NCBI GenBank assembly: GCA_013239625.1
Contig: MU053550.1
Coordinates: forward strand, 104,270-124,269
Origin: Lama guanicoe
Taxonomy: Eukaryota
Direction: 5' to 3'
Length of the DNA stretch: 20,000 nucleotides
Made by a program: the position numbers and the translations under genes. The notes under the pieces are model-generated. The model was not told where the DNA came from, ran no database searches, and saw only the letters and a program-made list of their open reading frames with translations. Shown in pieces: positions 1 through 20,000 of this stretch. Numbering within the stretch: the first letter of the stretch is position 1; every line of letters begins with the position of its first letter.

Positions 1-27
1 AGATTTGGCTTTAAAAATGCCCTTTAG

Positions 28-267
28 TGATTGAGATTTGCAAATATTAACTACTATATATAAAAATAGCTTAAAAAACTAAATTTCTTCTGTATAGCAC
101 AGGGAACAATATTTAATATCTTTTAATAAACTTTAGTAAAAAATATGAAAAGGAATTCATACATATATATGTGAATATGAAGGACTGGAACACTGTGCTG
201 TACATCAGATATTGACACATTGTAACTGACTATACTTCAATTAATATATATATGTATATATCTATAT
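28..267 (+). mobile_element. 5'-truncated L1 3'UTR stub (cetartiodactyl/camelid type) with its tail converted to (TA)n
   Basis: Contains typical L1 3'UTR motifs (GAGATTTGCAAATATTAACTACTATATATAAAA; CTGTATAGCACAGGGAAC; TGTGCTGTACATCAGATATTGACACATTGTAACTGACTATACTTCAAT). Flanked by a probable TSD: AATGCCCTTTAG (16-27) / AATGCCCATCAG (268-279). Confidence 0.85.
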
Positions 268-370
268 AATGCCCATCAGCAGCATGTGAGTGTCACTGAA
301 AGCAGAAAGTCAGATGAATGGAGGCAGAGGTGGTTGGAGGAGCTACGTTATTTTGCTGGGGTGGATGCAG
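268..370 (-). mobile_element. Possible decayed L2 fragment interrupted by the L1 stub
   Basis: Joining 1-27 to 280-370 gives AGATTTGGCTTTAAAAATGCCC...GGAGGCAGAGGTGGTTGGAGGAGCTACG, which resembles recalled antisense L2 consensus. Highly diverged. Confidence 0.4.
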
Positions 371-1354
371 CCGGCATGACAGATATCTAGAAGGAATGCT
401 CACAATAGCCACTCACTTATCTGCAAGTGAGTTAGGTTAACAGCTTCCTGAAATCCTCCCCACCCCTCCTGATGAGTGTCTGGCGTTTTTCTGGAAATCA
501 CTAGGCGCAGCCTGGAACTCAAAGGTAAAAATTAAAAACTGCAGTCAGGCAGCGAAGAGACTGGCAGGATGCGTTGGACAAAAGTAGGTCAGAATCAACA
601 AGGAATGGGGAGGTGATAGAACGTGTGCTGAGGACCCTGACTTCAGGGGTGGATTGCCTATGTTGAGGACTCTGAGTCAGTATGAGTAGATGGATTGGTG
701 TGGACTAAAATGGTGGCCATTGTTCAGATAAGTGTGTGATTTGGAGTATATTTATTTGAGGAGGGTTTTTTTTTTCCCCCTTCAACATTGATCATTTCTA
801 GGGAGCAGAAAAATACTCTGTCACACAACATCTAAGTGCAAAAGAGATGCTACGGGATGATGGTGGTATGAAAAATTTCAGTACTGCAGTTTCAAGCTTT
901 CCTTAATGAGGTGCACAGCAGTAGGTACTTAAAATAAGGTACTTATAATAAAGACATCATCATATGTACATATCCTTAAAGATACACTTATGGTGCTATA
1001 AGTGGGCCTGAAATGTGTTCTGCATTCTAAAATCCGATGAAATAAAATCAGTAGCTCAATATGCTTGTCGGCTCTAAAAACATGATGTAGCTAATGATCA
1101 CAGAAAGCAAGATCAGCAAGGAAATTTGAGATTTGTCTTTTCCAGTGTCAAAGTTAATATTTTTTGCTTTACTTAAAAAGCATATTTTTAATTAAGGCTG
1201 TCAGCATCCATTGGTATACAGGGTTCAGTAGATGTGTTCAGATGTTCTAGACAGTGAATCAGAGCAAAGACTGAGGATTAGACAGTAGTTAAATGCCTCA
1301 CCCGTGTGATCAGCATCCACAAACTGCTATACTGAAAATCCTTAAAAGTGAGAA

Positions 1355-1655
1355 CTTCATTAAAGCAACGAAAAGTGAGGGGAAAAAATAGCCACAGAAT
1401 AGTGGAAGTTTTGTAACGTGTAAAAATGACAAAGGGCAATTCATGAGCATATTTTTAAAAACCCCTGCACTTTAGTAAGAAAAACAACAAACTGACAACA
1501 GGTTGCACACAGCTCCCTGTAGGAGAAGCCATGCAGATGGATTCTTATGTGAATGGGGCTGGAGATGTAGAATTAGTCTTGCAAGTAACTCAGTTAAAAA
1601 CAAATGCAAATGGGATACACTTCTAGACTATCTGAGTAAAAATCTTGGAAAACTG
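1355..1655 (+). mobile_element. Ancient L1 (L1ME/L1M5-like) ORF2 3' fragment
   Basis: Degenerate colinear match to the ORF2 segment also present at 5990-6250 and 11890-12150 (AAATAGCCACAGAATAG...TGACAAAGGG...TAAGAAAAACAACAAAC...ATGGGATACAC). Confidence 0.6.
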
Positions 1656-1659
1656 ACTC

Positions 1660-4600
1660 CTCTATGAAGCAATGACAATGGCAAAATTTATCAAAATTAA
1701 CCTCTGTAGAACTCTGGAAATTAAATCAAGGCTTCCATCAATCCAGGGAATGTTTATTTGAAGAAAAAATACAGCTAAATATCCATAAAGATAGTGAGTT
1801 TTGTGACATTGTAACTTGATCTATCCCATCCCTGTATCCTCACCTAAATGGTGGCCATTAAAACCAATAGTCTCACAATCAAGGTAGAGGCAGAAGCGAT
1901 TTAAAGTTACCCAAAAAATCCGTCCCCAGAGAGCTGTCACTATTTGACCTATCACAAACTCATGCTGTGAAAACAGCCTGTCCCCAGAGTGTGTGTGGAA
2001 AACAATCAGCAGTGAGTATCTAACATTACAACTGCCTGAGGCAGTGGTACCAGTAGAGGCTAACTAGATGCTGACTAGGAAACTTAGAAGGCAAAATTGA
2101 GTAATGAGACATTCTGGGGGTGAAGGTAGGGTTGAAAAGCTCCAAAAATTTCTGAGAATTGTAGAAGGCAGTACACATGTGTGGAACATGGCAAGGAAAG
2201 ATCTGAGAAAACCTTAAGCCTTCAACTCTGGCTGAACTTGAGGTTCTGCATAAGAAAGAACTAAAGGCTACGGAAGAGCTGCAGACTGCATGCCGGTGCT
2301 GAGGGCATCCCTCAGCACACGGACACACAGCCACCTGGCAACAGCTCAAATGATTGTCTCCAGGCATTGAAAGAAATCACTATCCAATCATTATTACAGT
2401 GATGACAACTAGGCTTTCTGCACACACACCAATCTCATGGCCATGCATGATAAAAAATACAGACTTTACAGAATTTGTTCATGAAAGTAAATAAATAGCT
2501 GCAGCAGCAACGACAATGGAATCAACAATAAACCCTGGAGATGAGGAAAATCAGGCTTTCAGATCTGCCACATTGTAATATTTTAAATGTCCAGTTTTCA
2601 ACAGAAAGTTACAAGGTGTACAAAGAAACAGAAAAGTTTGGCCATAACAGAGGGGAAAAAGTAGTCAATAGAAACTCCCCGAGGAAGCCCAGACACTGGA
2701 CTTACTAGACAAAGACATAAATAAGCAATTACACATATGTTCAAAAAGCTAACAGAAACCATGCCTAAAGAATTAAATTATGTGAACATCTCATTGTACA
2801 GAGAGTGTCAATAAATAAAATTTATACTAAAAACCAACTATAAATTCTAGAGATACAAATATAATGACTAAAATGAAAGCTTCAATAAGAGATTTCTCTG
2901 TAGATATGAACTGGTTGAAGAAAAAGTCAGTTAACTTAAAACTACTGAGATTATCCAACCTGTGGAACAGAAAGAAAAAAGATTTAAAAAAAAATGAACA
3001 CTGTGTCAGAGATAGTTGGGACACCATCAACAATACCAATACACACATAATGGGAGCGCCAGAAGGAAGGAGAGAAAAAAAGGGGCAAAAAGAATATATA
3101 AAGAAATAGTGGCTGAAAACTTCCCAAATTTGATGAACACATTAATTTGTACAGCCCAGCAGCTCAACAAACTCCACGTGCTATAAACATAGAGACATCT
3201 AAAATAGGCACATCAGACTCAGTATGTCAAAAGACAAGAATGAAGGACCTTGACAGCAGAAAGAGAAAAGTGGCTCAACTTATAGAAAGTCTCCTCAGTA
3301 AGACAGTTGATTTCTCATCAAAAACCATGGAGAGCAGAAGACATTGGGATGGTATCGTCAAAGTGATAAAAGGAAAAGACTGTCACCAAGCATTTTATAG
3401 CCAGCAAAATGATCCTTCAAAAAAATTAAAGGAGAAATTAAGACACCCCTACAAAAACAAAATCTGAAAGAAACCATTGCTAGCAGGCCTGCCCTACAAG
3501 AAATATAAAGGATAGTCCAGCAGGTGTAAATGAGAGGACACTCGCCTGAAAAATAAAAAGCACTACTAGATGAGTAAAAAAATAAAACAATATAAATAAA
3601 GTATTACATGTAAATGTTTTGTTCTATTTGATGTAAAGGACAACTGCATAAAACAATACTTATGAAACTGTGTAGATGTGCTTATAATGCATAAAGGTGT
3701 TATTAGTATCACAGTGACAGCATGAGGAGGGGGAGGGAAAAGACTGATACCAAAGCAAAGTTTTGGTGTACTATTGAAATTAAGTTGGCATTCATGTGAA
3801 CTAGATTGTTTAAAAACAAGACTTTAATTATAATCTCCAGGGCAATGGAGGAGAACTAAGGAGGAGGAAGAGGAGGAGGAGGAGGAGGAGGAAAATATAA
3901 AATAAACAACAAATTAAAATGGCACACTTGAAAATGCCTACTTTGTACAAAAAAGTGTAGTAATAGAATAATGGGGAAAAAAAGACATATAGAAAGCACA
4001 TAGCAAATGTAACTTCAACCTGATAAGAAATTACATTAATGTAATTGAATTAAACATTCTAATCAAAATATTAAATGCAGAAATAAATGGAATAGAGAAT
4101 AGATGAACAACAGAGAAAAATCAACAAAAAGAAAAGTTGGTTCTTTGAAAAGATCAACAAAATTGACAAATTTTTAGCTAGTATTAAAAAAAAGAGAGAA
4201 GATTCAAATTACTAATATGAGAAATGAAATGAAGGATGTCACTACTGCCCTTACAAAAGGAACAAGGAATATAAGGGAATACCATGGATAATTATATAGC
4301 CAATAAATGAGATAATCTGGATGAAATGGATAAATTCCTAGAAGGACATAAATGGCTGAAGCCAATTCAAGGAGAAATAGAAAACTCAAATTATCCTACA
4401 GTAATTAGTGACGGAAATAGTAATTGAAAACATTCCCAAAAGGAAATGCTAGGCCCGTATGGCTTTGCTGGTGAATTCCATCAACTACTGAAAGAAAAAA
4501 CAAAAACAAACAAAAAAAGAAAACAATGCTTCACAAACTCATCTTAACATAAAGAGGTGGGAACACTTCCCAATTCATTCAATGAGACTAGTATCAAACT

Positions 4601-6920
4601 GATACCAAAACCAGACAATGGCAACACAAGAAAACTAAAAACTATCTCTTATGAATATAAATGCAAAAATCCTCAACAGAATACAAGCAAATCTAATCCA
4701 GTAACATATAAAATAGACCACAATTAAGTGGGATGTATCCAGGTATGCAAAGGCAGTTCAACATACAAAAGTCAATATATGTAATACACCATATTAATAG
4801 AAAAATGGATAAAAACTAGGAATAGAAGAGAACTTCCTTAACTTGACAGAGAACATCTATGAAAAACCAGGAGCAAAGATCATACATAATGTTGAAAGAC
4901 TGAATTATTTCCTCCCACAATCAACATTGTACTAGAGGTTCTAGTCAAAGCAACCAGACAAAGAAAATAAAGCCTCTAGATTAGAAAGAAAGAAGTAAAT
5001 CTGTTTTGATTCCAAATGACATGATATTATATATTGAAATCACAAGGAATCCACAAAGGAAAAAAAAGAGAGAAAAGAAAAAATATCCTATTAAAATTAA
5101 TAACCCAGTCTGACCAAAACTGTAAGACACAAATCAATATATAAAAAAGTAATTATATTTCTATACAACAGCAGTGAATAATCTAAAAATAAAATGAAGG
5201 AATCATTTTCATTTACAATAGTATCAAAAATAATAAAATACTTAGGAATATTAAGAAAAATATGTGGAATACTGAGAAAAATGTCTGAAACTTGAATATA
5301 GAAAACTAAAATACTACTGATAGAAGTTAAAAATGACCTAAAATAAATGGAAAGCTCTTCTGTTTCCATGGATCAGAAGCCTTATTATTTCTAGGATAGC
5401 AATTGTCCTCAAAATGACCTATAGATGCAATGCAACTCTGGCTTTTTGGCAGAAATGAACAAGTTGATCCTAAAACTAATATGGAAATGCAAGATACCCA
5501 GAATAGTCAAAACAATCTTGAAAAAGAACAAAGTTTTGAAGTTTCCAAATTCAAAACTGACTAACAAAACTGTAATCCATAGAGTGTGGTACTTGCATAA
5601 AGGACAGAAAAATAGATTTAGAGAAAATTATTGAGTCCATAAACAAACTCTTACACGTAGCCATTTAATTTTTGACAAAGGTGCCGTGACAATCCAATGG
5701 GGAAAAGATAATCTTTACAAAAATGATGCTGGGACGCCTGCACAAACAACTGGAAAGAAAGAAAATTGAACTTTTATCTTAACACCATTTAAGAAAGTTA
5801 ACTGAAAATAAATCACAGACCTGACACTATAAAACTTTTAGGAAATGAACAATGAGAAAATCTTCAGGACTTTGGATTACAAATACTTGTAATAAATGAC
5901 ACCAAAAGCACAAACAACAAAAGAAAAAAAATCAAGTAAACTGGACTTAAGTAAAATTAAAAACTTCTGTGCTTCAAAGGACTACATCAAGAAAGTAAGA
6001 AGACAATCCACAGAATGGATGAAATTATTTCCAATATTTTCCCTGATAAGGGACTTTTATCCAGAATAGACAAAGGAGACTTAAAACGTGACAATACAAA
6101 GACCAATTAAAATGGGCAAAGAATTTGAATAGATGTTTCTCCAAAGAAGACATAAGAATGGGAAATAAGCACATAAAAAGATGTTCAACATCAGTAGGCA
6201 TTAGGGAAACAGAAATCAAAAGCACAATGACATGCCAATTCATACCAACTAGGATGACAAATATATATGATATATGATATATAAATATGTATCTATAAAC
6301 CCGGTAATAAAAAGTGTTGAGGATGTGAAGAAACTGGACTCCTCATACATTACTACTGGAAATATAAAATGGTGCAGTCCCTTTAAAAACTATTTCAGCC
6401 ATTCCTCAAAATTTTAAAAATAGAATACATCCCAGCAATTCCATTTTCTGATATATCCTCAAGAAAACTGAAAGTATGTGTTCACACAAAAACTTGTCCA
6501 TGAGTATTTGCAGCAGAATTATTCATCATCAACTGATGGATGGATAAGCAATGTGGAGTATTTATAACAATGGCATATTACTTGAACACAAAAAGGAATT
6601 TGGGTACTGTTATATGCTACAGCATGGATGAGCCTAGACAACGTCACACTAAATGAAAGACAACAATCAAAAAAGGCAGCATACTGTATGGTTCTACTTA
6701 TATGAAATGCCCAGAACAGGCAAATCTGTAGAGGCAGAAAGTAGAGTGGTGGCTGCTGGGGGCTAAGGGAAAGGAAGGTTAGGGACTGACTTACTAAAGG
6801 GTACCTGTTCCTTTTGAGGGTGATGGCTACAAAGCCCTGAAATGTACTTAAAACCCTAATGCACACTTTCAAAGGCTGCATTTTATTGTATGTGAATTAT
6901 ACCTCCATAAAGCTGTTATT
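1660..6920 (+). mobile_element. Old near-full-length LINE-1 (L1M4-type 5' end, L1MB-type 3' end), decayed, with internal deletions
   Basis: 5'UTR ~1660-2610. ORF1 relic ~2615-3540 (RDSWDTINNTNTHIMGAPEG; DFSSKTMESRRHWDGIVKVIK). ORF2 relic from ~4000 (TTCTTTGAAAAGATCAACAAAATTGACAAA; KLILKLIWKCKIPRIVKTILKKNK). L1MB-like 3'UTR ends TGTATGTGAATTATACCTCCATAAAGCTGTTATT at 6920. Confidence 0.9.
3859..3892 (+). repeat. (GAG)n microsatellite within the L1 inter-ORF region
   Basis: AGGAGGAGGAAGAGGAGGAGGAGGAGGAGGAGGA read directly from the sequence. Confidence 0.9.
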
Positions 6921-7586
6921 CTTGAAGCTAAGCCCACCTATGGAGCAACTGGCATAGCACTGACTGCGGCATCCGGAGGGGGAGGGAACCACCTGCCCAC
7001 CACGAAGGAGAGCAGCACCTGACCCGGTGTTGGAGGGGCACGATATTCTTGCTGATGGACACTGTGAGTAGCACAGACGAGGGGGCCAACAGAGCAAGCT
7101 GAGTTCGTGAAACAGGGCAAAGACACAAAGACCTCTCAATAAAATCATTAAGAGCACACAGTCTCTAGGAGAAAACTTCTATTTTTAAAATCTTTCTATA
7201 TCTGTTTTATTTTCTATTATCTTTTTAATCTTTACTTTTTAAACAGTTCTATATGTTTACAGTTCTCATTTCATTTTTAATTCTCTTGGTTTTGATCTGT
7301 TATTGATTATTCACAGGTTTCATATATTGTGTTTTGATTTTTTTCTTCTTTTTGTTAAGGCTTTTAAAAGACTTCTCAACTTGACTGCTATTCTGCTTCA
7401 ACTTGCTCTTCTATTATTGATTATACACTGTTTTCAAACCTTCTTTTCCTCCATTCTTTTAAAATTCTCTCTCTCTCTCGTTTTTAAGTTATATTTCCAC
7501 ATAGTCTTTAGATAGATAAATAAATAAACTCCTTTAAGGACCATAATAGATAACTGATACTCCTTAAGCCACAGTGCCAGAGATAT

Positions 7587-8510
7587 ATGAGCAGTATGAA
7601 AAAGCAGAGGAAGTATTCCCAATTAAAAGAACAAGAGAAATCCCCTGAAAGTATGATCAATGAAATAGACATTGATGGCCTACTAGATCAAGATTTCAAA
7701 AAGGAAGTGATCAAATTACTGAAGGAACTAAAAGAGATAGTGTTTAGAGACATTAAATATGTCAAAAACAAAATAGAAACTATAAAGAAGAGCCAATTAG
7801 AATTGGTAAATTCATTGGCTGAAGAGATCTGAACTCTGTAAAAATCAGGCTAGATTATGCAGAGGAACGAATAAGTGACCTAGAAGACAGGACAACAGAA
7901 AGCACCCAATCAGAACAGCTGAGAGAAAAACAAATATAAAACAAAACAANNNNNNNNNNNNNNNNNNNNNNNNNNNNNNNNNNNNNNNNNNNNNNNNNNN
8001 NNNNNNNNNNNNNNNNNNNNNNNNNNNNNNNNNNNNNNNNNNNNNNNNNNNNNNNNNNNNNNNNNNNNNNNNNNNNNNNNNNNNNNNNNNNNNNNNNNNN
8101 NNNNNNNNNNNNNNNNNNNNNNNNNNNNNNNNNNNNNNNNNNNNNNNNNNNNNNNNNNNNNNNNNNNNNNNNNNNNNNNNNNNNNNNNNNNNNNNNNNNN
8201 NNNNNNNNNNNNNNNNNNNNNNNNNNNNNNNNNNNNNNNNNNNNNNNNNNNNNNNNNNNNNNNNNNNNNNNNNNNNNNNNNNNNNNNNNNNNNNNNNNNN
8301 NNNNNNNNNNNNNNNNNNNNNNNNNNNNNNNNNNNNNNNNNNNNNNNNNNNNNNNNNNNNNNNNNNNNNNNNNNNNNNNNNNNNNNNNNNNNNNNNNNNN
8401 NNNCCTTTAGAATAGAAGGAGAGATATAGATTTTCACAGAGAAGCAAAAACTAAAAGACTTTAGCAACACTAAACCCATGCTAAAAGAAATATTGAAAGG
8501 TCTACTCTAA
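7587..8510 (+). pseudogene. L1 ORF1p relic (frameshifted near 7825; spans an assembly gap)
   Basis: MSSMKKQRKYSQLKEQEKSPE...LDQDFKKEVIKLLKELKE. The C-terminal part after the gap reads FRIEGEI*IFTEKQKLKDFSNTKPMLKEILKGLL, ending at TAA 8508-8510. Confidence 0.85.
7950..8403. other. Assembly gap (N run)
   Basis: Run of N inside L1 ORF1. Confidence 1.
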
Positions 8511-8925
8511 ATAGAAAAGAAGTAGGATGCTACAGAAATGAGAACTCTAACTGGAAAGGTGATAACTACCATGAATTACAAATAGAATAAACATGAAATT
8601 GTAAAAGAAGACATCTAAATCATTGAGTGGGAGAGGGAAGCAAGAAAATATAGAGTATTTTTTCTTTCTTCTTCTTCTGTTTTTTTAATTTTTTGTTCTC
8701 GGTAGGATGGGTTTGAGATTACATTACTATCTGTTTAGTACACACAGTTAGAGTAATTGGTTAACAGACTTACAAAAAAAGTGTAACCACAAGCCAAAAA
8801 CTTACAAGGGAGTCACAAAAACTAAATACAATCCAAGATAATACAAAGGAAATTTAGCATACCACAGAAGGAAGAAGAAAGGAACAGAGAAGAAATACCA
8901 AATCAACTGCAAAAATAAGTTCAAA

Positions 8926-11900
8926 ATAGCAATAAACACTCATCTATCATTAATTACTATAAATGTTAATGGACTAAATGCTCCAGTCAAAAGACAGAGT
9001 GGCAGACTGGATAATAAATCAAGAACCTTCAATACACTGTATACAAGGGACACACTTTAGGGAGAAGGACACATATAGATTGAGAGTAAATGGGCGGAAA
9101 AGGATAATCCATGAAAGTGGAAATGCCAGAAAAGCAGGTGCAGCAGTACAGATTTCAGACAAAATAGACGTTAAAACAAAGGCCATAAAGAAAGATAAAT
9201 AAAGACATTTTATGATTAAAGGAGCAATACAAGATGAGGGTATTATAATCATTAATATATATGCACCCAACATGAGCACCTAAGTACATAAAACAACTAC
9301 TAACAGAGATAAAGGGGGAAATTGATGGGAATACAATCAATGTCAGAAATTTTAACACCACATTAACATCACTAGACAGAACTTCCAGACAGAAAATAAA
9401 TAAGGCAACAGAGAAATTAAATGATACAAGAGAAAAAATAGATTTGGTGGATATTTTCAGAGCATTACAACCCCCCAAAATAGGATATACATTATTTTCA
9501 AGTGCACGTGGAACATTTACTAAGATTGGTCATGTACATGGACACAAAAGAAACCTCAACAATTTTAAGAAGATAGAAATTATCTCAAACATCTTTATTG
9601 ACCACAAAGCCACTGAAACCAGAAATCAACTACAGAGAAACAAAGGAGAAATAAAGGAAAGCATAGAGATTAAATAACATGCTATTAAAAAATCAATGGG
9701 TCAATGATGAAATCAAAGTTGAAATGAAACTATACCTTGAGACGAAAATGAAAACACAACCACACAAAACTTATGGGACGCGGCAAAACAGTGCTAAGAG
9801 GAAAGTTTAGGGCGATACAGGCCTTCCTCAGAAAAGAAGAACCATATGAAATAAACAATCTAACCCACCAGCTAAAAGAACTAGAAACAGAAGAACAAAA
9901 ACACCCAAAAGTCAGCAGAAGGAAGGAAATAATAAAGATCAGGGAGGAAGTAAATAAAGTAGACTTTAAAAAAATAAAGAAAATAATCAATCAAACCAAA
10001 AGCTAGATTTTTGAAAGAGTAAATTAAATCAACAAGCCTCTGGCCAAACTCACAAAGAAGAAAAAAGAGAGAGCACAAATTTGCAAAATAAGAAAGGAAA
10101 ATGGAGAAATTACAACAAATAACATAGAAATACAGAATATCATATGAAAATATTATGAAAAACTACATGAAAAAAATGAATAACCTAGAGGAGATGGACA
10201 AGTTTCTGGAAACATACAGTCCACCATGACTGAATCAAGAAGAAACCGACCACTTGAACAAACCGATCACTAGGAATGAAATTGAATTAACAATAAAAAT
10301 AATTCCCTACAAATAAAAGTCCAGACTGGACAGCTTCATCGGGTAATTCTACCACACATACAAAGAAGAACTCATACCAGTCCTTCTCAAACTCTTCCAG
10401 AAGATTGAAAAGAAGTAATATTCCCAAACTCATTCTATGAAGCCACCATCACCCTGATACCAAAACCAGGCAAAAACACCAGCAAAGAAGAGAATTAGAG
10501 ACCAATATCACTGATGAACAGAGATGCAAAAAGTCCTTACCAAAATACTAGCAAATAAAATCCAACAGCACATAAAAAAGATTGTATATCATGCTCAGGT
10601 GGGGTTCATCTCAGGGACACAAGGGTGGTTCAACACATGCAAATCAATCAATGTAATACTTCACATCAACAAGAAAAAGGACAAAAACCACATGATTATC
10701 TCAAAAGATGCAGAAAAGCTTTTGATAAAATTCAACACCCATTTATGATAAAAATTCTCACCAATGTGTGTATTGAGGGAACATAACTCAACATCATAAA
10801 AGCTATATATGGCAAACCTACAGCCAGCATAGCACTCAAGGGTGAAAAACTCAAAAACTTCTCACTAAAATCTGGGACAAGACAAAGATGCCCACTATCA
10901 CCACTCCTATTCATCATAGACATGGAAGTCCTGGATAGAGCAATCAAGCAAGTAAGAAAAGTAAAAGGGGTCTAAATTGGAAAAGAAGAGGTAATAGTGT
11001 CACTATATGCAGATGACACAATACTATATCTAGAAAACCCTAAAATGTCCACAAAAAGCTACTAGATCTGATCGAAGGATTTATCAAGGTAGCAGGTTAC
11101 AAGATTAAGGTTCAAAAATCAGTAGCATTTATTTACACTAATGATGAATCAACAGAAAAAGAAGTAAAGAAACAATCCCCTTTAAAATAGCACTGAAAGT
11201 AATAAAATATCTAGGAATAAATGTAACCACAGAGGTAAGAGAATTATACACAGAAAACTATAAACCATTGGTGAAGGAAATTAAAAAAAAATTTAAAAAA
11301 TGGAAAGGTATCCCATTCCCTTGGATTGCAAGAATCAATATTGTTAAAATGGTCACACTGCCCAAGGCAATCTACAGATTTAATGCAATCCCTATCAAAT
11401 TACCCCGGACATATTTCATAGAACTAGAACAAATCACAATAATATTTATATGGAACCAACAAAGACATAGAACTTCCAGAGCATTAATGAAGAAAAAAAG
11501 AAAGAGCCTGGAGGAATAACCCTCCCAGACTTTAGACAATACTATAGAGTTACAGTCATCAACACAGTATGGTATTGGTACAAAAACAGACATATAGACC
11601 AATGGAACAGAATAGAGAGCACAGAAATGAACCCACAAACTTTTGGTCAACTAATCTTCGAGAAAGGAGGCAAGAATATACAATGGAATAAAGACAGTCT
11701 CTTCAGCAAGATAAACATAAGACAAGATACAATAAACGTCCTAGAAGAAAATACAGGCAAAATATCTGACATACATCTCAGAAATATTCCCCTAGGGCAG
11801 TCTACCCAAGCAATAGAAATTAAAGCAAGAATAAAAAAATGGGACCTAATGAAACTTACAAGCTTCTGCACAGCAAAGGACACCATAAGTAAAACAAAAA

Positions 11901-12573
11901 GACAACCTACAGAATGGGAGAATATTTTTGCAAATGAAACTGACAAAGGCTTGATCTCCAGAATATATAAGAAGCTCATATGACTTCATAAGAAACAACC
12001 AAATAACCCAATCCAAACATGGGCAGAAGACCTAAACAATCAATTCTCCAAGGAAGACATACAAATGATCAATGGGTACAGAAAAAAAGGCTCAGTATCA
12101 CTAATTATCAGAGAAATACAAATCAAAATTACAATGAGGTATCACCTCAAACAAGTCAGAATGGCCATCATTCAAAAATCCACAAATGTCAAATGCTAGA
12201 GAGGCTGTGGATAAAGGGGAAACTCCTACACTTCGGGTGGGAATGCAGTTTGGTGCAGCCACTGTGGAAAACAGTATTGAGTTTCCTCAAAATACTAGGA
12301 ATAGACTTGCCATATGACCCAGGAATCCTGCTCCTGGGCATATATCCTGAAGGAACCCTACTTCAGGATGACACCTGCACCCCAATGTTCATAGCAGTAC
12401 TATTTACAATAGCAAAGACATGGAGACAGCCTAAATGTCCATCAGTGGATGACTGGCTAAAGAAGAGATATATTTATACAATGGAATACTACTCGGCCAT
12501 AAAAACTGAAAATATAGGGCCACTTGCAACAACATGGATGCTCCTGGAGAATGTCATTCTAAGTTAAGTAAGC
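8926..12573 (+). pseudogene. L1 ORF2p relic (endonuclease/reverse transcriptase), disrupted
   Basis: Start codon decayed to ATA at 8926, then (I)AINTHLSLITINVNGLNAPVKR. RT motifs [29 protein letters not shown] and YADD (11006-11017). C-terminal LVQPLWK...[14 protein letters not shown]...CTPMFIAVLFTIAKTW. Confidence 0.92.
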
Positions 12574-12601
12574 ACGGTAACAAGGAATAAAGAGAAGTTA
12601 C

Positions 12602-12736
12602 CTCCAGGTACAATTATTTTGATTAAAATATCCACACAGAAAGCAAGTCACCCCCACGACTGCTGCCAGGAGGAGCATCTGAGTGTAATAGCCCAGCCAA
12701 GCAAAGAAGATTTCGACCTTCTCTCCGTAGAATTTC
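12602..12736 (-). CDS. ANO6: ANO6-like exon encoding TM1 (equivalent to human exon 8 by recollection); 135 nt, open frame, phase 2-2
   Basis: cttctgtctttctgcAG|G AAA TTC TAC…TGG AG|GTaact. Translates (R)[44 protein letters not shown](S); recalled human ANO6 is [46 protein letters not shown]. Confidence 0.9.
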
Positions 12737-12807
12737 CTGCAGAAAGACAGAAGGAAGTTTCAGAAGACACGCATAATCACTCTGTAGCTTCATCCTCATG
12801 TTAATTT

Positions 12808-12931
12808 ATTTTTTCTTTTTGGGGGGGCATAATTAGGTTTATTTATTTGTTTTTAAATGGAGGCATTGGGGATTGAACCCGGGACCTTATGCATGCTAGG
12901 CATGAACTCTACCACTGAGCTATACCCTCCC
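12808..12931 (-). mobile_element. Camelid tRNA-derived SINE (Vic-1 type)
   Basis: Reverse complement reads GGGAGGGTATAGCTCAGTGGTAGAGTTCATGCCTAGCATGCATAAGGTCCCGGGTTCAATCCCCAATGCCTCC with A and B boxes, followed by an AAATAAACCTAATT tail. TSD TCATGTTAATTT (12796-12807) / TCATATTAATTT (12936-12947). Confidence 0.92.
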
Positions 12932-14339
12932 TCCATCATATTAATTTCTGATTCTAAATCAAGGGGGCTTTAAGTTTAAACTTCTGACTCAATTCACACT
13001 TAAAACATATGCGTTTTCATAGCATCCTCCAAATTCTACCATGAAATAAGAAGTATTTTATGTATTATAGAAGTACAGATTACTGGTTCACCTGCTGAAG
13101 AGAGATAAATGAGAACAGAGCAAAGGAGGGGACGAGGCCTACTCTGGAGCAGATGCAGGGGATCATCACCACTCACTGGACAGTCTGGCACATTCAACAA
13201 ATCCCCCCAAATTTCATTATTAACAGGCTTGACACAAGTGGACATCAACAAGTGGCTCAGTCATCTGCTCCTGCCTTATCTCGGGAACTTCCCTGGAGCA
13301 AATGCATCGTAAACCACAGATAATAAGGAAATGTCTGATAATGATAACAACTGGGAGTGCAATGTCTCTCTGACAAAATATTTATAAAACTCATTGTGGG
13401 AATGGGAGAGGGCAGGAGGGATGTGACTGAGGATGGTACTGCCCTGTATTCTTTGTATCTAGCACGTCTGTTATTCCTAGGTTTTAAAAACACTTCAATG
13501 TTTCTCAGTTAATCTGGAGTAGATGGAACAGGCCAGGGAGGCAAGATTAGAAGAAAGGAGGCAGGACATGAAGCGGTGCCAGACTGGTCTTGAAAGGGAG
13601 AAAGACACAGAGAGGCAGACACAGACGGTTTAGGAATGAGGCAGAACAATGAGACGGCGGCTCAGATGTGTCTTGCTGTTGCTGATACTTCCCTCAATTG
13701 GCTCATTTCTGACTCTGCAGTGCTTGGTAAAACCTGCGGATTTCTTCAGCTCTGAGTTCTCTCTGAGGCTCCCGGCTCAGTCTGGAGTTCCCCCCCTTGG
13801 GGGACTCAGCTCTGAGAACAGCCTGGGGTCCTGGGAAACTTCACGCAGGAACCCCCTTGGGCTGGACCAGCGCTCACAGGGCTGCTGTGAGACCAGCTCC
13901 ATCGTCAGAGACCTGGGCGTGGACCATTCCATGGGGAAAAGGGCTGAGCCCGATGCCAAATCAGATAGGAGGGACAAAGTGTGTTCATTCTCATGTGACT
14001 GAGCTTTGTGGCCTGGCTCACTGATGGCAGGCTCAGGTTGGTGTCTGGCAGAGAAAACCCTCGCAATGGGTTTGAGATGTCTTGGACTCTTTCTTGTTAA
14101 GCTTTTTGTAATACATTCTTATCAACTATCCATCCTGAAAATGCCACATTCAAAACTGAAAGAATGTTAGAAGTTGCCTGCTCCAACTGCCCAATGGTAA
14201 ACACACCCTGCTACAGTTAGAGAGCTGGTCAGGCAGCCTCTGCCTGGATTTTAACAGTGACGGGGAGTTCATTATTTACAAAGGTTACATGTCGGTAAGA
14301 AGGTCAGACAGAATTTTTGAACCTTAAACAGATGTCTGC

Positions 14340-14449
14340 NNNNNNNNNNNNNNNNNNNNNNNNNNNNNNNNNNNNNNNNNNNNNNNNNNNNNNNNNNNNN
14401 NNNNNNNNNNNNNNNNNNNNNNNNNNNNNNNNNNNNNNNNNNNNNNNNN
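14340..14449. other. Assembly gap (N run)
   Basis: Run of N. Confidence 1.
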
Positions 14450-14454
14450 CATAA

Positions 14455-15075
14455 TTCATTTTGATTTCTTTTTATCAAAGTTATACCATACATTCATTAA
14501 AGAGTCAAATAGTTCTCGAACACCGATTCTAAAAAGGAGCAGTTCCCAACAACCGCCCCATTTCCTGGCCAGAAGCAAGCATGTTCAGCTCCTACTGCTG
14601 ACTCCTATAATAATTACTCCCTTTCTCTGACTAATATCCTTGTAACGCAGCCTACTGACTTTTTCAGCTTTATGTATCACCTAATTAACTTTGTATTTTG
14701 GAAAATGAGGATTAAGCTCTCTTTCAAACCCCATCTCATCTACACATCCAAAACTTCATTCTTCCAACCTTTTGATACAATTACATTATAATTTTGATCA
14801 GCTCAGTAGCCTTGCTTTACATTATTAGCTCTCTGTACAGACTGTTCACAGCTGTTGCAAGTTGGCTGCTAGGCTTACTTTTTTCTTCCCTACTTTTTTT
14901 TCCTGGAGTTAATAATTGTCTTGGTGGTTCATAGGTTAGATTTCTGTGCACTTAACAACTCAACTCCAGACCTTCCCCTAATGAATAACTTTTTCAATAC
15001 TTTCCAATACATTGTCTACAAACTTCATCTCCTTGAATAAATCTCTTCAGATCTCCTTCAATCTTGATTAACGAC
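14455..15075 (-). mobile_element. HAL1 (half-L1) 3' region, ancient
   Basis: TTAAAGAGTCAAATAGTTCT, GAAAATGAGGATTAAGCTCTCTTTCA and TTCCTGGAGTTAATAATTGTCTT match recalled antisense HAL1 3' consensus. Confidence 0.7.
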
Positions 15076-15347
15076 ATGCTAGTCCTGTCACAGACCTCAA
15101 GGGGCCACTAGTGGGAAGAAACAAAGGGAACACATGGACCAGGGGCAGGGAACAATCAACATATTTTCCTTAGCACAACATATTTAAAATAGTGGGAAAA
15201 TTGTTTTCTTTACAAACACACACACAAATCCCAAAAGCCCATAATGAATGATTAAAGAGCCATCAAACCCATTGCCCTGCCATCAAATTCTGTATAACAA
15301 AACAAAAATAACAGAAGGAAAATATCATATAAATATGAACCTCCAGC

Positions 15348-15452
15348 GGGAGGGGGTACACTCAGTGGCAGAGTGTGTGCTCAGCATGCATAAGGTCTTA
15401 GATTCAATCTTCAGTACCTCCATTAGAAAAAAAAATTTAAAAAGAAAGAAAA
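15348..15452 (+). mobile_element. Camelid tRNA-derived SINE (Vic-1 type), diverged
   Basis: GGGAGGGGGTACACTCAGTGGCAGAGTGTGTGCTCAGCATGCATAAGGTCTTAGATTCAATCTTCAGTACCTCCATT plus an A-rich tail. Homologous to 12808-12931. Confidence 0.88.
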
Positions 15453-15509
15453 CTGTATCAACTTTAAATATTTACATATGTACAAACATCCTCTTTTAAA
15501 ACTGTGCTC

Positions 15510-16290
15510 TACAGGATAACCCGGGTTAATGAGAAAGTGCCTTTTCATGACTGTGATCCTGCTGATAATTAAGGGAGGAAATTAGTGTATGACCACATGA
15601 AATAAAGTCCCTTATAAAATAATGATCCCAGGTGACAATCATTATTGGCTGCTGTCATCACAAAAAAGAGAGTCAACTGGAAATTATGGACCTTATGACA
15701 GGAGTACAAAACTTCACATTACAAGTATTCTTGCACAAAGTTGAACCTCAGTCAGATCAAGCTTTTAGGGGAGGATCAAATCACTTAGCTAAAGCCAATA
15801 CATAGGATGGAGAAACAAGTATAACACCACAGGGTAGAATGAAATCAGCCAAACAGGAAATAGAGAAACCCCATTGAGGGGGGTTTCTCTATTTCAAGGA
15901 AAATGAGAAAAAGGAAAATTATAGATTAGAACCCACTTGAGAGATATGCTAGCTGCAATGTCTGAACCTAGTCTAGATCCTAATTTCAACCTCAAAGTTA
16001 CTTAAAAGTGTATTTTTGTGACAATCAGGAAATTATTTTGTAACCCTAAAAAAATAAGGAATATTCCAATTGTATTTGAAACAGACCTTGTCATTTCACT
16101 AATGAAAGGTTAAGCTATGTAGGATTGTCTTCAAAATGATCCCGTAGTGGGGGAGGGGAGGAGGTAGAGATGAAAGATGCAACAACAGTGACTCTGAGTT
16201 TATAATTCTGGAGCTGGGTGACTGATACAGGCAGGCTGGCTATACTGTTCTCTCTACTTCTGTACATGTTTGAATCTTTCCATAAAATCT
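15510..16290 (+). mobile_element. Ancient L1 3' end (L1MC4/L1MC5-like)
   Basis: AAGTATTCTTGCACAAAGTTGAACCTCAGTCAGATCAAGC; TTTTTGTGACAATCAGGAAATT; terminal GGAGCTGGGGTGA…TATACTGTTCTCTCTACTTCTGTACATGTTTGAATCTTTCCATAAAA. Confidence 0.7.
15857..15895. repeat. Perfect inverted repeat, 16-bp arms and 7-nt loop
   Basis: GAAATAGAGAAACCCC (15857-15872) - ATTGAGG - GGGGTTTCTCTATTTC (15880-15895). Confidence 0.95.
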
Positions 16291-16409
16291 GAAACAAACA
16301 AAAAGACATCAGTGTTTCAAAACCCTCACTTGGAAGGTTAAGAGGATTGCCCAAGTAGGTGGGCACCTGCATGGGGCACTGAGATGAGAAAGAACAGGCA
16401 CCTGTCTCC

Positions 16410-17130
16410 AGGCCGACCTGGGGCTGCCTTGACCCTCCTCTTCTACTCACCATCCACAGCCAGCCCATAACTGCATCCTGTCAACTCCACTCCCCAAACG
16501 CATTCCTCCTGGCTCCCACCATCTCTCATCTGGCCCACTCCAAGAGCCTCCTACCCGGCCTCCCTGCTTCCTGGGTCCCTGTAATTCATTCTTCACATTA
16601 TCTTTGCAAAATTTGAGTGATAGAAAATTATTTAGTGCTTAAAATATCATGGCTGCTTCTCACTGCGCTTAGAGTCTACACTCCTTTCCGTGCTCCTGAT
16701 GCCCTTCTAAACCTTGCGTCTCATCCCTCTCACCAGCGCTGGCTCCAGTATCTCCTCAAACCTGCTGAGCACATTTGTGCCTCGGGGCCAATGGACAAGC
16801 TACCTCTATTCCTGGGGCGACTTTTCCCAGATTCTCAAAGTCCAACCTCCTTATCACCATCTCAGCTCACATGTAACCTACTCAAAGATAGCTTTCTTGA
16901 CTCACTTCCCCCCAAGTCTCCCATCTAAACACTGTGGTATTTCCTTCATTTCAATCTGACATTGTTTCCTTATTCGCTCGATTATTTTTGTTTGCTCGGT
17001 TGTCCTTGGCTTCCCTCCCCCCAGCAGCCTTGCCCAAAGAGCATAAGCTCCCGGGGAGCAGCCGGCACTGCTGCTCTGAGAAGACACATGCTGAGCGTGA
17101 CATTACAGTCACATGGTGTAGTGAAATGAT
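16410..17130 (+). mobile_element. L2 (L2a-like) 3' portion
   Basis: Pyrimidine-rich tract with L2 motifs CACCATCTCTCATCTGG…AGCCTCCTACCCGGCCTCCCTGCTTCC, TGCCTCGGGGCC, TCTCAGCTCACATGTAACCT and ATAAGCTCCCGGGGAGCAG. Confidence 0.75.
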
Positions 17131-17207
17131 GTCGAACAGCAGATACAGCAAAACAGTGAGAATTTCTCTCTTATTTTATAATTTAAGTGAAATTTAACAT
17201 TTACTCC

Positions 17208-17610
17208 TGTTTAATGAAGAATTTGGTAGGTCTTTGGTCCCAGTTCCTGGAGGGCAATACCTAAAGCCTTGAAATTTCCCATGATAGGAGTGTCTTTGCT
17301 ATTCATGGTGGAACCTTGGATGTCTTGGGTTCATGAGATGACTCAGGATGGGGGCTGGCCAGCCAGAGACACCGACCATGTGATTAGAGGAGTGGGGCTT
17401 TGAGCTTTGTGACAAGTGAGTGGCCACCAGGAGAGGAAGGGGCTCAGTGGTTAGGGCTAAGAAAAGGTTTGACTTACAGTTAGGGTTTGGGTTAGCCATG
17501 TCGGTAGTGACCCAATAAATCATGGCTTTGTTATAAAGCCTCCAGTAAAAACTTGGGACAACAAAGCTCAGAGCTCCTGTGAGCTTCCTGGTTGGTAGCA
17601 CTCTTGGAGG
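17208..17610 (+). mobile_element. MER21-type LTR (ERVL), 3'-truncated
   Basis: TG start; AAGAATTTGG…GGTCTTTG…AATTTCC…TGATAGGAGTGTCTTTGCTATTCAT…GACTCAGGATGGGGGCTGG…ACCATGTGATTAGAGG…GAGCTTCCTGGTTGGT match recalled MER21B/C consensus. Confidence 0.8.
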
Positions 17611-17681
17611 ACTGTCACCCTCAGATGCCATGAGGGCAACCCTGGGCCCTTCCCACTGGAGTGCTCTCCACAGAAGCTCAC

Positions 17682-17796
17682 CTGATGAGATCTAAGGGCT
17701 GCTTCTTGTGTATGCTTCGAGGAGGATCCCATTTCCTTTACAGAAGGCCCTGTTCACTGGTGCATCTGAGGTCCTCTGACGGAAGCTGAAGTTGCA
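17682..17796 (-). pseudogene. ANO6: Disabled ANO6-like exon (equivalent to human exon 7 by recollection); 115 nt
   Basis: Translates CNFS/(frameshift)PSEDLRCTSEQGLL*RKWDPPRSIHKKQPLDLI(R); recalled human is CKFRRQSEDPSCPNERYLLYREWAHPRSIYKKQPLDLIR. The donor CAG|GTGAGC is intact, the acceptor reads cttcccAC, and there is a TAA at 17738-17740. Confidence 0.88.
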
Positions 17797-17942
17797 GTGG
17801 GAAGCAGAAGCAAACATGTGAGTGAAACTATCACCACGTGATCACATGTTCTGTTGATAAAATTTGGTGCTAACACTTCATGGTCATTTGTAAATAAGGG
17901 GCCCTTACTTGCCAGAAGGGATGGAGGTACCATAAAAGTTTT

Positions 17943-18153
17943 CATAATTCTCACCCAGGATTAATACTAACCCCTTGAGGGTCATTTGCAAATATGGGTG
18001 GAAAGGAACGCTTGGATGTTACAGTCCTGGGGCCACAGTGGGTACCTGGTTTGAGCCTTGCAGATGCGTAATGTCCTACAACTGGGCCAGTGTTCCACAG
18101 CAAAAAAACTAGGCCACCCAAGTGCCCAAACTGCTGCAGTGGAGGGACACCTG
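17943..18153 (+). mobile_element. MER20/MER20B-like hAT-Charlie DNA transposon relic
   Basis: TTCTCACCCAGG…CCCCTTGAGGGTCATTTGCAAATATG…GATGCGTAATGTCCTACAA…CCACAGCAAAAAAACTAGGCCACCCAA…GTGGAGGGACACCTG resembles recalled MER20-family consensus. Orientation is tentative. Confidence 0.55.
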
Positions 18154-19348
18154 ACGGTCCAGCCCCCTCCTTGGTCACCCAGAGGAACCTGGACTCTGGC
18201 TGGTTGGGGGCAGGGTCAATTCTAAAACCCACGCTTTTTTGTCCCCACAATTCAGTAGTTATTCGGTGACAGCACATGGAATATAAACAAAGAAACTTGA
18301 CATGATGTTATATATTTAGCTTTCTAAAGAAACAAAATTTAAATCCAGCCATTTTCCTTCCCACATGACCTACTTTACTTTCTCCTGTACTAGAACCAGA
18401 TTATTGCCCACCCAGCCTTATCATGGGTACTGACTCCACTTACCTCCCGACCAAACACCACATGAGATGATTCCTCAGCCTGGATGTGGGACCAGCAATT
18501 ACAACAGGCTTTAGTGGAAAAGAACTGGTTGTGCGCAGATGACAACTAAACACTGTAGAATCCTGGTGTCCCACATTAGTAATCATGACAGCTGTTTGCC
18601 AGTGTCCCCAAAGTTCATTTCAGATTCTCAATGCTAACTTTCCTGGGACATAAATATAAAACAGGTGGACTGCTGGGCTGGACTGCTATGCTGGGTCTCT
18701 GATCCAGGAAGCTCAGTGTCTGCTCCCTGCACCCAGCTCCCTGTTCTGTTCATGCATGTGCATCAAGCAGCTGTTTAGCGTCCATTTTAATATCTTAAAC
18801 AGTGCATTTCAGTATTGTCTTCATCCACAAATACGTGTACCACACAGTAGTAATGATTAATCTCAGTCTTTGCTTTCTTTGGTCTTAAAGAGTCAGATAA
18901 ATGGATAGCAAAGATAACAAAGTCATAGAGTGCTATAATATAGTATTTCCTTTATTTCATTGTCAGGATTTATTTAAAGAGCTTAGATATAACATCCTTG
19001 CATTTATGGCATCATTAAGCATCTGAAGCTGTTACATTTTAAGCACTTAATTTCACACGAGATGTTATCAGTTAGAGAAGTGCTCCTGAATTTGAGGGGT
19101 TGCTGTCAATTCAGACGGAGTCCTTAAAAAATGTCAGCACTCTGCAGTATTGCCATCATGACAAGAACCCAGACAGATGAAATTTGGAAAACCCTGTGGC
19201 TTTCTAGTGCATATACAGAAAATGGTATTTCAGAGGGAAAAAGCCTGAATTACAGAAAATGATAAACGAAATGATCTAACATGCATTTCCCTTACAAAGA
19301 GCTAGTACTACTTTGGTTGATAATAACATCTGTCACTAATTATGAGAA

Positions 19349-19550
19349 GAGCTGACAGATGCATAGTACTTACTATTAGCCAGGGCTGTTCTAACATTGA
19401 CACAGATTCATTAATCCCCATAGCAACTCTACGAGGTGGGTACTATTATTATCCCCATTTTATTGATGAGGAACTTGATTAACACAGAGGCTAAGTGACT
19501 TTTACAAGGTCAAAAGCGAGAAACCAGCACAGGTGTTCCAGCCTGAGCCT
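19349..19550 (-). mobile_element. MIR SINE
   Basis: TACTTACTATTAGCCAGGGCTGTTCTAA…GAGGTGGGTACTATTATTATCCCCATTTTATTGATGAGGAACTTGA…AGAGGCTAAGTGACTTTTACAAGGTCA is the antisense MIR core. Confidence 0.88.
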
Positions 19551-19551
19551 A

Positions 19552-19607
19552 NNNNNNNNNNNNNNNNNNNNNNNNNNNNNNNNNNNNNNNNNNNNNNNNN
19601 NNNNNNN
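19552..19607. other. Assembly gap (N run)
   Basis: Run of N. Confidence 1.
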
Positions 19608-19624
19608 GGGAGATAATAAGGTAA

Positions 19625-19747
19625 TTCTGGTGGGGGGTGGGGAGGTAATTAGGGTTATTTGTCTATTTTAGAGGAGGTGTTGGGGGCTGAACCCAGGACC
19701 TTATGCATGCTAAGCATGCACCCCGTCAGTTATACTGCACCCTCCCC
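19625..19747 (-). mobile_element. Camelid tRNA-derived SINE (Vic-1 type), diverged
   Basis: GGGGAGGTAATTAGGGTTATTT…GGAGGTGTTGGGGGCTGAACCCAGGACCTTATGCATGCTAAGCATGCAC…CCCTCCCC, homologous to 12808-12931. Confidence 0.88.
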
Positions 19748-19813
19748 TCTCTAGTCTATGCTCTTAGCTGCTAATCCGCACCGCCCCACACGGTAACTCT
19801 GGGGGAACTAGAG

Positions 19814-19910
19814 TTCATTCATTCACTCGTTAAACTCAGCCTTCCCGGTGCCTGGGATTCAGCAGTGAACAAGACAACATGCTTCCTGCCTTAAATGAGC
19901 TTGTCGCCTC
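19814..19910 (-). mobile_element. L2 3' terminal fragment
   Basis: TTCATTCATTCA tail followed by GGGATTCAGCAGTGAACAAGACA…TCCTGCCTTAAATGAGCTT, the antisense L2 3' end. Confidence 0.7.
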
Positions 19911-19916
19911 CTGACA

Positions 19917-19962
19917 TATTATCTTCATTTTACCCAGGAAGAAACGAGGTTAAGAAGATTAC
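19917..19962 (-). mobile_element. Short MIR core fragment
   Basis: TATTATCTTCATTTTACCCAGGAAGAAACGAGGTTAAGAAG resembles the MIR core seen at 19444-19500. Confidence 0.5.
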
Positions 19963-20000
19963 CCTTTTCCTGTTAACACCTGAGGAGACATGAGGTGCTT

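What the first reader, a model, noticed from the sequence alone, without database searches (positions are those of the whole stretch)
12602..17796. Hidden, degenerating intron-containing copy of ANO6 (TMEM16F scramblase) in a probable camelid genome
Seen: two minus-strand exons absent from the ORF track, joined in the correct phase. The upstream one has AC at the expected acceptor, is 115 nt long (a phase 0 to phase 2 exon must be 3n+2 nt; human is recalled as 116) and has a TAA at 17738-17740. Known: ANO6 is the Ca2+-activated phospholipid scramblase whose loss causes Scott syndrome, and it is normally a strongly conserved mammalian gene. Inference: the retained intron rules out a processed pseudogene. 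This is therefore either a segmental/tandem duplicate that decayed (more likely) or lineage-specific inactivation of ANO6 itself, which would matter for platelet and erythrocyte phosphatidylserine exposure.
Basis: partly seen in the sequence, partly recalled or inferred. Interest (0 to 1): 0.75.

Follow-up and report, generated by a model that had tools for sequence, protein, structure and literature searches.

The report
Decayed ANO6 duplicate, camelid-wide family
This stretch holds two real but broken exons of the ANO6 lipid-scramblase gene that carry the same one-base loss as many extra partial copies annotated in camels and alpaca, so it is most likely one decayed duplicate and not the loss of the working gene, for which camelids have intact records.

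Summary
In detail: two minus-strand ANO6 exons (17796-17682, 115 nt; 12736-12602, 135 nt), 4,945-nt intron, AC at the upstream acceptor, one base missing, TAA at 17740-17738. The gene-loss reading fails. Intact ANO6 is on record for alpaca, wild camel and dromedary, identical over these 82 residues, and the window differs from it at 18. The same searches returned 39 camelid 'ANO6-like' models on many scaffolds; 16 of the 16 that cover the exon start show the window's one-base shift (in three different frames), against 0 of 99 ordinary ANO6 records, and they share its substitutions R>Q, Y>G, H>P, Y>F, I>V. So the shift is an old lesion of a duplicate family that predates the camel-alpaca split, not an assembly error. 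The AC and TAA appear only in this copy and were not checked in reads. This assembly's own ANO6 and copy number were not tested (no genome held). The scan found this family before on other DNA, including two other pieces of this genome (about 44 to over 100 copies, unverified here). I found no paper on it. Ordinary kind of object: a duplicated pseudogene; mild interest as an apparently undescribed camelid amplification.

The parts
17682..17796 (-). Exon A, ANO6-derived (exon 7 by recalled numbering), 115 nt instead of 116; one base lost near codon 5; in-frame TAA; GT donor kept
17797..17798 (-). Dead splice acceptor (AC instead of AG). None of the 7 AG dinucleotides within 60 nt upstream or 40 nt downstream gives an open phase-0 exon
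17782..17786 (-). Site of the one-base loss, shared with 16 of 16 camelid ANO6-like models that cover it
17738..17740 (-). TAA at a tyrosine found in 99 of 99 ANO6 records; not seen in other duplicate models
12602..12736 (-). Exon B, ANO6-derived (exon 8 by recalled numbering; first transmembrane stretch), open, AG/GT intact, 6 of 44 residues changed against camelid ANO6
12737..17681 (-). Retained intron, 4,945 nt, with two short interspersed repeat copies and a 110-nt N gap
17883..17933 (-). Upstream intron sequence whose translations (8 and 7 residues, exact) appear as pseudo-exons in two other duplicate models (P0096, P0089): intron DNA is shared across copies
6950..12567 (+). Broken, near full-length L1-type element, antisense to the exons, ending about 35 nt beyond the exon B donor (boundaries approximate; L1 identity mostly from recall)
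   Evidence: weak RVT_1 match at 10518-10745, E 2.5e-4, below the curated cut-off

Best explanation
The window holds two broken ANO6 exons with their intron, and it is most likely one non-coding copy of a partial ANO6 segment that was duplicated as DNA in a camelid ancestor and then spread to many chromosomes. Shown: the exons, the intron, the lesions, intact camelid ANO6 records, and the one-base loss and five substitutions shared with camel and alpaca ANO6-like models. Inferred: a founder copy lost the base and coding constraint before camels and alpaca split; repeated segmental duplication dispersed it; each copy then decayed on its own (here AC, TAA and about nine base changes in exon A; in most Camelus models a second shift in exon B that this copy lacks). 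A transcript through this copy would stop in exon A, or go out of frame if exon A were skipped, so it is predicted to give no scramblase.
For: Intact ANO6: 932-aa sequence recorded for C. ferus and C. dromedarius (P0101), 940-aa alpaca model (P0022); 0 differences between them over the 82 residues, 18 against the window. One C. ferus accession series holds both ANO6 and ANO6-like models on three other scaffolds (43.7 Mb, 29.3 Mb, 43 kb); six dromedary scaffolds in one series and six alpaca scaffolds carry such models. 16 of 39 models cover the exon start and 16 of 16 read through the same shift, in three frames (about 14 loci; three are isoforms of one alpaca locus); 0 of the other records do. 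R16Q 4 of 5, Y17G 5 of 5, H25P 5 of 5 duplicates, 0 of 99 ANO6 records; Y2F and I7V in exon B likewise 0 of 99. Off-frame reading of exon B is 20 of 20 identical to P0090. Window and duplicates keep E at exon-A codon 8 where camelid ANO6 has K in both camel and alpaca, so the copy branched before that change. Tree on 30 columns: window plus 5 duplicates, 99/95.
Against: The window's own assembly was not available, so its intact ANO6, synteny and copy number were not seen. No database model matches this copy closely: at least 6-11 base changes in 81-114 nt of exon A to each. Gene models are biased to open frames and canonical splice sites, so they cannot show how common the AC and TAA are. The tree is short, its bootstrap unsettled, and loss of constraint can draw rows together. 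Comparison was by peptides, not DNA.
Confidence: 0.93

Rival explanations
1. This is the true ANO6 locus, inactivated in this camelid lineage (unitary pseudogene).
For: Disabling lesions and retained intron are real in the assembly; the intact gene of this very assembly was not seen.
Against: Intact ANO6 is recorded in alpaca, wild camel and dromedary, identical over these exons, while the window differs at 18 of 82 residues and carries the marks of the duplicate family.
Confidence: 0.01
2. The copy is a real duplicate, but part of its apparent decay (AC, TAA, the cluster of C>A changes) is low-coverage consensus error or a collapse of several near-identical copies in a gapped draft assembly. 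This is compatible with the best explanation and changes only the private lesions.
For: Three N gaps in the window; 9 of 115 exon-A bases differ from the state that best fits other copies and 4 of the 9 are C>A within 40 nt, while an off-frame stretch of exon B is 20 of 20 identical to other copies.
Against: One alpaca model (P0138) appears to have lost the same acceptor G and shares the window's base at 17784, which points to real subfamily divergence (inferred from peptides). The one-base loss cannot be such an error, being shared across four species.
Confidence: 0.2
3. The copy belongs to a transcribed chimeric gene family in which ANO6 fragments serve a new role (short membrane peptide or regulatory RNA), with exon B kept open by selection.
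For: RefSeq lists several isoforms for some loci (up to X8), which usually rests on transcript evidence (general knowledge); six dromedary models of one series are nearly identical; exon B here is open with both splice sites.
Against: Models use the same exon in three different frames and most Camelus ones shift frame inside exon B, as expected of noise on dead DNA; exon B here changes five residues that are invariant in 99 of 99 ANO6 records. No expression of this copy was shown.
Confidence: 0.05

Closest known systems
ANO6 / TMEM16F (Ca2+-activated phospholipid scramblase; solved structures e.g. 6P46, 8SUN)
   Same: Source of both exons; exon order, phase and splice positions kept.
   Different: Frameshift, stop, dead acceptor and changes at invariant residues; only two exons in the window; cannot encode the protein.
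Camelid RefSeq/GenBank 'anoctamin-6-like' models (e.g. XP_072804400.1, XP_064340276.1, XP_032317713.1, XP_032330143.1, XP_010964325.1)
   Same: Same one-base loss, same derived residues, shared intron-derived pseudo-exon peptides.
   Different: This copy has its own AC and TAA and lacks the second shift in exon B seen in most Camelus models; no model is its exact match.
Duplicated (unprocessed) pseudogenes in segmental duplications; pseudogene-rich repetitive blocks of alpaca chromosomes 11, 17, 36 (PMC13751797, passages read)
   Same: Multi-copy, fragmented, degenerating gene pieces in a camelid genome, ascribed to segmental duplication followed by decay.
   Different: Those blocks (NEK10, FMN2, ATF5, ABHD17A, ACTB, uS3m) are local clusters reported absent or reduced in camels; the ANO6 family is dispersed, is present in both camels and alpaca, and ANO6 does not occur in that paper's main text.
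Primate core duplicons in mosaic segmental duplications (recalled; NPIP, GOLGA8, TBC1D3)
   Same: Lineage-specific dispersed amplification of a gene fragment, with chimeric gene models.
   Different: Those often keep open frames and show selection; here the founder was already frameshifted and no function is shown.

Membership tests
Duplicated (unprocessed) pseudogene | Keeps parent exon-intron structure | tested here: met
   Two exons in order and phase, 4,945-nt intron
Duplicated (unprocessed) pseudogene | Disabling lesions | tested here: met
   One-base loss, TAA, AC acceptor; no nearby AG rescues the frame
Duplicated (unprocessed) pseudogene | Intact parent present in camelid genomes | tested here: met
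   P0101, P0022, P0004
Duplicated (unprocessed) pseudogene | Intact parent present in this very assembly | not testable with these tools
   No genome held
Unitary pseudogene (ANO6 gene loss) | Is the orthologue, with no working counterpart in the lineage | tested here: not met
   Groups with duplicates, 18 of 82 residues from camelid ANO6, which is intact
Processed pseudogene | Introns removed | tested here: not met
   Intron and splice sites retained
Functional ANO6/TMEM16F | Open frame through the exons | tested here: not met
   Phase-0 reading stops at codon 35; ANO6-register reading stops at codon 20
Other anoctamin paralogue | Better match to ANO1-5 or ANO7-10 | tested here: not met
   Searches return ANO6; solved structures cover only some paralogues
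Segmental duplication (over 1 kb, over 90% identity) | Long high-identity DNA match to other loci | tested here: inconclusive
   Only peptide-level sharing of exons and of intron at 17933-17883; no DNA of other copies in hand
Core duplicon (primate type) | Mosaic flanks, transcription and selection | not tested
   No second gene found in this window (0 non-L1 Pfam hits in 118 frames of 50 aa or more); mosaic structure comes from earlier scan notes only

The most novel reading that the evidence does not exclude
Camelids carry their own core duplicon: an ANO6 fragment, frameshifted once in the common ancestor, fused to pieces of other genes, still amplifying and transcribed as chimeric RNAs or short membrane peptides with a function, the first such system outside primates to be built on a scramblase gene.
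Probability: 0.1. Interest if true: 0.6.

Novelty: new member of a known kind. Interest (0 to 1): 0.24.

Why it matters
It removes the striking claim (camelids without ANO6). What is left is a lineage-wide amplification of a dead ANO6 fragment that my searches did not find in print. It matters in practice: dozens of similar copies can corrupt read mapping, variant calls, copy-number and expression estimates for ANO6 in camels and alpacas, and produce false 'anoctamin-6-like' genes. The shared frameshift is a clean marker for dating and counting the family.

Tried and rejected
Whole-genome search: no genome held. Read-level check of the AC, the missing base, the TAA and the 17682/12736 junction: not obtained, so this stays open. 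Run search for window 12400-14300: 20 of 24 listed rows hold part of the stretch, 14 DNA-type or untyped runs from four coded organisms at 0.36-0.44 of 199 words, none at half or more, 6 RNA runs at 0.07-0.21; none was laid, the stretch contains a repeat, so this is not used as evidence for expression or copy number. Further ANO6 exons in the window: none; whether the next exon lies beyond the L1 or is deleted is unknown. Other genes in the window: 1 weak RVT_1 hit in 118 frames (frames overlapping exon B left out). KLHL2 origin of the front of P0131/P0137/P0161: recalled resemblance only, no such hit among solved structures. Rescue by another acceptor: 0 of 7. Look-alike stretches in the scan index by sequence: none. 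Literature: ANO6+camel+pseudogene 0 papers; ANO6+alpaca 1, unrelated by title; 'anoctamin-6-like' 0; top 20 have no ANO6 mention; TMEM16F+camel+duplication 2, KLHL2+ANO6 18, camel+erythrocyte+scramblase 13, none on this by title or abstract start. PMC13751797 and PMC6598621: passages, 0 ANO6 in main text, supplements not seen and they could list such loci. PMC8605555: passages, does not name the camelid SINE. PMC13663546: one supplement searched, 0 hits. Elephant row dropped from the tree (pattern not found); one of 100 ANO6 records dropped for a 36-residue segment.

Full report
Observation. On the minus strand, exon A runs 17796-17682 (115 nt) with AC in place of the acceptor AG, a GT donor and TAA at 17740-17738; exon B runs 12736-12602 (135 nt), open, with AG and GT; the intron is 4,945 nt. 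Intact camelid ANO6 hits exon B at E about 3e-22 and exon A at about 3e-9. Exon B's 82 database hits are ANO6 where named, apart from one record named anoctamin 5 and some hypothetical or unnamed ones, and exon A matches only Anoctamin-6 among solved structures. The normal exon is 116 nt: 99 of 100 records have 38 residues before the split codon. No further ANO6 exon and no other gene was found in the window. Exon numbers 7 and 8 are recalled.

Is ANO6 lost? No. A 932-aa ANO6 is recorded for wild camel and dromedary (P0101) and a 940-aa model for alpaca (P0022). Over the 82 residues of these two exons they are identical, while the window differs at 18, more than any of 99 mammalian ANO6 records does (median 5, maximum 14; isoforms included). 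Many of the changes hit columns invariant in 99 of 99. The window's own assembly could not be searched, so this step rests on other camelid assemblies.

What it is. The protein searches returned 39 truncated camelid models, most named 'anoctamin-6-like' or uncharacterized, one unnamed: on six dromedary scaffolds in one accession series and three in an older one, three wild-camel scaffolds, six alpaca scaffolds and Bactrian records. Sixteen cover the start of exon A, and all sixteen read through the same one-base loss as the window, some in the ANO6 frame extended backwards, some in the phase-0 frame running off register, one in the third frame. None of the other records shows such a reading. 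They also share R16Q (4 of 5), Y17G and H25P (5 of 5) in exon A and Y2F and I7V in exon B, none found in 99 ANO6 records. An off-frame reading of exon B is 20 of 20 identical to a dromedary model and 23 of 24 to a wild-camel one. Two models use intron-derived pseudo-exons whose peptides occur exactly at 17933-17910 and 17903-17883, so intron DNA is shared too. A tree on 30 columns joins the window with five duplicates at 99/95, rough because short. Window and duplicates keep E at codon 8 where camel and alpaca ANO6 both have K. Inference: one DNA-level duplication on the camelid stem, an early frameshift, then dispersal. PMC13751797 (abstract start) puts camelid independent evolution at more than 11 million years, a lower bound for the founder. 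No non-camelid mammal gave such a model, but pseudogenes without models are invisible to these searches.

How it works. It most likely does nothing as a protein gene. With the acceptor dead, none of 7 nearby AGs gives an open phase-0 exon; the natural junction would stop at codon 35; skipping a phase 0-to-2 exon shifts the frame. A near full-length antisense L1-type element ends about 35 nt past the exon B donor (identity mostly recalled). The AC and TAA are not seen in other models, but models favour open frames. Nine of 115 exon-A bases differ from the state best fitting other copies, four of them C>A within 40 nt; with three N gaps in the window, some of this private decay could be assembly error. 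I could not check it in reads. The verdict does not depend on it, because the shared base loss already breaks the frame.

Earlier notes of the scan. After I had formed the duplicate-family reading, the index showed notes on two other pieces of this genome and on other camelid-type genomes describing an amplified KLHL2-ANO6(-POFUT2) mosaic block of about 44 to over 100 copies. I confirmed multiplicity and camelid spread from database models, not the copy numbers or the mosaic structure. The front of P0131, P0137 and P0161 resembles KLHL2 from recall only (one search gave no such hit).

Compared with what is known. It meets the tests for a duplicated (unprocessed) pseudogene and fails those for a unitary or processed pseudogene. 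PMC13751797 (passages read) reports other pseudogene-rich duplicated blocks in alpaca (NEK10, FMN2, ATF5, ABHD17A) without mention of ANO6 in the main text; its supplements were not seen. Nine paper searches found no report of camelid ANO6 duplicates, in a library that lacks most subscription papers.

Verdict. Real feature, ordinary mechanism, gene loss rejected. New member of a known kind; interest 0.24. The boldest open reading, a transcribed and functional camelid core duplicon, gets probability 0.1.

Noticed in passing
window 12846-12919, 15361-15434, 19666-19721: Three copies of a short tRNA-like interspersed repeat, 77-82% alike, two in one orientation and one opposite; taken from recall to be the camelid SINE.
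   Followed up: partly
window about 6950-12567 (+), and 2800-6350: A near full-length broken L1-type element right behind exon B, and older L1 fragments further on; most of 2800-12570 is L1-like.
   Followed up: partly
window 17765-17727: Four C>A changes in 40 nt relative to other copies, one of which makes the TAA: a local mutation cluster or consensus error.
   Followed up: partly
window 13500-14300: GC-richer stretch in the intron with overlapping stop-free frames of 113-120 aa, no Pfam hit; possibly an LTR remnant.
   Followed up: no
P0086, P0090, P0092-P0095: Six dromedary models on six scaffolds are identical over exon A and almost so elsewhere, and share a second frameshift in exon B with a wild-camel model: a recent Camelus burst of copies.
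   Followed up: partly
P0131, P0134, P0137, P0151, P0159, P0161: Camel and alpaca models begin with a non-ANO6 peptide that resembles KLHL2 from recall, in line with the scan's earlier fusion notes; unconfirmed.
   Followed up: partly
P0132, P0157: Alpaca models named 'anoctamin-5-like' look like ANO6-duplicate models and seem misnamed.
   Followed up: no
window 7950-8403, 14340-14449, 19552-19607: Three N gaps (454, 110, 56 nt): a draft, gapped assembly.
   Followed up: no
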